Shown here: positions 1 through 64,000 of the stretch, piece after piece
How positions within the stretch are numbered: position 1 is the stretch's first letter
Layout: each line of letters begins with the position of its first letter
NCBI GenBank assembly: GCA_964636215.1
Contig: CAZWRJ010000003.1
Location: 6,743 to 70,742, forward strand
Direction: 5' to 3'
Length of the DNA: 64,000 bases
Origin: an uncultured Candidatus Saccharibacteria bacterium
GTDB taxonomy: Bacteria > Patescibacteriota > Saccharimonadia > Saccharimonadales > CAZJQT01
Program-made: the position numbers and the translations under genes
The notes under the pieces: model-generated
What the model was told of the DNA's origin: nothing
Databases searched by the model: none
Seen by the model: only the letters and a program-made list of their open reading frames with translations

Positions 1-1
1 A

Positions 2-469
2 GCTGATCAGTGGGTGGATAAGAAAGATCTACATTGCCAGTTGGCCATAGGACACAGCGGAGACTCTAGAGTTATTCTCTGTAAACCCACAACTATGATG
101 AATTTAAGCGGCAAAGCTGTACAAGCTGTACAACATTTCTATAAGTTAAGTAATCGAGATACGGTGGTTGTGCACGACGAACTAGATATAAATTTTGGCC
201 AGATTCGCTGCAGGATAGGGGGTAGCGATGCGGGGCATAACGGAGTGGCCTCGATTATCGAACAAGTTAGTGAAAATTTTGGTCGAGTTCGTATCGGTAT
301 TGGTCCGAAAACCCCGGATGAAATGGATAGTGCAGACTTTGTTCTAGCTAAGTTTTCCGAGGCTGAGAAAAAACAGTTGTCAAACTTAAACAAAGAGACA
401 GTAGCGCTACTTACCGAACGAATCGCCTCCGGCCAATTACCACACGACACCCGAACGTTTTTGGTCTAG
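2..469 (+). CDS. pth: peptidyl-tRNA hydrolase, 5'-truncated at window edge
   Basis: The frame is open from base 2; the track ORF at 14 begins on GTG. The sequence MNLSGKAV...HNG...IGIGP matches the Pth core, and the conserved N-terminal region of Pth is missing, so the gene starts upstream of the window. Confidence 0.85.
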   Translation, partial: ADQWVDKKDLHCQLAIGHSGDSRVILCKPTTMMNLSGKAVQAVQHFYKLSNRDTVVVHDELDINFGQIRCRIGGSDAGHNGVASIIEQVSENFGRVRIGIGPKTPDEMDSADFVLAKFSEAEKKQLSNLNKETVALLTERIASGQLPHDTRTFLV

Positions 470-478
470 ACAAAAAAA

Positions 479-521
479 GAGCCTCCAGAGGGGGTGGGCA
501 CCACTGGAAGCTCATTTTTGG
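479..521 (+). terminator. Rho-independent terminator after pth
   Basis: An A-run is followed by a stem gagcctccag/ctggaagctc (9 of 10 bp paired, 15-nt loop) and then atttttgg. Confidence 0.55.
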
Positions 522-529
522 ACACCTGT

Positions 530-1019
530 TATCTCGCAAAAGCGAAACACGTGTCCGGAAAAAACCCTTCAAGCCCACCCAGTGAAGCATCGGACATTTA
601 AACTCTAAAGTTGCCGTGCCTCTGACCGAAGTCAGAATCTTTGGGACTCACTTTATAAACGGGACCCACCAAAACGGGGTTCTTATCTCGTGAGAGATAA
701 GAGGTCTTAAAGGGGTTAGTTTGTCTTAGAGCGCTTCTGGCAGAAGCCAGGCGCACAAAGAGAAGTGGAGGGTAACAACTTTTCATATGGCACGCTCTAA
801 AACAATCTAACAATATTGTCTAGCAATACTGCTAGAATAGGGGTATAAGGTGCAAAAACGCGGTAAACCACGTTTACGAGTTGCAATTTTAGCAAATACG
901 TTTCATTATGTCAATACTTCTTAATGTTTTCGTATGAAAGTCAATAAGCTTAAGCGGCAAAATTAAATCCTTGGGCGCTGGCCATTGGGGTATTGCTTAA
1001 ATAGCGTTAGAATTTAGGT
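530..1019. ncRNA. candidate structured RNA or long leader, unclassified
   Basis: This ~490-nt non-coding gap sits in a compact genome. Perfect hairpins with 4-nt loops lie at 533-544 (tcgc-aaaa-gcga), 622-635 (ctgac-cgaa-gtcag), 681-702 (tcttatctc-gtga-gagataaga) and 737-750 (ctggc-agaa-gccag). The strand is not determined. Confidence 0.25.
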
Positions 1020-1190
1020 ATGGAAACCAAACACTACATTTATATAGGCCTTTTTGTCGGTTCGATAGTAGGCGGGCTACTTGGCTCGATACTTGATCAC
1101 GGCAATGGATTGGGGTTTTGGAGCTTTGCGCTCGGCACCGTTGGATCGTTCGTCGGCATCTGGGCTGGCTATAAGCTCGGCAACAGTTAG
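1020..1190 (+). CDS. small glycine-zipper membrane protein (56 aa), GlsB/YeaQ/YmgE-like; not in the ORF track
   Basis: An ATG at 1020 follows aggt and reads METKHYIYIGLFVGSIVGGLLGSILDHGNGLGFWSFALGTVGSFVGIWAGYKLGNS to TAG at 1188. The protein has two hydrophobic helices with GxxxG repeats, and TAGAAT -10-like boxes lie at 1008 and 1190. Confidence 0.5.
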   Translation: METKHYIYIGLFVGSIVGGLLGSILDHGNGLGFWSFALGTVGSFVGIWAGYKLGNS

Positions 1191-1261
1191 AATTTGCATT
1201 TACCAGAAAATCAAGTTAGTCTTACTTGCTGTTAATTGATAAATAGGTAAACTTAAACTTA

Positions 1262-3547
1262 ATGGCGAAAAACCTAGTTATTGTTGAGAGCCCCGCCAAA
1301 GCCAAAACTATTGAGAAATTTTTAGGTAGCGCTTACACGGTTAAGAGCAGCTTTGGACATGTCCGTGACTTGCCTAAGAAGGGCCTCAATATTGATATTG
1401 AAAAACACTTTGAACCAACTTATGCGGTGTCGCCTGATAAGGAAAAGGTTATCAGGGAGCTGAAGACTGCAGCCAAGGGTGCCACTGTCTGGCTGGCAAG
1501 TGATGAAGACCGCGAAGGCGAGGCTATAGCCTGGCATCTTTGCGAAGCCCTGAATCTAAGTCCTAAGGTCACTAAACGAATTGTTTTCCATGAAATTACC
1601 AAAACGGCTATAGATCGAGCTGTAGCCAACCCCAGAACTGTCGATATGCGTTTAGTGGATGCTCAGCAAGCCCGACGAATTTTAGACCGTTTGGTAGGTT
1701 ACGAACTAAGTCCGGTGCTTTGGAAAAAGGTTAGAACCGGTCTGAGCGCCGGCAGGGTACAGTCGGTAGCTGTTCGTCTGATTGTCGAGAGAGAACGAGA
1801 AATCAAAGATTTTAAGGCTGAGGTTTCTTTCAAGGTAATCGGCAGTTTTAAGGCTGGCTCTGATGAGTTTGAGGCAGAGCTGGATAGTCGATTCAAAGAC
1901 GTCGCCAGGACCAAGGATTTTCTGAATGCGGCCGCTAAAGCCACTTTTACAGTTAAGGGTATTGAACAAAAGCCCGCTACTCGCAGCCCTGGTCCGCCGT
2001 TTACTACTAGTAGTCTGCAACAAGAAGCTGCTAGGCGACTGGGATTCAGCGTTAAACAAACTATGTCCTTAGCTCAGAGGCTTTATGAAAGTGGTCATAT
2101 TACCTATATGCGCACTGACAGTCTAACGCTGTCTAACCTAGCTCTAGATGCTGCAGCCAAATACATCGAGAAGACTTTTGGGGCAAACTATCATCAAACC
2201 AGACAATACAAAACTAAGGACGCTAGTGCTCAAGAAGCTCATGAAGCCATTCGACCGACACATTTCGATAAACTAAAGGCGGGTGGTGACGAGCAACAGA
2301 GTAAGTTATATGAGCTGGTTTGGCAGCGAACGGTAGCCAGCCAGATGGCTGATGCCAAGGTTGATCGTACTGAAATAGGCATAGTTGTTAGCAATCGCTC
2401 CGAGCTGTTCGTTGCTAAGGGCGAGGTGCTGCGTTTTGATGGCTTCTTCAAAGTCTATGGTGGTGGCAAAGACGACGTTATCTTGCCTACACTCAAAGAA
2501 GGTCAGAAGCTCGATCTCAAATTAATGACTGGGCTTCAGACTTTTAGCCGTCCACCAGCGCGTTATTCGGAAGCCAGCCTAGTTAAGAAGTTAGAAGAAT
2601 TAGGTATTGGCCGGCCTAGTACTTATGCGCCAACAATTTCAACTATTCAAACCCGCGGTTATGTCGAGAAAGGTGACTTGGAAGGTCAGACCCGACAAGT
2701 TACCAAATTAGAGTTAAAATCCGGGAAAATTAGCGAGTCCGAAACCACTGAGACTTATGGCGCTGACCGAAGTAAATTACTGCCTACACCAGTAGCTGAG
2801 ATAACAACTGACTTTTTGGTCAAATATTTCGGTTCAATACTGGACTATGATTTTACGGCCAAAGCAGAGCTAGATTTAGATGCCATAGCTGAGGGCAAGG
2901 AGTCTCGTGAACGCATGCTCAGTGATTTTTATAAACATTTTCATCCTTTAATAAAGAAGTCAGAGTCAGTTAGTCGAGAAGAGACCAGTCAAGCTAGACA
3001 TCTAGGCAAAGACCCAGGATCTGGTAAGCCAGTCATTGCTCGCTTTGGTCGCTACGGACCGATGTTACAGCGCGGTGAAACCGAGAGCGAAGAAAAGCCA
3101 GACTTCGCGCCATTGCCAGAAGGCACTACTCTGGAAGACGTTAATCTTTCTCAAGCACTAGAAATGTTCAAACTACCAAGGGTGGTGGGACAGACTGTTG
3201 ACGGACAAGAGATTCAGGCTAATATTGGACGATTCGGGCCTTATATCCAAGTCGACAAGCTTTTTGTGTCAATTAAACCTCAAGACCCTATGAAAATAAC
3301 CGAGAAAGAGGCTAGGACACTCTATAAGGCCAAGCTTAAGAAAGAAGCTGAAAAGCACATCCAGACTTTTGATAGTGGCCTACAGGTGCTGAATGGTCCT
3401 TATGGGCCATATGTTAGCGATGGCAAGCGCAATGCCCGTATACCTAAAGAACAAGATCCTAAGAAATTGACTGAAAAGGCGGCCCAAAAGCTGCTTGATG
3501 AAGCCCCAACGACTAAACGGTTTTTCCGTAAGAAAACTGCCTCTTGA
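1262..3547 (+). CDS. topA: DNA topoisomerase I
   Basis: N-terminal TOPRIM (LVIVESPAKAKTI...), RLVGYELSPVLWKK, and length typical of topoisomerase IA. Confidence 0.95.
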   Translation: MAKNLVIVESPAKAKTIEKFLGSAYTVKSSFGHVRDLPKKGLNIDIEKHFEPTYAVSPDKEKVIRELKTAAKGATVWLASDEDREGEAIAWHLCEALNLSPKVTKRIVFHEITKTAIDRAVANPRTVDMRLVDAQQARRILDRLVGYELSPVLWKKVRTGLSAGRVQSVAVRLIVEREREIKDFKAEVSFKVIGSFKAGSDEFEAELDSRFKDVARTKDFLNAAAKATFTVKGIEQKPATRSPGPPFTTSSLQQEAARRLGFSVKQTMSLAQRLYESGHITYMRTDSLTLSNLALDAAAKYIEKTFGANYHQTRQYKTKDASAQEAHEAIRPTHFDKLKAGGDEQQSKLYELVWQRTVASQMADAKVDRTEIGIVVSNRSELFVAKGEVLRFDGFFKVYGGGKDDVILPTLKEGQKLDLKLMTGLQTFSRPPARYSEASLVKKLEELGIGRPSTYAPTISTIQTRGYVEKGDLEGQTRQVTKLELKSGKISESETTETYGADRSKLLPTPVAEITTDFLVKYFGSILDYDFTAKAELDLDAIAEGKESRERMLSDFYKHFHPLIKKSESVSREETSQARHLGKDPGSGKPVIARFGRYGPMLQRGETESEEKPDFAPLPEGTTLEDVNLSQALEMFKLPRVVGQTVDGQEIQANIGRFGPYIQVDKLFVSIKPQDPMKITEKEARTLYKAKLKKEAEKHIQTFDSGLQVLNGPYGPYVSDGKRNARIPKEQDPKKLTEKAAQKLLDEAPTTKRFFRKKTAS

Positions 3548-3630
3548 CGATGTTTTAGAGTAGGTATATAACATTACCTAACATCGTGAGTATCAAGATT
3601 ATTCCGATGGCACTTTGACAGACAGGTAGC

Positions 3631-3680
3631 CATCAGATGAGATATGGGAGTTTTCAAGAACTTCCGCACCTCATCTGATG
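3631..3680. repeat. 11-bp perfect inverted repeat (catcagatgag / ctcatctgatg) with 28-nt spacer
   Basis: Seen directly in the sequence; it lies at the upstream edge of the high-GC island. Confidence 0.6.
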
Positions 3681-3699
3681 CAACGGAAGAGCGACAAAC

Positions 3700-4150
3700 A
3701 CGAGCATAAGACGGTCCCTCTCAAGGACTGGTGGGAAGCCACTGAGGATCAAGGTACACCGACGACAACGGGGGTTACCGCATGCACCGACAGCACACCG
3801 TCACGGCCACTCGCGCCGGCCCGGAGAACACGGGCTTCGCTGACACGGCCAAGTTCATCACGTCGACGGCCAAGAAGGTCTTCGCCACCAAGGTCACCTG
3901 AGCGTCGCCGACGCGTCCTCGTGACGACCCGCATTACCAACCACTAGGTACACCTGGAACCAGCATGATGGTGTGCCGACATGGTCCGTCCATAATCAGT
4001 GCAGCGGCCGGATGGCCAAAGCCTCGGGAGTAGGCCGTGAAGATGGCAGGCAGGTGGTCGTAGGCCAGTGACGGAACGGTTGCGTTTAGGGGCTGTACGC
4101 CCGCATCCCCAACGCCCACCCCGCGCTCAACCCTCAATCCTACCTGTCTG
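3700..4150. other. high-GC compositional island (~60-70 % GC against a mid-40s % background) with no full-length CDS
   Basis: Manual counts on two sub-stretches give 61 % and 72 % GC. Only short GC3-biased ORF fragments are present: the plus-strand 3782-3901 reads MHRQHTVTATRAGPENTGFADTAKFITSTAKKVFATKVT, and the minus-strand 3960-4075 reads ...LAYDHLPAIFTAYSRGFGHPAAALIMDGPCRH.... The track ORFs here are Arg/Pro/Ser low-complexity. Confidence 0.6.
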
Positions 4151-4154
4151 TCAT

Positions 4155-4209
4155 CTTCACTAAATGAGTGTGTACTCATTCTGATGAGTCTAAAAAGACG
4201 AAAGTGAAG
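4155..4209 (+). ncRNA. type III hammerhead self-cleaving ribozyme
   Basis: Stem III is CUUCAC/GUGAAG with U16.1 and A17 at the cleavage site; stem I is AAUGAGU-GUGU-ACUCAUU; the CUGAUGA core is intact. Stem II is GUCU-AAAA-AGAC with the G10.1-C11.1 pair, followed by GAAA and the stem III closure. Confidence 0.8.
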
Positions 4210-4330
4210 TCAAAAATATTGGTTTTCCACATCTTGCACGCCTGACAAGATATTTTATGGTGATATTTCTACACCATGTAATAGGCAAAGGTGTCTATTT
4301 CGTGCTAAAATAAAGTAGATCAAAAAGGTG

Positions 4331-4358
4331 TTGACTTTTTGTACATTTGTTTTACAAT
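4331..4358 (+). promoter_or_regulatory. sigma70-like promoter (TTGACT, 16-nt spacer, TACAAT)
   Basis: Near-consensus hexamers lie about 48 nt upstream of the ATG at 4406. Confidence 0.55.
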
Positions 4359-4405
4359 AGAGTTATCATTTGACTGTTATTAGAGAGCAGGGAAGGATAG
4401 ACCAG

Positions 4406-5443
4406 ATGGCCGAAACGGCTACAGCAGCATTACAGCTGGAAAAAATTGTTACAGACATACTCCGTACCATCGACAGAGAAAGGGAACGCGAGATTATTTC
4501 ACGTCGCTTCGGTTTATTCGATCGAAAGGAAACCCTAGAACAAATCGGGGAATTGTTAGGTATTACCCGTGAACGCGTCCGACAGCTGGAAAAAGCAGTA
4601 GTCGCCCGCCTGAAAGCTCAAGCTGACAGCGGTCAATTGCCACACCTTGGCGCAGTGCAAGACGCTTTTATTGAGAAGCTTGGCCAAATGGGCAGTGTCG
4701 CCCGAGTGGCTGACTTGAGTTCTAAATTCGCTAAGGAAAACAGTCGTACCGATCAATCTCGCACCTCTTTCCTAGCTCAACTATGCCCCAAACTAGTCAC
4801 CGTTGACGAGAACGATTATTATTACCACTCCACCGGCATTAAGGGCCTGCATGACGAGAAAGCTCTAAAACAACTGGTGGAAAAGTTGATTGAAGCTATT
4901 AAAGCGCTTGGTGAACCAGCCAAGATTGACGAAATTGCTGCTAAGGCCGGGCTTGACTCTAACCGTCACGCTGCTGCTTTGGCTAGTATTAGTAAACAGC
5001 TGGCAACTCTTAATGGTCGCTGGGGCTTAGTTAAGTGGCCAATGGTTAATCCTAAGAATATTCGTGACAAAATCTACGTCATACTTAAAGAACACGGCAA
5101 ACACATGCACTTCAATGAAATTGCCCAGGCTATTAAGAAAAGTGACTTTAAGCGTAACAATGTGACTACCCAGGCCATTCACAACGAACTCATTAAAGAC
5201 AAGCGTTTCGTACTAATCGGCCGGGGCATTTACGCTCTGAAGGAATGGGGTTACGAAAAGGGCACCGTAGCCGACATAATTACTGAGGTTCTTAAGAAGT
5301 CCAAACAACCAATGCACCGTGACGAAATTGTTAAGCAAGTGCTTAAGAGCCGCTACGTCAAAGAAACGACTATTTTGTTAAATCTACAAGGCAAGCCACA
5401 GTTCAAACGCGTTGCCAAAGCCACCTACGCCCTAGCAGAGTAA
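4406..5443 (+). CDS. sigma-70 region 4 HTH plus tandem HARE-HTH domain protein
   Basis: The N-terminus ETLEQIGELLGITRERVRQLEKAVVARLK is a sigma region 4 HTH. The C-terminus has two HARE-HTH-like units (...FVLIGRGIYALKEW / ...RVAKATYALAE). The track start at 4370 is a TTG; the ATG at 4406 follows GGGAAGGA. Confidence 0.7.
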   Translation: MAETATAALQLEKIVTDILRTIDREREREIISRRFGLFDRKETLEQIGELLGITRERVRQLEKAVVARLKAQADSGQLPHLGAVQDAFIEKLGQMGSVARVADLSSKFAKENSRTDQSRTSFLAQLCPKLVTVDENDYYYHSTGIKGLHDEKALKQLVEKLIEAIKALGEPAKIDEIAAKAGLDSNRHAAALASISKQLATLNGRWGLVKWPMVNPKNIRDKIYVILKEHGKHMHFNEIAQAIKKSDFKRNNVTTQAIHNELIKDKRFVLIGRGIYALKEWGYEKGTVADIITEVLKKSKQPMHRDEIVKQVLKSRYVKETTILLNLQGKPQFKRVAKATYALAE

Positions 5444-5454
5444 TTAACATCTTT

Positions 5455-6018
5455 ATGTCAGAAATTGGGCACTTGCCTGAACAAGAAGCCAAAAGAGAAG
5501 TTTTTTTGGCTGAGCTTACAGCTTTTATTATTGAAGCAGGTCAGAATGGCTGGGCTGCTGGAGCACCAAAAATAGAAAATCCGCAGAGACCTGGGTTTAA
5601 AGAGTTAACTTATCAGAGTGAGAATGGCGACTGGGAGTATCGAGACAGTTATGCCGGCTATTATATGGCACCTGGATCTTCTGTAGTTTATTTTAGGGAA
5701 CGCCCCGTTTGGTATATGACCTACGGTGGAGAAGGTCAGTTGCCAGAATTTTACGATCAAGCAAAAGAAACTTATGCTTTTCTAAGGCGGGCCCTTATGG
5801 AGCCAGATCTTCGCTTTCCCGTCCGAGGTCCTTTAGTCCACAGAGAAGATAATGATAGAAGATTATACTGGTTTGATTTTAATGGCGATCTTGAACAAGG
5901 CAGCTGGACAGAATCAGTATTATTTGATCATGTTAGGATATTTGGGCAAAGGGGGGATGTTGGCTTGATAATTGATAAGGGTAAAAATAGAGATCCTTTG
6001 TTTCCTTGGGACTTATAA
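5455..6018 (+). CDS. hypothetical protein (DUF5680-like?)
   Basis: A 187-aa ORF lies 12 nt after the preceding gene and shows coding-like composition; the family call is tentative. Confidence 0.55.
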   Translation: MSEIGHLPEQEAKREVFLAELTAFIIEAGQNGWAAGAPKIENPQRPGFKELTYQSENGDWEYRDSYAGYYMAPGSSVVYFRERPVWYMTYGGEGQLPEFYDQAKETYAFLRRALMEPDLRFPVRGPLVHREDNDRRLYWFDFNGDLEQGSWTESVLFDHVRIFGQRGDVGLIIDKGKNRDPLFPWDL

Positions 6019-6275
6019 AACACTGTTTTAATCAGTCTGTACAAAATACGAACATTTAGGTAGCTAGAGAGCTGGGTGGAAGTAAGCGAGTTATAAGCAA
6101 ACTTGGAGAGAGATAGGACGTAGAGGGCAGGAAAATAAAAAAACAAAAACGTAAAACAAAAGTGAAAATAACCGACATAAATCGGGCAGTAGAGCACCAA
6201 CATTGTCCATAGACAAGATGTCGCACAATGTATATTTTACGACTCTATAATAGCGGTTGGAGATGAAGCCTATTA

Positions 6276-6298
6276 CCCCTACTGCAGGGGAGTTTTAT
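6276..6298 (+). terminator. hairpin cccct-actgc-agggg followed by agttttat
   Basis: A stem-loop plus U-run lies in the convergent intergenic region. Confidence 0.35.
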
Positions 6299-6434
6299 CA
6301 CGCCTAGTCTATAAACTAGTTCTATACTGCAGTTTGCTATCTCCATATTAAACCTTGTTTGTCCTGTGCTCGCCTAAGAACGTTGTACGAACTATCAACT
6401 AATACTTTTCCACAGCCATGCCCGTGAAAACATT

Positions 6435-6530
6435 TGCTTTTTCACGTGTTTCATATCGATATTTATTTCTTTCCCTACTACCCTTGCTCCAGCTATTATT
6501 TGACAATTGCCTTTTCACGTGTGTTCATAT
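6435..6530. repeat. two copies of tgcYttttcacgtgt(g)ttcatat (CACGTG core) about 73 bp apart
   Basis: A direct repeat seen at 6435-6456 and 6508-6530 in a 580-bp non-coding gap. Confidence 0.5.
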
Positions 6531-6599
6531 AGTTTTTTTCAAATCCAGTGTTTATAGTAATATGAACAAAAAACGAACTAGCTAGGGCAGCGTAGGGGT

Positions 6600-7490
6600 T
6601 TATTTGTAAAAAACTTTCTCTTGGACTCTTAGGTCTATATAGCTACTGGGAATAGGTCCTTGTTTATTCAGATGCTTGATAGCTGCCAAATAACTCCCTA
6701 CTGCTTGCTGGACATCACTTTCGATATTAAATTTTAGAAAGTAGTCTTTGCCGCCGAGATAAACGTCGACTTCATTAGCCGTTTTGGCTGGAAGCTCTAA
6801 CTTTTTTACATCTTGTTTGACCAACTTTAATTCAGCAGATAATCGAGTTATAAACGTTACTTCGCTAGAAGGCAGATTAGTATCCCCGACCTTTATCTCG
6901 CTACCGGTAGCATCCTCGACAATAGGAGTATTAGCTAACTTGGCAGTCTGTAGATCAGTAGTAGTCGCAAGCACTTTGCCGCCTTGATCTATATAATAAT
7001 TGGTCCCGGAGCTGTCTAGTATCAGAGCCGGTACGGCAGGAGTAAGTCGTACTGTTGGGCGTCTGCCAATCAGGGGTAATTCAACGTCGACTGCTGCTAA
7101 TTCTGGGAAACGGTTTTTAATATCATCCGTTATGGCTCTTGAGTTAATAGTTAGTTTGCTGCGACTAGTCAGAGAATTTGACCACAGCTGTTCAATCTGT
7201 TGCTGATAATCATTAAGATTGCGGTGAACACTACCGGGTCTATTCTCAATAATAATCCTTGGTTGTGTATTTAGTATTAAAGAGTAGCCAATAGCGATTA
7301 TTAGGCCTCCGGCTGCAAGATAGCTTGGCAGTTTATGTAACCAGCTTCGTTTCTGGGGAGTAATCGTCTGATTACGTCCAAGGTTGTCGCTGCTCGTGCT
7401 GCGTTTGGAACGATAGTCGTAAACTGGGGCGTCTGTGCTAAGTTTTTGCGGCTGGCGCCCTTTAAACAGGCTTTTGCGACTAAGTTTCAT
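6600..7490 (-). CDS. ftsQ: cell division protein FtsQ/DivIB-like
   Basis: It has a basic N-terminus, one TM segment and a POTRA-like periplasmic region, and lies directly downstream of murG in the dcw cluster. Confidence 0.65.
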   Translation of the reverse strand: MKLSRKSLFKGRQPQKLSTDAPVYDYRSKRSTSSDNLGRNQTITPQKRSWLHKLPSYLAAGGLIIAIGYSLILNTQPRIIIENRPGSVHRNLNDYQQQIEQLWSNSLTSRSKLTINSRAITDDIKNRFPELAAVDVELPLIGRRPTVRLTPAVPALILDSSGTNYYIDQGGKVLATTTDLQTAKLANTPIVEDATGSEIKVGDTNLPSSEVTFITRLSAELKLVKQDVKKLELPAKTANEVDVYLGGKDYFLKFNIESDVQQAVGSYLAAIKHLNKQGPIPSSYIDLRVQEKVFYK

Positions 7491-7499
7491 ATAGAAAGG

Positions 7500-8666
7500 T
7501 TACCGTAGCTTTTCATCGAGTAATATTTGAGCCACCCGATGTGCTGCATCAGGAATAACTAGTTTCTTTAGGTTTTCGGCAAGCCTTTTTCTCAGATCTT
7601 TGTCATCTACCAATTTAGCAAGCTGAGCAAAGAGGCCTTGTTGTGAATCGTACAACTCGTTACCACCTACCACTATGGCAGCTCCTTGCTCTTTCAGCCG
7701 GTCAGCATTTTTTAGTTGATGGCCACCAGTTAAATATGCACTAGGGACCGCGATGCAGGCTTTGCCTTGGATACCAATCTCTGCCAAGGTATTAGCGCTA
7801 GCTCTAGCTACCACGATGTCAGCCGCCCCCATGTATTGATACATGGGATTTAGAAATTCCAACACTTTCAGCCTAGGATGGGTTTTATTCTCGTAGGCGC
7901 CTGCCTTACCCTTGCCCACCTGATGAACAACATTTACGTCAGTGTGCTCGTCCAAAAAAGAGCCGATACCGTTAGCAACAACCTCATTCAGCTCTCTTGC
8001 CCCGGAACTCCCACCTGTAATTAACACTATTAAACCGTCAGTGGGTAATGCTAGTTTGTGCTTGAATTCTAGCTCTGTTTCATTATCTACGTACTGGTAA
8101 TTCTGTTCGACTAACACACCGACAGCTTCCACCTTATCCGGTGGATAGGAGTAAAATTCCGGCGGCAACGCGGTAGCATGAAGGTTGGCCCAACGGCTAA
8201 CAATGCGATTGGCGAGTCCTGGTAAGGCATCTGAATCATGGGTAACTATTGGGATATGTCTGGTGGCCGCAGCTAGGCCGATAGGTACGCCGACGTAACC
8301 ACCTTTCAAAAAGACAATGTTAGGCTTCAGCTTACCGAGCAACCGCCAGGCTTGCACAAGTCCGATAGGCACTAAGAAAAAGTCTCTGATGTTTTTTAAG
8401 ATAGTCGGTAAATCAAATAATCTTTTGAGCCAAGATTCACCGTGGTAACGTCTGAATTTGCCAGCAAAAATACTGTAGCTTTCATCAATGTCCGGATTAT
8501 CTCTGGTAAGCTCAGCAAATTTACCATGCCTTTCACCAACATAGATCGTTTGACACTGACTATCAAGCCGTTTTAATTCATGGGCGACGGCTAGGATAGG
8601 CGTAATGTGGCCGCCGGTCCCGCCGCCAGTCAACAGCACTTTCACTGCTTTCCCCCTCTGGTTCAT
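7500..8666 (-). CDS. murG: undecaprenyldiphospho-muramoylpentapeptide beta-N-acetylglucosaminyltransferase
   Basis: It carries VLLTGGGTGGHITP and the MurG fold. A GTG at 8645 preceded by AGGGGG is a possible true start. Confidence 0.9.
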   Translation of the reverse strand: MNQRGKAVKVLLTGGGTGGHITPILAVAHELKRLDSQCQTIYVGERHGKFAELTRDNPDIDESYSIFAGKFRRYHGESWLKRLFDLPTILKNIRDFFLVPIGLVQAWRLLGKLKPNIVFLKGGYVGVPIGLAAATRHIPIVTHDSDALPGLANRIVSRWANLHATALPPEFYSYPPDKVEAVGVLVEQNYQYVDNETELEFKHKLALPTDGLIVLITGGSSGARELNEVVANGIGSFLDEHTDVNVVHQVGKGKAGAYENKTHPRLKVLEFLNPMYQYMGAADIVVARASANTLAEIGIQGKACIAVPSAYLTGGHQLKNADRLKEQGAAIVVGGNELYDSQQGLFAQLAKLVDDKDLRKRLAENLKKLVIPDAAHRVAQILLDEKLR

Positions 8667-9825
8667 TATTTACCTCAAAAGTGGTGTGCCGTGAAATCTG
8701 AAACACCAACCCCAGTGCTGCTAAAACGAAAATAATACTAGTCCCTCCGTAACTTATAAACGGTAAGGTTATGCCCTTTAGTGGTAGTAAACCGAGCATA
8801 GCTCCGGTATTTATGATGGTTTGAGTGCTAAGCCAGGCCAAAACGCCTGCTACGATTAGCCTTGAAGCTCTGTCTGGGGCGCGCTCCATAATGCTTTTTA
8901 ATCTGATAAAGAAAGCAGTGAATAACCCAAGGAGTAAGCTTACGCCGAAGAATCCAAATTTTTCGGCAACTATGGCGAATATTGAATCGTTGGCAGCCTC
9001 TGGTAGATAGCCATAAGCCTCCACGCTATGTCCAAGGCCCTTACCAAACAAACCACCTGAGCCAACTGAAATCAAAGCCTGACAAGCCTGATAACCGCTA
9101 TTTAGGCAATCCTTTTCGGGATGCACAAAATTGAGCACACGTTCACGGCGATACCCAGGACCAGCAATAAGTAGTAGTACACCAGCTGCAGCAATAACTG
9201 CTCCTACTTGAAGGACCCTTTTCATTGGCAAGCCGGCAATAAAACTCATAGCCCCGATCATTACAGCTAGTACTGCTGCCGAACCAAAATCTTTCTGAGC
9301 AACTGCCACTACTATTCCCAAAACCCCTAGTAATATTAAGATTGGTTTTAGCGTACGATGAGAATCATTGATTATCCCCTGCTGAACCTTTTCGGCTAAG
9401 AAAAAAGCCAAACAAATAACCAGGGCGAATTTTACCAACTCGACAGACTGTAACGATAAGCCGCCGAAGCGAATCCAGCGGTGGGCCGGATAATCGACGG
9501 TTGTAGGTAAAATTAAAGCCACGGCGGTGGCTATCCCGGCCATCATGATCAAGGGACGCTGCAGACGTTTCCAGGTTGATAATGGGATACTAGCTACAAT
9601 AGTGAAAGCCACCAGTCCGATGGCAATAGCTATCAGTTGTTTTATAACAAAATAGTTGCTGTTAACTTGTTTCTGAATGGCCAGCCCGGGACTTATGGAA
9701 AAGATAACAATCAGCCCAATTACTAACAGCATGACCCCTATTAATACCAGTGTGTAATCTGGGCGGTGACGTCTTTGGCCGCTTCTATCGATATACTGTG
9801 GCTGGCGTCGTTTGGTATAGCTCAT
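8578..9825 (-). CDS. ftsW: peptidoglycan glycosyltransferase FtsW (SEDS family)
   Basis: It is a multi-TM SEDS protein. The ATG at 9825 forms an ATGA overlap with the mraY stop, and the extra 31 aa in the track ORF are not FtsW-like. Confidence 0.85.
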   Translation of the reverse strand: MSYTKRRQPQYIDRSGQRRHRPDYTLVLIGVMLLVIGLIVIFSISPGLAIQKQVNSNYFVIKQLIAIAIGLVAFTIVASIPLSTWKRLQRPLIMMAGIATAVALILPTTVDYPAHRWIRFGGLSLQSVELVKFALVICLAFFLAEKVQQGIINDSHRTLKPILILLGVLGIVVAVAQKDFGSAAVLAVMIGAMSFIAGLPMKRVLQVGAVIAAAGVLLLIAGPGYRRERVLNFVHPEKDCLNSGYQACQALISVGSGGLFGKGLGHSVEAYGYLPEAANDSIFAIVAEKFGFFGVSLLLGLFTAFFIRLKSIMERAPDRASRLIVAGVLAWLSTQTIINTGAMLGLLPLKGITLPFISYGGTSIIFVLAALGLVFQISRHTTFEVNNEPEGESSESAVDWRRDRRPHYAYPSRRP

Positions 9826-10865
9826 AGTTTTCTTTCTACGATGTACAGAACTAGCCCGAGCACACCGCAAACTTGACCGATAATCCAAAAGCGCATAGTG
9901 ACCTTTGTCTCCGGCCAACCAATGGCTTCAAAGTGATGATGAATTGGTGAGATGCGAAATATTTTTTTGCCGTGCCGGAGTTTTTTGGAAAGTATTTGTA
10001 GGACCACTGATCCAGCTTCAGCAACAAAAACAAAGCCAATAATCGGTAAAAGTACCATGGTATCGGTCAGCATTGCTACCACGCCTAGGGCTGTACCTAA
10101 CGCAAACGACCCAACATCTCCCATGAAAAAGCGGGCGGGAAAAATGTTAAACCAGGTATAACTTAGAAGCGCCCCAACAATACTCATACAAAAGGCCGCT
10201 ACACCGTAACGATGAGCGATGAAAGCGATAATAGTATAGATTCCAAAAGCTATAGCGGTTAGCCCTCCAGCTAGACCATCAAGGCCATCACTCATATTCA
10301 CGGCATTGGCTGAAGCCACCACAACTAGTACAAACAAAGGCACGATTAGCCAACCAATAGCCACTTGTCCAAGCCCAGGAATCAATATGTTATTAACATC
10401 TAGCTTAAAATAAAAGAATAGTCCGCCTATTAAAGCAATGGTCGTAATCAATGCTAGCTTGAGCTTGGAAGATAGACCAGCTACCCCCTTGCCTGAGCCA
10501 CGGATATTAATAACATCATCAAGTAGACCAACCCCACCGGCCCCGACAAACGCCGCCAGTGGCAACCAAGTCTCTGCGCGGCTGAGATTAAACACTAGCG
10601 TGGTTATACCGGCTGAGATAACAAAGATAATTCCGGCCATAGTTGGTATCAGACGACGATGCTTTTCGGCATGCAATTGATTAAAAACCTTGGCGGTCTC
10701 GCCTGTAACAGCAGTTTCGCGAGGCTTCTTCCACCACTCATAACGGTATGCCAGTGCCGTATATAGCGGAGTTATAAACATGCTCAGCGCGAAGCTGAGA
10801 CAACCGAGTAATAAAATCCGCGCCACGGTGCTGGTTTGGACTATGATTGTGAGGCTATTTTGCAT
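9822..10865 (-). CDS. mraY: phospho-N-acetylmuramoyl-pentapeptide transferase
   Basis: Motifs NAVNMSDGLDGLA, FMGDVGS and PIHHHFE are present. The start is ambiguous (10910 or 10865); I prefer 10865, which avoids overlapping ftsI. Confidence 0.9.
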   Translation of the reverse strand: MQNSLTIIVQTSTVARILLLGCLSFALSMFITPLYTALAYRYEWWKKPRETAVTGETAKVFNQLHAEKHRRLIPTMAGIIFVISAGITTLVFNLSRAETWLPLAAFVGAGGVGLLDDVINIRGSGKGVAGLSSKLKLALITTIALIGGLFFYFKLDVNNILIPGLGQVAIGWLIVPLFVLVVVASANAVNMSDGLDGLAGGLTAIAFGIYTIIAFIAHRYGVAAFCMSIVGALLSYTWFNIFPARFFMGDVGSFALGTALGVVAMLTDTMVLLPIIGFVFVAEAGSVVLQILSKKLRHGKKIFRISPIHHHFEAIGWPETKVTMRFWIIGQVCGVLGLVLYIVERKL

Positions 10866-10887
10866 GAAATCTTTCTTTATTATACCG

Positions 10888-12663
10888 CTAGGTACGTGGA
10901 TTAACGCCAAAATTATTGATTAGCATATTTACCAAATGGCCGAAAATTGGTGCTGCTGCCTGAGACCCAGCATAGCCGGCGATATGTGGTTGATTGACTC
11001 TAACAACAATTATGTACTGTGGCTGATTACCACCTACAAAGCCGATGAACATACCATTGAAACGGTCTTCGTAATAACCACCAGCTGGATTGGCAATTTG
11101 CGCCGTGCCGGTCTTACCGCCAACAATAAAGGCTGGATTTGGTTTATCCATATGATAGATGTAGTAGTTTTTAGCAATTACATTTTGCATCAAACCAACC
11201 ATTTCGTGGCTAATATTACTCTTCACCACATCCCTGCGCACCACAGTTGGGGCTATCGATTCTTTATTTCCATCAGTATCAATATAGGCGTCAACCAATC
11301 TGGGCTGATAATAGGTGCCGCCGTTAACAACCGCTGCTAGAGCTGCACCAACTTGGAGCGGTGTCGCGGTCATTCCCTGTCCGAAAGCAGTATTGGCATA
11401 TTGAATGTTCAATCCGTAACCATGGGTTGGATCAGGAATTGTACCAGCAGCTTCATAACCTTGCTCAACACCGGTGGTTTTGCCTAGCTGATAGTGATCA
11501 ACCATATAACCATGCCACGCTTCGCGGGCCTGTTGGTTTATTTCCCCGCCGCCCATTTGCATCAGAAGCCAAGTCGCTCCGGTGTTTAGCGACAGTTGCA
11601 GGATGTCAGCTATGCTGCGGGTACCTGCCCCACCGTCTTCTTCAATGTTAGTTATAGTATAGTCATCGACTTTAAAATGACTGGGGTCGTAATAAGTAGT
11701 GTTAGCGTTGACCACTCCTTGGTCTAGGGCAGCTGCAGCCGTAAACGGCTTCATTACCGAACCGATTTCCAGCGGTGAACTGACCGTTGGATTGGTAAAC
11801 AAGTTGGCGTCGCTGACTTTAGCAAAATTAGCAGGACTATAGGTTGGATAATTGGCCATGGCCTTTATTGCTCCGGTATTGGCGTCTAGAATAAGTGCCC
11901 CACCCGATGATGAATCAGCTTGTTTGAGTCCAGCTCGCAAGATATCTTCCAGCTGCGATTGCATACCTAGATCTAGTGTTAGTAGTACGTCCTTACCTGG
12001 GATTGGATCAATATCGATATTATCTTCGTTGGCAGCTAGAGGCACCCCGCTGGCGTCAGTAATGGCTTTTAGTTGTCCTGGTGTGCCGCGCAAACTTTGG
12101 TCGAGAGCCTGTTCTACGCCGTATGTCCCTTGGCCGTCATCGTTAACAAACCCCAAGACCTGAGCCGCTAGATTGCCCTGGGGGTATGTTCGGTAGTTAC
12201 TTGGAGTGGTACCGACACCCTTAAGCTTAAGATCAGTTATGGCGTTACTCTTGTCTTTGGTAACTTGAGTTGCCAGGCGTTCGTAACGACTGTTTTGGGT
12301 CTCCATTTTGCCTTGATAATCGCTGGCATTACCACCTATAACCTTTTGAACCGCCAGGGCTTCAGTACTTGGGTCGGTTATAAGTCCTGGATCGGCAAAG
12401 ACAGTGTAGCGAACTTCATTGAGGACTAAAGGTGTTGTGCTGCCGTAGTTATGCGCTAAAATGGCTCCACGTTTAGCTGGTATAGAAGGAATATTTTTAA
12501 GCTGAAAAGCTAGTGCAGCTTGTTCGTAATAAGTGTGTTTAATGACCTGTAAGTAGAAGGCTCTGATTACTAATGTCGCAGCCGCCACCAGTAAAAAAGT
12601 GTGCCACAACCGGATGCGTTGCACACTTGACGTTAGCTTTTGGGTAGTCTGGGTCGGTCGCAT
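10888..12663 (-). CDS. ftsI: penicillin-binding protein (FtsI/PBP2-type transpeptidase)
   Basis: The SVMKP (SxxK), SLN and KTGTA motifs are present, with an N-terminal TM segment. Confidence 0.9.
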   Translation of the reverse strand: MRPTQTTQKLTSSVQRIRLWHTFLLVAAATLVIRAFYLQVIKHTYYEQAALAFQLKNIPSIPAKRGAILAHNYGSTTPLVLNEVRYTVFADPGLITDPSTEALAVQKVIGGNASDYQGKMETQNSRYERLATQVTKDKSNAITDLKLKGVGTTPSNYRTYPQGNLAAQVLGFVNDDGQGTYGVEQALDQSLRGTPGQLKAITDASGVPLAANEDNIDIDPIPGKDVLLTLDLGMQSQLEDILRAGLKQADSSSGGALILDANTGAIKAMANYPTYSPANFAKVSDANLFTNPTVSSPLEIGSVMKPFTAAAALDQGVVNANTTYYDPSHFKVDDYTITNIEEDGGAGTRSIADILQLSLNTGATWLLMQMGGGEINQQAREAWHGYMVDHYQLGKTTGVEQGYEAAGTIPDPTHGYGLNIQYANTAFGQGMTATPLQVGAALAAVVNGGTYYQPRLVDAYIDTDGNKESIAPTVVRRDVVKSNISHEMVGLMQNVIAKNYYIYHMDKPNPAFIVGGKTGTAQIANPAGGYYEDRFNGMFIGFVGGNQPQYIIVVRVNQPHIAGYAGSQAAAPIFGHLVNMLINNFGVNPRT

Positions 12664-12685
12664 ATTGCCTTCTTAACGCACGTTG

Positions 12686-13033
12686 TTAGTTTTGGATAGT
12701 GGTCGATGGCGACAACGATACTAATTTGTTAGCAACATTGCTGTTTTTGACTCTATCCAGTGACTGCAAACGAGCCGCACTGACCTCTAGTTCGGAGTGT
12801 TGATCGGTAAGTTCAGTTTGATGTTGTTTGAGATCACTAATTTGATAGCTAAGCGCATTGGTTTTAGTTACCTGAGTTAGATAGAGCAAGCCTAGTAAAC
12901 AAGCCAGAACAATTAAGATAATGGTGTTACTGACTGGTCCAAGCGTTCGTTCCTTAGCGTTAAACCGAGTGGTATTTTGCTGTTTGGCCGCAAATCGCTG
13001 TCGACCTATAGCAATAGAGCTAGAATATGTCAT
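12686..13033 (-). CDS. ftsL: FtsL/septum-formation-initiator-like protein
   Basis: It has a single TM segment plus a coiled coil and sits between rsmH and ftsI. Confidence 0.6.
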   Translation of the reverse strand: MTYSSSIAIGRQRFAAKQQNTTRFNAKERTLGPVSNTIILIVLACLLGLLYLTQVTKTNALSYQISDLKQHQTELTDQHSELEVSAARLQSLDRVKNSNVANKLVSLSPSTTIQN

Positions 13034-13195
13034 TTATTTTTTGTTTTGTTTATTTTGGTGTTTATTTTGGTGTCCAGCCCCTAAAAGAGGCTGGACAATT
13101 AAGGTCAAAGGACTTTGACGCGGACCTTATACGCGCGGGAGAGATTTTTTACCTGGATAGGCACTTCTTTCCCCTTTCTTGGCTGTAACGCATTT

Positions 13196-14197
13196 CTACG
13201 CTACCAACCTTTTTGTTTTTATTTTAACTGCGGCACGTAGCTTTGCACTACGAGCACGTGGATTAAAAGCAAGTTCAGCCTTGTCAGCTGTGACTGGTTT
13301 AGGAGTCAGCAGCTTGAGGATGGCGTCGTAGCGATTACCAGAGTATTCCTTCAGGAAGTTCTTCACTATTCGATCTTCCAGACTGTGAAAACTGATAATC
13401 ACTATTCGCCCTCCTGGAGCCAGCAATTCTAGCCAAATTGGCAACGAAGCACTTAACTGGTGCAATTCGTCATTCACCGCCAACCTGATGGCTTGGAAGC
13501 TACGGGTTGCCGGGTGAATTTTGTGCGCTGGCCCAGGCCAAGCGCGGGCAATGACGTTTGCAAGTCGAAGTGTCGACTGAATCGGCCGGTTTTCCACTAT
13601 CAACTGCGCAACCCTGTGGGCTTTCGGCTCTTCACCTAAGTCCCTTAGCAGCTTGGCTAGTTCAGCTTGACTATAGTTATTGACTATATCGTAAGCTGTT
13701 AGCTTTTGCCTAGGGTCCATGCGCATATCTAGTGGGCCGTCTAATTTCAGACTAAAGCCGCGACTCGCATTGTCAAAGTGCGGTGACGATACACCTAAAT
13801 CAACCAGGATTAAATCAAACCGTTCAGCTCTGTCGCGCAATTGTCGACTGGCACTCAGATAATCCTGGTGGATTATATTTATGCCTGGTTTATCAAAGCG
13901 TTTTTTAAGCTGTTCTATGGCTTGACGATCGCGATCAACAAGAGTTACTCGTTGGTGAGCTAAGGTGCGTCCGATAACCGCGGCTGAATGCCCTCCATAT
14001 CCGGCCGTCAGATCGAGGAAGGAATCCCCTTCTTTCGGATCAAGATATTCAAGCACCCGGTCAACTAGTACCGGAAGATGTTCGGTGGTCAACTTTTGCT
14101 TGTCTACTTTTTTATCAGTAGCTTTTATGCCAGATACCTGGCTAGGCGAGAGTTTACTACCGGAAGTTTGGTGGTGATTTGTTTTGGTGTTTTTCAT
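13196..14197 (-). CDS. rsmH: 16S rRNA (cytosine1402-N4)-methyltransferase
   Basis: It matches the MraW family (LDLTAGYGGHS...). Confidence 0.9.
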   Translation of the reverse strand: MKNTKTNHHQTSGSKLSPSQVSGIKATDKKVDKQKLTTEHLPVLVDRVLEYLDPKEGDSFLDLTAGYGGHSAAVIGRTLAHQRVTLVDRDRQAIEQLKKRFDKPGINIIHQDYLSASRQLRDRAERFDLILVDLGVSSPHFDNASRGFSLKLDGPLDMRMDPRQKLTAYDIVNNYSQAELAKLLRDLGEEPKAHRVAQLIVENRPIQSTLRLANVIARAWPGPAHKIHPATRSFQAIRLAVNDELHQLSASLPIWLELLAPGGRIVIISFHSLEDRIVKNFLKEYSGNRYDAILKLLTPKPVTADKAELAFNPRARSAKLRAAVKIKTKRLVA

Positions 14198-14502
14198 GCA
14201 AATGTTCTTTGCAAGGTCACCTATCTAGCAATCAACTTTTTGTTTTTTTGGTGTTTTTGTTTTTGTTATTGGTAAATGATATTAGAAGGAGTTTGTTAAG
14301 ATTTAAAAAATCTTAAAACTTCTGACCAATTACCAAAATTTGAGAGACTTATGTGTGAGGTGGAGTTTTGGGAGGTGTTTTTTAGATAATGTACTAGGGT
14401 TTTTAATGTGGTTGCCCTCAAACCACATGTTGATTGCCAGATAGCTAATCTCGAGTCGCTATCTTGGCCTAATGCCCAAGTTGTTAAGGTTCTTGTGATC
14501 TT

Positions 14503-14859
14503 TCAGACCGCTTGTATGCGCCAGTAACGTCCGGCTCTTACGGCTACGACGTCACGACTTATCCCCGCGTAATCCAGCAAGTGCTGCTCTATAGTTACCC
14601 TGCCCTGCTTGGTGTCAAGCACGGCTTCTGTTTTACCCATTCGGAATTTCACGTTCAGGTCAGCGGTATGCTCGTCCAAGATATTGCCTTGGAGGGAGCT
14701 CTCAACCTGTTCGTCCCAGACCGATTTGGGATATAGGTGCAGATATTGCTCGAATCCACGGGTCAGTACTACCCCGCTGGAAAACTCGTTTCGAAGCTCA
14801 GTCGGTATGGTTAACCGACGCTTGTCATCAAGCTTCCTCTCGAAGTAGTCTGTGGCCAT
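14503..14859 (-). CDS. mraZ: transcriptional regulator MraZ
   Basis: Two DxKRR/DxKQGR-type repeats, first gene of the dcw cluster. Confidence 0.8.
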   Translation of the reverse strand: MATDYFERKLDDKRRLTIPTELRNEFSSGVVLTRGFEQYLHLYPKSVWDEQVESSLQGNILDEHTADLNVKFRMGKTEAVLDTKQGRVTIEQHLLDYAGISRDVVAVRAGRYWRIQAV

Positions 14860-14919
14860 CAGATCCTCTCTTAAATTGCAGTGGTTTTTGTTTGAGTGGT
14901 GGCAGACTTATTTTGGTCT

Positions 14920-14966
14920 ACCCACGCTTACCCACTAACATGAGTGTACAACCCACTCTTACCCAC
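14920..14966 (-). promoter_or_regulatory. MraZ-type operator with four GTGGGT repeats
   Basis: ACCCAC occurs on the plus strand at 14920, 14930, 14951 and 14961 (spacing 10/21/10), that is TGGG repeats on the mraZ strand immediately upstream of mraZ. Confidence 0.6.
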
Positions 14967-14974
14967 TGGCAAGT

Positions 14975-15010
14975 AGATAATAAGAAAACTGCCCTGTTTT
15001 CACGGGCAGT
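14975..15010 (-). terminator. Rho-independent terminator of the upstream minus-strand gene
   Basis: A 7-bp stem ACTGCCC/GGGCAGT with a 9-nt loop is followed on the minus strand by TTTTCTTATTATC. Confidence 0.55.
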
Positions 15011-15077
15011 TATCCACAGTTTTATAATATTTCGAACTTATGCACAATATATGGTGTGTGTGTTACCTTTTGCCACA

Positions 15078-15437
15078 CTATTCACCATTGTTCTGTGCAG
15101 CGTCTTCTGGCGGAGTTTGTGAATTGTGTTGCGTGGTAGTTGGTGCGGTCTTTGAATCAGTACCATCAGATGCACTGACTTCGTCTTGCCCAGTAATCGG
15201 GTGTGATTCAGCACCCCTGTCAGTCGCTTCTTTGAGATTTGTATGCATAGCTACACTAGCAGCCGTTAACCCAGCCGCTAGCATTAAGGCTTGCCCAGTT
15301 CGTCTTAATACTTGTCGGCCTCCCTGGCGGCGGACTTCATGATCGGGCATAAATCTAGCAGCTTCACCAACACGATGTTCGCCAGCATCATATAGAATTC
15401 TTTGAGTCAGGTTATTGTTAATGGGGTTTTTTGACAT
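15078..15437 (-). CDS. hypothetical protein
   Basis: A 119-aa ORF with an ATG start and a terminator downstream. Confidence 0.45.
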   Translation of the reverse strand: MSKNPINNNLTQRILYDAGEHRVGEAARFMPDHEVRRQGGRQVLRRTGQALMLAAGLTAASVAMHTNLKEATDRGAESHPITGQDEVSASDGTDSKTAPTTTQHNSQTPPEDAAQNNGE

Positions 15438-15483
15438 GACAATATAATAGCAAACATTAGCGTAATTGTCAAGTTTACGCGTC

Positions 15484-16059
15484 TTATACTTTTTCGGGGC
15501 GTTTTTTGTGGTCGTGGTAAGCTAGAACTCGTCGATCTTTGTCTAAGCGATCAATGTAACTATCATAACGGTTGAACAGTTTAGAGTAGTAGCCTGATGG
15601 AGTCAGGATTTTTAGCAGACGTTGGTTTTCTTCTAGATACTCTAGTAGGCTGTAAAAATCACCGTCACCAGAAACAATTATAGCCTTACTGTAGTTAGGT
15701 AATTCTTTCATGGCCCACAGTACCAAGTCGGCGTCTATATTACCTTTAACTGGTTTCTCATCTTCTTTTTTAACGGGTTTCTTATCTGAGGCTTCTATCC
15801 GTGGCTTAGTCATATCGTAAGTTGGCTTCAGGACAATCATGTAGCCGCTCTGGTGCAGTTGTTCATACATGGCTTCAAATTCCGGCACGTAGCCAATGAA
15901 CATGAAAGCTTTAGTAACACCGTACTTGTCCGCCAGGTAACTACGGAACTTCTGCCAGTTCATTTTCCAGCCGAGTTTCTGGGTACTGACATTCAGATTT
16001 TGACTGTCAATAAAGGCATAGACTTGGTCGGGCTTAGCTGGATCCATTCCACCCATCAT
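15484..16059 (-). CDS. NYN (LabA-like PIN) domain protein
   Basis: AFIDSQNLN ... GNIDADLVLWAM ... AIIVSGDGDF. Confidence 0.7.
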   Translation of the reverse strand: MMGGMDPAKPDQVYAFIDSQNLNVSTQKLGWKMNWQKFRSYLADKYGVTKAFMFIGYVPEFEAMYEQLHQSGYMIVLKPTYDMTKPRIEASDKKPVKKEDEKPVKGNIDADLVLWAMKELPNYSKAIIVSGDGDFYSLLEYLEENQRLLKILTPSGYYSKLFNRYDSYIDRLDKDRRVLAYHDHKKRPEKV

Positions 16060-16098
16060 AACACCAATCGCTTTCTGTCAATGTCGGTTGACGAAAAA

Positions 16099-16479
16099 TT
16101 ACATCGAGTTGACAACATTCAGGATGTTGCCGCTGGGATCTTTGAACCAAATGGCTTTGAGATCGCCCATAACATGTATATCGCCTTGCATGGTGACATT
16201 AGGGATTGAGTCATAGTGTTCTAGCGTTACACCTTTAGATTTTAGCTCTGTAGCCACACCCTCAACATCTTCAGCCATCCAAGCAGCAGCCGTGGCTTGG
16301 TTGGTGCCAGCTGAACTTGATTGATAAACAAACACGGCACCGTTGCCGCTTTTGTAAACCACTCCCCCATCTGGCGTTTCTTTATCGACTTTTAATCCTA
16401 GTGTTTGTTCATAAAATTTACGTGCTTCGGCCATATCCTTCACAGCCAGACAACCACATACACTCTTGTCTCCAAGCAT
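16099..16479 (-). CDS. VOC/glyoxalase-bleomycin resistance family protein
   Basis: It has the VOC fold. I prefer the ATG at 16479, which is preceded by GGAGGG, over the track start at 16494. Confidence 0.7.
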   Translation of the reverse strand: MLGDKSVCGCLAVKDMAEARKFYEQTLGLKVDKETPDGGVVYKSGNGAVFVYQSSSAGTNQATAAAWMAEDVEGVATELKSKGVTLEHYDSIPNVTMQGDIHVMGDLKAIWFKDPSGNILNVVNSM

Positions 16480-16552
16480 TATTTTGCCCTCCATTAATTG
16501 GTATTTTCATTATACGCTTGTTAGGTTTGGTTAGTTTGTCAGTTTATATTTT

Positions 16553-17125
16553 CTACTTCAGAATTTCTTCAACAAGTTCTGGGAACTCTTCTGTCTTCAT
16601 GTCTTCAATACAAAAATGTCCGTAATTATGAAATTCTTTGTATTTAATTCCAGGGACTTTATCAATAATAATTTTTGTAGTTTTTTGAACACTTTCCTGG
16701 TCATTATCCGAGTTAAATATAGTTATGCCTGCTGTTCGACTTACTAGTTTAGGATCAATTTCAAAATCATCAAAAAAGTTTTTTGTGTATTTGTTGCCTG
16801 GATCAAGCCACGGTGCGACCAGCACAACCTTTTCAACTTTTAGCTCCGGATGAATACTCAGGTACTTTACAAAAAAGCCCGCTCCAGTACTGTGGCCTAC
16901 TAAAATTGTTTCCGGTCCAAGCTCAAAACGTTCCACTTCTCTGGTCCAGGTTTTCCAATTGCGGTCATATGCATGTGGCACTTCCGGTGTATACGCATCG
17001 ATTTCGTTTATTAGCAACTGTTTTTGTAACCAAGGAAACCAATGTGAATTAGATGCACTAGGATATTTCGGATCATAGTATTCTTCCTTGCCAGGACCAC
17101 CATGTAATAAAATCGCTGTTTTCAT
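16553..17125 (-). CDS. alpha/beta hydrolase (RBBP9/YdeN-like serine hydrolase)
   Basis: A VGHSTGAG nucleophile elbow in a ~190-aa protein. Confidence 0.65.
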   Translation of the reverse strand: MKTAILLHGGPGKEEYYDPKYPSASNSHWFPWLQKQLLINEIDAYTPEVPHAYDRNWKTWTREVERFELGPETILVGHSTGAGFFVKYLSIHPELKVEKVVLVAPWLDPGNKYTKNFFDDFEIDPKLVSRTAGITIFNSDNDQESVQKTTKIIIDKVPGIKYKEFHNYGHFCIEDMKTEEFPELVEEILK

Positions 17126-17234
17126 CTAGCCTCAATCATAACACTTTATGAATTGAAAATTTCGGATGTAAGCATATAATTAGGTATGGATGTAGGTTCA
17201 GCGGGATCATCAAGATTCGTCCAATGCGGTTACT

Positions 17235-17260
17235 CCATAAACAATATTAATTGTTTATGG
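17235..17260. promoter_or_regulatory. perfect 11-4-11 inverted repeat CCATAAACAAT-atta-ATTGTTTATGG
   Basis: Seen directly in the sequence; it sits between divergent genes, about 40 nt upstream of the RBS of the HD-domain gene. Confidence 0.5.
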
Positions 17261-17300
17261 GAGACCGCTTTTTTGTTTCTCACAAAGGAAAGGACGTATT

Positions 17301-17756
17301 ATGGCAACGTTAGAGCGGGCCATAGAATTAGCAACAGAAGTACACGAAGGACAATTCCGCTTTGATGGAAGCCCTTACATAACTCACCCTCTTTGGGTTA
17401 TGCGTTGCGTGGAGTCGTTGGGTCATTCTGTGACTACTCAAATGGTCGCAGTAATGCATGATGCAGTCGAGGATAGCGGCGGTGCATTAACCTTTGATCA
17501 ATTAAGAGACGAGGGCTTTGGTGACGATGTAGTTTACCCTCTACAACTACTTACTAAAGAACCAGATGCTGACTATGATTTATACGTTCAAAGGTTAGCG
17601 CCAAATCCGCGGTCCAGGGCTGTAAAAAAAGGCGATCTCTTCCATAATCTTGATCTCACTGGTCTTGAGAATCCTTCTCTAGATCAGATTCTACGAATCG
17701 AAAAATATAGCCGCTCCTTGTTATATCTGGCCCGCTTCCCTCAACCTAGGGTTTAA
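17301..17756 (+). CDS. HD-domain protein, RelA/SpoT-type small alarmone hydrolase-like
   Basis: It carries AH.GQ.R..G.PYI.HPL ... MHDAVED, the Rel/SpoT hydrolase HD signature, and has no synthetase domain. Confidence 0.65.
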   Translation: MATLERAIELATEVHEGQFRFDGSPYITHPLWVMRCVESLGHSVTTQMVAVMHDAVEDSGGALTFDQLRDEGFGDDVVYPLQLLTKEPDADYDLYVQRLAPNPRSRAVKKGDLFHNLDLTGLENPSLDQILRIEKYSRSLLYLARFPQPRV

Positions 17757-17758
17757 CT

Positions 17759-18091
17759 TTATCTTTGATCATTTGGCATTACGACGCCGAATTCTTCGCC
17801 GGCAAAGCTGGTAATATCACCAAAGTCCTCGTTCTTAGGTAAGCCCTGCCATTGTTTAGCGTTTTCTGAATCACCATTATCAATATCAGTTTGCATAGCA
17901 TCGCGAGCTGTCTGAGATTCCCATTCGGCAATTAGGAAAAAGCATCTTGGCTCGTTTCTGACTCTATGAATATGTGTTCCTTTAGCACCGGGATATTTTT
18001 GAAGTATTTCACTGCCTATTTTCCAATGATTTATAAAATCATTTTCATCAACATCATCGTTCAGTTTAATTTTCCAAATATACCTGTACAT
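17759..18091 (-). CDS. ABM (antibiotic biosynthesis monooxygenase)-like ferredoxin-fold protein
   Basis: A ~110-aa protein with an FFLIAEWESQTARDAM-type segment. Confidence 0.45.
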   Translation of the reverse strand: MYRYIWKIKLNDDVDENDFINHWKIGSEILQKYPGAKGTHIHRVRNEPRCFFLIAEWESQTARDAMQTDIDNGDSENAKQWQGLPKNEDFGDITSFAGEEFGVVMPNDQR

Positions 18092-18097
18092 CTTGAT

Positions 18098-18364
18098 TCA
18101 ATCGTTTTGTTTCGATTCTGCTTCGGATTCCATTTTATCCAGCCGAGTGTAATAGTCCGGGATTTCTTTTAGGTGGGCCCAGGCAATCTTGCCCGTGAAT
18201 AATGGATCGTCTTTTGTGACATTCGTTTCGTCGCCCCACAGCGATCCATGTTCCATTTCCACTTCTAGCCCTCGCCTGAATTCATTTAATCGGAACTTGC
18301 TCCAATCAATTCCCAACTTATTGCCTATTTCTTTGGCTTCCGCTTCGGTAAATTTCTTCTTCAT
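18098..18364 (-). CDS. hypothetical protein (DUF5661-like)
   Basis: 88 aa with EMEHG ... IAWAHLKEIPDYYTRL. Confidence 0.5.
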   Translation of the reverse strand: MKKKFTEAEAKEIGNKLGIDWSKFRLNEFRRGLEVEMEHGSLWGDETNVTKDDPLFTGKIAWAHLKEIPDYYTRLDKMESEAESKQND

Positions 18365-18382
18365 CTTGCCACAATCATAACA

Positions 18383-19687
18383 CTAGGAAACTTTTGTTGG
18401 CAGGTCGGAAATAGAAACTCGGTCTTGTTCGGTTGTATCACGATCGCGAACCGTGATAGTTTGATCGTCTAGCGTTTGGAAATCAATCGTCAGGCAATGC
18501 GGCGTACCAATCTCGTCTTGGCGGCGATAGCGTTTACCAATATTACCATTGTCGTCCCATAGAACATTTCCAAACTCTTTTTTGAGCATGTCATAGACTT
18601 CCCTGGCCTTCTTGACCAGTTCCGGTTTGTTCTTGAGTAGTGGGAAGACAGCAACTTTGACCGGGGCAATGTGAGCTGGCAGCTTCAAGAACACACGCTT
18701 TTCACCACCCTGCTCGTCCTCTGAATAAGCCGAAGCCAGCACCGCTAATACGCAGCGCTCGACGCCAAAGGTTGGTTCCAGTACGTGCGGTATAAATGGC
18801 TCGTTACCATCCTTCGGATAATATTTAAGGTTCTTGCCGGAATGCTTTTCATGAGAACTTAGATCAAAGTCGGTGCGGTAAGCCAGACCAGTCAGTTCTT
18901 TGCGGCCAAATGGATAGTCAAATTCCCAGTCGACCGTTCGCTGGCTGTAGTGCGAGCGATCCTCGTCTGGGTGTTCGTACTGTTTGATCTTGGAAGTATC
19001 GACGCCGACATGCTCCAGGAATTCTTTCTGCTGACCCAGCCAGTAATCAAACATTTCTTGCCAATTGCTGCCCTTCGGTTCGAAGAAATATTCAATCTCC
19101 ATCATTTCTAGCTCGCGGTCGCGGAAGATGAAATCGCGAGGAGATATTTCGTTGCGGAAAGCCTTACCAATTTGAGCAATTCCAAACGGGATGTCTGGCT
19201 GGACACTGTCCACGACATTCTTAAAATTGGTGAAAATCCCCTGTGCGGTTTCAGGCCGCAAGTACGCGACCATACTAGAATCTTCGGTCACGCCCATCTG
19301 AGTTTTGAGCATCATATTAAATTGCCGGGGCTCGCCGAGCGTACCGGTTTTTCCGCAAGTCGGACAAGTATCATTCTCTATGTGATCAGCTCGGAGACGC
19401 GAATGACAGTTGGAGCACTCCACCATCGGATCGTTAAAACCGGCCACATGTCCTGACGCTTCCCAGACTTTGGCATTCATCAAAATCGCCGCGTCCAGTG
19501 GATACATATCATCGCGCTCAGCGACGAAATGATCCCACCAAACGTTTTGTATATTCTGTTTGAGCCTTACGCCAAGCGGACCATAGTCCCAAGTACCAGC
19601 AAGTCCACCGTAAATCTCGGAACCTTGAAAAATAAACCCACGCCGTTTAGCCAACGAAACTATATCTTCAAGAGAAACATCACTCAT
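18383..19687 (-). CDS. glyQS: glycine--tRNA ligase (alpha2 type)
   Basis: RRGFIFQGSEIYGGLAGTWDYGPLG plus class II motifs. Confidence 0.9.
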   Translation of the reverse strand: MSDVSLEDIVSLAKRRGFIFQGSEIYGGLAGTWDYGPLGVRLKQNIQNVWWDHFVAERDDMYPLDAAILMNAKVWEASGHVAGFNDPMVECSNCHSRLRADHIENDTCPTCGKTGTLGEPRQFNMMLKTQMGVTEDSSMVAYLRPETAQGIFTNFKNVVDSVQPDIPFGIAQIGKAFRNEISPRDFIFRDRELEMMEIEYFFEPKGSNWQEMFDYWLGQQKEFLEHVGVDTSKIKQYEHPDEDRSHYSQRTVDWEFDYPFGRKELTGLAYRTDFDLSSHEKHSGKNLKYYPKDGNEPFIPHVLEPTFGVERCVLAVLASAYSEDEQGGEKRVFLKLPAHIAPVKVAVFPLLKNKPELVKKAREVYDMLKKEFGNVLWDDNGNIGKRYRRQDEIGTPHCLTIDFQTLDDQTITVRDRDTTEQDRVSISDLPTKVS

Positions 19688-19751
19688 CTTGGGTGTAATT
19701 ATACCCTGCTACAAACAAATTTAGCCAAAAACAGTTTGGACTGCTTGAAAA

Positions 19752-20261
19752 TTAAGTTCGGCTACGATTTTCTATAGCCAGTAAACAAGCTATAACAAAG
19801 CTATCGGCATCAGCTTCAACAATTCCAGGTATTGGAACCTGATCATGACCAATCAAACCAGCAAGTTCATTATGCCCGTCCGGATAAACTTCGGCTATAA
19901 ACCCATCAAGCATGATTCGTCCACCTGCTCGGTATGGTAATTTATCTGAGAAACGTATTAACCCAGTTTGCAGTTCTTTACCATCCCTTTCACGCCTAAT
20001 ATCATCAATGCCAATTGTTGCTCTCTCAGTATCCAGAGCAACCGTCATGTGTGCTGTTTGCTGCCAGCTAACTCCAACATTACCTTCCGTATAGCCAACA
20101 CAAACTGATTTTTCATACATGGGCAGATGAGCCCGAAATTCATAAAACCGTCGTTGCCTAGCAAGTTTATCAATCGCCGCCTCAATTCGAACATAGTTAG
20201 TTCTGTGGGCAAAAGTATCCCAGGCTTTTTGGTCGATTTCTTTGTGACCAAGAATAGACAT
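19752..20261 (-). CDS. hypothetical protein
   Basis: A 169-aa ORF. Its C-terminus DADSFVIACLLA faintly resembles RuvC, but the N-terminal catalytic Asp is absent. Confidence 0.5.
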   Translation of the reverse strand: MSILGHKEIDQKAWDTFAHRTNYVRIEAAIDKLARQRRFYEFRAHLPMYEKSVCVGYTEGNVGVSWQQTAHMTVALDTERATIGIDDIRRERDGKELQTGLIRFSDKLPYRAGGRIMLDGFIAEVYPDGHNELAGLIGHDQVPIPGIVEADADSFVIACLLAIENRSRT

Positions 20262-20310
20262 ATTATTATATTATACCAGAATTATTGCAAATGTAAATAT
20301 CGGTTATTTA

Positions 20311-21003
20311 TTATCGTTGGAAAAAACGATGAGACATAATTTGGGAAAGTTTGAGGCAGTCTTGGGTAAGCGGTTCAAGTCCTTTTATTTGCTTGAGTTT
20401 TGTTGGTTTGTCGATCCTTATACACAGTCTTAGCAACTTGATGTGATCTGATTGATATCGGCCTGAGTTCGAAGCCGTAAAAGCCATGCTATCAGTATCA
20501 AAATTGTAATTACCTTTTGGTTGAAATGACTGCTTAGCTGCATCAGTTTCCAGATTGGGTGAATGACCGCTGATAACGAGCAGATCCAATGTAAACCATA
20601 ACCGTACAAGATCGCTAGATAGGTCAGGATCATTAAGTGCTTCAAGGGTAGATTGTAAAAAGTCAAAATAAGCCGGTTCTAGATTTTCTTCGGTGGCTTT
20701 ATTAAGCCGTTTTAATAATTCGTAGCCAAGCATGGTGCGTTCAATATCGCGTACGATCTGATCATAGTGCTTGATTAACCTACTAGAAGTAAGAGTCAGA
20801 AGCTCGCCTCTGCCCTGTATCAAACCAATTTCATTAACGCCAAACAGTTCGATACCACCGGCGAGTTTGGATTTGCTTTTGCGCACACCGCGAGCCAAGA
20901 CTCTAACCTTCCCAAGATCGGGAGTTAAGATTGTTAGTATGCGGTCAGCTTCTTGATAATTGGTGCGCGCTAAAACAATACCTTTAGTTATAGTCTGTTT
21001 CAT
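20311..21003 (-). CDS. recO: DNA repair protein RecO
   Basis: GIVLARTNYQEADRILTILT is a RecO N-terminal OB fold. Confidence 0.8.
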   Translation of the reverse strand: MKQTITKGIVLARTNYQEADRILTILTPDLGKVRVLARGVRKSKSKLAGGIELFGVNEIGLIQGRGELLTLTSSRLIKHYDQIVRDIERTMLGYELLKRLNKATEENLEPAYFDFLQSTLEALNDPDLSSDLVRLWFTLDLLVISGHSPNLETDAAKQSFQPKGNYNFDTDSMAFTASNSGRYQSDHIKLLRLCIRIDKPTKLKQIKGLEPLTQDCLKLSQIMSHRFFQR

Positions 21004-21383
21004 ATGGGAATCGACGCGAGATTTTCCACCACTCGTCTTAGTTGGTGGATATTTGAGTCAGGTTTGTAAAGAATGTTTTTGACTCCAAGTTGCTTAAAGG
21101 CAGCTTTATACTGATCGTCAAGAATATGTTGGTTTATGGAGTAAATGACCACTGGTAGATTTTGCCATTCTGGATAAGAACGTATTTCGTATATAAACTC
21201 GATACCGTTATGGAGGCCAAGCTGCAGCTCGACAACTATCACTTCTGGTGACACTTTGCCGTCAAGGGCATCGAGCGCGGTTTGAGCCGATCTGCGCCAA
21301 ACAATGGTGTGACCAAACTTCTCTAATGATTGTTTAGTGGTCTGCCCGAATAGTTTATCTGGTTCAATAAGTAAGATATGCAT
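21000..21383 (-). CDS. receiver-domain-like protein (atypical, Glu at phosphoacceptor position)
   Basis: It shows CheY-like topology but has VVELQL in place of the acceptor Asp motif; its start overlaps recO in an ATGA arrangement. Confidence 0.5.
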   Translation of the reverse strand: MHILLIEPDKLFGQTTKQSLEKFGHTIVWRRSAQTALDALDGKVSPEVIVVELQLGLHNGIEFIYEIRSYPEWQNLPVVIYSINQHILDDQYKAAFKQLGVKNILYKPDSNIHQLRRVVENLASIPI

Positions 21384-22064
21384 TTAAAGTAATTGTAGCT
21401 GATGGCTTGGCAGTAGCAGGTTGCCTACCCCACTCATAGATCGATGACGATAACTACGGAGCGGTGACTGAAGATGTTGGCTCAGAAGATCAGCAATAAC
21501 CAGACCAGCTCCCCCGCTGACACCAAGAGCTGGAGCGGATTGTGCGGCACGTCCATGAAGTTGTTTAGCAAGATTGATGACTCGCTGCGATAGATTAACT
21601 TGGCGGCTAAAAACCCCTACAACAATACCCTTGGCTGATTGATGCGTGCCAAGGATTAATTGCCTAGGAGAATCTTCTTCTTCAATATCAGCCGTAATTA
21701 AACTACTGCCTAGTAGTACTAAGATGGTTTTAAGCAGACGACGATTGGCCATGATTGGTACACTACGACCAACTTGATCAATCTCGATGCTGCAGTTTGA
21801 CTGTTTAGCAAAGCGGCTTAAACTTTCAGCAGCTTCGTACAAAACGCTGGAGGCAGCCAGCGGTTCTAATGTCAAAACAGTTTGGGAATCTCTTGCTTGA
21901 AGATAGGCATCGACAAGCGTTAAAGCTTGTTCACTAATGACGGCTATACGTGGCAAAGTATTGGCCGAATTTAGTTCTGACATACGAGTAATCTGAAGTA
22001 AAGGTACTTTAAGCTGCTCAGCCAAAGCTGTAAATAACGGATCAATTGATTGGTCCTGAACCAA
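21384..22064 (-). CDS. hypothetical protein
   Basis: 226 aa, a TTG start preceded by GAGGG, contiguous with the receiver-like gene. Confidence 0.45.
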   Translation of the reverse strand: MVQDQSIDPLFTALAEQLKVPLLQITRMSELNSANTLPRIAVISEQALTLVDAYLQARDSQTVLTLEPLAASSVLYEAAESLSRFAKQSNCSIEIDQVGRSVPIMANRRLLKTILVLLGSSLITADIEEEDSPRQLILGTHQSAKGIVVGVFSRQVNLSQRVINLAKQLHGRAAQSAPALGVSGGAGLVIADLLSQHLQSPLRSYRHRSMSGVGNLLLPSHQLQLL

Positions 22065-22116
22065 GTTCCTGCCCTCGTCTAGTTTGCTTTTAGTATAGCA
22101 CTAGCCCAGGCATCAT

Positions 22117-22818
22117 CTAGGGTACAAATTTGAGTTTCGGTAGAATTATTTTATTGAAATCGTTTAGAAATTCAGACGATTCTGTAGACAGCCGCAATGT
22201 CTTATCACGAAGTGGTAGAAGTATCATGCTGTCTTTTTGCCCAGTCGTAATTTCACCGTCAATTCGAGAGCCAACGACGCCTTTTACCATAGGTGCACTG
22301 TATGCCGTAATCCGTACTTTGCCAGCTTTGGCCTGAGATTTATAGGTTTCGAGAGCCTGGCTGTAACTTTGATTTAGTACCTCCAGCCGTAGCGCAAACG
22401 CTGTAGTGCCAGCGATATCTGGTACGAAACCAGGATAAAAATAACCGTCAACCGGACTCGAAGCGGTATCTTTATTTACTATGTAAGCATCCCAAGTTTT
22501 AGGGTATGTGACCGTTACCCCGCCGTAAGTATCTGGACCTTTGTAAGTTTTATATGGTGATTTCTCTTGCTCGGCAAATATTTTGACTTGTTTGTCATCT
22601 TCTTGCTTGACAGCTTGAGCAACGGCTGTGGCAGCTTTTTGGTCACTATTATTTTTGTAATCTTGGCGACCACCGAAGGCCCAGACCGCAAAAGTTATGC
22701 TAGCAATCAGCGCAATAACAAGTAACAATATTATAAGAATTGTAGCTAGAGATCGACCATGTTTTTGATGATGGCCGATATTAGGAGGAGTTCCGTAACT
22801 AGTTTGGTTGGGCGGCAT
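22117..22818 (-). CDS. membrane-anchored hypothetical protein
   Basis: N-terminal TM then a ~180-aa extracytoplasmic domain. Confidence 0.55.
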   Translation of the reverse strand: MPPNQTSYGTPPNIGHHQKHGRSLATILIILLLVIALIASITFAVWAFGGRQDYKNNSDQKAATAVAQAVKQEDDKQVKIFAEQEKSPYKTYKGPDTYGGVTVTYPKTWDAYIVNKDTASSPVDGYFYPGFVPDIAGTTAFALRLEVLNQSYSQALETYKSQAKAGKVRITAYSAPMVKGVVGSRIDGEITTGQKDSMILLPLRDKTLRLSTESSEFLNDFNKIILPKLKFVP

Positions 22819-22841
22819 GAGGTTATGATAACATAAGCGGT

Positions 22842-23336
22842 TTATTTTTTAAGAGGTTGGTAACGGTAATAAAATAAGCCGTTCTTTCCGACGGTGACTT
22901 TTTTACCCGGTATTTCAAAAGCAAAGCTAATAACTTTGACAGGTTTAGTAATTTCTTGAATAATTTTTTTATCCAATTTTGGCATATATCGTTTAAGTAA
23001 AAAAATGTAAATGGCATCTGTTTCTGGCCATGACTGGTGCCAATAGTTTCCAAACTGAACAGTAATTAATTTGCGGTGTCGCCAACTTGCTAGACGACTC
23101 CAAATAACTAGTATCGGGTTAAGCTCATAGCCTATACAAACAATTCCTCGATCAGCTGCCCTTCTAAGTACGCGTCCATCGCCGCTGCCCAGTTCGAGCA
23201 ATGTTTGGCCCGGTTTTAAATCAAGTAAATCCAGGGCAGTTTCGGTTTGTTTTTTTAACGTTGGCAGATATGGTGCCCCGAAAATTAACACAAATCCAAA
23301 TAACAGAACGATAATACTCAGGGCTATCAATATCAT
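22842..23336 (-). CDS. membrane-anchored class I SAM-dependent methyltransferase
   Basis: An N-terminal TM segment is followed by LLELGSGDGRV (motif I). Confidence 0.65.
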   Translation of the reverse strand: MILIALSIIVLLFGFVLIFGAPYLPTLKKQTETALDLLDLKPGQTLLELGSGDGRVLRRAADRGIVCIGYELNPILVIWSRLASWRHRKLITVQFGNYWHQSWPETDAIYIFLLKRYMPKLDKKIIQEITKPVKVISFAFEIPGKKVTVGKNGLFYYRYQPLKK

Positions 23337-24778
23337 TTGGGTAATTGTTCTTTATCGGTTGGCTCAATAACCTCAGGCGGCTGGTCAGAAACGGGAGTTG
23401 GTATTTCTGATGTTTTAGATGTCTGTGCTTGTTTAGGTGGTTGGTTGATTTTCTTGGGCGGAAGATTTTTAAGCCATGGTAGTTTGTGACGATGCCTATA
23501 GAGCAAGTAGCCCCCGAGCCCCGCAGCACCAAGAATGAGTAGTAGGCCGATGCCTATTAGCCAGCCGTAGGTGCCCTTTAACCTATTAAAGAGACTGGTA
23601 GGATTAGTTAGAGTGCCGAGTACAGCTTCTGGCACATCGCCAAGATCTTTTACTTCAGTTGTCTTCGAACCATCAGCCTGTTTTTGTTTATCATTACTAC
23701 TGGAAGCCTTGTCTGAATTATTGGAACTTGAACCGGATCCGGATCCACCACCTGCACCTGAGCCACCTCCAATGGCCACGCCAGTGTCGGCTAATATGGC
23801 AGCCCTTATGGCGTCTAGCCCGGATTGAACCCCGTTCATTTGGTGTGGCGCGCCAGCTACAACCGTTTTAGTAAGATATGGAGTGCCACTGGCTACTAAT
23901 TTATTATAGTAATCACCGACGTGAGCTTGCATGGTTTGGTCTTCGCCCCCAAGCAATAAGACAATTCGAGTATCAGCAAAATAATAATCCAGAGAACCGG
24001 TGTCTATGCCGTCACTATTCCAATGTGAAGTCCAAGAAGAGTCGTGATTTTCACAAGGACCGCCACCAGAAAGATATCCATAGTTACCGTCTAAGTATGG
24101 ATAGTCATTAGGGTTATAAGTGTAGGCATCGTGAGTATTTAGACAACCTTTGGCATAGGCCGAGTAAGGAGGACCTGAACTCGGTAGAGCTGCGTCGATA
24201 ATCGAGTCCAGTCCGTAAAACGCTAGAGCGTACATTGTCTGAGCGGCTCCTCCACTGTTACCGCTGACACAAAAACCACACTTTCCTATCTTGTCGACCG
24301 TGATATTAAGTGGTTTATATTTATTATCGTAAATCCATTTGATGACCGTTGATGGTCGGCAAGCAAGTTTGGAAATTCCAGCTCTTTCGCCATTGGCGGC
24401 CCGAACCCAAGGATTAACCCAGGCGACTTCAATAACCTTAAAGCCATCGCTGCGTAATTCACTTAGAAAATTAGCTTTTACTTGCTTGCCACCCAGATAC
24501 CAACTGGTACCGCCAGTACCAGTGAAAAGTACGACTAGACCTCTAGTTTTGGAAGTTGGGTTGTATTCAGCAATGGTTGCGTCATCGGCCTCGTCCAGAC
24601 TAGAACAACTAACACGTAGGTTGGTACAGTCGGCACTCGGTGGACAGGTGTTACCCCCACTTGTTACAGAGGCACTACCAAGTGATAATGATGATGACGC
24701 CTTGGCAGTAAGTGGTAACATGACCAGGAATAGTAGTAGAACTATGTTGATAAACAGAATTGAGCGAATTTTTGTCAT
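23333..24778 (-). CDS. surface-anchored alpha/beta-hydrolase-like protein (signal peptide, GNSGG elbow, Gly/Ser linker, C-terminal TM + tail), paralog A
   Basis: It contains KIGKCGFCVSGNSGG and AKLACRPSTVIKWI. It is a paralog of 58953-60443 and has a C-terminal TM with an EVIEPTDKEQ tail. Confidence 0.7.
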   Translation of the reverse strand: MTKIRSILFINIVLLLFLVMLPLTAKASSSLSLGSASVTSGGNTCPPSADCTNLRVSCSSLDEADDATIAEYNPTSKTRGLVVLFTGTGGTSWYLGGKQVKANFLSELRSDGFKVIEVAWVNPWVRAANGERAGISKLACRPSTVIKWIYDNKYKPLNITVDKIGKCGFCVSGNSGGAAQTMYALAFYGLDSIIDAALPSSGPPYSAYAKGCLNTHDAYTYNPNDYPYLDGNYGYLSGGGPCENHDSSWTSHWNSDGIDTGSLDYYFADTRIVLLLGGEDQTMQAHVGDYYNKLVASGTPYLTKTVVAGAPHQMNGVQSGLDAIRAAILADTGVAIGGGSGAGGGSGSGSSSNNSDKASSSNDKQKQADGSKTTEVKDLGDVPEAVLGTLTNPTSLFNRLKGTYGWLIGIGLLLILGAAGLGGYLLYRHRHKLPWLKNLPPKKINQPPKQAQTSKTSEIPTPVSDQPPEVIEPTDKEQLPK

Positions 24779-24825
24779 TTTGGCTTGTTAAGATTTCCCT
24801 GCTTATTATACGCTGTTGAGATATT

Positions 24826-25029
24826 TTAAGATTTAAAATTAGGGTTTATTTTTTTGACCTTGTTCTCAGCAAGTTTCAACTGTTTTTCTAACTCAGATAT
24901 GATGACCAGTCCTCTTTCGTATGCTTTCATAGCTGCCTCAATATCAAGATCACCGGACTGTAAGTTACTCATAAGACTATCGAGTTCATCGGTCAAACTT
25001 TGATAACTTAGTGATTTTTTTGTGGTCAT
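24826..25029 (-). CDS. xseB: exodeoxyribonuclease VII small subunit
   Basis: 67 aa, matches the XseB family. Confidence 0.8.
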   Translation of the reverse strand: MTTKKSLSYQSLTDELDSLMSNLQSGDLDIEAAMKAYERGLVIISELEKQLKLAENKVKKINPNFKS

Positions 25030-25033
25030 GGCT

Positions 25034-26155
25034 TTAGTTTAGCTTAATTTTCTTAATAATGGCGTCAATGGCTCCATCAGATAGCTGAATTGCTAGATTG
25101 TCGCCAGTTTTTAGTGTTCGAGTAGAACGGACCAATTGTCCAGTCACGGAACGTACTATGGCATAACCCCGCCCTAGAGCAGCATTTGGATTAAGGACTT
25201 CTATTAATTGTCTTTTTAGATTTAGTGAGTTTTTCTCTGCGCCAATTAAATTCCCCCATACCTCTTGTAAAATTGATGCTTTTTTAATTAGTTCGACTCT
25301 TAAGCCTGTAATTTGTGAATCCAAAAGCCTTAAAAGTTCTGATCGACTGTTTTTTATCTGATTTAATATCTGTTTTTTATCTGGAACAAGTAGTTCTGCG
25401 GCGTTTGAAGGCGTACTGGCTCTCTGGTCGGCGGCTAGTTCAGCTAAGCTGATGTCGATCTCATGTCCGATGGCCACCAAGGTGGGTATTCGACTTGCAG
25501 CCACTGCCCTAGTAACTTGCTCCGAATTAAATACTGCCAAATCCTCTATGCTACCGCCGCCTCGAGTTATGACAACTACTTCAACCGGCGTTCCAGAAGT
25601 ATTTAAATAGTCTAGGGCTGCAACGATTTGAGTCGCGGCTGTTTCACCCTGCACCGTGACGTCTATTAGGCTAATTTCGATCCCACCCCACCTTTCGCCA
25701 AGAATTTTAATAAAGTCATGGTAGGCAGCTGAACCCTGTGAGGTAATTAACCCGATATTGCTCGGCGGATAAGGTAGAGGGCGCTTACGTTCTTCATCAA
25801 ACAATCCCTCGGCTGTTAATTTAGCTTGTAGTAATTGGGCCGCCCGCTTAAGCGTGCCCTCCCCCTCAAGCTTAATATTTAAGATATTGATATTAAAGCC
25901 GTAGAGAGGATGCAGTCTAGGCATGCCACGGACTTTAAGCAACATGCCGTCTTCTAAAGGACCAGGTAATACGCTGATATTACCAAAGAACTTGACGCTG
26001 GCTGATTCGTCTTTTAAGTCGAAATATACCCATCTGTTTTTGGAGACCCTAAAATTAGTAACTTCGCCGACAATAGTAACTAATGGATAAGCAATTTCTA
26101 GGGTTTGATTAAAAACAGCTACAAAATCACTGACACCAAATATTAGTTCTGTCAC
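25034..26155 (-). CDS. xseA: exodeoxyribonuclease VII large subunit
   Basis: An OB fold plus the XseA catalytic domain, with a GTG start. Confidence 0.85.
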   Translation of the reverse strand: MTELIFGVSDFVAVFNQTLEIAYPLVTIVGEVTNFRVSKNRWVYFDLKDESASVKFFGNISVLPGPLEDGMLLKVRGMPRLHPLYGFNINILNIKLEGEGTLKRAAQLLQAKLTAEGLFDEERKRPLPYPPSNIGLITSQGSAAYHDFIKILGERWGGIEISLIDVTVQGETAATQIVAALDYLNTSGTPVEVVVITRGGGSIEDLAVFNSEQVTRAVAASRIPTLVAIGHEIDISLAELAADQRASTPSNAAELLVPDKKQILNQIKNSRSELLRLLDSQITGLRVELIKKASILQEVWGNLIGAEKNSLNLKRQLIEVLNPNAALGRGYAIVRSVTGQLVRSTRTLKTGDNLAIQLSDGAIDAIIKKIKLN

Positions 26156-27201
26156 AACGGTTGTGAAACTATTGGCTTAGAGTGTAAGTTTCGGTGATAG
26201 AAATAATACCCCAGTGGTAATTGAGCTAGCATGTTAACAATTCTGTACATGAAAGTTACGGGCAGGCTAACAGCCGCTGGGATACCGCCGGCAGCTAGCA
26301 CGGCAGTCATAAGCCCTTCGTAAATCCCGATACCTCCAGGTAAAACTGATATCAAACCAGCAAAATTGGCCACGGCGTATGCAAGGATCACGGCTCCAGG
26401 GTTTACCCACTGCCCAAAAGCCACGTAAACAGCATAGATTGCTGCTATCTCAGTAAGATTAGCCATAAAAGCAAATACTAGTGGCTTTTTTAGAACCCCA
26501 GGGTTACGACGTATCAGCATATAATTTTCGTGCAGCTCATCAAATGTTTGGCGAGCCGACTCTATGTTGATGGTTTCTGGCTGATGGCGTCTAAACATAT
26601 GAATCAATCGATTTAAAATACGAGTGATTGAGATAAAGAAGACATTTATTCGATGTTTACTGCCTATTACGTAACCAATTATCAGAGTAACAACAAGCAA
26701 CAAAGTAGCTACTACCCCGGATACTAAAATCATTACATCACTGGCCTTGCCGCCAATAGCTAGGGCTAGAAGCCCGGTGAAAAGCAGGACTTGAAAGGAT
26801 ATAAAGATTAATATAAAACGCATCATTTGCACTAAACTGGCTCTGGCTGTTGAAATTTTCTCTCCTTTTAGTCTAATACTTAAATAAGAAAACCCGCTAA
26901 CGCCACCGCTAGGAAATACACTATTTATAAAATTTAGTTCTAGCGAGAGGCGGAACATAGAACGTGTCCGAAAACGCTCGCCAAGAATTCTGAACATACC
27001 CTGATAAAGTTTGCCACCACAATAATGATTAAGTAATTCTAGTGGTACTACTAAAAAAACCAGCCATAAATTGACTTTGGAAAGATTCTCATATGTGTAG
27101 GCAATTTGATCTCTGACGGCATAGATAAGTATGCCAAGGGCGGCGAGCGTAGCGAAAGTCAGAACAGTCTTCCAGCGCCGGCTGCGTAGTTTCTCGGTCA
27201 T
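26152..27201 (-). CDS. flippase-like (UPF0104 / MprF-TM-like) integral membrane protein
   Basis: Eight or more TM helices and basic loops. Confidence 0.55.
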   Translation of the reverse strand: MTEKLRSRRWKTVLTFATLAALGILIYAVRDQIAYTYENLSKVNLWLVFLVVPLELLNHYCGGKLYQGMFRILGERFRTRSMFRLSLELNFINSVFPSGGVSGFSYLSIRLKGEKISTARASLVQMMRFILIFISFQVLLFTGLLALAIGGKASDVMILVSGVVATLLLVVTLIIGYVIGSKHRINVFFISITRILNRLIHMFRRHQPETINIESARQTFDELHENYMLIRRNPGVLKKPLVFAFMANLTEIAAIYAVYVAFGQWVNPGAVILAYAVANFAGLISVLPGGIGIYEGLMTAVLAAGGIPAAVSLPVTFMYRIVNMLAQLPLGYYFYHRNLHSKPIVSQPL

Positions 27202-27231
27202 TTAGCTCTATTATACAGGTATACTAAAAAC

Positions 27232-28425
27232 ATGCAGACGGTTATTATCCTAGGTCGCCAGCCCGAGCTTGGCTTGGCAGAGCTCGAAAGTCTTTATGGA
27301 GCTGAGCGAGTTAAATCTTTCGGACGCTTTGCCGCCGTAGTTGATCATGAGCCCACACAGATTGATTTTGGCCGTCTGGGTGGTGCTGTCAAATTATGTA
27401 AATTATTAACTGAGTTAGACGATACTAAATGGGATGTTTTACATCAATATCTGGAAGAAACAATCCCTAAGCATCTGTCTTCCCTGCCCGAGGGTAAATT
27501 GAGATTGGGTCTAAGTACCTACGGAATAAATGTCAACACGGAACAACTCACTTCCAGCGGGTTAGTACTTAAAAGAATGATCAAAGCAGCTGGTCGTTCG
27601 GTGCGTTATGTGCCTAATACCGGATTAGCGCTAACTAGCGCGCAGATACTTCATAATCAGCTGACTAGTCAGCTAGGTTGGGAATTAGTTTTTGTCAGCG
27701 ACGGCAACAAGACGCTGTTAGCCCAAAATATGTTTGAACAAGACATCGAAGCTTACGGACGACGCGATCAAGCTCGACCCAAGCGCGATGCTCGTGTTGG
27801 TATGCTGCCACCCAAATTGGCCCAGATCATCGTTAATTTAGCCACCGGTCTTTGTGAAATTAGTGAAGCAGCCTGTGGGCCAGGAGAACCTAAGCATAAA
27901 ATCTTACTTGATCCCTTTTGTGGGACAGGTGTTTTACTTCAAGAAGCTTTGCTTATGGGTTATGAAGCCTTGGGTAGTGACCTCGAGCCTAGAATGATTG
28001 AGTACACTGAGGCCAATTTAAAATGGTTAGGCGGAAACTTGCCCAAGTGGAAACTCGAGGCTGGAGACGCCACAGATTTTCAGTGGCCCAGTTTTGATAT
28101 ATTGGCCAGCGAAACTTACTTGGGCCGCCCTTTTTCTTCCCTGCCCCAGACTATTAAATTGGATGAGGTTATCAAGGATGTTGATACTATTCATCGGAAG
28201 TTCCTGAAAAATTTGGCCGGCCAAACTACTTCTGGATTCCGACTGTGCTTGGCCTTGCCAGCTTGGAAGACGCCTCGTGGCTTTATGCACCTGCCAATGC
28301 TTGACCGATTAACAGATATGGGGTATACTCGTGCGGTATTTGTTCACGCTGGTGGTAAAGATTTAATTTATCACCGCGAAGGTCAAATTGTTGGCCGCGA
28401 ACTAGTCGTATTAATCAGGAAATAA
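27232..28425 (+). CDS. putative RNA methyltransferase (Trm11/THUMP-like, class I SAM MTase)
   Basis: LLDPFCGTGVLLQEA is motif I, and the N-terminal domain resembles Trm11. Confidence 0.55.
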   Translation: MQTVIILGRQPELGLAELESLYGAERVKSFGRFAAVVDHEPTQIDFGRLGGAVKLCKLLTELDDTKWDVLHQYLEETIPKHLSSLPEGKLRLGLSTYGINVNTEQLTSSGLVLKRMIKAAGRSVRYVPNTGLALTSAQILHNQLTSQLGWELVFVSDGNKTLLAQNMFEQDIEAYGRRDQARPKRDARVGMLPPKLAQIIVNLATGLCEISEAACGPGEPKHKILLDPFCGTGVLLQEALLMGYEALGSDLEPRMIEYTEANLKWLGGNLPKWKLEAGDATDFQWPSFDILASETYLGRPFSSLPQTIKLDEVIKDVDTIHRKFLKNLAGQTTSGFRLCLALPAWKTPRGFMHLPMLDRLTDMGYTRAVFVHAGGKDLIYHREGQIVGRELVVLIRK

Positions 28426-28426
28426 T

Positions 28427-28699
28427 ATGTCACACGTTAAAGCTGGTGGTTCATCCAAAAACGTTCACGACTCCCCAGGTCAAAGACTGGGAGTCAAACT
28501 TTCTGGTGGCCAAAAAGTTAAGACCGGCCAAGTTATCGTGCGTCAGACTGGTCATACCAAACGAGCTGGCGTGGGTACTTTTACTAGCCGTAACTTTACT
28601 ATCCATGCTGCCAAAGACGGTGTAGTTAAATTTCAAACTCGTAAAGTCCGTCGCTTTACTGGTACTTCAGTTCGCCGAACTGAAGTCATCGTCGAGTAA
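28427..28699 (+). CDS. rpmA: 50S ribosomal protein L27
   Basis: MSHVKAGGSS...RLGVK..GGQ.V..G.VIVRQ.G. Confidence 0.9.
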   Translation: MSHVKAGGSSKNVHDSPGQRLGVKLSGGQKVKTGQVIVRQTGHTKRAGVGTFTSRNFTIHAAKDGVVKFQTRKVRRFTGTSVRRTEVIVE

Positions 28700-28711
28700 T
28701 TTTTATAAATT

Positions 28712-28996
28712 CTAAGCTGCTTCGGTGGGTTCAGCTACATCTATTTCAGCTTGATACTCAATAGGCACTATGGGGGCCTCTTCTGAGATTGGCTCTGGTT
28801 GGTTCGAATTAGTACTAATTTTGGGGGTGGAGCTTGAGTCACTTAGGTCGAGCTCTCGCCAGCCACCGTGGCCTTGTGCCGTTTCACCGCTACCAGCTAA
28901 TCTCAGCACCTTGGCAATTATAGTTGCAACCGCTAGAGCTGTCATTGCTCGCAACGCATATCTGTTATCAATCGGAAGTTTTTTCTCGGGGTTCAT
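28712..28996 (-). CDS. hypothetical small membrane protein
   Basis: A 94-aa ORF with an ATG; a plus-strand ORF overlaps it and it is unclear which one is real. Confidence 0.3.
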   Translation of the reverse strand: MNPEKKLPIDNRYALRAMTALAVATIIAKVLRLAGSGETAQGHGGWRELDLSDSSSTPKISTNSNQPEPISEEAPIVPIEYQAEIDVAEPTEAA

Positions 28997-29043
28997 CTAT
29001 AATCGAATCATGTCATAAACAGCAAAGTCTGTCCAGATGATTG

Positions 29044-29496
29044 TTAGTTTGGATTTTTGTTTTTTGCTTTAAGATATTCTGGCAACCATTTAGGTTCTTG
29101 AATAGTTAGTTTCAATCTGTGTTCGAGTTTGCCGCCTTTGGTAGGCTTTCGAGTAAGAACTAAATAAACAGGCTTCTCGTCACTAAATTTTCCGCTATAG
29201 ACAGATTTGTAGACATCCCCAACACTATTCAATGGCTGGCCTGGTACGTGTTCAGTTAGCCTTTCCCCGGTCCATGTGCCGTGTATAAGTCCGAGCGTTT
29301 GATCAATAACAGACTGTTGTTCTGGATCTAGGTTTTCAGCTTCAATTACAAAGTCTTTACTATTATCCGTTAAGTCGATAGTATTAGGATTCCAAGAAAT
29401 GGGTATCGACATTTCACCTTCATTATTTCTTAAATAAGATACATTATGTGCTAGTTGAAGGTTTGGAGCCGGAATGTCGACTACAGTTTCGCTCAT
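29044..29496 (-). CDS. hypothetical protein
   Basis: 150-aa ORF. Confidence 0.5.
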   Translation of the reverse strand: MSETVVDIPAPNLQLAHNVSYLRNNEGEMSIPISWNPNTIDLTDNSKDFVIEAENLDPEQQSVIDQTLGLIHGTWTGERLTEHVPGQPLNSVGDVYKSVYSGKFSDEKPVYLVLTRKPTKGGKLEHRLKLTIQEPKWLPEYLKAKNKNPN

Positions 29497-29537
29497 AAAT
29501 ATACATTAGCATAATACTGCGCTGGTGTCAATTTTAG

Positions 29538-30071
29538 CTAGATGCCTAGATGCTCTTTTATCTTCTCTACTACGTCAGCGATAACTACTTGTGATTTTAC
29601 CAAGTAATCATCAACTCCCAGATTTTTGGCACGTTCCCTATCACTGTCCTGTCCAAGAGCCGTTAACATAATAATTTTGACATTGGTAGTTTCGGGTGTA
29701 TTCCTGAGAATATCTAGTACATCGAAACCACTGACCTTGGGCATCATTACGTCAAGTAGTATAAGGTCGGGGTGATAAGCAGTTGCAGCTGCTAAGGCAT
29801 CTTCACCGTTAGCAACACGCTTGGTAGTAAAGCCTTCGGCCTGCAGTCTAGTTTCATAAACACTGGCAAGAGAATCATCGTCTTCAACTAGGAGGATTTT
29901 CTTGGCATGACTCCTGATATCGTCGGTCATGGGAACGTCTGGTTGACTAACGGGGTGGGCTTTTTCTTGTTGACTTGATTCAGGTTGAGCCGGTTCCGAA
30001 GGTTGATCTGTAGCAGGTGTTGTCTGTTCAGTATTTGGCTGTGGTGCGGCTGGGTTTGGGTTGTCATCCAT
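29538..30071 (-). CDS. standalone response regulator receiver protein with Pro/Gln-rich N-terminal extension
   Basis: KILLVEDDD...LILLDVMMP...IMLTA...DYLVK; the true start may be the internal M48. Confidence 0.75.
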   Translation of the reverse strand: MDDNPNPAAPQPNTEQTTPATDQPSEPAQPESSQQEKAHPVSQPDVPMTDDIRSHAKKILLVEDDDSLASVYETRLQAEGFTTKRVANGEDALAAATAYHPDLILLDVMMPKVSGFDVLDILRNTPETTNVKIIMLTALGQDSDRERAKNLGVDDYLVKSQVVIADVVEKIKEHLGI

Positions 30072-30086
30072 AGGGCTAATGCTAAC

Positions 30087-31703
30087 TTACTTGGTAGGCT
30101 TTTTCAAGCTAGCGATAATTAGACCATTAAACAATGGATGGGGACGGTTCGGGCGAGATTTCAGTTCCGGATGAAACTGACTGGCCAGAAAGTAAGGATG
30201 GTCTATACCTTCGATAATTTCTACCAATTTACCATCTGGGCTGGTGCCAGCTTCTCTGATCCCCCAAGATCGATACTGGTTTCGGTAGTCGTTATTACAT
30301 TCGTAGCGGTGGCGATGACGTTCTTGAACCAGCTTTTGACTATAAAGTTTAGCGGCTTTACTGTCTTTGGCGATGATACACGGGTAATTTCCAAGTCGCA
30401 TTGTTCCACCAGTGTTTTGCATTCCCTCCTGTCCCGACATAGTATTTATGACTTTGTAAGAACTCTTGGGATCAAGTTCACCACTAGTAGCTTGGGTTAG
30501 ACCAGCATTTCTGGCAGCAGCAATTACGCCCATTTGAAGTCCCAGACAAAGCCCAAGATAAGGAATTTTTTGCCGTAGTGCATACTGGGCTGCCTTAATC
30601 TTGCCCTCAAGTCCCCTGGTACCGAAACCACCAGGCACCACGATAGCGTGGCAACCAGTCAGTTCTTTGGCAATATTTACTTTCGATTTTTCTAATTTCT
30701 CAGCATCAATCCAGCGAATTTGTACCCGGGAATCGTTCCACCAGGCGGCCGATTTTAGGGCTTCAAATACAGACATATAGGTGTCTTGGTTATCCAGGTA
30801 TTTTGCCACCAATCCAATAGTAATTTCTGGTTTATGGTTAGCGGTGGCTCGTTTTACTACTTCTCGCCAACTTTTTAAGGCAGGTTTGGAGATTTTAAGA
30901 TTCAAGTGTCTAGCTATAACTTCAGTGATACCAGTATCTTCTAATTCAAGCGGTACTTCATAAATACTGCTAGCGTTAGGCAGTAGCGCGATAGCTTCCG
31001 GTTCAACGCCCGTAAACATGCTTAGTTTAGTCTTGACACTACTCGGCGCTGGTTGTTCGCTGCGTACCACGAGAACGTTTGGGATAATCCCCAAGCCTCT
31101 AAGCTCGCGGACAGAATTTTGGGCTGGTTTAGTCTTAAACTCTTGGCTGGCACCAAGGTATGGCATATAAACAACATGTACGTATAAACAGTTTTCCTGG
31201 CCAACGGTTTGGCCCAATTCCCTGATTGCCTCTATGAAACTCAGTGATTCATAGTCTCCTACGGTACCACCAATTTCCACAATGTGAACGTCAAAATCCT
31301 TACCAGCTTCAATAATGTACTCTTGGATAGCAGCTGTTAAGTGTGGAATGATCTGGACGTCTTCCCCAGCGTACTTTCCGGCTCTTTCGTCTTGAATAAC
31401 TCTTAATAGCACTCGCCCACTCATTAGGCTGCTACTCTGAGTTAATTCTTCGTCTAAGAATCTTTCGTAGTGACCCAGGTCGAGATCAGTTTCAGCTCCG
31501 TCGCGAGTTACAAAACACTCTCCATGTTCACGAGGATTTAGAGTACCAGCGTCAACATTAAGATAAGGATCACATTTCTGAAGATTAACTTTGAGTTTGC
31601 GAGCTTTTAAAAGATTGCCTATGGAAGCGGCCGTTATGCCCTTCCCGACACCCGATATGACACCACCTGTAATAAATATGTATTTTGTCTGACGTTTTGG
31701 CAC
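30087..31703 (-). CDS. pyrG: CTP synthase
   Basis: An N-terminal synthase domain and a GATase domain; GTG start. Confidence 0.95.
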   Translation of the reverse strand: MPKRQTKYIFITGGVISGVGKGITAASIGNLLKARKLKVNLQKCDPYLNVDAGTLNPREHGECFVTRDGAETDLDLGHYERFLDEELTQSSSLMSGRVLLRVIQDERAGKYAGEDVQIIPHLTAAIQEYIIEAGKDFDVHIVEIGGTVGDYESLSFIEAIRELGQTVGQENCLYVHVVYMPYLGASQEFKTKPAQNSVRELRGLGIIPNVLVVRSEQPAPSSVKTKLSMFTGVEPEAIALLPNASSIYEVPLELEDTGITEVIARHLNLKISKPALKSWREVVKRATANHKPEITIGLVAKYLDNQDTYMSVFEALKSAAWWNDSRVQIRWIDAEKLEKSKVNIAKELTGCHAIVVPGGFGTRGLEGKIKAAQYALRQKIPYLGLCLGLQMGVIAAARNAGLTQATSGELDPKSSYKVINTMSGQEGMQNTGGTMRLGNYPCIIAKDSKAAKLYSQKLVQERHRHRYECNNDYRNQYRSWGIREAGTSPDGKLVEIIEGIDHPYFLASQFHPELKSRPNRPHPLFNGLIIASLKKPTK

Positions 31704-31772
31704 GTCCTGCTACCCTTCGCTTATAGGTAGAATACTACCTTAATATAGCTTTAGGGCGCAAGCTTGGAAATA

Positions 31773-32984
31773 TTACTTACTCAAGATGGCTTGAGCGGCA
31801 GATAACTGTGGATCGTGACCAGCCTTAATATCTGCGTCACTCAATTTAACTTCTTTGTCCGGGGTAATTCCTTGTTTGTCGATGTTTTGTCCAGCGGGCG
31901 TATACCACCTGGCAATAGTTACTTTCAAAATCCCACCGTCCATAAAGCTTTCCAGCTGTTGCACACTACCTTTACCAAAACTTTTAATCCCAAGTAGTTT
32001 GGCCACATTGTTGTCGTGAAGTGCCCCGGCGGTGATTTCTGAAGCTGAGGCGCTACCTTCATTAATTAAGACCACCGTTGGTATACCCAATAGAGTTGGT
32101 GTCCCAGATGATTTGTAAGTCTTAATCACTGTATCACCGCGCTTTTCTTGCAAGACAGTTTGCCCTGGCTTAAGCCACTCACTACTGACTGATACAGCAG
32201 CATCCAGTAGCCCACCCGGATCGTTCCGAAGATCTAAAATTACCCCTTTGACACCGGCTTTTTTAAAGTCATTGGCAGCTGCTTCAGTAAGTTTAGCGGT
32301 GTCTTCGGCAAAACGGCTGATTTGAATATAACCAATGTTACCTTTTAATATTTTGCTATTTACGCTTGGAACAGTAATTTGTTCCCTTGTTATAGAGAAA
32401 TCTAACTGTTTTGTCTTGTCACGAATAACTTTAAGTTTAACAACGCTGCCTTTTGGCCCGCGGATTTTAGTTACAACTTCACTGACAGATTGGCCACTGA
32501 CAGATTGGCCATCAACCTCTAGAATAATATCTCCTGCTTTTAGTCCTGCCTTAGCTGCCGGGAATCCAATTAATGGTGAAATAATTACAGTGTTACCCTC
32601 AGCATCTTTACCTAGTTCCGCTCCAATGCCTTCGAATGTTCCGTTCAACTGACTATTAAAGTCATTGGCAGCCTGGGCATTTAGATACTCCGTGTAGGTA
32701 TCACCTGCGGCCGCAACTAGGCCTGACTTGAGCCCATCTAGTAATTTTTGTTGATCTAGCTGTCCGTCGTAATCATTCCTTAATGTGTCGTAAACCTGTT
32801 CAACCGAAGAGTAATCGAGATTAGCTGGGGCGGATTTTTGCACGCTTTTACGAAATAACTGATCTTTAGATAGAATAATGTGACCACTGCCAATTGCCCA
32901 ACCGCTCAAGAAAATCAAGCTGGCAACTAACGCATAACTACTAGCTCTAATAACTGAAAATTTCTTAGAAATTCTATCGGCCAC
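31773..32984 (-). CDS. S41 family C-terminal processing peptidase (PDZ)
   Basis: A PDZ domain (GLKAGDIILEVDG) and INEGSASASE; GTG start preceded by GGAGGG. Confidence 0.85.
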   Translation of the reverse strand: MADRISKKFSVIRASSYALVASLIFLSGWAIGSGHIILSKDQLFRKSVQKSAPANLDYSSVEQVYDTLRNDYDGQLDQQKLLDGLKSGLVAAAGDTYTEYLNAQAANDFNSQLNGTFEGIGAELGKDAEGNTVIISPLIGFPAAKAGLKAGDIILEVDGQSVSGQSVSEVVTKIRGPKGSVVKLKVIRDKTKQLDFSITREQITVPSVNSKILKGNIGYIQISRFAEDTAKLTEAAANDFKKAGVKGVILDLRNDPGGLLDAAVSVSSEWLKPGQTVLQEKRGDTVIKTYKSSGTPTLLGIPTVVLINEGSASASEITAGALHDNNVAKLLGIKSFGKGSVQQLESFMDGGILKVTIARWYTPAGQNIDKQGITPDKEVKLSDADIKAGHDPQLSAAQAILSK

Positions 32985-33042
32985 TTTCCCTCCTGGCTCA
33001 AAATTGTCTCATCCATTATGGCACACATGTTATGCTTAGCGT

Positions 33043-33456
33043 ATGCGAATTGGTGTTGTTGGGAGTATGCACTACACCGAAAAAATGCTTGCTTTGGAGG
33101 ATAAACTAAACGAGCTTGGACATGATGCTTTCGTGACTACTTTAGCTTCGCCTTTTGTCGGCAAAACTGATGAACAAAAAGAAAAGATTAAGCTAGAACA
33201 AAAGTTCCATAAAGATGCTATTCGTGAGTTTTGGCGAATGATGCAAGGAGCAGACGCTATCCTGGTAGCTAACTATGATAAGCATGGCATCAAAAATTAT
33301 ATTGGCGGTAATACACTTATGGAGATCGGCTTTGCCCACGTATTAGATCAGAAAGTTTATCTACTCAATCCTGTACCTGACATTCCGTTCTATAAGTCAG
33401 AGATCGAAGCCACTCAACCTATCGTCTTGCATGGTGACCTTTCTAAAATAGTCTAA
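33043..33456 (+). CDS. nucleoside 2-deoxyribosyltransferase-like protein
   Basis: ADAILV...GGNTLMEIGFAH pattern; 137 aa. Confidence 0.5.
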   Translation: MRIGVVGSMHYTEKMLALEDKLNELGHDAFVTTLASPFVGKTDEQKEKIKLEQKFHKDAIREFWRMMQGADAILVANYDKHGIKNYIGGNTLMEIGFAHVLDQKVYLLNPVPDIPFYKSEIEATQPIVLHGDLSKIV

Positions 33457-33536
33457 GGGAAAAAGAGCAACCAGAGCGGTAATTCACTTGACCGCCCTGC
33501 GTGACGATAAAAACCGTAGGTTTATCTCAGTTATCG

Positions 33537-34688
33537 CTAAAAATGAATGAAGTACAGATTACCAGCGCTACGGGTGTTTACGGAATAGGTACCATCTAAG
33601 AATTGGTTATATTGACTAACCAGCACTGTTCCATCACTATTAACTGCTTCTACATACATGGCGTGACCATAATAACCGGCAGTGCTAATAGCGACATCAC
33701 CAACCCTAGCGTGACCGCCATAGTCCATGGGGATACCTGACCGTCTAGCGTTACCTGGCCACTGGTTGGCATTGCCGACCCCGCCCCAGTAAGGCATAAA
33801 TCGTCCACTTAGAGCTACCTTAAAAGCTGCAAAACTGACACATTCTCGGTTGAACATTCCCCAACTGTCAATAATAGAATCTTGAGGAGCGTAAGCCCAA
33901 CCGTGTGGGTAACCACCGCCGCCAGGTACACCCTTGGTCATTCCACCAAGAATGCCCTTCATGTTCTCGATAAGTTGTTGGGTGCGCAATTTTGTGATTT
34001 CGGCGTTGTTCTTTGTAAATTGCTGGTTAAGAGCAGCTCTTTGGCTTTCGTTCAAGTTAAGCAAATGATTAACTTCGGCCTGTTGATCGTCAAGCTGGTT
34101 CTGCATATTTTTTTGGTCGGTGATCAGATCTTTTAGAGTATCATTTTCGGCTTTCAACTTAGCTTTTAAGGTAGTGATCTTGTCTAAGGTATCTTTGATT
34201 TTTTGCTCAACCGCGCTGCGGTATTCTTGTTTATCTAAGAAGTCGCTTAGGTTCTTGCTAGAAGCTAACATTTCTAAGGTACTTATCTGGCCTTCGACAT
34301 ACATAGCCCGTATATTTTCACCGAGCAAAGCTTTTTGCTTATCCAGTTCTTTTTGGGCAATGGCGATTTGTTTTTCCAATTTTTGGCTTTTTTGGCTATT
34401 GGCATCAATCTGTCGTTGCAAATTATCGATCTGTTGTTGTAACTTGTTAATCTTGTCCTGTAAGCTACTAGCTTCTACGCTCAAACTATCTTGCTTGTGT
34501 TGGATGGTTGAATTTTCACCTTGAAGTTGATTTATTTGGGCATCAAACCGGTCAGCCATAGCTAGTGGTGAAATAACAAATCCAACGCTCATTACACCGG
34601 TCAGCGCTAATAAGGCCATAGAGTTACCAAGGCGAATAAGACGTTTAGTTTGAACTGATTTTTGTTTTTTCATGAACAGTTTGATCAT
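33537..34688 (-). CDS. PcsB-like secreted coiled-coil / CHAP-domain peptidoglycan hydrolase
   Basis: A signal peptide and a long coiled coil lead to a C-terminal CHAP domain (C...GDVAI...GHAMYVE). The ATG at 34688 is preceded by AAGGGG; the track start is a TTG. Confidence 0.75.
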   Translation of the reverse strand: MIKLFMKKQKSVQTKRLIRLGNSMALLALTGVMSVGFVISPLAMADRFDAQINQLQGENSTIQHKQDSLSVEASSLQDKINKLQQQIDNLQRQIDANSQKSQKLEKQIAIAQKELDKQKALLGENIRAMYVEGQISTLEMLASSKNLSDFLDKQEYRSAVEQKIKDTLDKITTLKAKLKAENDTLKDLITDQKNMQNQLDDQQAEVNHLLNLNESQRAALNQQFTKNNAEITKLRTQQLIENMKGILGGMTKGVPGGGGYPHGWAYAPQDSIIDSWGMFNRECVSFAAFKVALSGRFMPYWGGVGNANQWPGNARRSGIPMDYGGHARVGDVAISTAGYYGHAMYVEAVNSDGTVLVSQYNQFLDGTYSVNTRSAGNLYFIHF

Positions 34689-34796
34689 ACCATACCCCTT
34701 ACCCTTTTTCAACTTTTATGATGTAGTCTGAAGAGCTACAAAACAAACCCTCGTTTTAGGTTATCTGTTTAATCGATTATTTGAAGCTTGTTTGAT

Positions 34797-35741
34797 TTAC
34801 TTAGAAGTTTTGAATTTGAGATAGCGCCGTGTGGCTACGACTGACGATACGGCACCAATTAGTATACCAATGGTAAGCTGCGATAGCAAAATCAACCAAA
34901 AGTTATCTTTCAGATAATCACTAGCAAATCCGATGTCGAGTAGGCCTAGGCTGGTGGCATTAAAAGCCGAAGCTGCCACCGCAAACAGCGTGTTACATAG
35001 AACGATAGATAAGACCGCTGAAATAATGCCATAAATTATGGCTTCAACAACGAAAGGCCCACGAATAAACCAACTGCTGGCGCCTAGTAATCTCATAATG
35101 GTTAGCTCATCACGGCGATTGAAAACGGCCATCCGAATAGTATTAAAGATAATTAGCATGGATACGGTGGCAAATATAAAAACACCAACTAGTCCTGCTT
35201 CACGTAAGAATTTGGTAGCCTTACTAATTTTATCGACTGCCGTTTTTCGATCACCGCTATAATTTGTTTCATCGGACTGAAGTGCCACAATATCTGGTTT
35301 GTCTAAATAAGCCTTGAGTTCATCAAGTTTATTGGGGTCTTTGGGTTTAATTCTAATGGTCGCCGGCAATGGGTTGTCGGTTTGGGAAATAGCCACAAGC
35401 AAATCAAGATTATTCTGATTTTGTTCTTTATATATCTCCAGAGCATCGTCTTTTGATAGATAAGTAACTTCCTTGGTATTAGGTAGTTGCTTTAGTTCAT
35501 TAAGTAAATTATCGCGCTGGGCTTCAGTTACACTATCTTTCAAATAAACCGACACATCGATTCGATCAGTAATTTGTTGAACAGTGTTCCCGAATGTGGC
35601 GTTAGCAATAACCGAGAATAAAATAATTGATAGGGTTATTAACATTACAGCCATAGCAGCAATAGCAAGAGTGGCGTTCCGCAAAAAATTTTGGGTACCA
35701 GTACGAATAATTCGGCCTAGGGTAATTAGCTGGTGCCTCAT
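34797..35741 (-). CDS. ftsX: cell division permease FtsX
   Basis: Four TM helices with a large periplasmic loop, immediately adjacent to ftsE. Confidence 0.85.
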   Translation of the reverse strand: MRHQLITLGRIIRTGTQNFLRNATLAIAAMAVMLITLSIILFSVIANATFGNTVQQITDRIDVSVYLKDSVTEAQRDNLLNELKQLPNTKEVTYLSKDDALEIYKEQNQNNLDLLVAISQTDNPLPATIRIKPKDPNKLDELKAYLDKPDIVALQSDETNYSGDRKTAVDKISKATKFLREAGLVGVFIFATVSMLIIFNTIRMAVFNRRDELTIMRLLGASSWFIRGPFVVEAIIYGIISAVLSIVLCNTLFAVAASAFNATSLGLLDIGFASDYLKDNFWLILLSQLTIGILIGAVSSVVATRRYLKFKTSK

Positions 35742-36433
35742 TTGACTATGCCTTTGTGGTCATAATCGGCATTGGCTCGGTCGTTGACCACTCTTCCATC
35801 TCTTAGGGTAATCACTCGTCTTTTCAGACGATTTACTATTTCTTGGTTGTGAGTGGTGAGTAATACGGTGGTGCCAAAGCGATTAATTTTTTCCAAAACC
35901 TTTATAACATCCCAAGCGTGTTTGGGATCTAGATTACCGGTAGGCTCATCGGCAATTAATATCTTTGGTTGACGAACAATTGCTCTGGCAATCGCCACCC
36001 TTTGACGCTCACCACCGGACAATTCAAGGGGCATGCGTTTTTCCTTGCCCTTAAGACCAACAATGTCCAGAACCTTGGGAACCGTATGTTTAATCTCACC
36101 ATTGCCATAACCAACAATCTCTAATGCGAAAGCAACATTTTCAAAGACATTTTTATTAGGTAACAGTTTAAAGTCCTGGAAAACTACGCCGATTTTGCGT
36201 CTCAGAAGTGGTATGTCTTTGTCTTTTAATTTGTCATAATCAATGCCACCAACTACAATCTTACCGCTAGTTTGACGTTCCTCGCGAGTTAATAATTTGA
36301 GCAGGGTGCTCTTGCCTGCTCCGCTAGTACCAATAATAATAACGAACTCTTTCGGCTCAACATGCAGACTAACGCGGTCAAGAGCTGTAGCGCTACGATT
36401 ATAAACTTTTGTTACCCGGTCCAGTAAAATCAC
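35738..36433 (-). CDS. ftsE: cell division ATP-binding protein FtsE
   Basis: ABC ATPase with Walker A GTSGAGKST. Confidence 0.9.
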   Translation of the reverse strand: MILLDRVTKVYNRSATALDRVSLHVEPKEFVIIIGTSGAGKSTLLKLLTREERQTSGKIVVGGIDYDKLKDKDIPLLRRKIGVVFQDFKLLPNKNVFENVAFALEIVGYGNGEIKHTVPKVLDIVGLKGKEKRMPLELSGGERQRVAIARAIVRQPKILIADEPTGNLDPKHAWDVIKVLEKINRFGTTVLLTTHNQEIVNRLKRRVITLRDGRVVNDRANADYDHKGIVK

Positions 36434-36456
36434 TAGACGTATTATAGCAAAGCGCT

Positions 36457-37542
36457 TTAGCTAGTAGTTATGTGTTCGAGATAAGCAGTTATAAATTCGT
36501 CTATTTGGCCATTAAGAACTTCGTTAGCGGCTGATGTTTCATGTTTAGAACGCAAGTCCTTAACCTGTTTATAGGGATGGAGTACGTAGCTACGAATCTG
36601 GTTTCCCCACTCCGCAGATTGATTAGGTCCCTTTAGCTGGCTGAGGTCTTCTAGGTGCTGTTCTTGTTGTAACTGAGCTAACTTGGAACGTAGGATAGCC
36701 ATAGCTGTTTCTTTGTTTTGCAACTGTGAACGCTCATTTTGTATAGCCACTGTAATATTGGTAGGTAAATGAGTGATGCGTACTGCCGAGTCGGTCGTAT
36801 TAACGGACTGCCCTCCCTTGCCACCACTACGGTAAACGTCAACTTTCAAGTCTTTGTCATCAATGTGAACTTCTTCAGGACTATCTATCTTGGGCAAGAC
36901 TTCAACCTTGGCGAAACTAGTTTGTCTGAGATTGTCGGCATTAAAAGGACTTAGCCTTACTAGACGATGCACGCCCTGTTCACCTTTAAGTTTGCCGTAA
37001 ACAAAAGGTCCATCAACTTCTATAGTTACACTTTTGAGTCCGGCTTCCTCGCCGGCTGATTCATCAATGGTTTTTGTCTGGAGTTTTTGGTTTTCGGCCC
37101 ATCGACTATACATTCTGAGTAACATTTGTGTCCAATCTTGAGCATCGGTGCCACCAGCGCCGGCATAAATACTCAGGATAACGTTATGGTCGTCATAGGG
37201 TTCGTTAAATAACAGTTCTTTTTTTAGGTTATCGTAGTCGGTTTTAAGATCGTTGAGTTGTTTGGTCAGTTCACTGAGCATAGATTCGTCCTTAGTACCT
37301 AGCAGCTCGACAACCTCACTGAGCTTATTTTCTAAATTGCGCCAAGCTTTGATCCGATTTTCTAAGCTAGCTTGCTCTTTCAATAGTTGTTGGGCGGCTG
37401 GTTGATCTTGCCAAAGGGCTGGATCAGCTGCCTTTGTATTAAGCCCTGCAAGTTTAGCTTCTAGAGCTTTAATCTTAATTCTTTCTAGTGTCGCCACAAG
37501 CTCTGACTGTAATTCATGTGCTTGTTTATCCAGTGGTTGCAT
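36457..37542 (-). CDS. prfB: peptide chain release factor 2 (no programmed frameshift)
   Basis: GGQ and SPF motifs are present in a single uninterrupted ORF. Confidence 0.9.
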   Translation of the reverse strand: MQPLDKQAHELQSELVATLERIKIKALEAKLAGLNTKAADPALWQDQPAAQQLLKEQASLENRIKAWRNLENKLSEVVELLGTKDESMLSELTKQLNDLKTDYDNLKKELLFNEPYDDHNVILSIYAGAGGTDAQDWTQMLLRMYSRWAENQKLQTKTIDESAGEEAGLKSVTIEVDGPFVYGKLKGEQGVHRLVRLSPFNADNLRQTSFAKVEVLPKIDSPEEVHIDDKDLKVDVYRSGGKGGQSVNTTDSAVRITHLPTNITVAIQNERSQLQNKETAMAILRSKLAQLQQEQHLEDLSQLKGPNQSAEWGNQIRSYVLHPYKQVKDLRSKHETSAANEVLNGQIDEFITAYLEHITTS

Positions 37543-37560
37543 ATATTCCTATTATAGGCT

Positions 37561-38850
37561 TTAACTTGACCATAGTGGGTCCAGGATAGCGACTAGTTGT
37601 TCACGAAGTTCCTGGGGGGCACTACCCAAAAAGCCGATGCCATAGTGAGGCTCAACGAAGAAAGCTTTTGCAATATCAACGATTTGTTCTTTGGTTATTG
37701 CTTTGATCCGTGCGGGAATTTGATAATAATCATCGATGTAATCATCAAAGAAATAGCGACCACTGTAACCATTAGCTACCCCACTAACGGTTTGGCCACT
37801 ACGCTGGAAGCGCCCTAACAGATATTGCTGAGCAGCAGCTATATCGGTATGGCTTATATCACCTTGGCATATGGCTGCTAATTCATTAGCCATGACTGTG
37901 AATAAGGCTACGGCATTATCTGCTGTGACTTGACTACCGAACCACCAATTAGCAGCTAGCTTAGTTTGCAGAAAACTAGAGTTCATACCGTACACCAGAC
38001 CGCGTTCCCTAGCCTCGCCCAAAATACGCGAGTGAAGTGTTTCGGTTAGCATGGTATTCAGTAGCCCAAGGGTGTCGGCTTCATCCTCGCTCAAGCGACG
38101 ATCCAGGAAGCTATCAATATAAAAGTGGATATTTTCAACTGTCCGGTTAGGAATATGCAATGGTTTTCTTAGACCTTTTGGTCGTTCATCGGGTAGATCA
38201 ATGCGTCGATCCCCTTTTGATAAATCCATAGTCTCAAGTAGTTCTACTAGCCGCGCTTGTCGGTTAGCTGTTAGTTTACCGGCAATTACAAAACGCATAT
38301 TCTTGGTGAAATGGGTTTTTTCATAATGCTTCTTTATATCCTCTACCCCAACGTTTTTCATACGTTTCAGGCGTTCTTGATCAGTCAAAACTCTATATCC
38401 GTATGCTTGGCGCAAAGCTAAACTGAGGTGCCTAAAATGATTATTAGAACGCCCGGTCATTTCTTCACGTACGTTACCGTATTCGGCTTTGAATTCATCA
38501 TCTAAAAAGAGTGGCTTACTAATGGCCGTTAGTAACAAGTCGCCAATTCGCTCCCATTCAAAATCGGCGCATTCCGCTTCGTAAGTGATGTCATAGCTAC
38601 CGGTGCTGGCGTTGCAATAAGCGCCGTTCTTTTCAAATTCTGCCTGGAACGCCCTAGCCCGTGGAATAAGTTCGTTAGCCCCAAGCAGTAAGTGCTCCAT
38701 TAGATGAGCTACTTCCCATTTAGCTGGTGGTGCTAGAAAATCTCCTGCCCTAAAGTTGACTTCAAGACTCATAACCGTAGCCCCCGGGACGTGGACAAAC
38801 AAGCCCTGTGCCCCATTCTTTAGGCGATGGCTAGTTACAGCGTGTTTCAT
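37561..38850 (-). CDS. M16 family zinc peptidase
   Basis: HLMEHLLL is the inverted HxxEH motif. Confidence 0.75.
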   Translation of the reverse strand: MKHAVTSHRLKNGAQGLFVHVPGATVMSLEVNFRAGDFLAPPAKWEVAHLMEHLLLGANELIPRARAFQAEFEKNGAYCNASTGSYDITYEAECADFEWERIGDLLLTAISKPLFLDDEFKAEYGNVREEMTGRSNNHFRHLSLALRQAYGYRVLTDQERLKRMKNVGVEDIKKHYEKTHFTKNMRFVIAGKLTANRQARLVELLETMDLSKGDRRIDLPDERPKGLRKPLHIPNRTVENIHFYIDSFLDRRLSEDEADTLGLLNTMLTETLHSRILGEARERGLVYGMNSSFLQTKLAANWWFGSQVTADNAVALFTVMANELAAICQGDISHTDIAAAQQYLLGRFQRSGQTVSGVANGYSGRYFFDDYIDDYYQIPARIKAITKEQIVDIAKAFFVEPHYGIGFLGSAPQELREQLVAILDPLWSS

Positions 38851-41442
38851 CTATTTACGACGGCCTTTTTTGCGTCGTTGGCGTTCAGCTTTACGCGTTT
38901 TTTTAATCTTGGATTTACTTTTAGTTTTTTCGGCAGCAACTTTTTCTGCTGGCACAAAATCGGTTTCGGTAAACTCATCAGAATCAATAATTTGATCGGC
39001 GTTTTCTACCGAGCGGCGGGCAGCTCTAGTAAGCTCAGTTTCGGCGGGCTCATCAGGGTTGACTGGTTGGGCGTTAAATAGAGCCTTGACCGTATCCTGC
39101 CTAAGAGTTTGTTGCATTTGGTCAAACATAATTTGAGATTGTCGACGGTATTCTACTAGGGGGTCACGTTGACCAATGCTTATCCAATGAATACCTTGGC
39201 GCAGGTGATCCATGCTCTCTAGGTGTTGCATCCAAAGGTTATCTAGAATCTGAAGATAGATATCGCGTTCGATTTTACGCATTACTTCAGATCCAAAGGC
39301 TTTTTCGCGGCTATCGTAAAGTTTGTTGGCTTCCTTATGTAACACCTCTCCGAAGTTCGCAGCCTCACTGTCAAATACCCGGTCAAGTTGTTTATCGTCA
39401 AAAGGAAAGAGTTCGCTAACGGCTGTTTCTAATTGATCTCCAAGTGTGAGAGCGGCAGCAGCTAGGGCTTTGGTTTCATCAGAAATATATAGTTTTATGC
39501 GTTTTTGAATATCAGCTTCATGTAAGATCTCGCGGCGCATAGTATAGATGGCTCGCCTATGACGATTCATAACATCATCGTATTGAACGACGTTTTTACG
39601 AGCGTCAAAGTTGTAGCCTTCAACTTTTTTCTGGGCACCTTCTAGGCTTTTACTAATCACTCTGTTTTCGATTGGTGTCTCATCATCAACACCTAAGCGA
39701 TTCATAATAGCGGCAATTCGTTCACCACCGAAAATGCGCATCAAGTCGTCTTCGGTACTAACGAAAAATTGAGTAACACCAGGGTCGCCCTGTCGTCCAG
39801 AACGGCCTCTTAGCTGGTTATCAATACGTCTTGATTCATGTCTCTCGCTGCCTAAAACAAATAAGCCGCCTAGTTCTTTCACTTCTTCGCTAAGCACGAT
39901 GTCTGTACCTCGTCCGGCGATGTTAGTAGCTAGAGTCACAGCCCCTCGTTGACCAGCCTTGGCAACAACGGCCGCTTCGTGTTCATTATTTTTGGCGTTT
40001 AGGGTTTCATGTTTAACACCGGCTTTAGCCAAAGCCTGACTCAGAGCTTCGTTCTTTTCAACTGATACCGTTCCAATTAAAACCGGTTGACCTTTATGGT
40101 GCAAGGCGTTTACCTCTCGCACAATGGCTTTGAACTTACCCGATTCAGTACGATAGATTCGGTCCGAACGATCAAGTCGAACTATCCGCCGGTTAGATGG
40201 AACTTGGACGACGTCTAGTTTATAAATTTGGTGAAATTCTTCGCTTTCGGTTTCAGCTGTACCTGTCATACCTGATAATTTGGCGTAGAGTCTAAAGTAG
40301 TTCTGAAAGCTAATGGTTGCTAGGGTCATTGATTCCTCTTGAACTTCTACGCCTTCTTTAGCTTCAATAGCCTGGTGTAATCCTTCGTTATAACGCCGCC
40401 CTTTCAACAGACGCCCAGTAAACTCATCAACGATAACTACTTCACCGTCCTTGGTAACTACATAGTCTTTGTCGCGATGAAATAAGGCTTGGGCTTTTAG
40501 GGCTTGTTCGAGGTGATAAATAGTTCGAATATTTTCGGTCCCATACAAACTGTCAATGCCTAGGATTTTTTCAACATGTTCAATTCCAGCATCAGTTAGT
40601 ACGACGGCCTTACGTTTTTCGTCAGTTTCAAAGTCAGCATCTTTTTTTAGCTGGCGAGTTACTTTGGCAAACTGGGAATAGGCTGTACCACTAGTAATTG
40701 ATGGAGCACTAATAATTAACGGCGTCCTGGCTTCGTCGATTAAAATTGAGTCCACTTCGTCGACTATGGCAAAATTTAACTCACGCTGACGCAGTTGGTC
40801 GACTTCCCTAACCATGTTGTCGCGAAGATAGTCGAAACCAAATTCGTTGTTGGTTCCATAGGTAATATCAGCCGCATAAGCTTCCTGTCGGGTGCAAGGC
40901 TCTAGGTGGCGAAAGCGTGGATCACTATGATTTTTATTTTCAAATTTGGCGTTATAGCGGTAGGATTCATCAGCGATGATGACACCTACACTGAGTCCTA
41001 AGAAATCATAAATTTGCCCCATCCAACCAGCATCACGTTGAGCCAGATAATCGTTTACGGTCACGATATGTGCGCCTTTACCGTCAAGAGCATTTAGGAA
41101 GATAGGCAGGGTGGCAACTAGAGTTTTACCTTCACCGGTCTTCATCTCGGCTACCTTTCCTTCATGGAGCACCATGCCACCAACTAGCTGAACATCAAAA
41201 TGTCTTTGATTTAGGGTGCGCGTTGAGGCTTCGCGAACTAGCGCAAAAGCTTCTGGCAAAATTTGATCGAGTGATTTATTTTCTAATTGTTTTTTTAAAA
41301 TGGTAGTTTGATCTTTTAGTTGTTTGTCGGTCATTTTGTGGAACTTGGGTTCAAGAGCATTAATTTCTTTGACACGACGACCTAGACGTTTGAGCGTCTT
41401 TGCCTGGGGGTCACCAAGAATTCTTTTAATTACTCGTTTCAC
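38851..41442 (-). CDS. secA: preprotein translocase ATPase SecA
   Basis: DEAD-like motor domains and a basic C-terminal tail; GTG start. Confidence 0.95.
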   Translation of the reverse strand: MKRVIKRILGDPQAKTLKRLGRRVKEINALEPKFHKMTDKQLKDQTTILKKQLENKSLDQILPEAFALVREASTRTLNQRHFDVQLVGGMVLHEGKVAEMKTGEGKTLVATLPIFLNALDGKGAHIVTVNDYLAQRDAGWMGQIYDFLGLSVGVIIADESYRYNAKFENKNHSDPRFRHLEPCTRQEAYAADITYGTNNEFGFDYLRDNMVREVDQLRQRELNFAIVDEVDSILIDEARTPLIISAPSITSGTAYSQFAKVTRQLKKDADFETDEKRKAVVLTDAGIEHVEKILGIDSLYGTENIRTIYHLEQALKAQALFHRDKDYVVTKDGEVVIVDEFTGRLLKGRRYNEGLHQAIEAKEGVEVQEESMTLATISFQNYFRLYAKLSGMTGTAETESEEFHQIYKLDVVQVPSNRRIVRLDRSDRIYRTESGKFKAIVREVNALHHKGQPVLIGTVSVEKNEALSQALAKAGVKHETLNAKNNEHEAAVVAKAGQRGAVTLATNIAGRGTDIVLSEEVKELGGLFVLGSERHESRRIDNQLRGRSGRQGDPGVTQFFVSTEDDLMRIFGGERIAAIMNRLGVDDETPIENRVISKSLEGAQKKVEGYNFDARKNVVQYDDVMNRHRRAIYTMRREILHEADIQKRIKLYISDETKALAAAALTLGDQLETAVSELFPFDDKQLDRVFDSEAANFGEVLHKEANKLYDSREKAFGSEVMRKIERDIYLQILDNLWMQHLESMDHLRQGIHWISIGQRDPLVEYRRQSQIMFDQMQQTLRQDTVKALFNAQPVNPDEPAETELTRAARRSVENADQIIDSDEFTETDFVPAEKVAAEKTKSKSKIKKTRKAERQRRKKGRRK

Positions 41443-41537
41443 TAATTCCTCTTAGTCAGTTTGGAGTCGTTTTCTGAAATCCATCCCATTGTACCGCAAG
41501 TTTTACAGAGATGCGAGGCCATTTAGGGCCCGGTTTT

Positions 41538-41897
41538 CTAACTATTTCTTTTTATTCTAGCCAAAAGACGCCTATGGATTCTAAGGCTATTATGGGTATC
41601 TTTGTATTTTTTTAGCTGGTTTTTTAATTTAGCTTCTACGATATCGACGGCCGCATAGATATTTACAGTCGCTTCCTTGGTGGTTAAGGTTTCTTTTGGC
41701 AGGTGTAGGATAACTTCACAGATGCAATTTTTCTTGGCTTTAATCATCTCTTCTTTCAAAAAAACTTCAGCATGTAGGCTTTCCCGGCTATGACGAGATA
41801 CAAAGCGATCTAACCTACCAAGTTTTTTAGTAGTGTAATCAAATAATTTTGGGTCGATATGTAAATGAACACCGTGAATTTCTATTTTTTTGATCAT
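41538..41897 (-). CDS. hpf: ribosome hibernation promoting factor (RaiA/HPF)
   Basis: 119 aa, matches the HPF short form. Confidence 0.8.
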   Translation of the reverse strand: MIKKIEIHGVHLHIDPKLFDYTTKKLGRLDRFVSRHSRESLHAEVFLKEEMIKAKKNCICEVILHLPKETLTTKEATVNIYAAVDIVEAKLKNQLKKYKDTHNSLRIHRRLLARIKRNS

Positions 41898-43201
41898 AGT
41901 TTTTCGCGGTTCCCTAAATAAGACTTGAGTACCTCGGGCACCCAGATGCTGCCGTCCTTGTCTTGATAATTTTCGACGATTGCAGCAAGCGTTCGCCCCA
42001 AGGCAAAGGCCGTGGCATCGTTAGTGTGGACTAATTCCAGATCGCCACTAGGCCGTCGCAATTTAGTATTTAGGGCTCTGGCTTGGTAGTCGCTCATAAA
42101 GTCAGCAGTATGAGTTTCAATGTAGCGTTTTTGTCCTGGGAACCAACAGTTTAGATCGACGCCGTTGGCATTAGGCATTCCGATATCGGCAGTGCATTTT
42201 TGGATATACTGATAAGGTAATTTAAGCTGATTAATTAAGTACTCCTGAACAACAATCAATAGTTGGTGCTCTCTTAGCCCTGTCTCGGGTGTACTAAAGA
42301 CTTCTAGTTCTAGTTTGTCGAACTGATGCATCCTAATCAATCCTTCGGTATCCTTACCGTAGGTGCCGGCTTCACGACGGAAACTGGTGCTGTATCCTAG
42401 ATAACGAATCGGTAACTCTTCTTCACTTAGGATTTCGTCCATATATAACGTACATAGACTATGTTCGGCGCTGGCATTCAGCCACAAATCATCGCTAGCC
42501 AATTTGTAGGTAACTTCTTCAGCATTTAATCGTCCAGAAGCTAAGTAAGGCCTAGTTTTAATCAGAGCCGGTGGTAAAACAGCCTTAAAAGGCGTTGGTT
42601 TAAGTTCCAGGTTATTATCGCTAATGAGCTTCTCAACGGTCGCTTGATCAGTAAGAGTATTTATAACGAACTGTACCAGAGCAAACTGCAGCGAAACAAC
42701 ATCACCTATAAGATATGCAAAACGACTACCAGCGACTTTAGCTGCTCGTATCTTATCAAGCTGCCCGGTCATTTGCATAAGCTCCCAGTGATTTCTGGGC
42801 TCAAAATCAAAGGGATGTGGTTCGCCGACTGTTCTCACCACTACATTTTCGGTTTCGTTGGCACCAACAGGCACGTTGTCTAATGGCAAATTTGGCACTT
42901 GTCTTAAAAGTGCTTGGTATTCTTGTTCGACTGAACTTAATTGGTGTTCAAGATCAGTGAGTTTGATCTTAAGTTCCCTGCCTTGAACAACTTGTTGTTG
43001 GTTTGGCTTTTGGCCTTTACTGCTGGCAGTTAGTTGGTTACGTTTTTGTCTTAAGTCTTCTACTTGAGCAAGTAATTCGCGGCGCTTGGAGTCAAACCCC
43101 AGTAGCTGTTTTATATCAACGTCGTAACCCTTTTGTTTGGCTTTTTCCTGGACCTGGTCAGGCTTCTCACGGATAAGTTGGATATCAAGCATAGTAGCCA
43201 T
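41894..43201 (-). CDS. serS: serine--tRNA ligase
   Basis: N-terminal coiled coil and a class II core. Confidence 0.9.
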   Translation of the reverse strand: MATMLDIQLIREKPDQVQEKAKQKGYDVDIKQLLGFDSKRRELLAQVEDLRQKRNQLTASSKGQKPNQQQVVQGRELKIKLTDLEHQLSSVEQEYQALLRQVPNLPLDNVPVGANETENVVVRTVGEPHPFDFEPRNHWELMQMTGQLDKIRAAKVAGSRFAYLIGDVVSLQFALVQFVINTLTDQATVEKLISDNNLELKPTPFKAVLPPALIKTRPYLASGRLNAEEVTYKLASDDLWLNASAEHSLCTLYMDEILSEEELPIRYLGYSTSFRREAGTYGKDTEGLIRMHQFDKLELEVFSTPETGLREHQLLIVVQEYLINQLKLPYQYIQKCTADIGMPNANGVDLNCWFPGQKRYIETHTADFMSDYQARALNTKLRRPSGDLELVHTNDATAFALGRTLAAIVENYQDKDGSIWVPEVLKSYLGNREKL

Positions 43202-43311
43202 TATAACTTTAAGCTCCGCTAACTGTAAAAACTAAAGTGGACTTTACTAGATTTTGGTTATACTGGTGATCTATAGTGTTCGCAGGTTAAGTTGTAAGGA
43301 GTAAATCGGTT

Positions 43312-44022
43312 ATGGCTACAGAGGTACGCATCCACCATGCTCAAACCAGTATTCTCAGGGAGTTATTGTTCCATCCAGAGGCCGGTTATGCTGAGCTTCA
43401 AAAACCAACTGGACTAGGTAGTGATCATTTCAATTTTCATATTGCCCGCCTGATTGAGCTTGGATTAGTCGAAAAACTAGCCCGAGGCCGATACCGATTA
43501 ACGCCTCGTGGCAAAGAATATGCCAATCGTCTTGATACCGACAATAACACCGTTGAACGGCAACCAAAATCGGCTGTCATTCTGGCTCTTGAGCGTGAAC
43601 ATAGGGGCAAAAAACAATATTTATTTCAAGAACGACTGAAGAATCCCTATTTCGGTTTTTGGGGGTTGCCTAGTGGTAAGATCCGATGGGGCGAAACTAT
43701 AGTTCAGACTGCTGAACGGGAATCCATGGAAGAAACCGGCCTCAGTGCTGATTTTGAAGTAGCTGGCGTTTATCATGAGCATGTTATCCAGGAAGAAACT
43801 GGCGAATTACTAGAAGATAAAATTTTCTTTGTCACTAGTGGACGTAACCCAACTGGTAAACTTAAAGTTAATTTCGAGGGTGGCCATAATGAATGGATGA
43901 GTTTTGAGGCGGCCGGTAAAAAAGATAAAAAATTTGATAGCTTTAAGACCGAGATTGACATTTTAAGCACCAAGAGTTGGTTGATAGAACGAACTGTTTA
44001 CTACAATAAAAATTCTTTCTAG
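43312..44022 (+). CDS. NUDIX hydrolase with N-terminal winged HTH
   Basis: GLPSGKIRWGETIVQTAERESMEETG is a Nudix box. Confidence 0.75.
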   Translation: MATEVRIHHAQTSILRELLFHPEAGYAELQKPTGLGSDHFNFHIARLIELGLVEKLARGRYRLTPRGKEYANRLDTDNNTVERQPKSAVILALEREHRGKKQYLFQERLKNPYFGFWGLPSGKIRWGETIVQTAERESMEETGLSADFEVAGVYHEHVIQEETGELLEDKIFFVTSGRNPTGKLKVNFEGGHNEWMSFEAAGKKDKKFDSFKTEIDILSTKSWLIERTVYYNKNSF

Positions 44023-44024
44023 TG

Positions 44025-44429
44025 ATGCGGCCACGAGTAGTTATCTCTGGCACCTACCACCGCGATCCAACTGGTTTAAAACGCCTGTTTAGAGAGCTTG
44101 AGGTCACAGGCTGTCGAGTTCTGTCCCCTATTGCCCTTGATTTTGAAGACATAACCAAACCAGTGGTTAGTACTAAAAACGAGTTTGATCTGGGTATTAG
44201 GGAGTTAGAATTATTTCACCTTAGAGCGATGCGAGAAGCTGACTTTATATGGCTACACGATCCAGCTGGTCATATTGGCCTTAGTACGGCTTACGAGCTA
44301 GGTTTTGCCAGTGCTTTATGTAAACCGGTATATTGCTATCAAAATCCGGTAGATGAAATGTTAAGATCCAGGGTTAAGCTAGCCGGTTCAGTTTTTGAAG
44401 CCCTGGAGAACTTACAGCTACTTACTTAA
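44025..44429 (+). CDS. nucleoside 2-deoxyribosyltransferase-like protein (second copy)
   Basis: ADFIWLHDPAGHIGLSTAYELGFA. The track start is a GTG at 44022 and the ATG is at 44025. Confidence 0.5.
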   Translation: MRPRVVISGTYHRDPTGLKRLFRELEVTGCRVLSPIALDFEDITKPVVSTKNEFDLGIRELELFHLRAMREADFIWLHDPAGHIGLSTAYELGFASALCKPVYCYQNPVDEMLRSRVKLAGSVFEALENLQLLT

Positions 44430-45215
44430 CTTTTTTGTCGGTTTGATTGCCGAGAGTGTTAGTTTGGTGCGAGCTTTGGCATAGGTGCAAAATTCACAAT
44501 CTCCACCCATGGCAGCTTTGCCAACGGCTGGTATCGATCCGTCCATGGTACTTTTCATCTTTTTAAGAGTTGGTTCTATCCAGTTATCGTTAGCTTTATA
44601 AGGGATTACCTTGGTTCGAAATTCGATGCGATCAAAAAAGCCATCGACGTCCAATCGGCCGTTGGTGTAAATAAAATAGGCAGTATCGTTTACTTTGAAA
44701 CCATTTTGTCTCAGTAGCCACTGATAGACTTCCATCTGGCGTTTATAGCTAATCTGCCATTCAGCGTCCAGGGTTACTTCTGAAGCTTTGGCAGTAGCCT
44801 TATAGTCAACTACTATTAACTCACCCTTGTCGTTAATCCAAACGTCGTCTATAGCTCCAAAAATATGCAAGTTGGTTGATTGGTGAAGTGTTGATACACC
44901 CGTGAAGTTAGCCCGCCATTTGGCCAAATCTTGGTGCGCAAATGGCACTGCTTTGATCTGATTATCAACCATTAAAGGGTGTGGTTCGCCCTTAGCCCTG
45001 TAGTTGTCGAATTCTTTTTTTAATAATTCATCGACAGCTTTATTGATCTGGAATGGTGGACCATTCGGTCTTTTGATTTTGAGGCGCACATCTAGCCAAA
45101 AACAACGCGGACACTGCATAAACAATTCGATTTTACTACGACTAAGTTTAAACACTGTCGTCTGGTCCGGTTGATACGGTTTACTGCGCTCTGACCAGTA
45201 ATTATTGCCTGCCAT
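44418..45215 (-). CDS. PD-(D/E)XK nuclease, Cas4-like with four Cys
   Basis: CPRC at the N-terminus, IDD...VVDYK, and DCEFC at the C-terminus. Confidence 0.65.
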   Translation of the reverse strand: MAGNNYWSERSKPYQPDQTTVFKLSRSKIELFMQCPRCFWLDVRLKIKRPNGPPFQINKAVDELLKKEFDNYRAKGEPHPLMVDNQIKAVPFAHQDLAKWRANFTGVSTLHQSTNLHIFGAIDDVWINDKGELIVVDYKATAKASEVTLDAEWQISYKRQMEVYQWLLRQNGFKVNDTAYFIYTNGRLDVDGFFDRIEFRTKVIPYKANDNWIEPTLKKMKSTMDGSIPAVGKAAMGGDCEFCTYAKARTKLTLSAIKPTKKLSK

Positions 45216-45258
45216 GTCAGACTATTGTAACAGGTCGAGGTGTGTGCAGATGCTTGGT

Positions 45259-46122
45259 TTAGCGCATTAAACCGATAACTAGAACCAGACCAAAACCTAG
45301 TTTGGTAGCCAAACTAATTAGTGTGTAGTTTCGCTCAACAACTATATAATCGCGCCAGTTTTTATAGTCTCTCAGGAAGTTGTATTGGTTGAAGGCGTAA
45401 AGAACTAACGAGGCGACCAAACCGACAAATAAAGCATAGGTATACCAAGGACAACGAACCATACCATAGATTAAGGTAGCTATTAGAGGCATAGCAAGCA
45501 GTACAATCAACACTGCTTTGGTTAGCACTAGCAAAGTAAAAGTAGTCTTACTCCGACCACCATTTAGCTTTTTGTGACGTTCCCCTAACCAGCCAAACAT
45601 AGCCACTAGAACCATAGTTAAACCAATTAACTTTAGACTAACAACATCTTGGATACCTGATAACAGGGCGATAACTTCTACCATGACAGCTCCAGTAACA
45701 GCCAGGTCCAGCCAACGCCAGAAAACTATTTTATTATCAAGGGCTCTTTGATATTTCTTGGGATACTTAAACATATAAAGCAGCGGAACGATGAGTGATA
45801 AGACCATGACTGCGACAACTGCCCAACGTAACTGTAAATCCCATAATCTCCTAGAAGCAGAAACCAAAACTGCCGAAGAGTTACTAGCTAGAGCATCTTG
45901 TGTTACATAAGGCATAGTAATTGGTAGAGTAGCGTGTTTCATAAAGAACACTGCTGCTAGAGCTAAAAGTCCGAAAACCACTGCACTTACAGTGTGTAGG
46001 CGTCGTAGTCCTTTTACTATCGCAAACTTAGACGTTACAGAAGCTGTAGAGTTCTTGGCTGCGACGGTTTTTTTGTTAGTTGTTTTTGATTTTGCCTTCG
46101 TAGTTCTTTTCTTGGTTGCCAT
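45259..46122 (-). CDS. integral membrane hypothetical protein
   Basis: A basic N-terminus and about eight TM helices. Confidence 0.5.
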   Translation of the reverse strand: MATKKRTTKAKSKTTNKKTVAAKNSTASVTSKFAIVKGLRRLHTVSAVVFGLLALAAVFFMKHATLPITMPYVTQDALASNSSAVLVSASRRLWDLQLRWAVVAVMVLSLIVPLLYMFKYPKKYQRALDNKIVFWRWLDLAVTGAVMVEVIALLSGIQDVVSLKLIGLTMVLVAMFGWLGERHKKLNGGRSKTTFTLLVLTKAVLIVLLAMPLIATLIYGMVRCPWYTYALFVGLVASLVLYAFNQYNFLRDYKNWRDYIVVERNYTLISLATKLGFGLVLVIGLMR

Positions 46123-46175
46123 AGAGAGGAGTATATCACTTTATTGAAATTCACAAGTGGCTTAAACTTAGGGTT

Positions 46176-46706
46176 GTGAATGAATTAGCGACATTAGGTG
46201 GAGGTTGTTTCTGGTGCCTGGAGGCTTACTTCTTGCGTGTCAAAGGTATTATATCGGTTGTATCAGGGTACGCTGGAGGCACAGTTAAGAGCCCGACGTA
46301 TGAACAGGTCTGTAATGGTACTACAGGTCACGCTGAGGTCGTGCAGCTAAAGTTTGACCCAAAAATCATTAGTTACCGAGAGATCTTGGAGATCTTTTTT
46401 GTGATGCACGATCCAACAACCTTAAATCGACAAGGTAATGATGTCGGTGATCAATATCGCTCGGTGATTTTCTACCATTCCGAGGATCAAAAAAAGATAG
46501 CCAATGAGATGATTGAAGGTTTTGCAGCAAGAACCTGGAAGGGCCCTATAGTGACTCAGTTATTGCTTTTTAAGGAATTTTACGCCGCTGAGAACTATCA
46601 TCAAGATTTTTATAATCGTAACCCAAATCAAGGCTATTGTATGATGATTATTGATCCGAAGTTCCAGAAACTACGTCAAAAATTCGCCGAAAAACTGAAG
46701 GATTAA
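46176..46706 (+). CDS. msrA: peptide methionine sulfoxide reductase MsrA
   Basis: GGGCFWC motif; GTG start. Confidence 0.9.
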
Positions 46707-46710
46707 ATTA

Positions 46711-48240
46711 CTATTGTTTGGCGGTTTTATCTTTCCAATTTACGTCCGGGTAGATAGTCTTAGTGGTTTCATTTATCTCAGCCCGAAGTTGAGGAAATAT
46801 CACTCCCTCCCTGGCTGAGACGCTTTCCAGAGCCCAAAAGTAGCGCTCGCTATAGCTCCAGCCGGTAGCCGGTGGCATTCCGTATTCCAACATCTCGACA
46901 AAATCAATATCTAGCATTTGAGCTTCGGCATCGCCGGCATCTCGCATGGCTTGCTGCTCTAAAAAGCGTTTTAATTGTTCCTCGGGATCATTGAGCTCTG
47001 AGTAACCATTGCCCATTTCGGTCCCCCCAATAACTGGATGGAAACGTTGAGTCACCCTTGGGTCGTCCGGGTCTTGTTTAGCTAACGGTGAAATTTGCAC
47101 TGGCTCATGGATTAACCAAAATGGTCCGGCGGATTCACGGCGGACAATTTTCCAAACGGCGTCCATGGCGCGGGAAACGTTGACATCCCCGTCTAGTTTA
47201 ACCTTGTGGTCACTAAGAATCGATTTGAGTTGATCAAAATCAGGGTTAAATACGTCGATCTGAAATTTTTCTCGCATAATATCAGCGTACTTAACCACCG
47301 GCCATTTTTGTTCAAGATTGACATCAAATTCGCCAACCTTAAACTGTAATTTGCCCCAGGTAGATTGAGCGACTTCTTTCATCATGCGTTCATAGAGTTC
47401 CATGGCTTGTTCGTAGTCCTGATAGGCGGCGTAGCTTTCAAAAGCAACATGTTCCGGTAAGTGTTCATCAGAGTAATTTTCGTTACGAAAACGCGGGCCT
47501 ATATCAAAAACTCGCTCATATCCACCTCCGAGCAGACGCTTGAGTGGTAATTCATGACTTATTCTAAGATAAAAATCTTCGTCGATGGCATCCATGTGAG
47601 TTACGAATGGGTTGGCATCAGCGCCACCAGTGGTATGTTCTAGAACCGGTATATTAATTTCAATGAAGCCTTCTTTTTCCAAAAACTCCCGGGTAGCCTT
47701 CCAGAACTTGGACCTACGAATAAATCGCTCGAAAACATCCTTATTGACGTTGGTATCCACATAACGGCGACGGAGCCTTTCTTCTTTGTCGGTGAAACCT
47801 TCTTGTTCGGTTGGTAATGGTCTAAGTGATTTGGTGAGAATTCGCAAATTACTGACTTCTACGGAAATCTCATTGGTTTGAGTTTTGATTACTTTTCCAC
47901 TAGCTTCAATGAAATCACCGGGATCAAGCAAGTTGATTTGATCAAAACCTATTTCGCTATTTTTTGGATCGGCTTGGTTAAAGACATCATGTTTTAGAAA
48001 TAACTGTATTTGGCCGCTGGCATCTTTTAGAACAAAGAAAGCAATCTTGCCAAATTTGCGGGTACTGGTAATTCGACCGGTTAAGTGAACCTCTTGTCCC
48101 TGTAGTTGTTCAAAATCATCAGCAACTTGTTTGGTGGTGTGAGTACGAACTGAACGCGCTGGGTAAGGATTTATACCAAGTTTTTTCAGCTCCTCTAGCT
48201 TGCGTAGGCGCTCATCGCGCAACTCTTTTAGTGTGGCCAT
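46711..48240 (-). CDS. lysS: lysine--tRNA ligase (class II)
   Basis: OB anticodon-binding domain and class II motifs. Confidence 0.9.
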   Translation of the reverse strand: MATLKELRDERLRKLEELKKLGINPYPARSVRTHTTKQVADDFEQLQGQEVHLTGRITSTRKFGKIAFFVLKDASGQIQLFLKHDVFNQADPKNSEIGFDQINLLDPGDFIEASGKVIKTQTNEISVEVSNLRILTKSLRPLPTEQEGFTDKEERLRRRYVDTNVNKDVFERFIRRSKFWKATREFLEKEGFIEINIPVLEHTTGGADANPFVTHMDAIDEDFYLRISHELPLKRLLGGGYERVFDIGPRFRNENYSDEHLPEHVAFESYAAYQDYEQAMELYERMMKEVAQSTWGKLQFKVGEFDVNLEQKWPVVKYADIMREKFQIDVFNPDFDQLKSILSDHKVKLDGDVNVSRAMDAVWKIVRRESAGPFWLIHEPVQISPLAKQDPDDPRVTQRFHPVIGGTEMGNGYSELNDPEEQLKRFLEQQAMRDAGDAEAQMLDIDFVEMLEYGMPPATGWSYSERYFWALESVSAREGVIFPQLRAEINETTKTIYPDVNWKDKTAKQ

Positions 48241-48260
48241 TTACTATATCTTAGCAAGAG

Positions 48261-48593
48261 CTAGTAAAGTCTGCTACCAAGCGACACTTTTTTATCTGGT
48301 GTAATAAGTACGCAATCTTCGTTTTGATCTGGTACGCCTAGAGTCAATACTTCGCTTACAAACGGGCCGATTTGACGCGGAGGAAAATTTACCACCGCTA
48401 GCACTAGCTTGTTCTTAAGCGAAATTTTGGTGTAGTTAGTTGTTAATTGGGCGCTGGAGTGCTTGGTGCCGATTTTTGGACCAAAATCAATAGTCAGTTT
48501 ATAAGCTGGTTTATGAGCTTCTGGGAATTCTTCGACATCAACAATCCGGCCGACTCGAATATCTAATTTTTCGAAATCGCTGAAGCGTACCAT
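48261..48593 (-). CDS. tRNA-binding protein (CsaA/Trbp111 EMAP-type OB domain)
   Basis: 110 aa, IRVGRIVDVEE. Confidence 0.75.
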   Translation of the reverse strand: MVRFSDFEKLDIRVGRIVDVEEFPEAHKPAYKLTIDFGPKIGTKHSSAQLTTNYTKISLKNKLVLAVVNFPPRQIGPFVSEVLTLGVPDQNEDCVLITPDKKVSLGSRLY

Positions 48594-48602
48594 TTAGAGT
48601 TT

Positions 48603-49058
48603 TTAAGCGATTTCAACAATTTTATAGGTAGAAGTTTCTGATGGAGTTTTGATTTCGACTTTATCGCCTACGGCTTTGCCAAGCAATGCTCTACCGATTG
48701 GTGATTCATCACTGATTTTTCCGTTTGACGGGTCAGCTTCTACTGTGCCTACTACCTGAAACTTCTTAGTATCATGGTTTTTAAGCGTCACGCTGCTACC
48801 AATTTGTACCTTCTGGCTGCCTCGTGGCTTATTGATCAGTTCTACGTTTTGTAATATGTGTTCAATCTCACTGATTCTAGCCTCCAATTTATCCTGCTCT
48901 TGGCGAGCTGATTGATATTCAGCGTTTTCTGCTAAATCACCAAATTCGCGGGCTGTCTTAATCCGTTCGGCTACAGCCGAACGTTGGGAAATTAATCCAG
49001 TGTGTTCGGATTTAAGTTCATTTACTCCGTCTTTAGTAAGTAAAAAGGCTTTCTTCAT
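48603..49058 (-). CDS. greA: transcription elongation factor GreA
   Basis: A coiled-coil N-terminus plus an FKBP-like C-terminus. Confidence 0.85.
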   Translation of the reverse strand: MKKAFLLTKDGVNELKSEHTGLISQRSAVAERIKTAREFGDLAENAEYQSARQEQDKLEARISEIEHILQNVELINKPRGSQKVQIGSSVTLKNHDTKKFQVVGTVEADPSNGKISDESPIGRALLGKAVGDKVEIKTPSETSTYKIVEIA

Positions 49059-49175
49059 AATATTTAACTTCTAACCCCTTAATATACTTGTTTAATGCTC
49101 CACCGGAATTCAGATGCTGGAGATTATATCAGACTTTACGTCCCTGCCAAGCTTGAAATAACAGATCACTATGTC

Positions 49176-50429
49176 TTAACCGTTAAGCTTGTTAAGTAAT
49201 TCTGTTTCAGACAACAGGACACTTTCGTTGCCGCTGCGAGTTTTATATTCGTATTTGCCACCTTTGAGTGTTTTTTCGCTGATAATAATTCTACTGGGTA
49301 GTCCGATGAGGTCGGCGTTGGCAAATTTTTCACCGGTTCTACTTTCACTGTCATCATAGAGAACTGAGATACCGGCCTTTTCCAGTTTATCGTGGAGTTC
49401 GTCAGCTTGTTTAACAACTTCGCTATCATTTCCCAGCCTAACTAAGTAAACCTGGGCTGGAGCAAGTTCAGCTGGCCAAACAAGGCCCTTATCATCAGCG
49501 AATAGCTCAGCAATGGTACCCATCAACCGGCTAATACCAATTCCATAGCAACCAACAATGATTGATTGTTGCTTACCCTGCTCATCGCTGTAATAAACTC
49601 CTAAGGCGTCGGTATATTTGGACTCAAGTGGAAAAATATTGCCTACTTCTATCCCCCGCTTTTCAACCAGTTCTGGTTTATTCAGCCCTAGTTTAGCTAA
49701 GTTCTCGTCGGTATAAATTTCCTGATTAATAGCGACTTTCTTGCCTTCATGCAGATAAATAGTGTCTTCACCGATAGGGCTAAGGGTTTGGAATTCGTCG
49801 CTAAAGTTGGTAGTGAAGTAGCCACCATCAGCGTAAGTTCGATAGGTGATATCACCAATGCCTAGACGCTGGTAGATTTTGTTGTATACTTTAGCAACCC
49901 TTTCGTAAAGTTCGTGATGTTCAGACTGGCTTCGAGCAAAGGAGTACATATCCTTCATCAAGAATTCTCGGCCGCGAAGTAAGCCACTTTTAGCCCTCAG
50001 CTCATTTCTAAACTTAGCTTGAATTTGATAAATATAGATTGGTAAGTCTTTATAAGAATTAACGAAATCACTTAGGGTGGATACTATCGGTTCCTCGTGG
50101 GTTAAACCCATGCCCAGTTCAGCACCGCTGGCTAATTTAGTTTTAAACCAGTTATCGACTTTGGCATCGTCCCATCTGTCTGTTTTTTCAAATAATTCTT
50201 TAGGTTGTAGGGTGGTCATCTGTACTTCTTGGCCGCCGATGTTATTCATTTCCTCACGGATAATTCGAGTTATGTTATCAATTACCCTCTTACCTAGTGG
50301 TAAGTAAGCATAGACTCCGGCCATTTCCTTATGAATATAGCCAGCTCGAATAAGCAGCTGAGCATTTTTGGCTTTTTCGTCAGCCGGTGCCTGCCTGCGT
50401 GTCTTAGTAAATAACTGAGAAGTCCTCAT
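49176..50429 (-). CDS. proS: proline--tRNA ligase (short form lacking editing insertion)
   Basis: MRTSQLF...LLIRAGYI; 417 aa. Confidence 0.85.
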   Translation of the reverse strand: MRTSQLFTKTRRQAPADEKAKNAQLLIRAGYIHKEMAGVYAYLPLGKRVIDNITRIIREEMNNIGGQEVQMTTLQPKELFEKTDRWDDAKVDNWFKTKLASGAELGMGLTHEEPIVSTLSDFVNSYKDLPIYIYQIQAKFRNELRAKSGLLRGREFLMKDMYSFARSQSEHHELYERVAKVYNKIYQRLGIGDITYRTYADGGYFTTNFSDEFQTLSPIGEDTIYLHEGKKVAINQEIYTDENLAKLGLNKPELVEKRGIEVGNIFPLESKYTDALGVYYSDEQGKQQSIIVGCYGIGISRLMGTIAELFADDKGLVWPAELAPAQVYLVRLGNDSEVVKQADELHDKLEKAGISVLYDDSESRTGEKFANADLIGLPSRIIISEKTLKGGKYEYKTRSGNESVLLSETELLNKLNG

Positions 50430-50440
50430 ATGAATCTAGT

Positions 50441-51223
50441 TTACCTGAAATAGCCAACAACATTGAACAAAACTACGAAAGCTAGAGCATTTTTTAGCAT
50501 ATGAACGCCTATACTCGGCCAAAGACTGCCGGTTTTTTCCCGTAAGTAACAAAGCACCACAGATAATATAAAAGTATCGATGGCACCTACCCAAAGCAGA
50601 CCACCTCTGCCTTCTGGCAAATGAGCACCGGCAAATAATAAGCTGGTTATTAAAGTGGCAGTTATTACTGGCAACTTAGTCCTTAGACCAGTATATAAAA
50701 ATCCGCGCATAACTAGTTCTTCTACTAGAGGTGGCAGTATTACTAAGCTAATAAAAACTAGTGCCAGGTTGAGCCCGTGAGTAGCAGTGTTGAAACCGAT
50801 GTCCTGTTGTTGTTTGACGTTTAGCGAGGGTATGAAATGTGTAGCCAGCGATAAGCCGACAATGTAAAGAATAAAATAGCCGACAAAGCCAGTGGCAGCT
50901 AGGGCTAAGTAATAAAGTCGTGGGTGGTCAACTCCAAGTTGTTTTATGCTAGTACGTCTGCGATTTAGAAACCAAAGTAGAAGCAGGACAGTTATAGCTT
51001 CAAGGATAAAAACAGTAAAAAACTGCACAGCTACACTGGTATCTAGTAGATGGTTAATTTCGGATGGAGTTTTATGAAAAAGTGCTGGGACCAATCCAAA
51101 AGCTAGCCCAACTACTATTTGACTAATAATATATATACCAAGTGTGACAATAATAGCTGAGGTCGGGCCGTAGCCAAGCTTAGGCTCAATTGATTCGCGG
51201 TTTAGGTTATCTTTAGGCTTCAT
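50441..51223 (-). CDS. CPBP family intramembrane metalloprotease
   Basis: EELVMRGFLY and FAGAHL motifs. Confidence 0.7.
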   Translation of the reverse strand: MKPKDNLNRESIEPKLGYGPTSAIIVTLGIYIISQIVVGLAFGLVPALFHKTPSEINHLLDTSVAVQFFTVFILEAITVLLLLWFLNRRRTSIKQLGVDHPRLYYLALAATGFVGYFILYIVGLSLATHFIPSLNVKQQQDIGFNTATHGLNLALVFISLVILPPLVEELVMRGFLYTGLRTKLPVITATLITSLLFAGAHLPEGRGGLLWVGAIDTFILSVVLCYLREKTGSLWPSIGVHMLKNALAFVVLFNVVGYFR

Positions 51224-51225
51224 GG

Positions 51226-52392
51226 CTAAAAAATACGCTTAATATCAGCAATAGTGACTAATATGAACAACATAACAATTAAAACTACACTGCCGCCAAC
51301 AATTTTTTCTTCAGCTTGTTTAGTTAGTGGACGACCAAGTAATTTACGACTGAAAAGCATCATGTATAGTCGACCACCGTCTAGTGCCGGAATCGGTAAA
51401 ACATTCATGATAGCGAGGGCTAGTGATATTAGAGCAATAATAAATAGTACGAAGATAAAGCCCTCATGAGCGCCATTTTTAAGGATATAGATAATGCCGA
51501 TCGGACCACTGACTTGTTCGCCAGCTTGCGCTTGCCCTGCTTGGCGTTCGATTGTGTTATGCGTTAGCGTCCCGGCTACAATGTAACCTAGACCACTAAG
51601 CGCCCGTCCTAGACCCACAAACGTTAACTTGGTGATTTGAGTACTAAGACCAACCGCTACGATCGGGGCAGACCAGGTCGAACGAGTCACTTTATAGCCT
51701 TCCTCAGCAGAATAAGCCTGAACCCCTAAATGAGGCACTTCACTGCTCAAGCGAACTGTTTTTTTAATTTCATTACCTTCGTGGACATAAACTACCGATA
51801 CTATGTCACCAGCTGATGCCTGGGTTAAGTCAGATAAATTATTAGGCGACGTTATTATTTGGTTGTTAATGGACATGATTTGATCACCAGATACTATACC
51901 TATTTGGCTAGCTGGACTACCGTCAACTACTTGATCAATTTTGACGACCCCTTTGTTTGAGACATCTTTGACAACTTTAGTGTCACTGGCTACAGTAAAT
52001 TGAGTTTCACCTGTAGTCTGCTTGGTAATAAGATTGGGCATTCCAATGGCTGCAATGGCTGTAAAAAGACCGATTGCCACTACTAGGTTCATGAAAACTC
52101 CGGCCATCATGATTTTAGCTTTGCTTTTAACTGAGGCAGCTCCGAAACTACCAGGCGTTTTATCGGCGTCGTGCTCTCCTTTCATTTTCACAAAACCACC
52201 CAGTGGTAAGGCATTTATAGTGAAGTCGTAGCCTTTTTTCATCCGTCTGGACCACAGCTTTGGCGGGAAGAATATACCGAATTCCTCCACTTTTACGCCG
52301 TTCAACCTAGCTGCTAGGAAGTGGCCATATTCGTGAATAACTACTAGGCCAATTAGAAGCACCGGCCCCAATATCATAAGCACGATTAACAT
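51226..52392 (-). CDS. rseP: RIP metalloprotease RseP (M50, PDZ)
   Basis: HEYGHFLAAR, a PDZ domain and a C-terminal TM segment. Confidence 0.85.
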   Translation of the reverse strand: MLIVLMILGPVLLIGLVVIHEYGHFLAARLNGVKVEEFGIFFPPKLWSRRMKKGYDFTINALPLGGFVKMKGEHDADKTPGSFGAASVKSKAKIMMAGVFMNLVVAIGLFTAIAAIGMPNLITKQTTGETQFTVASDTKVVKDVSNKGVVKIDQVVDGSPASQIGIVSGDQIMSINNQIITSPNNLSDLTQASAGDIVSVVYVHEGNEIKKTVRLSSEVPHLGVQAYSAEEGYKVTRSTWSAPIVAVGLSTQITKLTFVGLGRALSGLGYIVAGTLTHNTIERQAGQAQAGEQVSGPIGIIYILKNGAHEGFIFVLFIIALISLALAIMNVLPIPALDGGRLYMMLFSRKLLGRPLTKQAEEKIVGGSVVLIVMLFILVTIADIKRIF

Positions 52393-52412
52393 CGAGTCAA
52401 TTATACGCTATT

Positions 52413-53096
52413 TCAGTGCCCGAAACGCCGTTGACGACGAGAATAGTCATCTAGGGTTTGGTCAATGTCTTTAGTGGTAACCTCTGGCCAATATTTATCA
52501 ACGAAGGCTAGCTCAGCGTAAGCGGCGCGCCACAGCATAAAACCACTAGTTCTTAGCTCGCCGGAAGTTCGAACGAGTAGGTCAACCGCGGGCACTTCCG
52601 GATGGTAAAGATGTTTACTTAAGTCTTCTGTTGTTAGATCGTCCGGATTAATTTTTTCCTTTAATATTTGTTTTACAGCGTCAACAATCTCTAGGTGTCC
52701 TCCGTAATTCAAGCAAATAGCTAAAGTGCCGCCGGTGTTATTCTTGGTCTTGGTCTCAGCAGCTTCGATAGCACGAATCACTTTTTTTTCTAACTTTTCC
52801 CGGTTGCCTAGTACTAGTACACGTATATTATCGTGGTGAAATTCATTAAGGTATTCCTTGAAAGCTCTAACAACTAAACTCATAATAAAACCAATCTCAT
52901 CTTTTGCACGTGACCAATTTTCAGTAGAAAAAGCAAAGGCGCTTACAAAAGGCACATTCTTTTCTTTTAAGACGTATTTACTTAGTTCTCGTAATCTTTT
53001 ATAGCCTTCGAGGTGCCCATCAGATGGTTTCAGTCCTTTAGACTTGGCCCAACGGCGATTGCCATCCATGATAATGCCGATGTGGTTTGGTAACAA
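52413..53096 (-). CDS. uppS: isoprenyl transferase (undecaprenyl diphosphate synthase)
   Basis: IGIIMDGNRRWA; the apparent start is a TTG. Confidence 0.9.
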   Translation of the reverse strand: MLPNHIGIIMDGNRRWAKSKGLKPSDGHLEGYKRLRELSKYVLKEKNVPFVSAFAFSTENWSRAKDEIGFIMSLVVRAFKEYLNEFHHDNIRVLVLGNREKLEKKVIRAIEAAETKTKNNTGGTLAICLNYGGHLEIVDAVKQILKEKINPDDLTTEDLSKHLYHPEVPAVDLLVRTSGELRTSGFMLWRAAYAELAFVDKYWPEVTTKDIDQTLDDYSRRQRRFGH

Positions 53097-53097
53097 T

Positions 53098-54168
53098 TTA
53101 GGCTCTTCTTTTCACTGCAAAATTAATAATATCGCTTATGAACTGTTTACCATCTCTGGAAAGATGACTTAATTCTACCGCTCTCAAGGCCCGATCACAA
53201 TAGGATTTGGCTTCATACTGCGCCTGCTTAAGAGCGCCGCTATCCTCTATTAGGGTTTTGACGTTGTCGTGCTCTTGTTGTGTTAGTTTGGTATTTCCTA
53301 GGGCATTTTTAATAACAGCTTGTTCAGCTGGTGACGTTTTTTGTAGAGCATGGTACATAAGTAAAGTTCTTTTGCCCTCTTTTAAGTCATCCATATTTGA
53401 TTTACCGGTCTCACTTTTCTGACCAAAGAGACCAAGTATGTCATCATGGATCTGAAAGGCCACACCAGCTGGTAAACCAATATTGAACAATTCTTGTATT
53501 CGTTTTTGATTATCTAGGCCGGTCATCAATGAACCAGTTTCAAAGGGGTTAATGAAGGTATAGTAACTATTCTTGAGTTCATAAAGTCTAAGTATTTGGC
53601 TTTTTGATGGCTGATTCTGACTTTCATAAATATCGTCGAGTTGGCCATATGCAGTGGCAGCAATATTCTTATGAAAAGCTGTTGAGGCAGCAATAATATT
53701 AGCTGGTTTCTCGCTCACTTTACATAACAGTTCCGAAGCCATATGTTGAGCTAGTAATGCGGTGGTTACTGCCATCATATTAGCTAGGTGTGTCGATCCA
53801 TTTGATAGTTCTTCAAAAAGCACATGGACTGCTGGCTGGCCACGCCTAGTATCGGAAGCATCAGTAACATCATCAATAATTAATAGGTAATTTTGAATAA
53901 GTTCCATAGCCAGGGCCAGATTGATGGCTGATGGGTTTTCCCTACCACCGAATTCTTCATAAACAAAAAGTGCCAAAGCACCACGAACCCGTTTGCCTGG
54001 CCTTTCACTGAATTCTTTGAGTCTCGCAAAGGCTTGTTTCTCCATGCCGCGAAGTCCAAGACCAAACGTCGCTTCGTCTGAAGCAAAATATTCAGATAGA
54101 GCTTTATTGATCCGTTCTTGGTAACTGGTCAGAAGTTTAGGTAGTGCTGATGGTTGGGACTTAGACAT
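53098..54168 (-). CDS. polyprenyl diphosphate synthase
   Basis: LIIDDVTDASDTRRG (DDxxD). Confidence 0.8.
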   Translation of the reverse strand: MSKSQPSALPKLLTSYQERINKALSEYFASDEATFGLGLRGMEKQAFARLKEFSERPGKRVRGALALFVYEEFGGRENPSAINLALAMELIQNYLLIIDDVTDASDTRRGQPAVHVLFEELSNGSTHLANMMAVTTALLAQHMASELLCKVSEKPANIIAASTAFHKNIAATAYGQLDDIYESQNQPSKSQILRLYELKNSYYTFINPFETGSLMTGLDNQKRIQELFNIGLPAGVAFQIHDDILGLFGQKSETGKSNMDDLKEGKRTLLMYHALQKTSPAEQAVIKNALGNTKLTQQEHDNVKTLIEDSGALKQAQYEAKSYCDRALRAVELSHLSRDGKQFISDIINFAVKRRA

Positions 54169-54177
54169 GAAATAATT

Positions 54178-54741
54178 TCAAAGGTTGGTGATTTCTTGTT
54201 CCTTAGTCTTTGCCGCAGCTTCTATATTATTTTTGGTATCATTCATAGCTTCATCGATTTGTTTTTCGAGCCTTTTAGCTTCATCCTCACCTACAGACTT
54301 AGCTTTTTTGGCTTTGTCTATCGAATCGAGGGCTTCATGGCGAATACTCCTAAGGCTAATCATTGATTCTTCAACTTTAGAACCCAGCACTTTGACGTAT
54401 TCGCGGCGACGCTCTTCAGTGAGTGGCGGTATTGGCACTCGCACTAAGCGTCCATCATCAATAGGGTTTAGTCCGAGAGTTGGGTTATCGCGAATAGCGT
54501 TGGCTATAGCTTGTAGATTCCCAGGATCAAAAGGTGTAATTTGTAGCAGCTGTGCTTCGGGAGCGGTGACATTAGCAACCTGGTTAAGTGGCATTGGTGT
54601 TCCGTAAGCTTCGACTGTGATTCCATCTAGCATACCAGCATGGGCTCGTCCGGTGCGGACCTTTTTAAGTTCGTTTTCAAAGTGGCTTGCAGCCTGTTGA
54701 AATTTGGTTTTGGCTTGGTCAACGGCTTGATTAGGATTCAT
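54178..54741 (-). CDS. frr: ribosome recycling factor
   Basis: 187 aa, matches the RRF family. Confidence 0.9.
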   Translation of the reverse strand: MNPNQAVDQAKTKFQQAASHFENELKKVRTGRAHAGMLDGITVEAYGTPMPLNQVANVTAPEAQLLQITPFDPGNLQAIANAIRDNPTLGLNPIDDGRLVRVPIPPLTEERRREYVKVLGSKVEESMISLRSIRHEALDSIDKAKKAKSVGEDEAKRLEKQIDEAMNDTKNNIEAAAKTKEQEITNL

Positions 54742-54757
54742 TGAATACAGTATACCC

Positions 54758-55147
54758 CTAAGCTACTTCAGAATTATCAACTAAGCTATGGTGGTTGATT
54801 TCCACTGGTACTTCAGAACATGTATAGGCACGATTTTCGCTTGGGTAGTACTTGCCGTCACGTGTTTCACCTGGGTTTTGGATACGGTCTCGCGCCCTAC
54901 AGAGTGCAGCAAGCAGTTCTTCGTTGCTTAAAACAGTGTCGTCTGGATTTCCTAACCTCTCACGAATCCATTCTAGTGACCTCTGTTTAGACACCAACGA
55001 CGGTTGCTTTACAGGTCGCAAGTCCATAATTGTTGTTGCCCAGTTTAGTGCCTTAAATCGGCTTTCGGGTGTTTCTAGAGCTTCCATTGGACATCTTGGA
55101 GGTCCAAATGGATCACATATTGAGGTAGGTCGTAAGTTGAGGGCCAT
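54758..55147 (-). CDS. hypothetical protein, occupying the position where pyrH is usually found
   Basis: A 129-aa ORF between tsf and frr; a long low-complexity antisense ORF overlaps it. Confidence 0.4.
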   Translation of the reverse strand: MALNLRPTSICDPFGPPRCPMEALETPESRFKALNWATTIMDLRPVKQPSLVSKQRSLEWIRERLGNPDDTVLSNEELLAALCRARDRIQNPGETRDGKYYPSENRAYTCSEVPVEINHHSLVDNSEVA

Positions 55148-55156
55148 GTCTTTTAC

Positions 55157-55753
55157 CTATTCCATTTCGCCAAGTGCCAAACGGTTAAAACGGCGGACCA
55201 CAATGTTTTCACCAAGTTTAGCAATATGTTCTTTAACTAGATCTCCGACTGTTTGGTCGGGGTTTTTGACAAATGGTTGGTCCATAAGACAGCGCTCGGC
55301 AAAATGTTTCTTAACCATGCCGTCAACAATCTTGGCCACCATATCACCTTGCTTGCCTTCTGATTTAACTTTCTCAGTAAATTCAGCAGTGGTCTTGTTT
55401 TTTACTTCAGCAGGAACGCTGTCAATTGATACAAATTCTGGTGCGCTGGCGGCAATTTGCATAGCCAAATCTTTTACTAGATTGGTGAAGAGCTCGTTAC
55501 GAGCTACAAAATCGGTTTCACAGTTCACTTCTACCAGAACACCAATTCGGCCGTCGTGATTATAGGTACCGACCACTCCTGCCCTAGCTTCTCGTTCCCC
55601 GCGTTTTTCGGCTTTAGTTAAACCTTTTTTGCGCATAGCTTCCAGCGCCTTATCAAAATCTCCATCAGCTTCTTCTAATGCGGCTTTGGCGTCAGTTAGA
55701 CCTACACCGGTTAGATTTTTGAGCCTCTTTACATCCTCAATATTGACGGCCAT
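55157..55753 (-). CDS. tsf: elongation factor Ts (short form)
   Basis: N-terminal UBA-like LTGVGLTDAKAALEEADGD. Confidence 0.9.
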   Translation of the reverse strand: MAVNIEDVKRLKNLTGVGLTDAKAALEEADGDFDKALEAMRKKGLTKAEKRGEREARAGVVGTYNHDGRIGVLVEVNCETDFVARNELFTNLVKDLAMQIAASAPEFVSIDSVPAEVKNKTTAEFTEKVKSEGKQGDMVAKIVDGMVKKHFAERCLMDQPFVKNPDQTVGDLVKEHIAKLGENIVVRRFNRLALGEME

Positions 55754-56508
55754 TATTTTGCCTCCTGTTTGACTTCGTCCTTGTCGGGTTTCGGCGAGCT
55801 TTTCTCGACTCGTTTGGCTTTAATAGCCTGTCCCTCTTCAACTGCTGAACGGACATAGTCAGTAATTAGTTGAATAGTTTTGATAGCGTCATCGTTAGCT
55901 GGAATTGGATAGTCAATCAATGTTGGATCGGCATTGGTATCAACGATAGCCACTACTGGAACACGTAGTTTACGAGCTTCTCTGACGGCATTTATGTCGT
56001 TAATTACGTCGGTCACAAAGACTACGCCCGGGCGGGCAGCCATTTCTTTGATGCCACCGTATATGACGTTCATAGCGTCAATTTCTTCCTGATAACGCTG
56101 AACTTCAAGCTTGCTGTATTTAGCTGCCAATTGGCCATTTTCCATCTTGGCTTCTTGGTCTTTTAGATATTTAACACGGCCGCCAATAGTATTACGGTTG
56201 GTTAGCATACCACCAAGCCATCTTTCAGTAACGTAAGGTTGTTTGGTAGCCACGGCGGCGGCCTTTACGATATCTTGGGCTTGTCGCTTGGTACCAACAA
56301 ATAAGATTTGTTTATCTTCACTAACGGTAGTTTTAATAAACTCCAGGGCTATGTTAAGTTGTTCGGCAGTTTTTACCAGATCAATGATGTGCGTTCCGCC
56401 TCGCTTGGAGTGGATATACTCTGCCATCTTAGGGTGCCAACGGCTGGTTTTGTGTCCAAAGTGAGCCCCGGCTTCAAGTAACTGTTTAACATCTACCTCT
56501 GTGGTCAT
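55753..56508 (-). CDS. rpsB: 30S ribosomal protein S2
   Basis: S2 family; a TAATG junction links it to tsf. Confidence 0.95.
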   Translation of the reverse strand: MTTEVDVKQLLEAGAHFGHKTSRWHPKMAEYIHSKRGGTHIIDLVKTAEQLNIALEFIKTTVSEDKQILFVGTKRQAQDIVKAAAVATKQPYVTERWLGGMLTNRNTIGGRVKYLKDQEAKMENGQLAAKYSKLEVQRYQEEIDAMNVIYGGIKEMAARPGVVFVTDVINDINAVREARKLRVPVVAIVDTNADPTLIDYPIPANDDAIKTIQLITDYVRSAVEEGQAIKAKRVEKSSPKPDKDEVKQEAK

Positions 56509-56627
56509 GCTTCCCTTTCTTTATGATTCTTGCTCTTCGTTTGGAAGCTCCGGCTGCCCTTCATGGGTGAAGTCAGAGAGAATCAATTCCCAAACTGCTT
56601 ATTAAATGACAGGTGGATTATAACAGA

Positions 56628-56656
56628 TTGACACATCTGTAGCAAATGCGTATAAT
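56628..56656 (+). promoter_or_regulatory. consensus sigma70 promoter (TTGACA, 17-nt spacer, TATAAT)
   Basis: Perfect hexamers; the -10 box overlaps the track start of rpmE. Confidence 0.6.
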
Positions 56657-57017
56657 GCCCCGAGTTGTGAAAAAGACCCTGCACCCAGACAATTACCGAC
56701 CAGTTGTGTTTCAAGATCTCAATAATGACACGACTTTTTTGACGCGTTCAACTGCTCAAACTGATGAAACTATTACGCTAGATGGTGTTGAGTATCCTCT
56801 AGTTCGTATCCACATCTCCAGCGCTTCTCACCCCTTTTTCACTGGTCAAGAAAAATTAGTTGATGTCGAAGGACGAGTCGATAAATTTAAAGCTCGCCAG
56901 GAAGCCGCACAGGCCAAAGCTGAAGCTATGAAAAAAGCAGCTGGTAAGGTCCGTGCCAAAACCCCAAAGATTGATGAATCTCAAAAAATGGGTTCACTCA
57001 AGCCCGGCAAGAAATAA
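56655..57017 (+). CDS. rpmE: 50S ribosomal protein L31 type B with long basic C-terminal extension
   Basis: KKTLHPDNYRPVVFQD...SHPFFTG with no CxxC motif. The start is uncertain (ATG 56655 or GTG 56667), and there is no SD sequence. Confidence 0.8.
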   Translation: MPRVVKKTLHPDNYRPVVFQDLNNDTTFLTRSTAQTDETITLDGVEYPLVRIHISSASHPFFTGQEKLVDVEGRVDKFKARQEAAQAKAEAMKKAAGKVRAKTPKIDESQKMGSLKPGKK

Positions 57018-57031
57018 CTAGCCAAACCGTA

Positions 57032-57071
57032 AACCGTCATTAGAAATTCTTCGATTGACGGTTTTCTTTAT
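57032..57071 (+). terminator. Rho-independent terminator after rpmE
   Basis: AACCGTCA/TGACGGTT stem followed by TTCTTTAT. Confidence 0.5.
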
Positions 57072-57090
57072 ATACTTAAGGTAAGTGACT

Positions 57091-58143
57091 ATGGAATCTA
57101 AAGAACATCAACTCAGGCAGGAGTACCAAAAACTGCAGGCCAAGCTGCAGGATCCTTCAATTTTTAGTAAACCCGAATACCCTAAACTGGCCAAACAATT
57201 GAGTCATCTTGAGGAAGTTTTTGTCTTGTATGATGAAAAAAAGCGATTACAGTCAGCCTCTAAAGAAGCATCCGAGTTAGCCATGAGTGGCGATGAGCTG
57301 GCAGAGTTAGCCCAACAGGAGCTTGATGAGACAGATACTAAACTTAAAGTCATTGAATCACAACTGCAGGAAAAATTGACCCCTAAAGATCCTAATGATG
57401 AAAAAGATGTGATTATTGAGGTCCGAGCCGCTGCTGGCGGTGATGAATCCAGCTTATTTGCCGGAGAATTATATAGAATGTATTGTCGTTGGGCGGAAAC
57501 TCATAATTACAAAACTGAGTTAATCAGCGAAAGTCCTAGTGAAGCTGGTGGTTTTAAAGAAATAATTTTTGCAGTTCGTGGGGACGATGTCTATCGCCAA
57601 CTTAAATTTGAAGCCGGGGTGCATCGGGTTCAACGGGTACCGGTTACCGAAAGCCAAGGTCGTATACATACATCTACGGTGACTGTAGCAGTTATGCCCG
57701 AAGCCGAGGAAACGGATATCGAGATCAAGGATTCGGATCTCAGGATTGATGTTTTTCGCTCAGGTGGACACGGTGGCCAATCAGTAAATACCACAGACTC
57801 CGCTGTGCGTATTACTCACCTGCCGACTGGATTAGTGGTTGCTAATCAAGATGAGAAATCTCAGATTAAGAATAAAGCTAAAGCGATGAGCGTATTGCGT
57901 TCTCGCCTTCTTCAAATGAAAATTGATGAAGAAACTAAACAAATGTCAGAATCTAGGCGCAAACTGATCGGCTCCGGCGATCGTAGCGAGAAAATACGCA
58001 CCTATAACTTCCCTCAGGACCGCATTACTGATCATCGTATTAGTTATAGCCGGTCAAACATACCGGGAGCTCTTAATGGTGATATCAATGATCTAATAGA
58101 GAAACTCTTAGCTTATGATCATGAGTTAATAGTCCACGAGTAA
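57091..58143 (+). CDS. prfA: peptide chain release factor 1
   Basis: PVT and GGQ motifs. The track start at 57085 is a GTG; the ATG at 57091 follows taaggtaag. Confidence 0.9.
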
Positions 58144-58150
58144 TTGGTCT

Positions 58151-58960
58151 ATGACCATACAGAACTTCTTGCGTACCAGTACAACCGAATTAACTAAGCA
58201 TGATGTGTTTACGGCAAGACTTGATTGTTTGGTGCTACTTGAGGACTTATTGAACACAGATCGTACTCAACTACTTGCGAATGGTGACAAAAAACTTAGT
58301 GTTGAACAACTTTCTATATTAAATCAACAAATTGAACGTCGGGGCGCCCACGAACCATTAGCCTACATTCGTGGTAAAACGGAGTTTTATGGTCGAGAGT
58401 TTGTGATTTCACCAGATACACTTGAACCCAGACCGGAAACCGAGACCATGATTGAGCTGGTTAAAAGTCTGGGTTTTACTAAAGGCACTAAACTTGCCGA
58501 TATCGGTGCTGGTAGTGGTGCGATTGGTATTACACTGGCCCTGGAAATACCTGGGCTTCTAGTTGATATGTATGAACTGAGTAAACCAGCCATTGAAATA
58601 GCCAAAAAAAATATAATGACTAACGGGGTTCAGAATTGTCATATATATAAGAGTGACCTACTTGCTGACCTAAAAACTAACTACCAAGTTATAGTTGCTA
58701 ACCTCCCTTATGTACCTGATAGTCATACAATTAACCCAGCTGCTATGCATGAACCAAAACTAGCGATTTTTGGCGGTCCTGATGGCTTAGATATCTACAG
58801 ACGTCTTTTTAGTCAAATAGCGGGTTTAGATCATAAGCCACATTATGTTTTAACTGAGGCTCTGCCCCCGCAGCACAAGGAGCTAGAACTAATTGCCAAA
58901 CAAAGTGGCTATAAGCAGTTAAAAACAGATGATTTCATTCAAGTATACGAGCTTACTTAG
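58151..58960 (+). CDS. prmC: release factor glutamine methyltransferase
   Basis: IGAGSGAIGI and NLPYV (a variant of NPPY), located directly after prfA. Confidence 0.8.
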   Translation: MTIQNFLRTSTTELTKHDVFTARLDCLVLLEDLLNTDRTQLLANGDKKLSVEQLSILNQQIERRGAHEPLAYIRGKTEFYGREFVISPDTLEPRPETETMIELVKSLGFTKGTKLADIGAGSGAIGITLALEIPGLLVDMYELSKPAIEIAKKNIMTNGVQNCHIYKSDLLADLKTNYQVIVANLPYVPDSHTINPAAMHEPKLAIFGGPDGLDIYRRLFSQIAGLDHKPHYVLTEALPPQHKELELIAKQSGYKQLKTDDFIQVYELT

Positions 58961-60443
58961 AAGTTTGATCTTTATCGGTTGGTTCAATGATTTCTGGCGA
59001 TTCAGTTGGTGGTTCATTGGGGGTAGTTGGTTTAGTAGAAACTAGTGACGGGAAATGTCTATGCATAAATTCCTGTTTCTTCAGATAGCGCCAGCCAAAA
59101 TAGCCTCCTATTGCAAGACCCCCGAGTAAAATTATGAATCCAATAAGAATAGCCCAGCCCCATGGACCCTTAATGAGCTTTAAACTGTTTGTCGGATTAG
59201 TTATAAGACTCAGTACTCCGCTTGGTACGTCACCAGCGTTTTGAACACTACTATCAGGATTAGATTTATTATTGTCAGAGGTTTGCGAATCGTGATTTTT
59301 TGCCGATGAGCTACCTGAACCACCAGAGGAGGATGATCCAGATCCACCTCCAGATGAGCCGCCCTGGCCAGAATTTACACCTGTATCATCGAGAATAGCT
59401 GCTTCTATAGCCACAACTCCGGCATCAATATTTGTAATACCGTGTGATGCACCAGATACGGTTTCTTGGCTAAAATACGGCGTAACTCCTTTTAGTTTGG
59501 CTAAATAATCTTGAGCGTGAGCTGGTGCAACGGTAACATCAGCTGAACCAAAGATAAAATGCAATCTGGTAGTTGGATAGTTAAAATCAGTTCCTGCTTC
59601 AACACTGTCGGCTTTCCAATCTGGCGCGTAACTATCGTCATGACTCGCACAAGGCCCTGATGACGGATCACGTGGATTATAGCCATCATAAGAACTATCG
59701 ATATCACGGGCATTAGATACATCATAGTAGTAGTCTTCCTGCCCAGGCAGTCGTTGGCAACCTTTAGCTAAAGCGGCATGAGGTGGACCACTGGTTGGAA
59801 TAGCGGCGTCAATTATGCTATCTAACCCATAAAAACTGAGTGAAAATGATATTTGGCTGGAACCACCACTGTTACCAGATACACAAAAGCCACATTTACC
59901 AATTTTATCGGGGTGGATATTGAGATCTGCGTAAATGTTGTCATGGATCCACTTAATGGCAGTAGCTGGTCTACAAGCTAGTTTGGCTGGCCCCGGCTGT
60001 TCATTGCGCCCACTTTTGACCCAACCGTTGGGCCACGCTACTTGAATCATCGTTAATCCCTTGGCCCTCATATCAGATACAACCTGAAGTCTACCGCTGA
60101 CGCCACCGTCATGTGTCCACCAGTTACTACCATCTGCGCCACTAAACAACACGACTACACCGCGAACGGCGGTGGTGGCCTTACTTATACTCATATAACC
60201 GGGGGCGTCAGCGTTTGTACTTGGGCAGCTCACGTTAAACTGCGAACAAGTGGCACCGGAGTCACAATCTGGTGCTCCACTACCTGTTTGCGTGAACGTA
60301 CCCAGGGATAGGCTACTGGCTTTAGCTTGGCTATGCTTGTTCAAACCAAGTGCTAGTAAGTAAAAACTAACTATGACAAAACAGCTTGCCAGTAGAGCTT
60401 TCAGAGTATTTCCTAAAATTTTTGATGGTTTTAATTTAGTCAT
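58953..60443 (-). CDS. surface-anchored alpha/beta-hydrolase-like protein, paralog B
   Basis: It has the same architecture and motifs as 23333-24778 (KIGKCGFCVSGNSGG, AKLACRPATAIKWI, Gly/Ser linker, C-terminal TM, EIIEPTDKDQ tail). Confidence 0.7.
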   Translation of the reverse strand: MTKLKPSKILGNTLKALLASCFVIVSFYLLALGLNKHSQAKASSLSLGTFTQTGSGAPDCDSGATCSQFNVSCPSTNADAPGYMSISKATTAVRGVVVLFSGADGSNWWTHDGGVSGRLQVVSDMRAKGLTMIQVAWPNGWVKSGRNEQPGPAKLACRPATAIKWIHDNIYADLNIHPDKIGKCGFCVSGNSGGSSQISFSLSFYGLDSIIDAAIPTSGPPHAALAKGCQRLPGQEDYYYDVSNARDIDSSYDGYNPRDPSSGPCASHDDSYAPDWKADSVEAGTDFNYPTTRLHFIFGSADVTVAPAHAQDYLAKLKGVTPYFSQETVSGASHGITNIDAGVVAIEAAILDDTGVNSGQGGSSGGGSGSSSSGGSGSSSAKNHDSQTSDNNKSNPDSSVQNAGDVPSGVLSLITNPTNSLKLIKGPWGWAILIGFIILLGGLAIGGYFGWRYLKKQEFMHRHFPSLVSTKPTTPNEPPTESPEIIEPTDKDQTSK

Positions 60444-60450
60444 TTGAAAC

Positions 60451-61638
60451 TTACGATTCGGGCAAAGCTTTAAGGGTGGCTTTTGCGGTCATTTCTTTTC
60501 CATCTCTAATAATAGTCAGTGTCACTTCGTCACCGACACTATGCTGACCAATTACAGAAGTGAGATTGTTATCGGTATCTAGTACAGTATCATCAACTTT
60601 GGTAATGATATCTTTTTCCTTTAGCCCTGCTGCTTCAGCTGGGCTGCCGCTCATTATTGAAGATTGGCCGTTAGTACTGGGTAATATATAAGCACCTTTG
60701 GTGGTGTCTAGTTTAAGCTTATCTGCTACGGCTGGAGTCAATGTTATATACCTAACACCTAAATAGGGTTGCTCGAACGCACCCGTTTTGAGAATACTGT
60801 CTATTAAGCCACGAATGTCGTTAATTGGAATGGCAAACCCAATGTTTTGGGCGGTGCCGCCGGCAATAGCAGTATTAATGGCTATAACCTCGCCGTTAAT
60901 ATTTACCAGTGGTCCGCCAGAATTACCCTGATTAATGGCGGCATCAGTCTGGAATAGATTTTGCAGGCTTTCACTACCAGTTTCGTCACCGGCTTGAACG
61001 CTGCGGTCAAAACCAGAGATTATGCCAGAGGTTACGGTGTTTTGAAACTCTCCTAGAGCATTACCGATGGCTACAACTTTATCGCCAACTCGAACCTCTG
61101 AAGAATCTCCTAACTTAGCCGGCACTAATTTTTTGCCTTTAGTGTCGCCAATCTTTAGAAAAGCCACATCGAGCGAACTACTGGTGTTACTGCGACCAAT
61201 AACCTCAACATTTTTGAATCTGGTTCCGTCGGCAAGAGTGATATTGACAGTTTTGGTTCCAGCCGGAACCACATGTCGATTAGTTACAATATAGCCATTG
61301 CTACTGATGATAATTCCGGTACCGGCGCTTTGTTGAAGAGTTGAAACGGGACCAAATGGACTTTGGGCTACCGCCTGGCTAGTCGTATCAATCGACACCA
61401 CGCTAGGACCAACCGTTTTGGCTATATTACTAATCAGTTGACTTTCATTAAGCACAACCTGTTGGGTGGCTTCTGTAGAGTTAGCTTGCTGTTTTAATTG
61501 AGCCCTGGAACCAAAATAACCGCCGCCAAAGCCGGCCGTAAGCGCAACCATTACGAGTAATATGTATCTCTTGGTTATATGACTAACAGGACCCTTGTTT
61601 TTGGTAGCATTCTCGGCTTGAATTTTGGGATCTGCCAT
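60451..61638 (-). CDS. HtrA/DegP-family serine protease with PDZ
   Basis: GNSGGPLVN plus a PDZ domain and an N-terminal TM segment. Confidence 0.85.
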   Translation of the reverse strand: MADPKIQAENATKNKGPVSHITKRYILLVMVALTAGFGGGYFGSRAQLKQQANSTEATQQVVLNESQLISNIAKTVGPSVVSIDTTSQAVAQSPFGPVSTLQQSAGTGIIISSNGYIVTNRHVVPAGTKTVNITLADGTRFKNVEVIGRSNTSSSLDVAFLKIGDTKGKKLVPAKLGDSSEVRVGDKVVAIGNALGEFQNTVTSGIISGFDRSVQAGDETGSESLQNLFQTDAAINQGNSGGPLVNINGEVIAINTAIAGGTAQNIGFAIPINDIRGLIDSILKTGAFEQPYLGVRYITLTPAVADKLKLDTTKGAYILPSTNGQSSIMSGSPAEAAGLKEKDIITKVDDTVLDTDNNLTSVIGQHSVGDEVTLTIIRDGKEMTAKATLKALPES

Positions 61639-61662
61639 TTTTACATTTCCTCTTTGTGAATA

Positions 61663-62412
61663 CTAAAAAGTACTAGGACTCCACTCTGACAAAAGTAAGA
61701 CAATAGCAATAACGGCTACCATCACAAACACTATCTGACGACGCATAAAAATCGATAAACGATCAGTTTCGCTCAGATAATAGAGACTACCTAGTCCAAA
61801 GCCGATTATAGTTAAAAGCAACGTTGGTTGGGCAATCACGCTATAGAAAATTAGCCAGTGGCCAGATAGCCACATCAGAGCAGCTGCAAAATACCCCCAG
61901 GTGTGTGAATATAGTGAAGTTCGTGGTTCATCGAAACTAGTGAAAAAGTGACGAGCCGCCAAATAAGCTATAGCCCAACCCACTAGCATCAAAGTAAATA
62001 ATGGGCTGGCTGGCCAAGCTAGAAATAAAGCCATTAATCCGTAAGTTTGGCCAATGAAAGCCTGAGCTGAGACACTTAGCACGTTCCGACCAGGTTTTAT
62101 AACAACTTGCCAAACAACGTATAGAGCCGCCCAGAATAATTGCCAAGAACCACTGTGGCTGTGTGTCATGAAAACTATAGTGCTAAGCCCGACTATTAGA
62201 TCAATGGCATTGGCCCGAATATTTGCTGGCCAAAACCGTGGTCTTACAGCCAACATCCGCCATTTACTAAGTAGTAGTACAGTGACCGCTAGTGGTACTA
62301 CATGAATCCTGATCAGAACATAGATAATTGCTGGGACCAAAGCACTTAAGAATATGTGAACGATGTGTGCAAAGCCTTTGGTAGGCTTTACTTTAAGTGC
62401 CAGTGTTCTCAT
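61663..62412 (-). CDS. integral membrane hypothetical protein
   Basis: About seven TM helices. Confidence 0.5.
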   Translation of the reverse strand: MRTLALKVKPTKGFAHIVHIFLSALVPAIIYVLIRIHVVPLAVTVLLLSKWRMLAVRPRFWPANIRANAIDLIVGLSTIVFMTHSHSGSWQLFWAALYVVWQVVIKPGRNVLSVSAQAFIGQTYGLMALFLAWPASPLFTLMLVGWAIAYLAARHFFTSFDEPRTSLYSHTWGYFAAALMWLSGHWLIFYSVIAQPTLLLTIIGFGLGSLYYLSETDRLSIFMRRQIVFVMVAVIAIVLLLSEWSPSTF

Positions 62413-64000
62413 TTTGCCCTAGTATTATAACAAAATCGGCGAGTCCAGGGTCTATTTTAGTATCCGGTAAACTGGTTACGGCTGTAGTTTTAAATCGCTG
62501 TTCTAAATAATGTTGAGTGTACTTATTTAAGCCGTTTCTTAGATCAACTAGAATAGTTTGAGAATAGTTGTGGGTCGGGGCGTCTTTAACCCCAATAATG
62601 TTATAACCGTAAGATTTGAGCTCAGTTTTCTTAGTTGTAGCCAGACCAGCAACACTAGTGCCATTTAGGATTAAGATTTTGGCGTTTTCTTTCGTAATAT
62701 GGCCATCAATTAATGATTTACGCACGAATAGTCTAATGGCGTCGTAATTGAACAAACCGGCTCTTGGTTCAACTACAGATAAGCCATTAACTCCGCCGGT
62801 TGTTAATAGGGCATTTGGTGGTGTAACCATATCAAGCGAAGTAATGTTTGAGGAGGTAATTTGTGAGCTGATGTCACGTAGCCTCAGTAAATTATCTAGT
62901 GACAGATCGGTGTAGACGTTACTACCTAGGCTCGATAGTAAATTAGATACTTTTAGTGGATTAGAAAGAGTGCCCAGACTAAAGGCTTTGTCTTTAAGTC
63001 CTTCTAACAACTGTCTTTGCCTCTGGCCTCTGGCGAAGTCTGAACTAGTCTCCCGCGAACGAGCGTAAAGCAAAGCTTGCTGTCCGAGCATAACCTGTAT
63101 GCCTTTGGCGGCAATTATCGGGTTATTGTTGTTTTCCCAGGCTATACTTGGGTCATACAGCTGTTCGGTCACATCAATCTTAACTCCTCCTACAGCATCT
63201 ACGGCTTGTTTGAAGGCTGAGAAATTAACTACGGCGTGATATTGGATGGGTATACCAAGAATCGGTTGCAGGGTTTGATCTAATAAGGCTATGCCAGCGC
63301 GCTTGCGAGTAGTAATTGATTTAGCAGTTGACTCTTCTTTACCGTAGGCATAGGCAGCGTTAATTTTTTGTTGACCGTGGCCGGGGATATTAACCCATAG
63401 GTCTCTAGGAATACTTAGTAGAACTGCTTTGTTGTTAATTGGGTCAATGCTAGCCAACAGAATAGTATCTGTTAGGTCTGGGCCATCATGGCCACTACCA
63501 CCAACCCCAAGTAGTAGGATATTGACCCGACCATCGCCTTCACCATTGAGTAAGTTAGGGTCGGCGTTTGGGTCAAGGGCTGCCGCATTACCACCGCCGT
63601 TTAGTACGTTATGGAGACCCCATATACCTCTACCAAACAAGAAACCAAAGATAAGTAGAATAACTACGGCGGAGCTAATTAATCCTTTTTTCCAGGTAAA
63701 AGGCTTTAGCCGAAGTTTTTTCCATATAGTTTTTTTAGTTGGTTTGTCCGGCGCTGGCTGTAAATTCAGCTCTATTTTTCCGTCTTTTCGACGGTGTGGG
63801 CTACGTCCTAACGGACGAGCATCTGTTGATTGTAGCTGAGGCTGTTTAGCCGGATGAAAACCATCAGATAATTTAAAATTATCTAACCGGGTTCTAGCCA
63901 GTAGTTGATTACCTCTTTCACGAATATTAGACGTTCTAAGCCCACTGGCACCCTTTCCTGGGTGGAGATCAGAAACAGATCCCGAAGTGACAATACCATC
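62393..64000 (-). CDS. LCP (LytR-CpsA-Psr) family protein, 5' end beyond window
   Basis: It contains ILLLGVGGSGHDGPDLTDTILLASIDP. The frame stays open upstream of the track start through a TM helix (AVVILLIFGF) to the window edge. Confidence 0.75.
   Translation of the reverse strand, partial: DGIVTSGSVSDLHPGKGASGLRTSNIRERGNQLLARTRLDNFKLSDGFHPAKQPQLQSTDARPLGRSPHRRKDGKIELNLQPAPDKPTKKTIWKKLRLKPFTWKKGLISSAVVILLIFGFLFGRGIWGLHNVLNGGGNAAALDPNADPNLLNGEGDGRVNILLLGVGGSGHDGPDLTDTILLASIDPINNKAVLLSIPRDLWVNIPGHGQQKINAAYAYGKEESTAKSITTRKRAGIALLDQTLQPILGIPIQYHAVVNFSAFKQAVDAVGGVKIDVTEQLYDPSIAWENNNNPIIAAKGIQVMLGQQALLYARSRETSSDFARGQRQRQLLEGLKDKAFSLGTLSNPLKVSNLLSSLGSNVYTDLSLDNLLRLRDISSQITSSNITSLDMVTPPNALLTTGGVNGLSVVEPRAGLFNYDAIRLFVRKSLIDGHITKENAKILILNGTSVAGLATTKKTELKSYGYNIIGVKDAPTHNYSQTILVDLRNGLNKYTQHYLEQRFKTTAVTSLPDTKIDPGLADFVIILGQNENTGT

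What the first reader, a model, noticed from the sequence alone, without database searches (positions are those of the whole stretch)
3631..4209. Inverted repeat, GC island and ribozyme may form one discrete element
An 11-bp perfect inverted repeat (3631-3641 / 3670-3680) marks the upstream edge of the island and the hammerhead marks the downstream edge. A near-consensus promoter for the next gene follows at 4331-4358. The topA stop (3547) and this promoter are otherwise only about 780 bp apart, so the whole segment looks like an insertion into a short intergenic spacer. Candidate identities are a ribozyme-processed ncRNA or a remnant of a small mobile element, possibly HHR-associated.
Basis: inference. 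Interest (0 to 1): 0.6.

Follow-up and report, generated by a model that had tools for sequence, protein, structure and literature searches.

The report
Ribozyme-ended gene cassette beside topA
The segment is a real, roughly 670-bp insertion in a Saccharimonadales (CPR) genome: a small transcription unit with its own promoter whose RNA ends are predicted to pair with each other and whose 3' end is cut by a hammerhead ribozyme, one of a previously undescribed family of such cassettes that flank topA in related genomes and occur on one phage contig.

Summary
All three features are real. The 11-bp hairpin, the only strong GC island in 64 kb (3676-4175) and a type III hammerhead (4155-4209, cleavage after A4162) form one inserted unit, but its edges are about 3548-4218, not 3631-4209. 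In 39 of 72 related Saccharimonadales loci the topA stop is followed at once by the conserved promoter region of the next gene (140-280 bp, an empty site). Eight of ten hammerheads in the related loci have such arms abutting stem III, with different arm sequences; 0 of 13 other phage hammerheads do. Cargos are unrelated ORFans. One phage contig has the same architecture. Best reading: a moron-like, horizontally acquired expression cassette whose mRNA is closed by 5'-3' pairing and released by ribozyme cleavage instead of a terminator. It is not a transposon remnant. Whether WIN's cargo is a peptide gene or non-coding is unresolved. New variant of a known kind (phage-type hammerhead-flanked genes).

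The parts
3544..3572 (+). Cassette promoter TTGACG-17 nt-TATAAC, overlapping the topA stop codon (3545-3547)
   Evidence: Read from the sequence. L022 has TTGACA-17-TATAAC at the aligned position. L025, L020a, L020c, L051 and L108 have equivalent promoters 40-70 nt upstream of their left arms. The scanner missed it because it requires T at position 6 of the -10 hexamer.
3573..3615 (+). Leader, about 36 nt of 5' UTR before the left arm (transcription start inferred near 3580)
   Evidence: 56% identical to L022 over promoter plus leader. BLAST match 3567-3641 at 80%.
3616..3629 (+). Left arm TGACAGACAGGTAG, with the family-conserved TTGACA start at 3615-3620
   Evidence: Perfect 14-nt complement of 4140-4153 (I3). 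0 of 300 shuffles reach 14 nt. TTGACA is invariant in six units.
3631..3680 (+).
   Evidence: The stem is conserved in L022 and L025 with different loops. Hairpins of different sequence occupy the same position in L020a, L020c and L051.
3681..4094 (+). GC-rich cargo (GC about 0.6-0.68, A+C-rich strand)
   Evidence: No Rfam family at E <= 1. No match in phage or plasmid collections. 41% identity to the L022 cargo against a shuffled baseline of 31 +/- 6.5%.
3782..3901 (+). 39-codon ORF MHRQHTVTATRAGPENTGFADTAKFITSTAKKVFATKVT* with GGGGG 8 nt upstream; candidate peptide gene
   Evidence: GC by codon position is 0.47/0.55/0.90. GC3 is 0.92 against 0.38-0.51 in nine neighbouring genes. L022 has a 39-codon ORF at the same relative position. 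No homologue found. AlphaFold predicts a helix at residues 14-38, mean pLDDT 74.
4037..4055 (+). Internal competitor: pairs with the right arm plus the 5' strand of stem III (4142-4160) and resembles the left arm (11 of 15)
   Evidence: I2 (19 nt, 89%). It dominates the centroid fold and lowers the predicted arm-arm pairing probability to 0.24.
4095..4139 (+). C-rich, G-poor tract before the right arm
   Evidence: C 0.45 and G 0.20 in the last 60 nt. C minus G is at or above the 99th percentile of background, as in L022, L025 and L020a.
4140..4153 (+). Right arm CTACCTGTCTGTCA, ending 1 nt before stem III
4155..4209 (+). Type III hammerhead ribozyme. Stem III 4155-4161:4203-4209; cleavage after A4162; stem I 4163-4169:4174-4180 (loop GUGU); CUGAUGA 4181-4187; stem II 4188-4191:4196-4199 (loop AAAA); GAA 4200-4202
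   Evidence: anatomy read.

Best explanation
The segment from about 3548 to 4218 is a horizontally acquired, self-contained expression cassette, 'moron-like', lodged in the permissive gap between the topA stop and the conserved upstream region of the next gene (a Sigma70_r4 + HARE-HTH protein). Inferred mechanism: its own sigma70-type promoter (3544-3572) starts an RNA near 3580. The RNA carries a left arm and a 5' hairpin, then a compositionally foreign GC-rich cargo, which probably encodes a 39-aa basic helical peptide. A C-rich tract and a right arm follow. There is no intrinsic terminator. The type III hammerhead immediately 3' of the right arm cleaves after A4162 and releases an RNA of about 583 nt with a 2',3'-cyclic phosphate end. 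The left and right arms pair, closing the RNA into a loop. This is proposed to keep variable cargo from interfering with ribozyme folding, and to give the cleaved RNA a protected 3' end (and 5' region) in place of a terminator hairpin. In some sister units the left arm covers or abuts the Shine-Dalgarno sequence, so the helix may also gate translation. Cleavage also uncouples the cassette RNA from read-through into the essential downstream gene. Shown: the insertion, the architecture, its recurrence, covariation of the ribozyme stems, the non-random arm-hammerhead coupling and the foreign composition. Inferred: promoter activity, in vivo cleavage, RNA-level arm pairing, stabilisation, and translation of the peptide.
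For: Insertion: the spacer is bimodal, with 39 of 72 loci at 136-278 bp. Only 4212-4405 is conserved, and empty sites run from the topA stop straight into the TTATCCACA box. Ribozyme: complete core, E = 3e-7, 15 of 18 pairs covary, and 11 copies in 945 kb all lie on the coding strand in the two slots flanking topA. Arms: 8 of 10 hammerheads have a perfect complement of 10-14 nt ending 0-4 nt from stem III, with the partner 510-790 nt upstream. Arms of at least 10 nt occur at 3.7% of random positions. Arm sequences differ between units while complementarity is kept. Partition-function probability of the arm helix is 0.81-0.99 in 7 of 8 units. Control: 0 of 13 other phage type III hammerheads have abutting arms. 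Among about 30 hammerhead-less filled spacers only 2-3 have arms. Own promoter: conserved -35/-10 pairs lie upstream of the left arm in WIN, L022, L025, L020a, L020c, L051 and L108. Terminator equivalence: L022 has the same scaffold, but an intrinsic terminator replaces the hammerhead at the same position, and WIN has no terminator-like site in 3400-4450. Foreign cargo: GC3 is 0.92 against 0.44, and cargo GC3 exceeds the housekeeping maximum in 5 of 7 genomes. Cargos have no Pfam match and are ORFans. Phage link: L108 (terminase E = 3e-69) carries the same promoter-arm-ORF-arm-hammerhead unit. This agrees with hammerheads flanking variable single genes in prophages (PMC3088659).
Against: No transcript or cleavage data exist. 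The Rfam score is below the gathering cut-off (41.7 vs 48.5). In WIN itself the arm helix is predicted weakly (0.24 before cleavage, 0.02 after) because 4037-4055 competes and would also sequester stem III. The WIN cargo has no long ORF. The 39-aa ORF has no homologue, and its L022 counterpart shows no BLASTP similarity, so it may be non-coding or a decayed gene. Perfect arms with few G·U pairs fit DNA-level inverted repeats equally well. The mode of acquisition is unknown: no integrase, no target-site duplication and no second copy. The loci were chosen around topA, so the restriction to topA slots is partly an ascertainment effect.
Confidence: 0.62

Rival explanations
1. The unit makes a structured non-coding RNA. 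The GC-rich 460-nt body is the functional product, closed by the arm helix and trimmed by the hammerhead, and the 39-codon ORF is incidental.
For: WIN, L022 and L025 share the scaffold and lack a long ORF. The folding z-score is -4.8 on the + strand. The peptide has no homologues. L025 has no comparable ORF.
Against: No Rfam family matches. The cargo is not alignable beyond noise between WIN, L022 and L025, so no conserved structure can be shown. The minus strand folds almost as well (z = -3.8). Strong three-base periodicity over 3782-3901 (GC3 0.9) is a coding signature. Six sister units carry clear ORFs of 94-195 aa.
Confidence: 0.2
2. The arms are DNA-level inverted repeats of an invertible (phase-variable) segment. 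A site-specific recombinase flips the cargo relative to the fixed promoter and hammerhead, and recombination keeps the repeats perfectly complementary.
For: Perfect repeats of 10-14 bp flank a 0.5-0.8 kb segment with the promoter outside. The arm cores are exact Watson-Crick matches with sharp ends. Arm sequences differ between loci yet stay complementary, as gene conversion would also produce.
Against: The right arm sits 0-4 nt from stem III in all 8 cases, and both arms lie within the processed transcript, which a DNA switch does not require. Arms are tied to the hammerhead (8 of 10 units vs 2-3 of 30 spacers). The left arm overlaps or abuts the SD in L020b, L023 and L036. Some helices extend through G·U pairs (L023, L036). 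No unit was seen in the opposite orientation in any locus, and no recombinase is adjacent.
Confidence: 0.06
3. It is a relic of a transposon or MITE, or another hammerhead-associated retroelement.
For: A discrete insertion with inverted repeats and patchy distribution. Hammerheads are associated with retrozymes and Penelope-like elements in eukaryotes (general knowledge).
Against: The inverted repeats are internal: 68 nt of insert lie 5' of the left arm and 65 nt lie 3' of the right arm. There is no target-site duplication. It is single copy in 64 kb. The unit encodes no transposase or reverse transcriptase. There is only one hammerhead, so unit-length circular RNA cannot form. Inserts at the same site in other genomes are unrelated in sequence.
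Confidence: 0.04
4. The hammerhead serves the downstream gene, not the cassette. It trims read-through transcripts from topA and the cassette to give the sigma-like gene's mRNA a defined, 5'-OH, structured leader, acting as an insulator. The GC island is merely junk or horizontally transferred DNA upstream of it.
For: There is no terminator between the cassette and the next gene. The hammerhead always lies 3-15 nt upstream of the conserved TTWTCCACA box. Hammerheads in slot 1 likewise precede topA.
Against: Empty-site relatives express the same gene without any hammerhead. The downstream gene keeps its own conserved near-consensus promoter 120 nt beyond the ribozyme. The hammerhead co-occurs with the arms and the cassette, not with the gene. 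L022 uses a terminator at the same spot. This role is compatible with the best explanation as a secondary effect.
Confidence: 0.08

Closest known systems
Hammerhead ribozymes flanking single genes in prophages and phages (Perreault et al. 2011, PMC3088659)
   Same: Self-cleaving hammerheads in intergenic positions on the coding strand. They bracket individual genes whose identity is not constant, and are proposed to cut long transcripts into gene-length mRNAs. One phage contig (L108) carries this exact architecture.
   Different: Here the units sit between core chromosomal genes of a CPR bacterium with no integrase or prophage nearby. Each has its own promoter and usually a single 3' hammerhead. 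A long-range 5'-3' arm helix abuts stem III, and that helix is absent from 13 other phage type III hammerheads tested. The searchable literature links no hammerheads to Saccharibacteria/Patescibacteria.
Phage 'morons' (autonomous promoter-gene-terminator units inserted between conserved genes, with atypical base composition; general knowledge)
   Same: Own promoter, one small cargo gene, insertion between two conserved genes that are adjacent in relatives, and foreign GC/GC3.
   Different: The 3' end is made by a ribozyme, not a terminator (L022 has the terminator version). It is located in a bacterial chromosome, not a phage. It has the conserved arm and hairpin scaffold.
hok/sok-type toxin mRNAs with tac-fbi 5'-3' fold-back pairing (general knowledge)
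   Same: A few-hundred-nt mRNA for a small protein whose extreme 3' region pairs with its 5' UTR, giving a closed, stable and possibly translationally gated RNA. Several sister cargos are small membrane proteins.
   Different: No antisense RNA partner was seen, there is no sequence relation, and 3' maturation would be by ribozyme cleavage and not exonucleolytic trimming. Toxicity of the cargos is unknown. This is a functional analogy only.
Integron gene cassettes
   Same: Small, diverse, often ORFan cargos of foreign composition, sitting in a fixed genomic slot with a recurrent structured element at the 3' end of each unit. Tandem units occur (L020a and L020b).
   Different: No attC-type site, no integrase, and each unit brings its own promoter. 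The recurrent 3' element is a catalytic RNA.
Retrozymes, viroid-like and Obelisk-type circular RNAs with type III hammerheads
   Same: Type III hammerhead adjacent to a highly self-complementary RNA body.
   Different: Only one ribozyme per unit, so no unit-length excision. The 5' end would be a triphosphate from a promoter. It is encoded in chromosomal DNA between housekeeping genes, with no reverse transcriptase or Oblin-like ORF.

Membership tests
Hammerhead ribozyme, type III (Rfam RF00008) | Conserved catalytic core CUGAUGA ... GAAA with the A15.1-U16.1 pair and a cleavable NUH site | tested here: met
   CUGAUGA at 4181-4187, GAA at 4200-4202, A4203-U4161 pair, U4161-A4162 cleavage site.
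Hammerhead ribozyme, type III (Rfam RF00008) | Three helices around the core, with stems I and II closed by loops and stem III open | tested here: met
   Full-length Rfam alignment over model positions 1-54. In 10 relatives, 15 of 18 pairs show compensatory changes.
Hammerhead ribozyme, type III (Rfam RF00008) | Score at or above Rfam's curated gathering threshold | tested here: not met
   41.7 bits against 48.5 and no hit at gathering level. E = 3.4e-7, and 74.2 bits with the family-specific model R1. The shortfall reflects divergence from the Rfam seed, not a defect in the core.
Hammerhead ribozyme, type III (Rfam RF00008) | Self-cleavage activity | not testable with these tools
   Needs in vitro transcription or RNA end mapping.
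Phage moron-like autonomous cassette | Inserted between two genes that are adjacent in relatives | tested here: met
   39 of 72 loci have a spacer of 136-278 bp, and L104-L106 are empty.
Phage moron-like autonomous cassette | Own promoter | tested here: inconclusive
   TTGACG-17-TATAAC is conserved with L022 and analogous in six other units. This is sequence evidence only; activity was not measured.
Phage moron-like autonomous cassette | Own factor-independent terminator | tested here: not met
   No terminator-like site in 3400-4450. A hammerhead occupies the position where L022 has a terminator.
Phage moron-like autonomous cassette | Base composition unlike the surrounding genome | tested here: met
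   GC is 0.58 against 0.44, and GC3 is 0.92 against 0.38-0.51.
Phage moron-like autonomous cassette | Resides in a phage or prophage genome | tested here: not met
   The neighbours are pth, topA, a sigma-like gene, ftsQ and murG. Only L108 is on a phage contig.
MITE / DNA transposon remnant | Terminal inverted repeats at the insert ends, flanked by a target-site duplication | tested here: not met
   The repeats lie 68 nt and 65 nt inside the insert boundaries, and there is no duplication at the junctions.
MITE / DNA transposon remnant | Multiple copies in the genome | tested here: inconclusive
   Single copy in the 64-kb window. The rest of the genome was not available.
Invertible DNA switch (inverton) | Inverted repeats flanking the segment | tested here: met
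   14-nt perfect pair at 3616-3629 / 4140-4153.
Invertible DNA switch (inverton) | Both orientations present in a population, and a cognate invertase | not testable with these tools
   No read-level data. No recombinase among the adjacent genes examined. All 9 armed units have the same orientation.
Integron gene cassette | attC recombination site and an integron integrase with attI | tested here: not met
   The recurrent 3' element is a hammerhead. No integrase is adjacent.
Retrozyme / viroid-like circular RNA | Two ribozymes, or dimeric units, bracketing a unit-length RNA | tested here: not met
   One hammerhead in the unit and in the 64 kb. No other ribozyme family at E <= 1.

The most novel reading that the evidence does not exclude
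The conserved scaffold (promoter, leader, TTGACA-type left arm, 5' hairpin ... C-rich tract, right arm, hammerhead) is a modular gene-capture and expression platform shared by Saccharimonadales and their phages. Foreign or de novo cargo is exchanged inside a fixed RNA 'frame'. The arm helix makes ribozyme folding and mRNA stability independent of the cargo. WIN's left-arm-like internal segment (4040-4055) would then be a footprint of such an exchange. This would be a ribozyme-based functional analogue of an integron or moron system in ultra-small CPR bacteria.
Probability: 0.12. Interest if true: 0.85.

Novelty: new variant of a known kind. Interest (0 to 1): 0.55.

Why it matters
Natural roles of bacterial hammerheads are still largely conjecture. 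This family offers a compact, testable case. The ribozyme sits where a terminator sits in a sister unit. It is coupled to a covarying long-range helix that joins the mRNA's 5' UTR to its new 3' end. The cargo is foreign ORFan DNA in a genome-reduced CPR lineage where gene gain is thought to be rare. If confirmed, it would show ribozyme cleavage used as a 3'-end-forming and insulating device for accessory genes next to essential ones. That is the same logic as synthetic RiboJ-type insulators. It would also mark two hot slots flanking topA for gene flux between Saccharibacteria and their phages.

Tried and rejected
1. Exact-protein look-ups for the window's topA and downstream gene found nothing. 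The closest relative of the downstream gene is only 83% identical, so no strain-level comparison was possible.
2. BLASTN of 3600-4215 against phage and plasmid collections found no match.
3. Scans with the hairpin signature ATCAGATGAG-N15-45-CTCATCTGATG gave 2 chance matches in viral contigs and 21 unrelated palindromes in metagenome contigs.
4. Searches for homologues of the 39-aa peptide found none by word-based search. Exhaustive phmmer gave one marginal repetitive hit. There was no BLASTP similarity to the L022 ORF.
5. The L020b cargo protein is a singleton, so cargo could not be used to trace mobility.
6. Pfam and PHROGs scans of the cargo ORFs gave no significant family, except DUF7249/phrog_871 for the phage cargo and a weak lipoprotein PHROG for L051.
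7. The TTGACA at the start of the left arm was considered as an internal -35 box and rejected, because no -10 hexamer lies at the right spacing in any unit.
8. A second ribozyme at the 5' side was rejected: Rfam finds nothing at E <= 1.
9. The other CTGATGA...CGAAA sites at 38964 and 39039 lie in a coding repeat.
10. A DnaA-box cluster or origin was rejected, because the motif is not enriched.
11. Cargo swapping between WIN and L022 is not demonstrable: 41% identity against a 31 +/- 6.5% baseline.

Full report
OBSERVATION.

- **Inverted repeat.** 3631-3641 (CATCAGATGAG) and 3670-3680 (CTCATCTGATG) are a perfect 11-bp inverted repeat. It extends to a 22-nt imperfect hairpin. Only two perfect hairpins of that size occur in the 64-kb window.
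- **GC island.** GC rises to 0.59-0.68 between about 3700 and 4150, against about 0.44 for the window. 3676-4175 is the only strong GC island in the window.
- **Hammerhead.** Rfam places a type III hammerhead at 4155-4209 on the + strand, at 41.7 bits and E = 3.4e-7, below the curated cut-off of 48.5. Its core is complete: stem III 4155-4161:4203-4209, cleavage after A4162, stem I 4163-4169:4174-4180, CUGAUGA 4181-4187, stem II 4188-4191:4196-4199, GAA 4200-4202.
- **Downstream promoter.** The promoter at 4331-4358 scores 10 of 12.
A perfect 14-nt long-range inverted repeat, 3616-3629 against 4140-4153, brackets the island and ends 1 nt before the ribozyme.

CONTEXT AND INSERTION. The flanking genes are topA (1262-3547) and a Sigma70_r4 + HARE-HTH protein (4406-5443), with pth upstream and ftsQ/murG downstream. 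A genome scan with the downstream protein returned 80 Saccharimonadales (CPR) loci at 69-81% identity.

In the 72 loci where both genes are present, the topA-to-next-gene spacer is bimodal. Thirty-nine loci have 136-278 bp of AT-rich sequence and about 30 have 0.4-4.8 kb. Only window positions 4212-4405 are conserved in relatives. In empty sites the topA stop runs within a few nucleotides into a conserved TTATCCACA box, which in the window lies at 4223-4231. Three of the four contigs fetched for the closest relatives (81-82%) are empty sites.

So about 3548-4218 is an insertion. I see no target-site duplication at its junctions, and it is single copy in the window. Inserts in other genomes are mostly unrelated in sequence.

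A RECURRENT ARCHITECTURE. Ten hammerheads of the same type were found in the relatives. Their alignment has compensatory changes in 15 of 18 base pairs. A covariance model finds 11 copies in 945 kb. All are on the coding strand and, where flanking genes are present, lie in one of two slots: dprA-[slot 1]-topA-[slot 2]-sigma-like gene.

In 8 of the 10 copies with enough upstream sequence, the 10-14 nt ending 0-4 nt before stem III have a perfect complement 510-790 nt upstream. Such arms occur at 3.7% of random positions (at least 10 nt) and 0.3% (at least 12 nt). The arm sequences differ between units but remain complementary:

| Unit | Left arm | Right arm |
|---|---|---|
| WIN | GACAGGTAG | CTACCTGTC |
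| L022 | GGCAGG | CCTGCC |
| L020b | TTAACAAGGAGG | CCTCCTTGTTAA |
| L051 | TACATAGAGATA | TATCTCTATGTA |

Six units begin the left arm with TTGACA.

Upstream of each left arm, at 40-70 nt, lies a sigma70-like promoter. In the window it is TTGACG-17-TATAAC at 3544-3572, overlapping the topA stop and aligned with TTGACA-17-TATAAC in L022. After the left arm comes either a strong hairpin or the Shine-Dalgarno sequence and start codon directly.

Before the right arm there is a GC hairpin and/or a C-rich, G-poor tract. In WIN, C is 0.45 and G is 0.20, at or above the 99th percentile of background.

Partition-function folding of the RNAs of 600-900 nt gives the arm helix a probability of 0.81-0.99 in seven of eight units. 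WIN is the exception at 0.24. There, 4037-4055 resembles the left arm and competes for the right arm and for the 5' strand of stem III.

L022 has WIN's scaffold, but an intrinsic terminator sits exactly where WIN has the hammerhead. WIN has no terminator-like site.

CONTROLS. Of about 30 filled spacers without a hammerhead, only L022, L037 and perhaps L063 have arms. Of 13 other type III hammerheads recovered from viral contigs, none has an abutting arm. The exception among viral contigs is L108, a true phage fragment (large terminase, E = 3e-69). It has the promoter TTGACT...TATACT, a left arm (TTG)ACATATCGGAC, a 195-aa DUF7249/phrog_871 gene, a right arm GTCCGATATGT and a hammerhead.

CARGO. 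Sister units carry ORFs of 94-195 aa, several of them membrane-like. None has a Pfam family, and the one tested is a singleton among 5.8 billion proteins. Cargo GC3 exceeds the highest GC3 of neighbouring housekeeping genes in five of seven genomes.

WIN's cargo has no long ORF. It does have a 39-codon ORF (3782-3901) with GC by codon position of 0.47/0.55/0.90 and a GGGGG motif 8 nt upstream. L022 has a 39-codon Thr/Ala/Lys/Arg-rich ORF at the same relative position. However, the two peptides show no BLASTP similarity, and the WIN peptide has no homologues. AlphaFold gives one helix at residues 14-38, with mean pLDDT 74.

WIN and L022 cargo identity is 40.9% against a shuffled baseline of 31.2 +/- 6.5%. 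Homology is therefore unresolved, and I do not claim cargo replacement for this pair. No Rfam family matches the island, and no phage or plasmid record resembles it.

INTERPRETATION. The best-supported reading (confidence about 0.6) is a moron-like, horizontally acquired expression cassette. It has its own promoter, a leader with the left arm and hairpin, foreign cargo, and a right arm. A hammerhead then forms the 3' end in place of a terminator and uncouples the cassette RNA from read-through into the essential downstream gene.

The arm helix most plausibly acts in the RNA. Both arms lie on the processed transcript. The right arm abuts stem III. The left arm overlaps or abuts the ribosome-binding site in three units. 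The coupling is specific to hammerhead-bearing units.

The proposed roles of the helix are inferences and are not shown:
- insulating ribozyme folding from arbitrary cargo;
- protecting the terminator-less 3' end;
- gating translation.

Rivals:
- a processed non-coding RNA (0.2; not separable from the peptide reading for WIN);
- a hammerhead that serves the downstream gene (0.08; compatible as a side effect);
- a DNA inverton (0.06; cannot be excluded without read-level data);
- a transposon or MITE remnant (0.04; the defining features were tested and not met).

COMPARISON WITH WHAT IS KNOWN. Perreault et al. 2011 reported hundreds of bacterial hammerheads, many near integrases and prophages. 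They are often arranged to flank single genes of varying identity, and were proposed to cut long transcripts to gene length. The present units are of that kind. They differ in four ways:
- their host (CPR bacteria, for which the searchable literature reports no hammerheads);
- their chromosomal position between core genes;
- each unit having its own promoter;
- the long-range arm helix.

The arrangement works like a phage moron with a ribozyme for a terminator. It also resembles the 5'-3' fold-back of hok-type mRNAs, but it is not a member of either family by their defining features. I rate it a new variant of a known kind, with interest 0.55. The more radical reading, a modular ribozyme-framed gene-capture platform shared by Saccharibacteria and their phages, is not excluded (probability about 0.12).

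Noticed in passing
window 4223-4231 (also 6406-6414, 15010-15018, 15038-15046): A TTWTCCACA(A) box matching the DnaA-box consensus directly follows the topA stop in empty-site relatives and directly follows every insert (WIN, L020, L022, L025, L037, L038). It lies about 110 nt upstream of the downstream gene's promoter. The motif is not enriched in the window (13 found against 15.8 expected), so it looks like a locally conserved regulatory site and not an origin.
   Followed up: partly
window 470-1261: A 790-nt stretch between pth and topA has no long ORF. 470-810 looks structured or terminator-like on the minus strand but matches no Rfam family. A 56-aa glycine-rich membrane ORF (1020-1190) has no Pfam hit. 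This is the counterpart of 'slot 1', which holds hammerhead cassettes in L020, L023, L036 and L051.
   Followed up: partly
window 4037-4055: An internal segment resembling the left arm (11 of 15 identical) pairs over 19 nt with the right arm plus the 5' strand of hammerhead stem III. It could be an alternative helix that inhibits cleavage, or a vestige of a second left arm.
   Followed up: partly
window 38964-38981 and 39039-39056 (minus strand): Two further CTGATGA...CGAAA matches lie inside an acidic coding repeat (...PDEPAETEL... / ...SDEFTETDF...). They lack hammerhead stems and are chance matches.
   Followed up: yes
L108 6040-6890 (IMGVR_UViG_3300045006_000249): A phage contig with a large terminase carries a complete promoter-arm-ORF-arm-hammerhead unit with a DUF7249/phrog_871 cargo. 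Its host is unknown. It is the only one of 14 viral type III hammerheads tested that has the arm feature.
   Followed up: partly
L020 558-1358, 1729-2310, 5227-5810: One genome carries three armed hammerhead cassettes, two in tandem before topA and one after it. Units a and c share the promoter (TTGCTTA), the leader motif GTTTTGTTGA and TTGACAAGTAG arms, but their cargo ORFs are unrelated.
   Followed up: partly
L002 4950-5977 / L003 4097-5108: Two relatives share a different insert of about 1 kb (82% identity) in the same topA-downstream slot, without arms or a hammerhead. The slot therefore accepts several kinds of insert.
   Followed up: no
window 4406-5443: The downstream gene combines Sigma70 region 4 with a HARE-HTH domain. 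It has about 8000 close homologues in the protein collection, with inconsistent source names (sigma-like HTH, RNA polymerase delta subunit, phage DNA-binding protein). It appears to be a conserved but poorly characterised CPR transcription factor.
   Followed up: no
window 6019-6599 and 28426-29043: Two further stretches of about 600 nt have no ORF of 110 aa or more. They were not examined.
   Followed up: no

What the first reader, a model, noticed from the sequence alone, without database searches (positions are those of the whole stretch)
3700..4150. High-GC compositional island (~450 bp) between topA and the ribozyme
Two sub-stretches count at 61 % and 72 % GC, against a mid-40s % background. 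There is no credible CDS: the track ORFs are Arg/Pro/Ser low-complexity. Short fragments on both strands nonetheless show GC3-rich, protein-like codons, a 39-codon fragment on the plus strand at 3782-3901 and another on the minus strand at 3960-4075. This looks like debris from a high-GC donor, for example an actinobacterial host if this organism is an epibiont. It could alternatively be a GC-rich structured RNA whose 3' end is cut by the adjacent hammerhead. An assembly chimera is also possible.
Basis: partly seen in the sequence, partly recalled or inferred. Interest (0 to 1): 0.7.

Follow-up and report, generated by a model that had tools for sequence, protein, structure and literature searches.

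The report
GC-rich cargo of hammerhead-ended gene cassette
The GC-rich patch is the variable payload of a small gene cassette that recurs in Saccharibacteria and other CPR bacteria, whose RNA has a conserved folded leader, two ends that pair, and a self-cleaving hammerhead ribozyme at its tail; the cassette type was only partly catalogued before (Rfam RAGATH-10) and its function is unknown.

Summary
Window 3700-4150 is 62% GC against 43.6%, and it is the only such island in 64 kb.

It is neither a mis-join nor loose debris. It is the cargo of one transcription unit, about 3578-4209 on the + strand, inserted between topA and a sigma-like gene. About half of the related Saccharibacteria have an empty site there.

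The unit has these parts:
- a conserved 5' module
- a 14-nt 5' arm (3616-3629) that pairs perfectly with a 3' arm (4140-4153)
- a 3'-UTR "mimic" (4037-4057) that competes for the 3' arm and for hammerhead stem III
- a type III hammerhead (4155-4209) predicted to cut after 4162

I found the same chassis in about 20 other places in CPR genomes, in different genomic contexts. Their cargos are unrelated to one another and mostly GC3-richer than the host. They include Tad4-like (anti-Thoeris) proteins and a possible toxin-immunity protein.

In several relatives the 5' UTR matches Rfam RAGATH-10 above threshold. The window copy does not.

The window cargo holds one orphan 39-codon ORF (3782-3901) with GC3 of 0.92. 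No donor was found.

How the arm/mimic/ribozyme competition works is inferred, not shown.

The parts
3544..3572 (+). Putative promoter: TTGACG (3544-3549, overlapping the topA stop codon), a 17-nt spacer, then TATAAC (3567-3572).
   Evidence: Read from the sequence. It sits where other cassettes have TTGACA-17-TATAAT, and L022 has TTGACA-17-TATAAC. The consensus scan does not list it because the last base is C. No terminator lies between topA and the cassette, so read-through from topA is an alternative. Inferred.
3578..3693 (+). Conserved 5' module of the cassette. It holds the leader hairpin (3582-3609), the 5' arm and the main 5' hairpin.
   Evidence: Covariance model R2, built from 13 cassettes, scores 81.6 bits, E 2e-19, and this is the only copy in the window. 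In the alignment, 17 of 21 hairpin pairs show compensatory changes.
3616..3629 (+). 5' arm, TGACAGACAGGTAG.
   Evidence: Perfect 14-nt complement of 4140-4153. Across 13 cassettes 88.5% of cells pair, and 7 of 14 pairs show changes on both sides.
3631..3680 (+). Main 5' hairpin (CATCAGATGAG...CTCATCTGATG). Its 3' strand, CCUCAUCU, is the anti-Shine-Dalgarno strand of RAGATH-10 in relatives.
3700..4150 (+). GC-rich island: the cassette cargo (ORF plus long 3' UTR).
3782..3901 (+). 39-codon ORF, MHRQHTVTATRAGPENTGFADTAKFITSTAKKVFATKVT, with GC3 of 0.92. It is the candidate cargo product.
   Evidence: Searches give the coding signal. No homologue was found. The ribosome-binding site is weak: GGGGG, 7 nt upstream.
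4037..4057 (+). 'Mimic', GTGAAGATGGCAGGCAGGTGG. It is an imperfect copy of hammerhead stem III 3' strand plus the 5' arm.
   Evidence: It forms a 21-bp helix with 3 G-U pairs with 4140-4160, dG -38.6. Equivalent helices of 21-24 bp with 1-6 G-U pairs occur in L088, L090, L097, L098, L102 and L104.
4140..4153 (+). 3' arm, CTACCTGTCTGTCA.
4155..4209 (+). Type III hammerhead ribozyme. The predicted cleavage site is between 4162 and 4163 (CUUCACUA|A).
   Evidence: Rfam gives 41.7 bits, E 3e-7, with a complete core. Model R1 gives 86.5 bits over 4137-4212. In the family alignment 95.7% of cells pair and 12 of 17 pairs are compensatory. Cleavage itself is not shown.

Best explanation
The island is the payload of a self-contained mRNA cassette inserted between topA and the next gene.

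Shown:
- A conserved 5' module, a 5' arm, variable cargo, a 3'-UTR mimic, a 3' arm and a type III hammerhead occur in this order.
- The same chassis recurs in many CPR genomes, at different sites, with unrelated and compositionally deviant cargo.
- All three helices (hammerhead, arms, 5' hairpin) keep their pairing through compensatory changes.
- The mimic helix is rich in G-U pairs, so it can form only in the sense RNA.

Inferred:
- The unit is transcribed from about 3578, either from its own promoter or from topA read-through.
- The hammerhead cuts after 4162. That sets the 3' end of the cassette RNA and separates it from the downstream gene's transcript.
- The 3' arm can pair either with the 5' arm, which leaves hammerhead stem III free and the ribozyme active, or with the mimic, which also covers the stem III 5' strand and blocks the ribozyme. 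This makes a two-state switch that couples 3'-end formation, or protection of the cut end, to the state of the 5' UTR.
- The cargo here is most likely a small orphan peptide gene (39 aa), or a decayed remnant of a longer one. It arrived horizontally with, or into, the chassis.
For: Empty versus filled site: topA-to-sigma-like-gene synteny holds in more than 70 loci. The spacer is 170-290 nt in about half of them and starts with a conserved TTATCCACA block. The window's extra roughly 670 nt lie exactly between the topA stop codon and that block.

Same architecture at the same site: L020, L022, L025 and L063 have it, L038 has a hammerhead-ended insert with no 5' arm found, and cargos that could be compared are not alignable.

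Same architecture elsewhere: it lies next to recR/cysS, a Mur-ligase-like ORF, rpoB/clpP, dnaG/rpoD and hisS.

Hammerhead: full core, 95.7% paired, 12 of 17 pairs compensatory.

Arms: 88.5% paired, 7 of 14 pairs compensatory.

5' hairpin: 17 of 21 pairs compensatory.

Mimic helices: 21-24 bp with 1-6 G-U pairs, reaching up to the cleavage site.

Bistability: for transcript 3578-4212, arms plus stem III give -241.4 kcal/mol and the mimic state gives -239.9.

L022 has an intrinsic terminator where the others have the hammerhead, which fits a role in 3'-end formation.

Cargo is compositionally foreign: GC3 0.92 against 0.39 here, and higher than the host in 9 of 10 cassettes.

Whole Tad4-type cassettes are 69-77% identical from the leader (about where transcription should start) to the hammerhead end, in unrelated contexts.

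Relatives reach Rfam RAGATH-10 above threshold: 54.3, 51.5 and 45.5 bits against 41.2.
Against: There is no expression or cleavage data.

The window's promoter lacks the invariant final T of the -10 box.

The window copy is atypical. It has no RAGATH-10 hit at E <= 1. Its ORF is only 39 aa with a weak ribosome-binding site 32 nt beyond the SD-like GAGGA. The mimic lies 135 nt after the stop codon, against 1-25 nt in most cassettes. It may therefore be a decaying copy.

Some cassettes (L037 x2, L063) keep the arms and mimic but have no hammerhead, so the switch cannot serve the ribozyme alone.

The energies are predictions. After cleavage the predicted MFE still keeps the arm pairing rather than the mimic hairpin.

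The antisense frame of the cargo is also largely open.
Confidence: 0.7

Rival explanations
1. Inert debris. The cargo is a dead fragment of a gene from a high-GC donor, such as an actinobacterial host or its phage, that landed in a pre-existing chassis or intergenic hot spot. Nothing in it is expressed as protein. This partly overlaps with the best explanation.
For: GC3 of 0.92 is typical of high-GC genomes and lies 13 SD from host genes. The coding periodicity covers only about 3750-3930. The ribosome-binding site is weak. The window has no RAGATH-10 match. L025 at the same site has GC-rich cargo with no convincing ORF. The antisense frame is open over 135 codons with one stop.
Against: No homologue of either strand's translation turned up in 1.84 and 5.8 billion proteins, and there were no DNA matches in phages or plasmids. 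The ORF is intact from ATG to stop in the sense orientation of the cassette. L022 keeps the same layout (38-aa ORF, 133 nt to the mimic) despite unalignable sequence. The mimic inside the GC-rich part is precisely complementary to the 3' arm and stem III, so that part is under selection.
Confidence: 0.2
2. Non-coding cargo. In the WIN/L022/L025 subgroup the GC-rich segment is itself a functional structured or antisense RNA, released by the hammerhead and closed by the arms.
For: The region 3600-4215 folds better than shuffles, z = -4.8. Three neighbouring cassettes share the ATCAGATGAG hairpin subtype, are the most GC-rich and lack long ORFs.
Against: No Rfam family matches the island. The three cargos share no detectable sequence, so no covariation can be tested. 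The strong 3-base periodicity of 3782-3901 is not expected in a non-coding RNA. Much of the fold-energy excess comes from the arms and the mimic helix.
Confidence: 0.12
3. DNA-level element. The 14-bp inverted repeats are terminal repeats of a MITE-like transposon, or the recombination sites of an invertible switch that flips the cargo.
For: A perfect 14-bp inverted repeat flanks about 510 bp. The site is a hot spot for insertions. IS1595 and rve transposase genes sit next to one cassette (L102).
Against: The leader and the hammerhead lie outside the repeats yet always travel with them. The third, competing copy (the mimic) pairs through G-U wobbles that exist only in sense RNA. Every copy found has the cargo in the same orientation relative to the 5' hairpin. 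No target-site duplication is visible at the arms.
Confidence: 0.05
4. Assembly chimera that joined a high-GC read set to a Saccharibacteria contig.
For: The composition changes abruptly, and the window comes from a metagenome-type genome.
Against: The flanks on both sides belong to one conserved chassis whose two halves are complementary across the island. The GC-rich mimic is complementary to the AT-richer 3' arm and hammerhead strand. The same design appears in many independent assemblies.
Confidence: 0.01

Closest known systems
RAGATH-10 RNA (Rfam RF03147). [quoted passage not shown] 2015, from my own knowledge; the name expansion is confirmed in PMC11061315).
   Same: In L087, L089 and L097 the cassette's 5' UTR just upstream of the ORF matches RAGATH-10 above the gathering score. 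As the name implies, it accompanies a gene followed by a hammerhead. The window cassette shares the rest of that chassis: the 5' module, the arms and the hammerhead.
   Different: The window copy gives no RAGATH-10 hit at E <= 1. Only a 5-bp CCUCA/UGAGG stem around three predicted hairpins remains. I could not find the long-range arms, the G-U-rich mimic, or the link to GC-rich foreign cargo and to Saccharibacteria described anywhere. No paper in the library mentions RAGATH-10 or combines hammerheads with CPR or Saccharibacteria. The 2015 paper itself could not be read.
Hammerheads flanking single genes in prophages and mobile elements, e.g. next to ardA (Perreault et al. 2011, PMC3088659).
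   Same: A self-cleaving hammerhead borders an individual accessory gene. The cargo includes anti-defence-type genes there (ardA) and here (Tad4-like). That paper proposes processing into single-gene mRNAs and says the function is unclear.
   Different: Here there is one hammerhead per cassette, at the 3' end. The neighbours are chromosomal housekeeping genes of CPR bacteria, with no prophage genes nearby and no match in 2.9 million viral contigs. There is also a conserved 5' UTR and the arm/mimic design.
Phage 'morons': extra genes with their own promoter and terminator, and deviant composition, inserted between conserved genes (from my own knowledge).
   Same: An autonomous single-gene unit lies between two conserved genes, is present or absent among relatives, and has a base composition unlike its surroundings.
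   Different: It is not in a phage. The 3' end is made by a ribozyme rather than a terminator (except in L022). A conserved structured chassis travels with different genes.
Integron gene cassettes with attC hairpins (from my own knowledge).
   Same: Diverse single ORFs are each followed by an imperfect inverted repeat, sometimes in tandem (L037).
   Different: The imperfections here are G-U wobbles in the sense RNA, not extrahelical bases of single-stranded DNA. Each unit has its own promoter-like site. The attC core sites and an integrase were not looked for.
Hammerheads in 3' UTRs: the mammalian Clec2 discontinuous hammerhead and engineered ribozyme insulators (from my own knowledge).
   Same: A hammerhead in a 3' UTR sets the end of the mRNA and can control its level.
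   Different: This is a bacterial, continuous type III ribozyme, with a built-in competing helix and a long-range partner in the 5' UTR.

Membership tests
Hammerhead ribozyme, type III (Rfam RF00008) | Conserved core: CUGAUGA, GAAA, a G10.1-C11.1 pair and an N-U-H cleavage triplet | tested here: met
   CUGAUGAG...CGAAA with CUA|A at 4160-4163.
Hammerhead ribozyme, type III (Rfam RF00008) | Three helices around the core with stem III open, supported by covariation | tested here: met
   11 family members: 95.7% of cells paired, 12 of 17 pairs with changes on both sides, 0 of 500 shuffles as good.
Hammerhead ribozyme, type III (Rfam RF00008) | Reaches Rfam's gathering score | tested here: not met
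   41.7 bits against 48.5, E 3e-7. The family-specific model gives 86.5 bits.
Hammerhead ribozyme, type III (Rfam RF00008) | Self-cleavage | not testable with these tools
   Needs in vitro transcription of 4137-4212, or of the whole unit.
RAGATH-10 RNA (Rfam RF03147) | Match to the covariance model | tested here: not met
   No hit in window 3000-5000 at E <= 1. Relatives L087, L089 and L097 score 54.3, 51.5 and 45.5 bits against 41.2.
RAGATH-10 RNA (Rfam RF03147) | An outer stem pairing CCUCAUCU with the GGAUGAGG(AG) Shine-Dalgarno region just before a start codon, enclosing three hairpins | tested here: inconclusive
   The fold of 3660-3790 predicts a short outer stem (CCUCA/UGAGG) around three hairpins, but the ATG is 32 nt further on.
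Arm-flanked hammerhead cassette (family defined here) | Conserved 5' module: leader hairpin, UUGACA arm and AGAUGAG/CUCAUCU hairpin | tested here: met
   R2 scores 81.6 bits at 3578-3693.
Arm-flanked hammerhead cassette (family defined here) | A 5' arm complementary to a 3' arm that ends in UGUCA just before the ribozyme | tested here: met
   14 of 14 pairs between 3616-3629 and 4140-4153; family covariation.
Arm-flanked hammerhead cassette (family defined here) | A 3'-UTR mimic that pairs, with G-U wobbles, to the 3' arm plus the stem III 5' strand | tested here: met
   4037-4057 with 4140-4160: 21 bp, 3 G-U pairs.
Arm-flanked hammerhead cassette (family defined here) | A Shine-Dalgarno site plus an ORF of about 90-240 aa between the 5' module and the mimic | tested here: not met
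   Only a 39-aa ORF with a weak GGGGG site; the mimic lies 135 nt after the stop codon.
Phage moron | Located in a phage or prophage genome | tested here: not met
   The neighbours are topA and a sigma-like gene, conserved chromosomal synteny. The 3'-arm-plus-hammerhead pattern finds nothing in viral contigs.
Phage moron | Own promoter and own 3'-end signal, with base composition unlike the flanks | tested here: inconclusive
   The composition differs and the 3' end is set by a ribozyme. The promoter is only a near-consensus match.
Invertible DNA switch or TIR transposon | The segment between the repeats is found in both orientations, or excised | tested here: not met
   All copies found have the same orientation. 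Empty sites lack the whole unit, not just the part between the arms. Reads were not available.
Invertible DNA switch or TIR transposon | A recombinase or transposase gene nearby | not tested
   The window was not searched for recombinase genes beyond the ORFs next to the island.

The most novel reading that the evidence does not exclude
The cassette is a portable 'plug-in' expression chassis of CPR bacteria for foreign conflict genes (anti-defence, immunity). Its hammerhead is a natural allosteric ribozyme: a G-U-weakened decoy helix keeps it off until the 5'-UTR arm displaces the decoy, so 3'-end formation depends on the state of the 5' end or on translation of the same mRNA.

A more remote possibility is that the high-GC3 coding of the cargo reflects use in, or origin from, the high-GC host of the epibiont.
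Probability: 0.2. Interest if true: 0.85.

Novelty: new variant of a known kind. Interest (0 to 1): 0.62.

Why it matters
What bacterial hammerheads do has been an open question since hundreds were found in 2011, and the RAGATH motifs that are not ribozymes remain unexplained.

This locus puts a hammerhead, a RAGATH-10-type leader, a long-range 5'-3' pairing and a decoy helix into one defined mRNA architecture. That architecture recurs with exchangeable cargo, which yields concrete hypotheses that can be tested by mutation.

It also points to a route by which genome-reduced CPR epibionts acquire and express compositionally foreign accessory genes, some resembling phage anti-defence and toxin-immunity proteins.

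For annotation, it shows that the 81-aa minus-strand protein called here is probably spurious.

Tried and rejected
- Known RNA in the island: Rfam (E <= 1 locally, gathering threshold for the whole window) and ARAGORN found nothing except the hammerhead.
- DNA similarity: no match in phage or plasmid collections.
- Exact-protein look-ups of topA, the downstream gene and P0002: not on record.
- Pattern ATCAGATGAG..CTCATCTGAT: 5 viral hits, all chance palindromes with no arm or ribozyme. With the TTGACA arm added there were 0 metagenome hits.
- 39-aa peptide: no match in Pfam or PHROGs, and only a spurious tandem-repeat protein among 1.84 billion representatives.
- Minus-strand translation: matched only its own 81-aa NCBI call.
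- Cargo of the window against L022 and L025: alignment scores fall within the shuffle range, and the two small peptides give no BLASTP hit.
- A second hammerhead at the 5' end (CUCAUCUGAUGC...) was considered and rejected. There is no GAAA or stem II, and the stem III strand that a cleavage site at AUC would require is absent.
- The TTGACA of the 5' arm as the -35 box was rejected. Canonical promoters lie about 60-75 nt upstream in other members, and the arm lies inside the conserved transcribed unit.
- Read-through of TGA 3899 to the in-frame TAG at 4031-4033, which lies 3 nt before the mimic, was noted. GC3 of that second part is only 0.53, so I do not rely on it.
- The original RAGATH paper could not be opened.

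Full report
**Observation.** The window is 43.6% GC. The stretch 3700-4150 is 62.3% GC. The richest 300-nt stretch (3769-4068, 63.7%) is 5.4 SD above the mean, and nothing else in 64 kb exceeds 54.7%. Sixty-nt windows peak at 73%. The island lies between topA (1262-3547; Topoisom_bac, Toprim) and a gene with Sigma70_r4 and HARE-HTH domains (4406-5443). Rfam finds only a type III hammerhead at 4155-4209 (41.7 bits, E 3e-7, gathering score 48.5) and nothing in the island. There is no tRNA or tmRNA.

**Anatomy in the window.**
- A perfect 14-nt inverted repeat (3616-3629 and 4140-4153) encloses the island.
- A 22-nt-arm hairpin follows the left arm (3631-3680).
- A third element (4037-4055/57) is complementary to 4140-4160, that is, to the right arm plus the 5' strand of hammerhead stem III.
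- The hammerhead has the full core and should cut after 4162.
- The ORF 3782-3901 (39 codons) has GC1/2/3 of 0.49/0.54/0.92, against a host GC3 of 0.39 +/- 0.04. The 3-base periodicity is confined to about 3750-3930 and is significant (Fisher p = 5e-6; 0 of 500 shuffles).
- The antisense frame that shares third positions is open apart from one stop. NCBI calls an 81-aa protein there (P0002), which is an orphan.

**Relatives at the same site.**
- The downstream protein retrieved 80 Saccharibacteria loci.
- topA-to-sigma-like synteny is conserved. The spacer is 170-290 nt in about half of the loci. In these it begins right after the topA stop with a conserved TTATCCACA block and the downstream gene's promoter. 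In the rest it is 430-1300+ nt.
- The window's extra roughly 670 nt are therefore an insertion relative to most relatives.
- L020, L022 and L025 carry the same design at this site: a TTGACA arm, a hairpin, variable cargo, a complementary arm ending in TGTCA, and then a hammerhead. L022 has an intrinsic terminator instead of the hammerhead.
- L063 has the 5' module, the arms and the mimic but no hammerhead. L038 has only a hammerhead-ended insert, with no matching 5' arm or 5' module found.
- The cargos of the window, L022 and L025 cannot be aligned with one another.

**The family elsewhere.**
- A pattern built from the 3' arm plus the hammerhead found 11 true hits in metagenome contigs and none in 2.9 million viral contigs.
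- These hits show the full unit: a canonical TTGACA-17-TATAAT promoter, a leader hairpin, a 5' arm UUGACAAGCAG, a hairpin, a Shine-Dalgarno site and an ORF of 93-240 aa, a 3' UTR, a 3' arm CUGCUUGUCAU and a hammerhead. The arms are therefore transcribed.
- The neighbours are ordinary chromosomal genes: recR, cysS, a Mur-ligase-like ORF, rpoB/clpP, dnaG/rpoD and hisS.
- Covariance models built here score the window's 3' module at 86.5 bits and its 5' module at 81.6 bits. Each occurs once in the window.
- Covariation supports three helices: the hammerhead (95.7% paired, 12 of 17 pairs compensatory), the arms (88.5%, 7 of 14) and the 5' hairpin (17 of 21).

**Cargo.**
- I found nine or so unrelated cargo types.
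- One type (L097) matches Pfam Tad4, a Thoeris inhibitor, at 6.5e-19, and also phrog_9822. Its homologues carry CPR names where they are named at all. Three that I fetched (P0005, P0015, P0016) all sit in the complete chassis, in different contexts, with gene GC of 0.56-0.65 against 0.41-0.52 for the locus. Their homology runs from the leader to the hammerhead end.
- A second type (L087/L089: a membrane anchor plus a beta-rich domain; phrog_2316) also keeps the chassis in a 64%-identical homologue (L105). Distant homologues lack the chassis, and one follows a CdiA_C toxin-domain gene, the usual position of an immunity gene.
- Cargo GC3 exceeds host GC3 in 9 of 10 cassettes. This is unexplained.

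**Link to what is known.** In L087, L089 and L097 the 5' UTR just before the ORF matches Rfam RAGATH-10 above threshold (54.3, 51.5 and 45.5 bits against 41.2). L104 and L098 score just below it. The alignment shows that RAGATH-10's outer stem pairs CCUCAUCU with the Shine-Dalgarno region. CCUCAUCU is also the 3' strand of the covarying 5' hairpin, so the two folds exclude each other. The window gives no RAGATH-10 hit. Perreault et al. 2011 reported hammerheads flanking single accessory genes, including ardA, in prophages, with unknown purpose. No paper in the library links hammerheads with Saccharibacteria or CPR, or names RAGATH-10.

**Mechanism (inferred).**
- The mimic helices are 21-24 bp, contain 1-6 G-U pairs, and extend to the cleavage site. 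The arm helices are 11-15 bp and almost purely Watson-Crick. G-U pairing means the structure exists in the sense RNA only, which argues against a DNA-level repeat.
- When the 3' UTR is folded alone, the mimic captures the 3' arm and the stem III strand in most members.
- For the window transcript 3578-4212, the state 'arms plus stem III' (-241.4 kcal/mol) and the state 'mimic helix' (-239.9) are nearly equal in predicted energy.
- I therefore propose that the hammerhead makes the 3' end of the cassette RNA, and that the arm/mimic competition gates cleavage or shapes the cut end.
- Cassettes without a hammerhead (L022, L037 x2, L063) keep the arms and mimic, so the switch must also have a role beyond the ribozyme.

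**The window copy.** It is atypical: a short orphan ORF, a weak ribosome-binding site, 135 nt between the stop codon and the mimic (L022: 133 nt), and no RAGATH-10 match. It may be a small-peptide cassette or a decaying one.

**Verdict.** It is unsupported on the actinobacterial donor, too strong on 'no CDS', and very probably wrong on the chimera. The cassette is a new variant of a known but unexplained kind.

Noticed in passing
window 4221-4405: A roughly 180-nt region upstream of the sigma70_r4/HARE-HTH gene is conserved across most Saccharibacteria loci. It starts with a DnaA-box-like TTATCCACA (here TTTTCCACA), contains 'gtctatttcgtgctaaaata', and holds the promoter TTGACT-16-TACAAT (4331-4358). 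It may be a regulatory leader or a small RNA.
   Followed up: no
window 3934-4179 (minus strand): The public annotation of this genome calls an 81-aa protein (P0002) whose start codon lies inside the hammerhead. It has no homologue among 5.8 billion proteins and is probably a spurious call in GC-rich sequence.
   Followed up: partly
window 3899-4033: The frame of the 39-aa ORF stays open after its TGA stop as far as a TAG at 4031-4033. That TAG lies 3 nt before the mimic, the same stop-to-mimic spacing as in other cassettes. However, GC3 of this second part is only 0.53.
   Followed up: partly
L037 1-1760: Upstream of topA there is a hammerhead followed by two tandem cassettes. Each has a 5' module, an ORF or ORFs, a mimic and a 3' arm, and each ends in ...TTGTC(A)TTNCCCATGCT without a hammerhead.
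   Followed up: partly
L051 2187-2260, L023 2201-2272, L036 2232-2307, L020 270-359 and 1234-1312: Further type III hammerheads lie a few hundred nt upstream of topA, most of them without the TGTCA arm. The topA neighbourhood looks like a general hot spot for hammerhead-ended inserts.
   Followed up: no
L102 1-1864: IS1595-type and rve-type transposase genes lie directly upstream of a Tad4-type cassette.
   Followed up: no
L109 1-1905: A distant homologue of the L087/L089 cargo sits immediately downstream of a gene with Phage_min_cap2 and CdiA_C toxin domains, the usual place of an immunity gene. It has no chassis.
   Followed up: partly
L087 5388-5556 (minus strand) and equivalents: The 3' strand of the covarying 5' hairpin (CCUCAUCU) is also the 5' strand of RAGATH-10's outer stem, which pairs with the Shine-Dalgarno sequence. 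This suggests a translational on/off switch in the cassette leader.
   Followed up: partly

What the first reader, a model, noticed from the sequence alone, without database searches (positions are those of the whole stretch)
4155..4209. Canonical type III hammerhead ribozyme downstream of topA
A 55-nt plus-strand motif folds exactly as a hammerhead. Stem III (CUUCAC/GUGAAG) is followed by U16.1 and A17 at the cleavage site. Stem I is a 7-bp helix (AAUGAGU/ACUCAUU) closed by a GUGU loop. The catalytic core CUGAUGA is intact. Stem II (GUCU/AGAC, AAAA loop) begins with the conserved G10.1-C11.1 pair, and the GAAA strand then closes stem III. All invariant core nucleotides are present and all three helices are perfect, which is very unlikely by chance. 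Self-cleavage would release the upstream (high-GC) RNA with a 2',3'-cyclic phosphate end at 4162. Hammerheads in bacteria are usually tied to phage or mobile DNA or to uncharacterised small genes; this genomic context has none of these.
Basis: partly seen in the sequence, partly recalled or inferred. Interest (0 to 1): 0.85.

Follow-up and report, generated by a model that had tools for sequence, protein, structure and literature searches.

The report
Hammerhead ribozyme capping an inserted RNA unit
The 55-nt motif is very likely a real self-cleaving hammerhead ribozyme, but it is the last module of a small, GC-rich, foreign-looking RNA unit inserted after topA in a Saccharibacteria genome, so it is a new example of a known ribozyme class in an unusually tidy setting.

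Summary
The motif at 4155-4209(+) is exactly as described. It matches Rfam Hammerhead_3 end to end at 41.7 bits, below the 48.5 gathering score (E about 1e-7 locally), and its minimum-energy fold is the three-way junction. Ten related hammerheads (six Saccharibacteria, four phage) exist. In a nine-sequence alignment, 15 of 17 pairs covary and only the U16.1-A15.1 and G10.1-C11.1 pairs are invariant.

The ribozyme is the 3' end of a roughly 0.65-kb insert that runs from the topA stop codon to the last hammerhead base pair. Close relatives lack the insert. Two other Saccharibacteria (L020, L108) carry a homologous unit at the same site.

The unit has its own promoter, a 14-bp helix joining its 5' region to the tail before the ribozyme, a sequence-conserved hairpin, and a short Met-His ORF with GC3 of 0.92. 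It also has a 60-68% GC body and an internal "anti-tail" that competes for hammerhead stem III.

Most likely the ribozyme sets the RNA's 3' end in place of a terminator, and the competing helices gate cleavage or lock the product. Cleavage itself is untested. New member of a known kind; moderate interest.

The parts
3544..3572 (+). Promoter-like site of the unit: TTGACG (3544-3549), 17 nt, TATAAC (3567-3572). The -35 hexamer overlaps the topA stop codon (3545-3547). Predicted start about 3580.
   Evidence: Read. L020 and L108 both have TTGACA-N16-TATAAT at the same place. The consensus scan did not list the window's site because its -10 hexamer ends in C. The assignment is inferred.
3616..3629 (+). 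5' strand of the closing helix (TGACAGACAGGTAG)
   Evidence: It is a perfect 14-nt complement of 4140-4153 (I3). It is present in the global MFE. 0 of 200 shuffled tails pair as well. L020 and L108 keep the pairing with a different sequence.
3631..3680 (+). Conserved 5' hairpin ATCAGATGAGAT...CACCTCATCTGATG. The lower stem is conserved in sequence and the upper stem covaries. Role unknown.
   Evidence: I1. 12 + 14 nt are identical in L020; L108 differs at two positions at the edges. Exact-pattern scans found no further relatives.
3770..3901 (+). SD-like GGGGG (3770-3774) and a 39-codon ORF at 3782-3901, MHRQHTVTATRAGPENTGFADTAKFITSTAKKVFATKVT
   Evidence: GC1/2/3 is 0.47-0.49/0.53-0.54/0.92, against GC3 of 0.32-0.47 in three host genes. 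Codon periodicity is reached by 0 of 1000 shuffles. L020 and L108 have an SD, 7 nt, a start codon and CAC at the equivalent place, with ORFs of 11 and 22 codons and GC3 of 1.0 and 0.90. There is no homologue in 1.84 billion representatives, Pfam or PHROGs.
3690..4139 (+). GC-rich (60-68%) structured body of the unit. It includes the ORF and the anti-tail.
   Evidence: for composition. Fold z = -5.65. No Rfam family. No blastn match in phages or plasmids. No sequence similarity to the L020 body.
4035..4057 (+). Anti-tail: an internal segment that pairs with 4140-4161 and so competes with both the closing helix and hammerhead stem III
   Evidence: 19-21 bp including two G-U pairs, so it works only on the + strand RNA (I2, 37). 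dG is -38.6 kcal/mol and 0 of 200 shuffles match it. This conformer lies 1.2 kcal/mol above the MFE. Analogous segments exist in L020 (2/200) and L108 (0/200).
4140..4153 (+). 3' strand of the closing helix (CTACCTGTCTGTCA). Together with 4155-4162 it forms the 3' tail of the cleaved RNA.
4155..4209 (+). Type III hammerhead ribozyme. The predicted scissile bond lies between A4162 and A4163.

Best explanation
The motif is a genuine type III hammerhead. It is the 3'-terminal module of a self-contained RNA unit of about 0.65 kb (3544-4209), compositionally foreign, inserted between the topA stop codon and the resident promoter region of the next gene in a Saccharibacteria chromosome. Proposed mechanism, step by step. 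(1) RNA polymerase starts at the unit's own promoter near 3580, and possibly also reads through from topA, since no terminator lies in between. (2) It transcribes a 5' leader, the 5' strand of a closing helix, a conserved hairpin, a short Met-His ORF and a very GC-rich structured body. (3) When the 3' tail (4140-4161) emerges it has two exclusive partners. If it pairs with the 5' strand (3616-3629), the stretch CUUCACU stays free, the hammerhead folds, and it cleaves after A4162. If it pairs with the internal anti-tail (4035-4057), stem III cannot form and cleavage is blocked. (4) Cleavage yields an RNA of about 580 nt that ends in a 2',3'-cyclic phosphate. Its 3' tail is then held in one of the two helices, which protects the end and disfavours religation. 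The downstream fragment starts with a 5'-OH. So the ribozyme replaces a terminator and insulates the neighbouring gene, which has its own conserved promoters at 4282-4311 and 4331-4358. Shown by computation: the motif, its covariation, the insert boundaries, both helices and their significance, the foreign composition, and the ORF periodicity. Inferred: promoter use, actual cleavage, the switch behaviour, end protection, and any role of the peptide or of the body.
For: Ribozyme: the core is complete and Rfam aligns end to end. The MFE equals the hammerhead both alone and inside the 634-nt precursor. In nine homologues, 91% of cells are paired against 61.5% in shuffles and 26-43% in slid controls. 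15 of 17 pairs show double changes, and the only invariant pairs are U16.1-A15.1 and G10.1-C11.1. Insert: only 4212-4360 is conserved in relatives. Empty sites run from the topA stop straight to TTTTCCACA, while occupied sites run from the stop to the unit's promoter and from the last stem III pair to TTATCCACA. The unit is present in the window, L020 and L108. It is absent from L109-L119, L105, L106 and six GTDB loci. Architecture: closing helix 0/200, 0/200, 1/200 and 2/200 in the window, L020, L040 and L061, and it is in every global MFE. Anti-tail: 0/200, 2/200 and 0/200. Foreignness: 60-68% GC against about 44% overall and 30-35% in the neighbouring intergenic DNA, and GC3 of 0.92. No intrinsic terminator in 3400-4500. 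Precedent: bacterial hammerheads flank genes or short gene blocks and may cut long transcripts into gene-length RNAs (PMC3088659).
Against: No experiment shows cleavage. The Rfam score is below gathering. The window's -10 hexamer is TATAAC and was not listed by the consensus scan. Only three units of this type were found, and two of them are close relatives. L020's minus strand folds as well as its plus strand (z -9.1 against -9.0), so the strand assignment rests on G-U pairs, the promoter and ribozyme orientation. The short ORFs differ in length and sequence, so a peptide function is doubtful. From my own knowledge: a CUA triplet is slower than GUC in minimal hammerheads, and a 7-bp stem I closed by a tetraloop may not reach loop II, so high-speed activity is unproven. 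L026 and most phage relatives lack the closing helix, so it is not a general hammerhead property.
Confidence: 0.7

Rival explanations
1. Ribozyme-processed small-protein mRNA. The unit is simply an accessory gene cassette whose product is the 39-aa Met-His peptide. The GC-rich remainder is a 3' UTR and the hammerhead only trims the mRNA, as proposed for prophage operons. This overlaps the best explanation but makes the peptide the functional product.
For: There is significant codon periodicity and an SD-like site. L020 and L108 have a very strong SD (AAGGAGGTGATC/T) and a Met-His start at the equivalent position. Sister cassettes in L026, L040 and L061 clearly encode proteins, and in L040 and L061 the closing helix covers or abuts the SD. 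Phage L104 shows a gene bracketed by two hammerheads with paired ends.
Against: The ORFs are 39, 22 and 11 codons long with no conserved peptide sequence. There is no homologue anywhere. About 75% of the unit lies outside the ORF yet stays 60-68% GC and highly structured in three genomes. In the window the closing helix does not touch the SD.
Confidence: 0.3
2. Circular or viroid-like RNA. The closing helix brings the two ends together so that a ligase (RtcB-type) circularises the cleaved RNA, as in retrozymes and viroid-like RNAs.
For: The 5' and 3' regions are held together by a 14-bp helix next to the cleavage site. The anti-tail resembles the inactive rod conformers of viroid-like RNAs. 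The size (0.6-0.9 kb) and type III topology resemble retrozymes (PMC5680766 abstract). Phage L104 has two ribozymes and paired ends.
Against: There is only one self-cleaving motif. No second hammerhead or other Rfam ribozyme lies in 3500-4420 or anywhere in the window, so no 5'-OH end is generated. A primary transcript carries a 5' triphosphate. The 5' strand of the helix lies about 35 nt inside the predicted transcript. The unit is a single copy, not a tandem repeat. Perreault et al. looked for circles from bacterial hammerheads and found none.
Confidence: 0.07
3. DNA-level element. The 14-bp inverted repeats are terminal repeats of a MITE-like transposon (or the conserved palindrome is a recombinase or repressor site), and the hammerhead-like sequence is incidental.
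For: There are perfect 14-bp inverted repeats with conserved outer TGACA/TGTCA. The unit shows presence/absence polymorphism at a hotspot. The sequence-conserved palindrome ATCAGATGAG/CTCATCTGAT could be a protein-binding site.
Against: The insert boundaries lie outside the repeats, so the promoter and the hammerhead are part of the insert. No target-site duplication is seen. The anti-tail helices need G-U pairs and so work only as + strand RNA. The hammerhead core is invariant and its stems covary across 9-10 sequences. There is no transposase or integrase nearby, and no second copy in the window.
Confidence: 0.05
4. Chance or decayed motif with no activity.
For: The Rfam score is below the gathering threshold. 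Loops are minimal. The CUA triplet is suboptimal (own knowledge).
Against: E is about 1e-7. Covariation is strong and the core is invariant in homologues at the same and neighbouring loci. The motif is retained at the exact insert boundary in three genomes.
Confidence: 0.04

Closest known systems
Hammerhead ribozyme, type III (Rfam RF00008, clan CL00010)
   Same: It has the full catalytic core CUGAUGA...GAAA, an NUH site (CUA), the G10.1-C11.1 and A15.1-U16.1 pairs, and three helices with stem III open. The helices covary in relatives.
   Different: It scores 41.7 bits, below the 48.5 gathering cut-off. It is a compact form: a 6-7 bp stem I with a 4-6 nt loop that starts with UG, and a 4-bp stem II with an A-rich tetraloop. 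The host is a Saccharibacteria (CPR) genome, and I found no paper linking hammerheads to that group.
Hammerheads flanking genes or short gene blocks in prophages and bacteria (Perreault et al. 2011, PMC3088659)
   Same: The ribozyme sits at the end of an accessory unit that carries uncharacterised small ORFs, and the proposed role is cutting transcripts to unit length. Sister cassettes in L026, L040, L061 and phage L104 fit this picture.
   Different: There is a single ribozyme at the 3' end only. No prophage or integrase was found in the sampled window genes. The cargo is mostly non-coding and 60-68% GC. As far as I know, a closing helix plus a competing anti-tail has not been described for these.
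hok mRNA tac/fbi fold-back (type I toxin-antitoxin; PMC9841398)
   Same: A long-range 5'-3' helix closes the RNA, with an alternative pairing available for the 3' end. In L040 and L061 the helix covers or abuts the SD of a small membrane-protein ORF.
   Different: In hok the 3' end is set by a terminator and trimmed by exonucleases, not by a ribozyme. In the window the helix does not sequester the SD, the peptide is not hydrophobic, and no antisense RNA was sought.
Retrozymes and viroid-like circular RNAs with type III hammerheads (PMC5680766, PMC7761336)
   Same: A 0.6-1 kb, highly structured RNA with a type III hammerhead and an alternative fold that hides ribozyme strands.
   Different: Those need two cleavage sites per unit or tandem repeats and become circular. 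Here there is one ribozyme, a single DNA copy and its own promoter.

Membership tests
Hammerhead ribozyme type III (RF00008) | Invariant core C3 U4 G5 A6 N7 G8 A9 and G12 A13 A14 | tested here: met
   CUGAUGA at 4181-4187 and GAA at 4200-4202. These positions align to the Rfam consensus core and are invariant in the five-sequence alignment A1 apart from N7.
Hammerhead ribozyme type III (RF00008) | Cleavage triplet N-U-H (H is not G), with A15.1-U16.1 closing stem III and G10.1-C11.1 opening stem II | tested here: met
   C4160-U4161-A4162, with U4161-A4203 and G4188-C4199. These two pairs are the only invariant pairs among nine homologues.
Hammerhead ribozyme type III (RF00008) | Three helices at the junction, with stems I and II capped and stem III open | tested here: met
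   The MFE of the 55-mer is exactly this fold. It is also present in the MFE of the 634-nt precursor.
Hammerhead ribozyme type III (RF00008) | Helices supported by compensatory changes in homologues | tested here: met
   15 of 17 pairs have double changes. 91.2% of cells are paired against 61.5% in shuffles (0 of 500 reach it) and 26-43% in slid controls. Caveat: the alignment was fitted to the model.
Hammerhead ribozyme type III (RF00008) | Score at or above Rfam's gathering threshold (48.5 bits) | tested here: not met
   41.7 bits, and no hit in the default scan. This is a curation cut-off, not a biochemical criterion. E = 5e-8.
Hammerhead ribozyme type III (RF00008) | Loop I - loop II tertiary contact needed for fast cleavage at physiological Mg2+ | tested here: inconclusive
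   Columns 15-16 (UG), which open loop I in four of the five A1 sequences and fall in stem I's internal loop in L020, and three A's in loop II are invariant. L100 and L101 show the same. No structure or kinetics could be computed.
Hammerhead ribozyme type III (RF00008) | Mg2+-dependent site-specific self-cleavage giving 2',3'-cyclic phosphate and 5'-OH ends | not testable with these tools
   This needs in vitro transcription and cleavage assays, or cyclic-phosphate RNA-seq.
Prophage-type hammerhead-flanked gene blocks (Perreault 2011) | Two or more hammerheads bracketing a gene or short block, usually near integrase or prophage genes | tested here: not met
   There is one hammerhead only in 64 kb. 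The 26 window ORFs scanned, including those flanking the unit, are housekeeping or have no Pfam match. Not all window genes were scanned.
Retrozyme / viroid-like circular RNA | Two self-cleavage sites per unit (or tandem units) that yield ligatable 5'-OH and cyclic-phosphate ends | tested here: not met
   No second ribozyme of any Rfam class lies in 3500-4420. There are no direct repeats.
hok-like type I toxin mRNA with fold-back inhibition | A 5'-3' long-range helix that sequesters the SD of a small hydrophobic toxin ORF, plus a cis-antisense RNA | tested here: not met
   The long-range helix is present. In the window it lies about 140 nt upstream of the SD, and the peptide is hydrophilic. 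No antisense RNA was searched for. The feature is partly met in L040 and L061.
MITE / TIR DNA transposon | Element bounded by terminal inverted repeats with a target-site duplication | tested here: not met
   The insert boundaries lie outside the 14-bp repeats and no duplication is present.

The most novel reading that the evidence does not exclude
The window, L020 and L108 could define a previously undescribed class of self-contained, hammerhead-capped RNA cassettes in Saccharibacteria. Each has its own promoter, a 5'-3' closing helix, a sequence-conserved 5' hairpin, a micro-ORF, a GC-rich structured body kept at 60-68% GC in a 44-47% GC genome without primary-sequence conservation, and a bistable tail/anti-tail switch that gates ribozyme cleavage. 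That would make it a natural conformationally regulated hammerhead producing a stable, end-locked RNA. A further, much less likely extension follows from the actinobacteria-like composition and from Saccharibacteria living on Actinobacteria: the RNA or its cargo might derive from, or act on, the host.
Probability: 0.3. Interest if true: 0.65.

Novelty: new member of a known kind. Interest (0 to 1): 0.42.

Why it matters
What bacterial hammerheads do is still unknown. Most known examples sit in complicated prophage operons. Here a single ribozyme sits at the exact 3' boundary of a short unit that carries its own promoter, and closely related genomes provide empty sites for comparison. Two statistically supported competing helices predict ON and OFF conformers. 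This gives a compact system, testable by mutation, for asking whether a natural hammerhead acts as a terminator substitute or insulator and whether it is conformationally gated. It also extends hammerheads to the CPR phylum Saccharibacteria. Finally, it shows that the Rfam gathering score misses this compact subtype: 4 of the 6 hammerheads included in permissive Rfam scans scored 33.5-41.7 bits, below 48.5, and 2 (L020, L026) were not reported at all; L061 and L100 were covered only by gathering-score or E<=0.001 scans, which reported nothing for them.

Tried and rejected
1. Known large RNA. Rfam finds nothing at gathering or permissive thresholds for the GC block. There is no tRNA or tmRNA in the window.

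2. Second ribozyme at the 5' end. The conserved hairpin contains CUGAUG(A), but no stem II, GAAA or NUH site can be drawn, and Rfam finds nothing. Rejected.

3. Host- or phage-derived DNA. blastn of the block against phages and plasmids finds nothing. tblastn of the periodic frame against phages finds nothing. The HMMER search of 1.84 billion representatives gave one hit, a filamin-repeat protein whose score sums six identical weak repeats, which I judge spurious. A search against actinobacterial genomes was not possible with the remaining caps.

4. More family members by exact pattern of the 5' hairpin. Viral contigs gave 0 hits, and the 7 metagenome hits are unrelated hairpins.

5. The window's own contig. 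Exact look-ups of topA, the DUF5680 protein and P0002 all failed.

6. Shared cargo. There is no protein similarity among the cargos of the five cassettes, and no Pfam or PHROG family.

7. Conserved element downstream of the ribozyme as an RNA or terminator. RNAalifold predicts 0 pairs. It is a promoter region that starts with a DnaA-box-like site, and such boxes are not enriched in the window.

8. My first constrained-fold energies used a stem I coordinate that was off by one. I do not rely on them, only on the unconstrained MFE and the anti-tail constraint.

9. Fold z-score as a strand discriminator failed for L020.

Full report
**Observation.** The 55 nt at 4155-4209(+) read CUUCACU/A/AAUGAGU-GUGU-ACUCAUU/CUGAUGA/GUCU-AAAA-AGAC/GAA/AGUGAAG. 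This is a complete type III hammerhead. Stem III is 4155-4161 with 4203-4209, including U16.1-A15.1. A17 is at 4162. Stem I has 7 bp and a GUGU loop. The core is intact. Stem II has 4 bp, opens with G10.1-C11.1 and has an AAAA loop. The unconstrained MFE of the 55-mer is exactly this fold (-14.4 kcal/mol, z -2.9). Rfam's default scan of the window returns nothing. With permissive filters Hammerhead_3 aligns over the full model at 41.7 bits, with E=5e-8 on 301 nt and 1.6e-7 on 921 nt. That is below the 48.5-bit gathering score, because loop II is short and loop I carries an insertion.

**Organism and context.** topA homologues place the window in Saccharibacteria/Saccharimonadales, with the best identity at 73%. 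The window is about 44% GC. topA ends at 3547. The next gene (Sigma70_r4 + HARE-HTH) starts at 4406. About 500 nt of the 830-nt gap is 60-68% GC and ends at the hammerhead. The 26 window ORFs scanned are housekeeping genes or lack a Pfam match. There is no tRNA or tmRNA in the window.

**The ribozyme belongs to an insert.** Across 33 Saccharibacteria loci only window 4212-4360 is conserved. In many loci this element follows topA directly. In others the gap holds unrelated accessory genes in either orientation, so the site is a hotspot. L020 has the same arrangement as the window: a GC-rich block followed by a hammerhead. L108, whose downstream protein is 90% identical to L020's, also has it. 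The 88% and 86% relatives (L109-L119) and L105/L106 do not. Junction alignments show the boundaries. Empty sites run from the topA stop to TTTTCCACAATTTT. Occupied sites run from the topA stop to the unit's promoter, and from the last base pair of stem III to TTATCCACAATTTT, with 1-2 nt between in L020 and L108 and 14 extra nt in the window. No target duplication is visible. The resident element downstream has no conserved RNA structure. It holds a DnaA-box-like site and conserved promoters.

**Anatomy of the unit, shared by the window, L020 and L108.**
- Promoter. L020 and L108 have TTGACA-N16-TATAAT, and the window has TTGACG-N17-TATAAC, which overlaps the topA stop. The consensus scan did not list the window's site.
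- Closing helix. 3616-3629 pairs with 4140-4153, 14 perfect bp. L020 and L108 keep it with a different sequence. It appears in every global MFE. It is significant against shuffled tails: 0/200 in the window and 0/200 in L020.
- Hairpin at 3631-3680. Its lower stem ATCAGATGAG/CTCATCTGAT is conserved in sequence and its upper stem covaries. Its role is unknown.
- Short ORF after an SD, always starting Met-His. It has 39 codons in the window (3782-3901), 11 in L020 and 22 in L108, with GC3 of 0.92, 1.0 and 0.90, against 0.32-0.47 for three host genes in the window. Periodicity in the window is reached by 0 of 1000 shuffles. The peptides are not conserved and have no homologues.
- GC-rich body with very stable predicted folding: z -5.7, -9.0 and -5.6. 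L020 and L108 share about 70% identity and local hairpins in the 5' half but are unalignable in the 3' half, which still stays 60-68% GC. The window's body is unrelated in sequence.
- Anti-tail at 4035-4057. It pairs with 4140-4161 over 19-21 bp including two G-U pairs, so it works only as + strand RNA. It competes with both the closing helix and stem III. It is significant in all three units: 0/200, 2/200 and 0/200. In the window precursor the MFE (-241.1 kcal/mol) has the closing helix plus the full hammerhead, and the anti-tail conformer lies 1.2 kcal/mol higher.
- The hammerhead itself.

**Is the ribozyme under selection?** A model built from five Saccharibacteria hammerheads finds only those five in 691 kb. 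There is none elsewhere in the window and none in the Bacteroidota loci. It then finds L108 independently at 55.8 bits and phage examples: L100 at 61 bits, plus L101, L104 and L093. On nine sequences, 91.2% of cells are paired, against 61.5% in shuffles and 26-43% in slid controls. 15 of 17 pairs show double changes. Only U16.1-A15.1 and G10.1-C11.1 never vary. The alignment was fitted to the model, which inflates pairing somewhat, but the pattern is what a functional hammerhead predicts. Columns 15-16 (UG, opening loop I in most sequences) and three A's in loop II are invariant, which suggests a tertiary contact. This is an inference.

**Sister cassettes.** In L026, L040 and L061 a hammerhead of the same compact type ends a GC3-enriched cassette of small uncharacterised membrane proteins upstream of topA. 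In L040 and L061 a 15-16 bp helix joins the tail before the ribozyme to the 5' UTR, at or next to the first SD. They have no anti-tail. In phage contig L104 one gene is bracketed by a type I and a type III hammerhead, and its 5' UTR pairs with its 3' tail. This matches the published picture of bacterial hammerheads flanking genes or short gene blocks (PMC3088659).

**Mechanism.** I think the hammerhead most likely defines the 3' end of the unit's RNA in place of a terminator; none is predicted in 3400-4500. Cleavage would leave an RNA of about 580 nt with a cyclic-phosphate end held in a helix. It would also separate that RNA from the neighbouring gene, which has its own conserved promoters. 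The two competing partners of the tail predict ON and OFF conformers. The closest mechanistic analogy for the end pairing is the tac/fbi fold-back of hok mRNA (PMC9841398). The window does not meet that system's defining features. Circularisation is unlikely because there is only one ribozyme. A DNA transposon reading is unlikely because the insert boundaries lie outside the repeats and the helices need G-U pairs.

**Novelty and verdict.** The ribozyme is a new member of a known class in a lineage for which I found no published hammerhead. The surrounding design (single terminal ribozyme, closing helix, anti-tail, GC-rich body) may be a new variant, but it rests on three units, two of them closely related. 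Cleavage, promoter use, the switch and any function of the RNA or peptide remain untested.

Noticed in passing
window 4212-4360; L109 2117-2292; L110 2165-2350: The element that follows topA in all Saccharibacteria loci starts with a consensus DnaA box (TTATCCACA; TTTTCCACA at window 4223-4231). It also holds a conserved extended -10 promoter (TGCTAnAAT, window about 4301-4311) upstream of the sigma-r4/HARE-HTH gene. There is no conserved RNA structure, and DnaA boxes are not enriched in the window (7 found, 7 expected).
   Followed up: partly
topA to next-gene gap in L001, L002, L007, L009, L012, L014, L016, L019, L107: The same intergenic site holds different, unrelated accessory genes (about 140-320 aa, in either orientation) in different Saccharibacteria species. 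It is an integration or variability hotspot.
   Followed up: partly
L104 8394-9130 (viral contig IMGVR_UViG_3300029288_003002): This is a phage operon in which one gene is bracketed by a type I hammerhead (cleavage near 8447) and a type III hammerhead (9074-9130). The 5' UTR (about 8477-8500) pairs with the tail before the 3' ribozyme (2 of 200 shuffles as good). That geometry would suit end-joining of the excised RNA.
   Followed up: partly
L100 about 6566-7700 (minus strand) and L101 about 3100-4623: In two low-GC phage contigs a compact type III hammerhead (61 and 41.8 bits with model R1) follows about 1 kb of ORF-poor, GC-richer sequence that includes a TG/CA-rich low-complexity stretch. 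Rfam finds no known large RNA there.
   Followed up: partly
L061 1275-1357: A c-di-GMP-II riboswitch (RF01786, 54.0 bits, gathering 53.5) in a Patescibacteria MAG contig.
   Followed up: no
L108 2550-2563; L020 8470-8483: The SD in front of the short Met-His ORF is unusually long. In L108, AAGGAGGTGATC is, from my knowledge of the 16S rRNA 3' end (GAUCACCUCCUU), a 12-nt perfect complement to it. L020 has AAGGAGGTGATT.
   Followed up: no
L020, L026, L040, L101, window: Rfam's Hammerhead_3 gathering score misses this compact subtype. In permissive scans, 41.7, 40.3 and 33.5 bits were reported for the window, L040 and L101. L020 and L026 were not reported at all at E<=0.01, and L061 and L100 were not reported at E<=0.01 and E<=0.001 respectively.
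   Followed up: partly
window 6020-6600: A region of about 580 nt that is AT-rich (about 39% GC) and free of long ORFs, between the DUF5680 gene and the ftsQ-like gene. It contains a second TTTTCCACA box at 6406-6414.
   Followed up: no
window 4172-4304: A weak Rfam match to the Enterococcus sRNA EF3314_EF3315 (21.8 bits against a gathering score of 100, E 0.005-0.015) overlaps the hammerhead 3' half and the leader. I judge it chance.
   Followed up: no
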